DNA from: Bugula neritina
Lineage: Eukaryota > Animalia > Bryozoa
Assembly (NCBI GenBank): GCA_964035545.1
Contig: CAXIUT010000233.1
Location: 1-18,628, forward strand
DNA: 18,628 nt
Direction: 5' to 3'
Under the pieces are notes generated by a model, which was not told where the DNA came from, did not search any database, and worked only from the letters and a program-made list of their open reading frames with translations. Below are positions 1 through 18,628 of this stretch, piece after piece. Position numbers and translations under genes: made by a program. The number at the start of each line of letters is the position of its first letter. Positions within the stretch are counted from its first letter, which is position 1.

Positions 1-94
1 CCCAACCCCAACCCCAACCCCAACCCCAACCCCAACCCCAACCCCAACCCCAACCCCAACCCCAACCCCAACCCCAACCCCAACCCCAACCCCA
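1..94 (+). repeat. Left telomere, (CCCCAA)n
   Basis: Perfect C4A2 hexamer array at the very start of the window, matching the Tetrahymena-type ciliate telomere repeat in 5'-end orientation. Confidence 0.98.
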
Positions 95-369
95 TATTTT
101 TAATTATAAATATTTAAATAAAATATATTTGATTAATTTATCAATGATTTCTTATAAAAAATAATCATATCAAAAGAGGCATAATTATAAAGAGTTTAAC
201 AAAATATTTCGATAATTTTTTACTAAAAAACTAACTTTAAAAGGTTATCTTTTCGATTTAAACATAAAGTAGTTGTTAAATTAACAATATATATTTATAT
301 TTATATTTGTAGATTGAATATTTATTGATTTTTGTGGCTCCGATTATTATAATTCACCAAAAATAAACT

Positions 370-2490
370 ATGAAAAACATCAACAATAAGCAGAGAGAAA
401 CAAAATAAAAAAGAAACAAAAAGAAAGAATAAAATATTGAATCATAATAACTAGAAGATTGTTCTAGATAGCTTGAAAAAGTTGACAAAGTTAAAAGATT
501 AAACTAAAAAAAGTTGATCAAATTTGAATAAAATATTGATAGATGTTACTCATTCATCATTAAAAATAAAATAGATTAAGCAATTCCTATTCTCAAATAG
601 ATAATTCTATAAAATCAATTTAATGAACATCATCCATTCAAAGCAGTTGGTAATTTTTAAAATTGGAATGGATATCATCCCAATGGTCCTTTAGAATGGT
701 TTTCTAAACCAAAACTCAACTAATTAATCAGTCGGAACCCTTTTGATCTTCTAAGCATTTGCTTTATGATTCATTAAGATTAAAAGAAAACGAATAATTT
801 TAATTCATACAGAAGTATTTATCAAGAATTTTAATCAAATTTACCTTAAATGTATTAAATATATGTTGGCTAAGGTAATCTTCTCTATAATAATGAACAA
901 TTTTATTAAGCAGAAAGAAAATATATGAAAGCTTTAGAGTTAAAACCTCATTAAAGAATATACTAATATATCGGTTGGATAAAAGGTTATTAACTAGATG
1001 TAGATGACTAGGCCAGAAAATATTGTGATAAATGTCTATAGATAAACAAATAAAATATGGGAGCTTTATTTATCAAGGCTTTATGCCAAGAAGATTCATA
1101 AGTCTGTAAATAGATGTTAAATTCTTTAATAGAAAAATATCCGAACTATTATCGAGTGTATCTATAGATAGGGAAATTTAAATAGAATAGTGATTAAAAA
1201 CTAGAATACATTAATAAAACATTATCAATTGATTCTAAATATCCATTAGCTCATGTGAGAAAAGCCTTAGCTGAGAGAAGTATAGATATTAATCAATCTA
1301 GAGAAACAATTAATAATTTATTAACAATACATCCTTCTTATTATTTTGCTTATTGGGTTTTAGGATTTATTTAAAATTAGCAAGGAAATCATTATCAAGC
1401 CAAAAATTATTATAAAAAATCTTTAGAAATGAACCCTTTTAGCCTTGATTCTCTCAAAGATTTAGCTATATTATCAAGACTTCAAAACAACTACGAAGAT
1501 TGTGTTACATACTATTAATAATACATCGCTTTAAACCCATATGATTATGATGTTTTTAACTATCTCGGTCTTGCTTATGACTAACTCGATAGGAAAGAAT
1601 AAGCTGTAATTAGTTATAAAAAGGCAATATAAATAAAACCATAATTCTTTGAAAGTTTATCAAATTTAGGTCTTTCATATCAACAAGATTAAAACTATTA
1701 AGATGCAATATCTTACTATAAAAAAGCTTTCAATGTAAAACCTGATAATGGAGGTATTTGTTATGGAATAGCCATCTGTTATGAGGGTCTTAGTGACTTC
1801 AAATAGGCGCATATATGGGCAAAAAAATCTATTGATAATGGAGGTGATGATGAATCTTAAGTTTATGAATTTTTAGGAGATCTACACTTCAAATAAAATA
1901 AATATTATTAATCTTTATATTGGTATTTAAGACATTCTTCTGTAACTAAAAACTTCAATACAGAATATATCAAAACTAATTTAATAGATAAAATACCAAA
2001 ATAAACAACTTTCGAAATAGTATAAAAATTAACTGAAGACACAGATAAATAAAATAAAGATAATATTTATTCATTTTTAGAACTAGGAAAAATATATATC
2101 TAGCTAGAATAATATTAAAGAGCTATCCCTTGTTATCAAATCGTTAGAAAATTGACTTCTGATGGAATCGTTTCATCTAGAATAAGAATGGAACTTAAAA
2201 AAGCTTTTGGAGATAATCATAAAGGAGTCTACTGTTTCATTGATAAACTTAAACTTAATAAACTTAAAAAATAATATTAAAAAATATTTTTATAATTATA
2301 TCAAGAAAAAATGATTGTTTAAGAAGAAGAAAGAAAAGAACAAATATAAAAAATAGAAGGAGAAGAATAGGAAGAAGAGCAAGAAGAGGAAGAATAGGTC
2401 GAAGATGAAGAAGAGGAAGAGTAGATAGAAGAGGAAGAAGAGGAATAATAGATATAATAGGTAGAAGAGGAAGAAGATGAAGATAGATGA
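370..2490 (+). CDS. TPR-repeat protein with Glu-rich acidic C-terminal tail (~706 aa, intronless)
   Basis: Open from ATG370 to TGA2488-2490 with TAR=Glu. Multiple TPR-like units, e.g. AYWVLGFIENEQGNHYQAKNYYKKSLEMNP, FNYLGLAYDELDRKEEAVISYKKAIEIKP and SLSNLGLSYQQDENYEDAISYYKKAFNVKP. The tail at 2320-2487 is an E/D run in which TAA/TAG alternate with GAA/GAG. Confidence 0.9.
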
Positions 2491-2560
2491 TCTATTGTAT
2501 TGTTTGAAATTAGAATAATATCGATAGCACAAATATCAAATATTAAAATAAAGGCATTTA

Positions 2561-4791
2561 TCATTATTATTTCTATTCACATTCCGACTCTTCTTAACTT
2601 TCAACTATATCTTGCAACTTATTCGGTTGAAGCATTTCGCTGAGATCTGCTTATTCTCGACTACTAAAGACCAAAGAAAACTTATTAGTCTCAAAGAAAT
2701 CTTCAGGTAATCCCTTATGTTTAGGATAATCTTTAGGAGGAGGAAAAAGTGGATCAACTGCTAATCTAAATGAATTTTAAAGCATTGAAGGTATCAATCT
2801 GGCAAGCAGAGGTGAACCTAGTTCAAGACAAGGATTAGTATTTACCTAAATGAGCCAGGTATTGAACTGTTAATCTATCATATAGTCTAATCCAAAAATT
2901 TAAAATGAAAATTACCTATGTTTGGAATCGATGACAAGGTGGGTGGCTCTGATAGCATCAGTTGCTAATTGCTTTATAAATATAAAAGTACAACCATCCT
3001 AGGATAACATTATTAATAGAAGTCAAATTATGGTTTTGTGGTTCGGACATACTTCTGGAAATCACCAAAAGATAATTTATTACCATTTTAGTGTTTTCCA
3101 TAATTTTATGAATGTTTTTGTATGGCATCATTAGTCAAATGAATCATTCTATTTTTAAGATTTTTTGTTGTAAATTATTTAGAAGCTGTCCTAATGTAAC
3201 CTTCCTCATACCAATAACACCTTAAATTGCCATTCACTACTGTAGTCAAGATAAAACATCTAATATCAAACTTTCTTTTGTTATAAAGAAAAGGCATAAG
3301 ATATTTTTGGATAATATGAGAACGAGGTTTACCATTAGCTCTTGTATTTTTATTCCTGACAATTTATCTTACTTCTTCAATTGAATCAACAACTACAATT
3401 CCATTTCCTTGATTCGAATTTTATCCAGGTTTGATAATCCATAGTTCCTTGCGATTTTGATTTTTTATGAAACTGTTCCATTACTAATCGCCTTCTTTTT
3501 GAACATGGTAAGTCTAAGGTATATGATCGAATGGTTTTTGCCCAGTTACTTGATAATAACTCTTCATATTGTAGTATAAAGCCTTTTTATTGCTAAGATT
3601 CCAATGGAATTAAAGATGATTATGCATTTTAATTTTCAAAGATTCAACTATTCTAACATCTGTCGGGTAGAGAAGTTCAGCTGATAATGGAGATTTTGTT
3701 AAAACTTATTTTTATGATGAAGTTAGTACTCTATGAAATCCGATATTGAGAAAATCTTTCATCTTTTCATGAAGATTGCTTTATACATTACCAAAAATAT
3801 ACATTCTTGATTTAACTCCTTATTTCCATTCTAAAGAAGAAGGTGGAGGGCCTTGTTTGAGGCTATCTAAAAACTTATGACTTTTCGATTGAGTCCAAAA
3901 TAGGTTAGCGTCTGATTAATCTTGACAAAGAGTCCACCAAGGTCTATTTTTTACAACATTTTTAACCAAAATACTATTATTACCTTTTCCTACAAAAGCT
4001 TTATAAGTTGGTCCTGTTTCTTTTTAAGCTATCACACCATCAATTACACTAATAAATAGGCACCATTAATAATAATTAGGAGATTGTTTAGGTTTTTAAA
4101 ATTTCAATAGAATTAATGATTTCTTTTTTTAAGTAGAAACAGGATTATTTTTTTTTGATTTAGTTCTAATTTATACTTTTTGATTTGATGTGCTTTTACT
4201 ATTAGTTGATATTTTTCTTTTCTTAGGCTTCAACTATATTGCTACACTATCAGTTTCAATATCGTTTTTTATCTTGTCCTAGTGTTTTAATGTCATTGGC
4301 CTTTCTATTTTATCTGACATCAGAGTATTATTAACTTATTTACTTGACATTCTAGAAGTACTCCTAACTGTAGGTTTAACTCCAACGATATTTAGAAAAT
4401 TTATCCCACCTTCTTTACTTAGCTTATCAGAACTTCTTCTCTCATTCTGCTTTCTAAAGGGATTATTATGAATGCCTTTTCCTGACTAATAATCAGCTTA
4501 ATTTTCTTTTCTATCAAATACATCGTTGGGTACTTCGAAATTTTATGATACCTTTTTACCTATTTGAGGCAATTTAAAAACAGTTTTACTTTTATCTTCT
4601 TCATCCTGGCCTTAACTATAGTTTCCTGTTCGAATAAGTTCCGTTTTTGGGAATACTTGTTCCTGCATAGGGGATGAAAAAGGATCATTACTAGATAAAG
4701 GACTACTTTTTGGTATTTTTAGTTGTCTTCGAGGTGGTTTAGATGTCTAAGAATCTGATTGAGTATTTGAACCGAGTCGAATGGTTATCAT
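2561..4791 (-). CDS. TTLL: Tubulin-tyrosine-ligase-like (TTLL) ATP-grasp enzyme, probably tubulin glycylase type (~736 aa; one intron at 2972-2991)
   Basis: TTL-domain motifs WIIKPGENSNQGNGI, IIQKYL, RKFDIRCF, HLTNDAIQK, FEIFGLDYMID and WLIEVNTNPCL, after a long low-complexity N-terminus. The frame is restored by removing one GT..AG unit. The subfamily assignment is inference. Confidence 0.93.
2972..2991 (-). other. 20-nt spliceosomal intron in TTLL (GTACTTTTATATTTATAAAG)
   Basis: Removal joins YPRMV|QLATDAIRA and restores the TTL reading frame. An alternative 23-nt GTT donor would also be in frame. Confidence 0.82.
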
Positions 4792-4866
4792 CTATATTTT
4801 TTCGAAATATAATTATTAGATAGTAACTATAAAGAAGTAAAGATAGTTATAATTCACATATCAATA

Positions 4867-6744
4867 TCAAACAGAAACAGCTACTTCCATCTTCTTTAAT
4901 TTTTATATTATAGCTTTGCTTTTTCTCTCAATTATTTTGGTTTGACTGAGGACGATTGATCTCAATAGTGGTAAATAAGGTTTATGATCAATAATTAGAC
5001 TTAAACTATGTTCTGTCAGTTGATTTTGAGATAAATTTAAACTTTGTATATGTCTAAGAGAAGGCAGTATTTTTGCTATTCCATCATCTGTCAACTTATT
5101 TCGTATTAATTTCAATGTTTTTACCTTTGTATTATCTTTCATTAGCTCTATTATTTGAATTATCATTGTATCTCCTAATTCAGCATTTGTCAAATCAACT
5201 GTCTCAAGACTATCATGCATTATCCCATCGATAACTTTCTCATATTTCTCTGGTACTTTTAATGCTTTTACCTTTCTTTTTAAGTTGGGAGTATGAGATA
5301 CTGTACTTTATTTCATTATAAATTTTTATTTTGCAACTGGAACTGGAACTTTTCTCTTGATCAATGGTCTATTAGTATGCTATTTTGGCTGTTCTGTTCT
5401 GACACTGATAAAGCTATTATCTAGAATTTTAGATCCAACAGTTGAATTAACAAAAGAATGATCAAATTAACAAGCATCTAATAAACTTTATTCACTTTAT
5501 TGTCTTTTTAGGTTAGGAGATCTTTTTATTTCTTAAAATTAACAATTTGCTAACGTTTGCTTGTTTTCTTTTAATTCAAGTTTTTTCTTGTCTTCTTTAT
5601 TCTTGATAATTGAACATAAATTAAGTAAACTCGCTTGAAAACTAGAATCATTTATTTTAACAGTAAAATCTTCAATAACTTATACAGTCTGCAAATAGCT
5701 TTATTCTTGCATTTTTTGTAACTTATTCAAAAGTTATTTTCCTTAATTAACTATTTATTCTCTCTTTAAATACAAAGATACTGATCCTCCACTCTTTGTT
5801 TATTAACTTTATTTGATCACTTATAATGTATTTACTTCCCAACAGTCTATTGAAGTATAAATATTTCGATCTAACTCAAGTGATGATTGTAGTCTTTTTT
5901 ATATTTATTTATGAGTTTAATCTAGTTATTTGCAAATATTTTATTCAGTTTTAAGAAGGTCTTCAATCAATTTTTTAAACTTTTCATTAATCTATTTACG
6001 TAGACTTGAAGTTTTTACAACAAGTAGTTAAAGTAAGTCTTTTTAAATAGTTTTTTTCGTTACTTTTTACATGAAGTTAGTTTTTTACTCAAATAAAGTG
6101 ACAATTTGTTGATAACATTTTTTATTTTATCTTTCTATCTACTATATTCCTTTGAATTAATGACTTTTATGCTAACCAAAAAGAGCACACTTTGAACATA
6201 ACCTCTAAAAATCATTCATACATATCACTTAAATCGGTCTCTGATGCAGTAAACATACCTAACTTTCAACTTTTTTTTATTTTTAAGATTATTTTGATTC
6301 TTACAGCTTTTTAACTTCATCAACATTGCCAATATTCTTTTCACTTTCGTCCTCAAACTCTCCTTAATGTCGAGAAGTAGCACGATTTATTTATGAGATC
6401 AACTACTGTGCAACTGAATCTTCTTGACATTACTATTCTTTGTTAATTTTGGACATATCAAAAGATTCTTACCTCATAGATGAACTACTATTGTGACTAG
6501 TGTTTTTCTTGCGAGTTTATATTAATTTCAATAAAGCTAGATTTTTAGGAAGTTATTCAAGAGATGAAGGAATATTCATTTATTTTTGATCATCAGGACA
6601 AGTAAGTGTAGATTTTTATTCTTTAGATTCGATCAGAGTAGTCAAACAAAGATGACAAAAGGTATGTCCACAGCTAAGCAAGCGAGGAGGGTTATTTTAT
6701 CGGTATTATGAGGAACAACGAGGGCAAGTTAGTTATATCTCCAT
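4867..6744 (-). CDS. TRIM-like RING + B-box + coiled-coil protein with C-terminal LRRs (~625 aa)
   Basis: RING CPRC..PRLLSCGHTFCHLC..CPDD; B-box CLLHQRPIEVICMNDFERLCSKCALFGEHKSH; helical middle region; LRRs LKLIRNKLTDDG and LNLSQNQLTE. The 4903-5220 ORF in the track is its C-terminal part and reads through TAA to TGA at 4867-4869. Confidence 0.88.
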
Positions 6745-7067
6745 TTCTTATGGTTTTCTGTTAGTAAATAATAACAATTCTTAGAAACAAAACTTATTCT
6801 TACTTTCTAAAATATGATTACTTTTTGATTAAAGAATTATTTCCTATAATGTACAAGAAATAATAATAATAAATACTTATTCTAAAAAAACATTTAGTTT
6901 TTTATTTCAAAAAATAAATTATTGCTAAATGTTGTCTTAGGTGATTGAATTTATTGAAATGGGGTAACAACTGATTTAAATATGTATTTTTGATATTGAT
7001 AATATTTTAGTATAAAATTCATTATGAACTAGTATTAATTTTGTTTCAAATATTTTTCCATCATTTA

Positions 7068-8231
7068 TCATTAGTCTTATTATATTAATAACTTAATTGC
7101 CTCTTAAAGTTTTCTCTTAGTAACTTCAGGATCAATTACTCTCTTTTATACACTATTAAGCAATTAAACTATCTTTACCTTTCCCTTTGAAAATACTATA
7201 TCTTCAGCAATAGGACATAAAACAATAACAGGTTTATTTTTAGCTATACATCGATCAATTACTCCTTTAACTACTTTCCCTTCCATTGTTTGTCCATCAA
7301 ATTTGCCTTAACCAGTAATCACTAGATCAGCCCATTCTAATAGTTTTTAAAACTAGGTAATCAAAAAGATAAGATCGATTCCTCTCAATAGTTGAGCTTT
7401 TAGAAAAACAAGGCAACCAGCTCCAAGACCTCCAGCAGCTCCACTTCCTTATATCAAATTAGCATCTATTCCATATTTTTACTTAAATAAACGATTTAAA
7501 TTTTATAGTCCTTCATCAAGTTACTAAATCATTTTTTATGTTGCTCCTTTCTGTGGTCCATAAACTGAAGAACATCCATTTTGTCCAGTTAAAATATTCA
7601 TCACATCAGTATAAACATTTATCTTACTATTTATTAATAAAGACTCAATTTTTTTATCTTTCTGCTAAACATTTTTAATTTTTATGAGATTTTAAGCTAT
7701 CGGTTTAACTATTACTCCTTATTTATCATAAAATTAATATCCCAAAGCTGCAGCACATCCAATTCCTCCATCATTAGTAGCTGACCCTCCGATCAAAAGA
7801 TTTATTTTTTAATTTCCTCTTTTCAAACTATTCAAAACAAGCTGCCCTGTTCCGTATGTAGTTGCTTTAAGTGGATTTCTTTATTATTTAGATAGAAGAG
7901 GTAATCCTGAAGCTTTTGCCATTTCAATATATGATTCATTATTTTAACTTTAATAGTAACTTGCTTCTATATTTCTCCATAATGGATCATATACTGGACA
8001 ATTAATCCAACTTCCTTTTAATTTTGTTGAAATAGTTTCTAGCGATCCCTATCCTCCATCAGCTAATGTGATTATTTTAGATTAGCAATGAGTAGGAAGG
8101 TTATTTTTTATTACTGATCCGACTTCTAATGAAGTTAAAGAGAATTTATATTTATCTGGACAGATCAGAACTCGACGAACTGTTTTATCTATAGATGTTA
8201 AATATCGAATGTATGATGTTGTCATATACAT
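7068..8231 (-). CDS. glxK: Class I (GlxK/GarK-family) glycerate kinase (~387 aa, intronless)
   Basis: Family motifs VLICPDKYKFSL, LADGGEGS, IEMAKASGL, RNPLKATTYGTGQL, IGGSATNDGGIG, YGPQKGA, GSGAAGGLG and VITGEGKFDGQT. The start could alternatively be the ATG at 8225. Confidence 0.95.
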
Positions 8232-8386
8232 CTCATAATTAATTATTAGGGAGCTATTTATTTAATTATCTTTTGACCCAAATCAAATCATTAAGATATC
8301 TTTTAGTAAATTAAAACTTCTGAAGAAATCAATAAAAAGCAATATCAGCCACTCTTGCTATCGCAGTCAATATCGAAACCATACCT

Positions 8387-8692
8387 ATGATTACCATAAA
8401 TAAAATAAATAACTTTCAGAAACAGTACTATTAGAAAATATTGTTTTTAGCTTTCCTCGAGGCATATGATAATCACCTATGTTATTGCTTTAGAAGAGGT
8501 ATATTATGTCTATCTAACAAAAAAGGATCGAGATAAAGAAAGACAAGAATATCCGATTTTGAGGAGGCTTTCTTTTTAGGTATTTTTTCTACCAAGTCAC
8601 TAAAGATGTTCTAGAAAGATCAAGAGGGAAGTAATCTCGATGAGAAGGAGAAGAAGGCCTTGGAGAAAGGCTAATAGCATAAGATAAAATGA
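8387..8692 (+). CDS. Possible small hypothetical protein (~101 aa)
   Basis: Open frame with a charged C-terminus (DEKEKKALEKGEEHKIK) that ends in TGA-T like all confident genes. No recognisable domain, and other frames here are also open. Confidence 0.25.
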
Positions 8693-8943
8693 TAATTTAT
8701 AGTTCTTTATTGTTATTCATTTAGATACTATCATGGATACCATCAAAACATTTTTCTTATCTTTTTAATTTATAATTTTTCATAAAACATCCTTTTTTTT
8801 GTATAAATGTTTTATCTAACTAAGTTTAAAAGTCAATAAACAAAAGATAAAGATTCCCACTCTTTATCTACTGGTTATGAAATGGCATTTTTTAATATTC
8901 TGCACTTTTTATTTATTATAATCATTTTTTTGCCGAGTAAACT

Positions 8944-9576
8944 ATGGAACAGGAACCACGAAAATAAGTAAAAATCTAAGAATCCGAGAAAGGAAAAGAG
9001 GAAGTCAAAGTAAAGAGTAGGCGCCTCCTAAAGGTCCTCAAGGAGCAGTCCAGCCACTATCGCTTTTATGGCTGGGACCTTTAGGAGAACTACTCCTACA
9101 TAACGTACCTGACCAATTTCAGGTACATCTTCGACTCTAGGTAGGAGAGGAAGAGGGTCAAGGTGTTCAGCCATCTGGCGCGGCTGATTAAGAGCAGGAG
9201 TGCTCATCAAATCAAGAGCCACCACCAGAAGATGATGCTGAGACACCATAGTGTCGATGGGATCATCGACTTCCTGAGGGCCAAGATAGCCCAGGAAGTC
9301 GATGCCCATCCACACTATGCCTCCTCCATCTAGAGGATCAATCGGGAGTCTGAGGTCTTCTATCTGGAGACCCTCCGACTCCCTGATTTTTCCTCGAGGC
9401 GGCCCTCTCCCCTACCAATGGAGATGAAAGAGGAGGGCAGCCAGGAGGAGGACAACAATGAGGACTCGCCGTCCTCAATAAAAATAAAGGAGGAGGAGGC
9501 GAGTCCTCAGATTGAGAGGTTCCCCTGCCTGAAGGAAGAGGAAAGTGGAGATGCCATATGGCATAAAAAAAATTGA
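8944..9576 (+). CDS. Single-repeat MYB/SANT-like transcription factor, SHAQKYF-like class (~210 aa)
   Basis: GWDLEENYSY...KVFSHLARLIKSRSAHQIKSHHQKM matches the W..EE...R...Q..SHAQK pattern. Acidic, Ser/Pro-rich C-terminus; clean ATG to TGA. Confidence 0.82.
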
Positions 9577-10208
9577 TCGTTTATGTCTTTATTTCATTAA
9601 TTTTTTTTTGTTTATTTGATTTTTGGCTTCAAGTTGTCCTTGAATGCCTGTTTATTAAAAAAAAAAAAGTCAATTCAAATAATAATATCAATAAATCAGA
9701 AAATTTTTAATTTTGAGGCTAATTCATTGAATTTTCAATGAAATGACCTTAGCCATTCTACTTATAAACAAAAAATATAATTTTGGTTGAGAAATATCAT
9801 TGATTTTGACAAACATTCAATATTTATGATTTTTTTGTTTAATGATAACTAAGCTTGAGATTCTAAGACTGACTTAGTCTGATAGATTCAAGTTAATATT
9901 CAATACTTATTAATAGTTTTATTCTATTCTTTAAGAAATTTAAAAATTATTTTTATTCATGGTAGCTAATAAAACATTATCGATATCATACTTAATAATT
10001 AAGAACAGAAAACTCTCTGATTAATATTATTCAATACTTATAAAAAATTAACTAAACTATCATCGAAATCTAAATAACTCAAACTGATGACTACTTCGAC
10101 CATGAAGTTTGTTAATATTGATAAAAGTGATTTATTAATAGTTAGAAAAATAGCACTTGATAACATGTTAAAAAGAGAGACAATTATATAATCATAGCAA
10201 AATAAATC

Positions 10209-12053
10209 ATGGAAGAAAGCAGTCTTCTCAATAAACCTAAAAAGTATACTTAAATCTACCAATACTACAAAAGTAAAGCTCTCGAGTATCGAGCATATTC
10301 TCATGAGCAGATCTCTGAATTTACATCCTATAGTATGACCTCGTCAAAACCATTAGCTACAAAAGTCGTACCTCTCAGTGCTCTAAAAAGAATAAAAATA
10401 AAGGACCTTATTCTTGAAAAAACTCATAAAGGACACTATTTGGAGCTTAAATTTATCTATCCTTGTTTCAAGTTATCAGCTATCAGTGGACTATGCTAAG
10501 ACCATACAGGACAAGAATGTTTATAAATAAGTATTTACAACTTTGACTTGAAAGGTGCACACTATGATAAATTCTTTCCTGTTAACTCGAAAATCTACCT
10601 AAAAGAACCTTTTTATAAAACATCAGCTACAGGAACTAAAATATTGAGAGTAGATAATCCAAAAGATATTGTATTTTAAAGTGAATCATCAACTAAACCG
10701 ATCTAAAATGCTTCTACACTAGTTTAACCTAAAACATAAGCAAAATAGAAAGATTTAGATGAATAAATGCGTTTAGCTGGTATTGAAAAAATGAATAAGA
10801 AAGAATTTGTCGATGCCTATCTTCTATATAGTGACGCAATAAATAGAACAAATAAAAATGACTACAAAGTTAAGTTTTTGTTAAATAAAGCCATTACTTG
10901 TTATAAACTTAATTTAATAAAATAATATGGACAAATCATCGAGTAAGTTTTAAAAATATAAGCAAATAATAAAAAAGCAATCTATCATAAAGCTAAATAT
11001 CTGATACTTAGTTAAAAATATACTTAGATGTTTGATTTCATCAAGAAAAATAAATAGTTTATTGATAATCCGACTTAAAAAGAAATAATTAAATTTTTAT
11101 AGATTTAAAAAGGATTCAAAGAAAATAAAATCAACTGGTATCGAGTATTTAAGTATCATTAAACTGGTCAATACTTTTCAAAAGATATTATGATAGGGAA
11201 GAGTCCTTATGGATTGGGAATAATAGCTAAAAGAAAAATAAATCCTGGAGAAATACTGATAGTTGAGAGACCTATTCTTGGTATAGAAGATGATAGAAAA
11301 AATCATTTTTAAGGAATTAAAATGAATTCAAAATAAATAGATAATTCAATGAAGATGGATATGAAGCAACTCTATAATTCTTCTTAATAATTCAAATAAA
11401 AATTATAAAAACTATCATCAAGTATTACTCTAACATTTTTACCATAAATATCAAGAAAATAAGTAAGTCCTAGTAATTATCAAGTGATGTAAGATATTTT
11501 AGAATCAAATTGGTTTACTTTAAGTAGTTTTTAATCATCCTTTGGATTAAAAGTTTAACACAGTGACAGTGTAGGTCTTTACTAGAAGATATCTATGTTG
11601 AATCATTGTTGTTAAAATAATTGTTAAAGATTTTGCATTGGCACTACAATGTTTATCTTTTCGATAAGATAAATAAAGTAAGGAAGATAACTCTTTATAA
11701 ATTATAAATTTTAATATGATTACTTTAAGAGAACTTCCTCTTTAAAACATTGGCATATTTAATGTAAATGCGTCATGTGCTAAGAACAACTTTATGAAAT
11801 ATAGCACGGAAAGAAGAAACCAGACGGTAGATCAAAATAAATGGAAAAGATAAGAATGATGAATAGATTTAAGACTTTCGATTTTACAGAAATTAAAAAA
11901 CTAACAACTTTCTATGATATATTTTCTATTTCTATGATGCTAGTAGTTGGAAGAGATATGCAGGAAGCAGCTAAAATGTTAAGAAAAATATTTCCTATGA
12001 AATAAATTGAAAGTCTTTAGTTAATGCAGTCTTTTGCCAGCCAAATGAATTGA
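10209..12053 (+). CDS. TPR + SET-domain lysine methyltransferase with post-SET cysteine cluster (~614 aa, intronless)
   Basis: SET motifs GLGIIAKRKINPGEILIVERP, SMLNHCCENNC and GRELFINY; post-SET CKCVMC; central TPRs (LLNKAITCYKL, NKKAIYHKAK); N-terminal domain with LEKTHKGHYL...KEPFYK...LRVDNPKDI. Confidence 0.9.
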
Positions 12054-12368
12054 TTCTTCAGATAAATTTATTTTATAAAAGACATAATTATTATTTAAAT
12101 TATTCAGAAACTAATTTTAATGAATAAAAAATCATTATGATTAATATCATCTTAGAAAAATATAATAATTCTTTGGAAAAAAGTTGATTAGATAATATTG
12201 AAACTTTCTATATTGAAATAAATCAAATCTTTAGAAAAGTTCAATATTTTTTGAAGTTTTTATTATCTTTTTTTATTTATTACTATCTTTCTTGATTATA
12301 ATGAATAAGCTATCAATGGTAAAGGTCTTTGATATTGAGCTTATCCTCAATGTTTTATATTTATTATT

Positions 12369-13433
12369 ATGAGAAGTCTTTGGGTAAAGCAATACTTAAA
12401 GCATTCCGAACATACCTAAAAGTACACATGCGTAATATGCTATACATTTACAACAAAACCCTTTATCTGCAATGGAAAATGCCAACAACCCTTTTGTTTA
12501 GATTGCATTAGCAAAATAAAACTAACTAGACGTTCATGTCCATTTCTATGTTCATAGCAACCCTTCGAACTAACCTACTGCCAAAACATCAATCAATAAT
12601 TTTGGTGTCCCTTCAATAAATAACTATGCTAGAAACCCATAAAAAGTCTTAATGAATTTTACGAACATGTGGATTGCAAATATATAACCTAGACCATGAA
12701 AAATAAACAATTCAACTACGATAGATATTGCTGTGATGAAGGACATGAACTATACTATTTAGATGGGTAGGATTTATCTATGCTTTATCGATATAATTTT
12801 AAGAAAAAAACATTGTCATCGAAATGCTCCTCTTGCGGTGACATCAATATCTGCAGAACGATATGTCCTAAATGCAGTTCTCAAGATAAGTTGATGCTTT
12901 TTTGTCCGTTTTGCCGAAGAACTCCCAGTACCAAAATGGCATGTCTGTTTAATCATAAATATTATAAATAAGAAGTCTAAAAAGATAGATATTGTGATTT
13001 TTGTGGTACACAAGCATGTAAACTAGGAAATTATGTCTATAATGATCGCTAGTGTAACATAGATATTTGCTAAACATGCTACATCAACGTACCTGAAACC
13101 AGCTCACTCAGACTTGATAAAATGTCAAAAGAGCAACTCCATTATCTTGGTTAAAACTTCAAAGAAGACGATACTTATAAATTTGTAGAAGAATAAGAAA
13201 ATAATCAAGAATCATTGATACGACCGATGGTTGCCATCTAATACAGACCAGAAATATAAAATTAAGAACATTCAGAAAACGAATCATCACTATCGAATGA
13301 AAGTAGTCTGTCAAATGTGTCTTATATGAATTCTAGTGGTTCAGAATACTAGTCTTCACCTGCGTTATTTCTGCTAGAATTAAGAGATCTATCTAATAAT
13401 TAACAAGTAGAATAAAGATAAACTTATTCATGA
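12369..13433 (+). CDS. RING-like + multi-zinc-finger protein, paralog 1 (~354 aa)
   Basis: C-x2-C-x9-C-x3-C-x4-C-x2-C-x10-C-x3-C, then a TRAF-like finger (CPFNKELC..HVDC), two C-x3-H...CxxC modules and an acidic/Ser tail. Open ATG to TGA. Confidence 0.85.
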
Positions 13434-13568
13434 TCAGATTAACAACCATATTTTATTTATAGATTCATTAAATACAATCAACTGATAATTAATAATTTGT
13501 TTATTTATAAATTCTTTCATTAAACTCTGAATATATATATCTTGTACTTATTGTGATATTGTTTTCTG

Positions 13569-14645
13569 ATGCGCACCTTTAAGCCTAAAACCTACATAAA
13601 ATCAACATAAAAAACAGCCCAATACGAATGTTCAATTTGCAACTATATTGCATAAAAACCATATATCTGCAAAGGACGTTGCGGTCAAACCTACTGCTTT
13701 CAATGCATGAACTGCATCAAAAGAAATAACAACTAATGTCCCTTCAAGTGTTCAAAACCCTTCGACCTGATTGAATGCAAAGAAGTATAACTCTAATTCA
13801 AATGTCCTTTTAACCCACAATAGTGCAAATAATTTATTTTATCACTCAATTCGTTTTATTCTCACAGCAATTATTGTAAATACCTTCCTCTTAACTGGAA
13901 ATAAAAATAATAAAACTACAAACAGTATCGCTGCGATAAAGGACACAACCTTTTCTTTATCGATGGAGATGACATGGTTGCATTATACGGACACAGCTTT
14001 TACGAAGACATCCTCAACGCCATTTGCTCTGGCTGCAAAGACAAAGGATTATGCAGAACTATTTGCCCATAATGCAGCACTAAAGATAAATTTGTTCACT
14101 ATTGTACCACCTGTCGCATCACCCCCTGTACTAGAGCTACTTGTCTTTATGCGCATTAGTTTTCAAAAGAAGTCAATATAGCAACTACCAGAATTTGTGA
14201 TTTTTGTGGAACAGCTGCCCACTTGCTTGGTCCTTTCGTCTACATCGATAGATAGTGTAATTTTGATATTTGTTAAGCTTGTTTTGTAAAACTTCCAGAA
14301 GAGCATGAGTTGGTGCCTTTCAAGACATCAAAGGAAGTCATTGCTCATCTTCATAAGCCTAAAAGTAACTTCAATAATAATATAGATCATTATGGGTTTG
14401 GATATCAACAATACATCAATATGATTGGAAATGTTCAAAGTTAATAATCTGACTAAGATAATTCATCTAGCTTTTCTCTTGAAGAGATAGATAATCTTGT
14501 CATAGGTATCAATGGAGAAGAACACGCTTAATAAGAAAATGAAGAATAATAAGACTAGCATCATATTGGCTCAGAAAATGACCTTCATCTCGATGCTGAA
14601 TAAAATCATATCAACCTTAATTTATAAGCTGAAGAAGAAGAATGA
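13569..14645 (+). CDS. RING-like + multi-zinc-finger protein, paralog 2 (~358 aa)
   Basis: Collinear Cys/His pattern with 12369-13433 (shared CPFN, CRTICP.CS..DK, CDFCGT and DRECN.DICE.C) and an acidic tail. Confidence 0.85.
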
Positions 14646-14698
14646 TAAAAATACATAAATTTCAATAATAATTCTATATTTATTTAAAAGTTCCAAAA

Positions 14699-15661
14699 TC
14701 ATAAAACTCTTTAAACTATCTCATGACCAACTACCTTCCTCTCCATCAAATCCGCCACCTCTTCTTCCACAAGAAATCCTACTGCATTTACAGGAATAGA
14801 TCTCAAACAAACTGTAAATAGTCCCCTTGTAAACCCTTTCAATCCATACTTCTTGTAGTTAACTAAAAAACAATCAAACATATTTCTATAAGTTTTATTA
14901 TCCAGATCTTGAGATTGGATCTTTGTCTTTATAAAATCTATTGGATAACCAAATATCCAAGAAGACAACCCAGCTATTCCACCAGCTATCATGATTTTTA
15001 GTTTTTATTGTAGACCTCCTTAATGATCATATTTCATCTTTTTTTTTATAATTTAAAAACTAGTAAAAAAAATACCCATAGCTAAAATCTATCTCACCAA
15101 AGTAACTCCAAAACCCAAATAAATACCTCTTATTCCATGTCTGTTAAAAATATCTCTCACTGCTTGACTTTATCCTTGATAATTTTATTTAGTAGTTCGG
15201 TCTTCTTTTTGCATTAAAATTCTAATATGGTCAGCCGGTGTCTATCTTAAGAAAAGTTTACAACTGAGATAGCACTGGGAATTCCAGTTAGAAGACTGGC
15301 CAGAAATAAAGTAGAATCTGATTATTTTCCATTTATTTTAGCAAGAACATTTCTAAAATAGCGATTAAAGCCAAATTGCATTGAGCATTGTAATCCATAC
15401 CCAATTAATGGAGATTTAGTTCCTTTATATTTTATAAAATACCTTTAACAAAAAGAAAGTACCTTTATAGAAAGAAAATAACCCTTCTTCCTCAAGAATC
15501 GTTTTAAATGATCTTATAAATCCTCGATATTTAACTTAACCATCATGTTCATTTACTTGTCTTAGTTTAATTATTTAAAAAGGTTGCATGACTAAAACTT
15601 GGGAAATACCCGAAAGCGCTCCTGAAACAAACGTTTTTAAATCTTCATCGAAGTTAAACAT
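14699..15661 (-). CDS. Mitochondrial carrier (SLC25 family, carnitine/acylcarnitine- or amino-acid-carrier-like), 300 aa; exons 15661-15463, 15422-15262, 15241-14699
   Basis: Three Px[DE]xx[KR] signatures (PFEIIK, PADHIR, PIDFIK), plus EEGLFSFYKG, GIRGIYLG and GLKGFTRG. The spliced length is 903 nt. Substrate specificity is inference. Confidence 0.93.
15242..15261 (-). other. 20-nt spliceosomal intron (GTAAACTTTTCTTAAGATAG)
   Basis: Removal gives SAISV|TPADHIR, restoring the frame and the second carrier signature. A 23-nt GTT donor would also be in frame. Confidence 0.82.
15423..15462 (-). other. 40-nt intervening sequence made of two abutting 20-nt GT..AG units
   Basis: GTACTTTCTTTTTGTTAAAG (15462-15443) is immediately followed by GTATTTTATAAAATATAAAG (15442-15423). 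Removing all 40 nt gives FYKG-TKSPLIG. Confidence 0.85.
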
Positions 15662-15744
15662 AGAGTTTTATTCTTCTAAATCGTCAATAAAATAATTAAC
15701 CGTAATAGTCAAAAATCGAGATTTATAATTAAGCTAATTATTCA

Positions 15745-16287
15745 ATGGATAGATATCAAAAATACGACAACCTAAAAGCTCCATGGAAAAACGATCCAAA
15801 AACAAGAAACGCCTTGATATAAAGACTCAGATAGGATTCCTCAAAAATAGACAACTCATAGAATCTCTTCACATAGTAAAAAATAACATAAGAATATTAC
15901 AAAACATGGCTTGATCTGCCATCAACCGCAGCTCTCCATAAAATATCACAACACCCTCTACTAGATAAAAAAATGCAATCAGTTATCGACTAACAACTCC
16001 AATAACAAAAAAGTAGTCAAATCAAGTGGTCAGTTGGCTGTACAGCAGTAACATTGCTATTCTACACATTTGTTTTTAGCAGAATGCCAAGATTTGTTAA
16101 ATTTTATAACCATCCTAAATCATCAATTTTAACTAGAGGCATAAAGAAATCTGTTTCTATGTATGCAGTTTTTCTAGCATGGGTTGCTTCTTTTACTTCA
16201 ACCTACTAAAAAACATTACCAGAATAATTATAAAAAAAAGGACTTACTAAAGAATTACAAATTCTAGGAAAACCATCCAATAATTGA
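15745..16287 (+). CDS. Hypothetical membrane protein with two predicted TM helices (~180 aa)
   Basis: Open ATG to TGA-T. Hydrophobic segments WSVGCTAVTLLFYTFVF and VSMYAVFLAWVASFT. Confidence 0.7.
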
Positions 16288-16315
16288 TATTCTATTTTAT
16301 ATCTCTAAAATAAAA

Positions 16316-17365
16316 TCATATTTAGTTATAATTTTTCTTTCTTATAGAAATACGAGCTCTTCCTGGATTAAGAAATTCATCTGTTGGTTATTTATTGATA
16401 CTACTATGTCTTTTCTTTAGCTGTCTTTTCTGCCCAAAACTCATATTTTACCCAAAACTTATCTTAGAACCAAAACTTATCTTCTAACGTGGTTTTAAAC
16501 TCTATCTCTAGGAACTTATTTTTGAGAGAAGTATCGTGTCACTTGCTCCTGAAAAAACACTGACCTGTTTAGGTGAATAGTTGAGTCCTCTTCTTCCGTC
16601 TTTGTTGATTTTGGCTCTTAGTTTTCTGTAATGATCTTAATTTTAAATTGACATTCTTTGTTCAACTATTTATTTAAGTTAATTATCTATTCTTTAAGCT
16701 TATTTGAGTTATTATTGATACAATTTATCGATATTTTTAAGATATTTTTAATAATTTTAAACAGTCTATTATTTTTCCTTAATAAATATATTTTTTTTAT
16801 CTTCTAGCAACTAACTAAAATAAGCAACTTTCTTTTTATTTCTATTAAGTTGCTAAATAATCTCTGACCTTTCCTAATCCCCACTATTTTTCAAATACTG
16901 CCACCACTAATTACTTTCCTAAATATCCTAATTCTGCAATACACTACTCAACATCTAAGATCTCTCTTGGTTGATTTGCCCAGACACTTGTTCTTCAATT
17001 TAAGTCTATCTATTCAAAGACCAATTATTCTATTTATTCAACTATCTACTCAACCGAGTCAAATCTCTATTAGTCTTCATATGCGATATCAGTCTGTTCT
17101 GCTGCTCTAGTTTAAATTAAGAAACAGCTATATTCAGATAGATGCCTAAACTATGCTAGGGATTAGTCTATGGTTTTTGCTTTTGTTATTATTTTGATTT
17201 GTTTCCCACAGTTAAGTGGATTAACTTTCTAGTCCTGTCTCTTTTCAGTCGATTTGTTGATTGGTTCTCTGTTCCCTTGTTTCGAACTGAAGTTAACATC
17301 CTCTTCGTTCTCTGGCATATTGTCAAATCGATTTTGTAAGGACGTGGTTCAATCGCTTGCTGCAT
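16316..17365 (-). CDS. Hypothetical coiled-coil protein (~349 aa)
   Basis: 350-codon TGA-free frame. E/K-rich heptad region (LYQEELKEAERIDNELKEIVEQR) and three short (K/N)(I/M)SFG repeats near the C-terminus. Confidence 0.7.
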
Positions 17366-17439
17366 TTTTTAAATTTAAAATTAACGAGTATTTATCACAA
17401 CTATAGCATCAATATTGTCAATAGAATCAATAGAATCCA

Positions 17440-17525
17440 GGGGTTGGGGTTGGGGTTGGGGTTGGGGTTGGGGTTGGGGTTGGGGTTGGGGTTGGGGTTG
17501 GGGTTGGGGTTGGGGTTGGGGTTGG
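17440..17525 (+). repeat. Telomeric repeat (GGGGTT)n, right chromosome end or interstitial tract
   Basis: Perfect 86-bp G4T2 array, the complement of the tract at 1-94 and in 3'-end orientation. Confidence 0.97.
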
Positions 17526-17591
17526 CTGTCAGTTAGCATTTTATTTATTTAAATTTTAATATATATCAGTTAATCTATTATTTTAAATTTG

Positions 17592-18389
17592 ATGAACACT
17601 ATCATCACTCATTTCATCCTCCTCACTCTCTTCACTCTATCTCTCGCCTCCTGTCCATCAAATTCACTTAAAACAAATCAAAACAATAGCACCTGCAATT
17701 TCAACTTCATGTGGTCATCTGGATGCCAAGTCAATCAATTCATCTTATGCACCATATCAACTTACCACTCCTCAGGAAGTTCACATAAAAGATACTATAA
17801 CTATGAATAATGCATATAGAAATGCTGTGACATGGATCCATCTGGAGATAAATATGAACAAGTATCAACTTGCGCATCTAAAAATCAAATAAAAACCACC
17901 TAGAGTTCACTCCTATATATCATCTTAGTAAGCATTATCTCAACTGTTGCCAGCATAATTGCTATTCTATCTTGTTGCTGCATATATCAAAGATGCAAAG
18001 CGAGCAGTCGAGTGCAGGAAAATCCATAGCGAATAGCAAGAAATTAGAAATAAAATAAACATGAGCCATAGATGTCAAGAGAATAGCTATTTTTCTAAAT
18101 GAATTGGATTAAAACTCATAAACGTGTCAGTTAATATGACTGTCCTATTTGTCTAGATCAAAGACCCAACCTCTAACTATCATGCGGACACCATTTCCAT
18201 CCCCATTGCTTCTACTAGTGGCTCAAAAAGAAAAAATAGTGCGGAATATGCCGAGGAACAAAAATACAATCCTTTCAACTAACTTGTCTCAGATGCCATA
18301 AAAGAAAAGTAGATATACCATTAAATCGGTTAAAAAAAATAAAGAAGAAAAGTTTACAACTCTGCTAAAAATGCACCATCAAATAATGA
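17592..18389 (+). CDS. Type I transmembrane RING-H2 E3 ligase-like protein (~265 aa)
   Basis: Signal peptide MNTIITHFILLTLFTLSLA, Cys-rich ectodomain, TM segment LLYIILVSIISTVASIIAILSCCC, RING-H2 CPIC..CGHHFHPHCFYEWL..CGICR and an extra CxxC..CxxC pair. Confidence 0.88.
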
Positions 18390-18427
18390 TAATCATTTAA
18401 ATATTTATGTTATTCTATGTTTATATC

Positions 18428-18461
18428 GATGATAAGTGTTGATGATAAGGGTTGATGATAA
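18428..18461 (+). repeat. 13-bp tandem repeat, ~2.6 copies (GATGATAAGKGTT)
   Basis: gatgataagtgtt gatgataagggtt gatgataa. Confidence 0.6.
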
Positions 18462-18628
18462 AATGAAGGAATCAATCAATTAAGAATTATTTCTTTATGA
18501 GAATTGCAACTATCACAAATATTATCTTAATTACTTTATAGTTTTCTGAGTTAGTAGTACATAATAGTTCTATATTTTTTATAACACTTTACACAATAAT
18601 ACTTGAAATTTCCTAAATCATTCTTCCT

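Follow-up and report, generated by a model that had tools for sequence, protein, structure and literature searches.

A conserved tandem pair of 20-nt introns with no exon between them in a mitochondrial carrier gene of a ciliate

The window (i.e., the whole stretch of DNA that was analyzed, 18,628 nt) comprises contig C242 in its entirety; the assembly to which it belongs measures 216 Mb. On its minus strand, positions 14699-15661 encode a mitochondrial carrier, whose coding sequence is interrupted at two sites. At the site nearer the 3′ end of the gene lies one ordinary intron, while the site nearer the 5′ end is occupied by two 20-nt units that directly abut each other. From the start codon to the stop codon, the parts of the gene are:

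15463..15661, minus strand: exon 1, with the ATG at 15661-15659; it ends with ...TTC TAT AAA G, phase 1 in a Gly codon, and the N-termini of the orthologues align with it
15443..15462, minus strand: U1, the 5′ intron unit GTACTTTCTTTTTGTTAAAG; 20 nt, with GTA and AG ends and a T at position 15 (-6), which is window position 15448
15423..15442, minus strand: U2, the 3′ intron unit GTATTTTATAAAATATAAAG; 20 nt and fully canonical (GTA, A15 at window position 15428, T16, and AAG)
15262..15422, minus strand: exon 2, which begins with GA ACT AAA TCT CCA... and encodes TKSPLIGYGLQ...
15242..15261, minus strand: the ordinary single intron GTAAACTTTTCTTAAGATAG; 20 nt, with A15
14699..15241, minus strand: exon 3, which encodes carrier repeats 2 and 3, with the TGA stop at 14699-14701

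Read on the minus strand, the site of the doubled intron is TAT AAA G/GTACTTTCTTTTTGTTAAAG/GTATTTTATAAAATATAAAG/GA ACT AAA TCT CCA, exactly as it was given in the initial annotation. Excision of 15423-15462 together with 15242-15261 yields a 300-aa ORF, whose product contains three tandem Mito_carr repeats with the PX[DE]XX[KR] signature. All three repeats are matched by Pfam PF00153 above the cut-off (15455-15640, 15032-15241, and 14738-14995), and the first of these matches ends at the doubled intron. When both units are kept, the ORF stops after 136 aa, and when either unit alone is excised, it stops after 154 aa. Thus, exactly 40 nt must be removed from this site, as had been claimed. An exact-protein look-up with the stop-free C-terminal ORF returned no record.

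Other means of restoring the reading frame were also considered and rejected. No other GT..AG pair of length 3n+1 is found at the site. A -1 ribosomal frameshift with U1 retained would lack a canonical slippery site at the required point. We noticed that the last 20 nt of exon 1 (15463-15482, minus strand, GTTATTTTCTTTCTATAAAG) are themselves intron-like, with A15 and an ATAAAG end, but with GTT in place of GTA. This exon-end unit, U1, and U2 are three consecutive 20-nt units that are open in one phase, so that the frame is kept whichever single one of them is retained. Splicing of the exon-end unit with U1 or U2 kept as coding sequence would be in frame, but it would require a non-GTA donor and would give a poorer match than the conserved FYKG.

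The contig that carries this gene starts with (CCCCAA)n at window positions 1-94, contains a (GGGGTT)n tract at 17440-17525, and uses only TGA as a stop. Given these telomere repeats and the sole TGA stop, C242 is a somatic, telomere-capped mini-chromosome of a ciliate inside a host assembly. The (GGGGTT)n tract of C242 is followed by 1.1 kb more of sequence up to the contig end, and several internal G4T2 tracts are also found on other small contigs (i.e., C10, C11, C14, and C15). These internal telomere tracts could be alternative chromosome ends, or several mini-chromosomes could have been joined during assembly. The nine large contigs (C1-C9), in which the carrier genes are exon-split and follow the standard code, belong to the host, and the majority of the small contigs (C10-C321) are AT-rich, telomere-bearing ciliate DNA. 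A few contigs (L033, L034, and L038) have 43-50% GC and long standard-code ORFs and are bacterial in appearance. The assembly is, in sum, a mixture of host, ciliate, and bacterial-looking contigs. It should be noted that the ciliate locus is present in sequencing runs labeled with three different organisms.

In four carrier paralogues (the window gene, L001, L003, and L005), the acidic position of the PX[DE]XX[KR] signature is occupied by TAA or TAG. In the window gene, the codon is a TAA at 15576-15578, within PF-TAA-IIKLR, and the L051 orthologue has a Glu codon at the same site. The stop-like codons at an acidic signature position and the Glu codon of L051 suggest that TAA and TAG encode Glu, which would fit a peritrich-type code.

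In three DNA runs, which come from two studies, contigs span the 40 nt without gaps, and the doubled unit is therefore not an assembly artifact, a possibility that the initial annotation had raised. Over 1416 nt, the contig of one of these runs shows zero differences; the assembly may have been built from this run, and the independent support consequently comes from the other two runs. The runs that hold the locus are DNA runs whose contigs show no joints at the site, and an exact search of the metagenome contigs found neither a spliced nor a half-spliced form. A second search of the runs brought in more non-RNA holders of the locus only, and it revealed sequence variants within 30 nt of the doubled intron; other strains are represented by runs X2, X3, and X14.

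The local intron rule was derived from a census of ~195 kb of ciliate DNA, which included the window and further loci. At the junctions of long coding ORFs, 15 GTA..AG candidates were 20 nt long, compared to 0-5 at any other length. In a census of coding flanks, 21 candidates were found at 20 nt versus 6 in the null, and no length besides 20 nt exceeded its null. When the motif GTA-N-A(-6)-NNN-AG was counted by length, 211 instances were found at 20 nt versus ~100 ± 12 at each other length from 12 to 69 nt. This excess corresponds to about 110 introns in ~195 kb, all of them exactly 20 nt. No intron class was visible in the length count at 19, 21, 22, 40, or 60 nt. Of the length peaks that had been proposed at 20, 40, and 60 nt, only the first is thus found in the ~195 kb. 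Likewise, the proposed ~20-nt ruler stands as far as the strict 20-nt length is concerned, but one orthologue with 20+22 nt and the lack of a peak at 40 or 60 nt speak against the proposal that longer introns come as multiples of 20. Naive GT..AG length counts are distorted by a 29-bp tandem satellite, GTATTGATTTTATTCTATCATTAATAATA, which is found in L032 (C11) at ~5321-7496.

All 32 confident introns begin with GTA and end with AG. At position 15 (-6), which is presumably the branch point, 28 of the 32 have an A and none has a T, and the count of 20-mers with a T at -6 does not rise above background (78 observed vs. ~97 expected). Both U1 and U2 have the 20-nt length and the GTA/AG ends of this class, while A15 is present in U2 and absent from U1. 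The PWM score of U2 is 11.8 and that of U1 is 8.0, compared to a median of 12.3. U1 is intron-like throughout except for the T at -6, which makes it non-canonical at the presumed branch site. The initial annotation was therefore right that the two units match the local introns in size, ends, and T-richness, but the match does not extend to position -6 of U1.

The closest paralogue in the same genome, on C137, is 45% identical to the window gene and has a single 20-nt intron, GTACTCATTCATACACTCAG, at the identical codon and phase (FYKG / T..PLIGYG). In the alignment of carrier paralogues that are more distant, the site is continuous and holds no intron. When the stop-free C-terminal part of the protein was used to scan metagenome contigs, orthologues were found in three further lineages. 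They share 60-69% aa identity, and each has a complete carrier ORF after splicing. The units that they contain at the site of the doubled intron are:

L051/L052/L053: 5′ unit GTACATCTTATGTGTTGTAG, 3′ unit GCATTCTATTTCTTATTCAG (20+20 nt)
L055: 5′ unit GTAATCAAGAAATGATACAG, 3′ unit GTATGTATTATATGAAATAAAG (20+22 nt)
L056: 5′ unit GTATTATTTAATAAATAAAG, 3′ unit GTAAACTATCAGTAAATCAG (20+20 nt)

A comparison with related ciliates had been suggested as a check, and its outcome is clear. In 4/4 lineages (the window, L051, L055, and L056), the first unit is exactly 20 nt and is followed by an AG/G(T/C)A junction, the C being the GC donor found in the 3′ unit of one lineage. In the window, the junction is AAAG/GTAT at 15443/15442 and has the AG/GT form of a recursive splice site. 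The orthologous 3′ units retain G.A at the 5′ end (with the A at position 3), the A at -6, and the AG. At the free positions 4-13 of U1, the mean identity across the lineages is 32%, which is the random level for the composition. The probability that AGG[TC]A occurs by chance at a fixed place in intron-like sequence is ~6e-4 per lineage. Given this probability and the recurrence of the motif at the same place in three other lineages, the junction goes beyond chance.

The second intron site of the gene has a single intron in every case, with a length of 20-22 nt among the lineages and 21-22 nt in the relatives. Thus, indels do occur in these introns, and the strict 20-nt length may be a trait of this species alone. 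Given that the junction and the 20-nt U1 are kept, that the interiors are random, and that indels are possible elsewhere in the gene, the internal 3′ and 5′ splice sites are under selection. Neither a recent accident nor a dead gene is compatible with these facts. In L051, U1 also has T15 and U2 has the GC donor. With these two changes, the internal sites seem to be decaying in the L051 branch, where removal in one step would be a fitting explanation. In a protein tree rooted on the paralogue, L051 branches first, followed by the window gene and then by L055 and L056 together; the root is weakly supported and does not decide whether T15 in U1 is ancestral or reflects two losses.

Since the C137 paralogue has a single intron at the site, it is most likely that one intron at the ancestral position was doubled before the four lineages split. 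The proposal that the extra unit was gained at an existing intron junction agrees with the presence of one unit at the same codon and phase in this paralogue. U1 and U2 are identical at 12/20 positions, and U1 and the last 20 nt of exon 1 at 13/20, both of which are within the range of random intron pairs. The latter value is ordinary because the end of exon 1 itself looks like an intron. No duplication signal is found in either similarity, and the duplication is therefore deduced from the paralogue rather than seen in the sequences of the units.

A second putative zero-gap case was identified in the same genome. At C281:14353-14412, three canonical 20-nt units (GTATTTAAGTAGATATTTAG, GTACAATAATTGACATAAAG, and GTATTTACTAGTTAATAAAG) follow one another with zero gap; all three of these candidate units have A15, and the flanks (within 14333-14430) are exon-like. 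A separate pattern of near-zero-gap units, AG-N-[20-nt intron]-NN-GTA, has 13 matches in four small contigs vs. ~1 expected by chance (C305:19174-23872, C209:14365-15145, C147:61522-61639, and C164:40342), and the sequences of these units are diverse. Extension of the C209 array by one unit at a fixed 20+1 spacing found no match.

Taken together, the observation of the initial annotation is confirmed, in that the locus holds a real and conserved tandem pair of minimal introns that directly abut each other, while its interpretation as a whole is partly supported. We propose, with a probability of roughly 0.6, that these are tandem minimal introns at one ancestral position, each of which would be removed in a 20-nt splicing reaction of its own. 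It is probable that both internal splice sites are functional, and sequential splicing is likely. In the proposed mechanism, the spliceosome would recognize introns of one fixed size (i.e., 20 nt that start with GTA, end with AG, and have an A at -6), and the doubled site would have been kept as two units since before the divergence of the four lineages. The two 20-nt reactions could take place in either order, with each ligation recreating a splice site for the other unit. If U1 were removed first, exon 1 (...AAAG) would be joined to GTATTT... and the donor of U2 would be recreated. If U2 were removed first, the acceptor of U1 (...TTAAAG) would be joined to exon 2. Such a process would be recursive splicing at an AG/GT ratchet point on the smallest scale. 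What is inferred in this mechanism is the use of both internal sites, the order of the two reactions, and the way in which U1 would branch without an A at -6.

Because U1 has a T at -6 in the window and in one orthologue, the 40 nt could also be removed at this locus in one step. A single 40-nt intron would then use the GTA donor of U1 and the branch A and acceptor of U2, and the internal AG/GTA would be an unused relic of the duplication. As one intron, the 40 nt carry GTA, A at -6, and AG, while U1 alone is without the -6 A. Consistent with this alternative are the weakening of both internal signals in L051 (T15 in U1 and the GC donor in U2) and the slight variation of the total length among the lineages, which is 40 or 42 nt. 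In some lineages, the doubled intron may be on its way to being removed in a single step. We consider a single 40-nt intron to be the main alternative, but less likely than two separate reactions. No 40-nt class is visible among the ~110 introns, and a neutral relic would not be expected to keep the junction and an exact 20-nt U1 in four lineages whose intron interiors are saturated. Moreover, the intact canonical donor of U2 would compete with that of U1 and would leave an unspliceable U1 behind, and the three zero-gap units on C281 are fully canonical.

It is very improbable that a disabling insertion of 20 nt beside a normal intron has broken the gene, or that the extra 20-mer is an assembly error. 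U1 is indeed without the -6 A, and its retention shifts the frame so that the ORF stops after 154 aa. Both units are, however, found gap-free in the three DNA runs of the two studies, and the orthologues of the other three lineages, which are 60-69% identical and whose full-length ORFs are intact, have the site doubled as well. This shows that purifying selection has long acted on genes that depend on the removal of all 40-42 nt. Removal from the DNA itself, with the 40 bp as a TA-bounded internal eliminated sequence, can almost certainly be dismissed: an 8-bp direct repeat, TATAAAGG, does flank the 40 bp with a spacing of 40, so that excision between its two TA dinucleotides would give the same product, but the 40 bp are present on the telomere-capped somatic contig and in all three DNA runs, whereas a Paramecium-type internal eliminated sequence is absent from somatic DNA, and what the orthologues conserve is the GT..AG boundaries of the units and not the TA ends.

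If tandem minimal introns are indeed spliced separately, recursive splicing would operate at the lower size limit of the spliceosome. Such small-scale recursive splicing would be conserved across species and would occur in a housekeeping gene, and a ruler-type, fixed-length recognition of introns would become directly testable. We further suggest, as a tentative extension held with slightly less than even confidence, that if the spliceosome measures a fixed 20 nt, an intron could be duplicated exactly with immediate neutrality, as two independently spliced introns and a zero-length exon would result. Tandem units would then persist over long times with obligatory sequential splicing and could seed arrays of ~20-nt introns with 1-2-nt exons elsewhere in the genome. 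Duplication of a whole minimal intron would in that case be a route of intron gain without cost. For the annotation of ciliates with tiny introns, it would follow that a 40-nt gap should be modeled as two introns.

The tandem pair can be compared with several known systems. In fungal stwintrons (i.e., spliceosomal twin introns), an inner intron interrupts a splice signal (donor, acceptor, or branch) of an outer intron. As in stwintrons, one interruption of the gene would be cleared here by two consecutive splicing reactions. The units of the carrier gene lie side by side, however, and removal of either leaves the other unchanged. The sequence reading gives no nested solution, as the only in-register GT..AG 20-mers are U1 and U2, and a stwintron was therefore rejected.

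Tandem genomic duplication at AGGT is a model of intron gain. The present locus resembles it in that an extra GT...AG unit adjoins an existing splice junction and in that the paralogue keeps a single intron, but the sequence similarity that would prove such a duplication is gone here, as neither U1 and U2 nor U1 and the exon end are more alike than random intron pairs. Tandem genomic duplication is listed among the mechanisms of intron gain in PMC13685798.

The same paper describes introns of 15-16 nt in Stentor and Blepharisma and narrow length distributions in Paramecium and peritrichs, and, as far as it was searched, it contains no description of tandem zero-gap introns (PMC13685798). The introns of the present ciliate resemble these tiny introns in their very narrow length distribution, GTA donor, and fixed A near the 3′ end. 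The literature that was searched mentions no ciliate in which minimal introns follow each other in tandem with zero gap.

Recursive splicing with zero-nucleotide exons (i.e., at ratchet points) has been described in long introns of Drosophila and vertebrates, as well as in the 375-nt BOT1 intron of Cryptococcus neoformans (10.1101/224170). In these cases, long introns are subdivided into units that measure from hundreds to tens of thousands of nt. In contrast, each unit of the carrier gene has the full make-up of a minimal 20-nt intron, in a genome where all introns are 20 nt. The likeness to recursive splicing lies in the 3′ splice site that directly abuts a 5′ splice site (AG/GT) with no exon between them, in the regeneration of a splice site that the removal of one part would bring about, and in the conservation of the junction in relatives.
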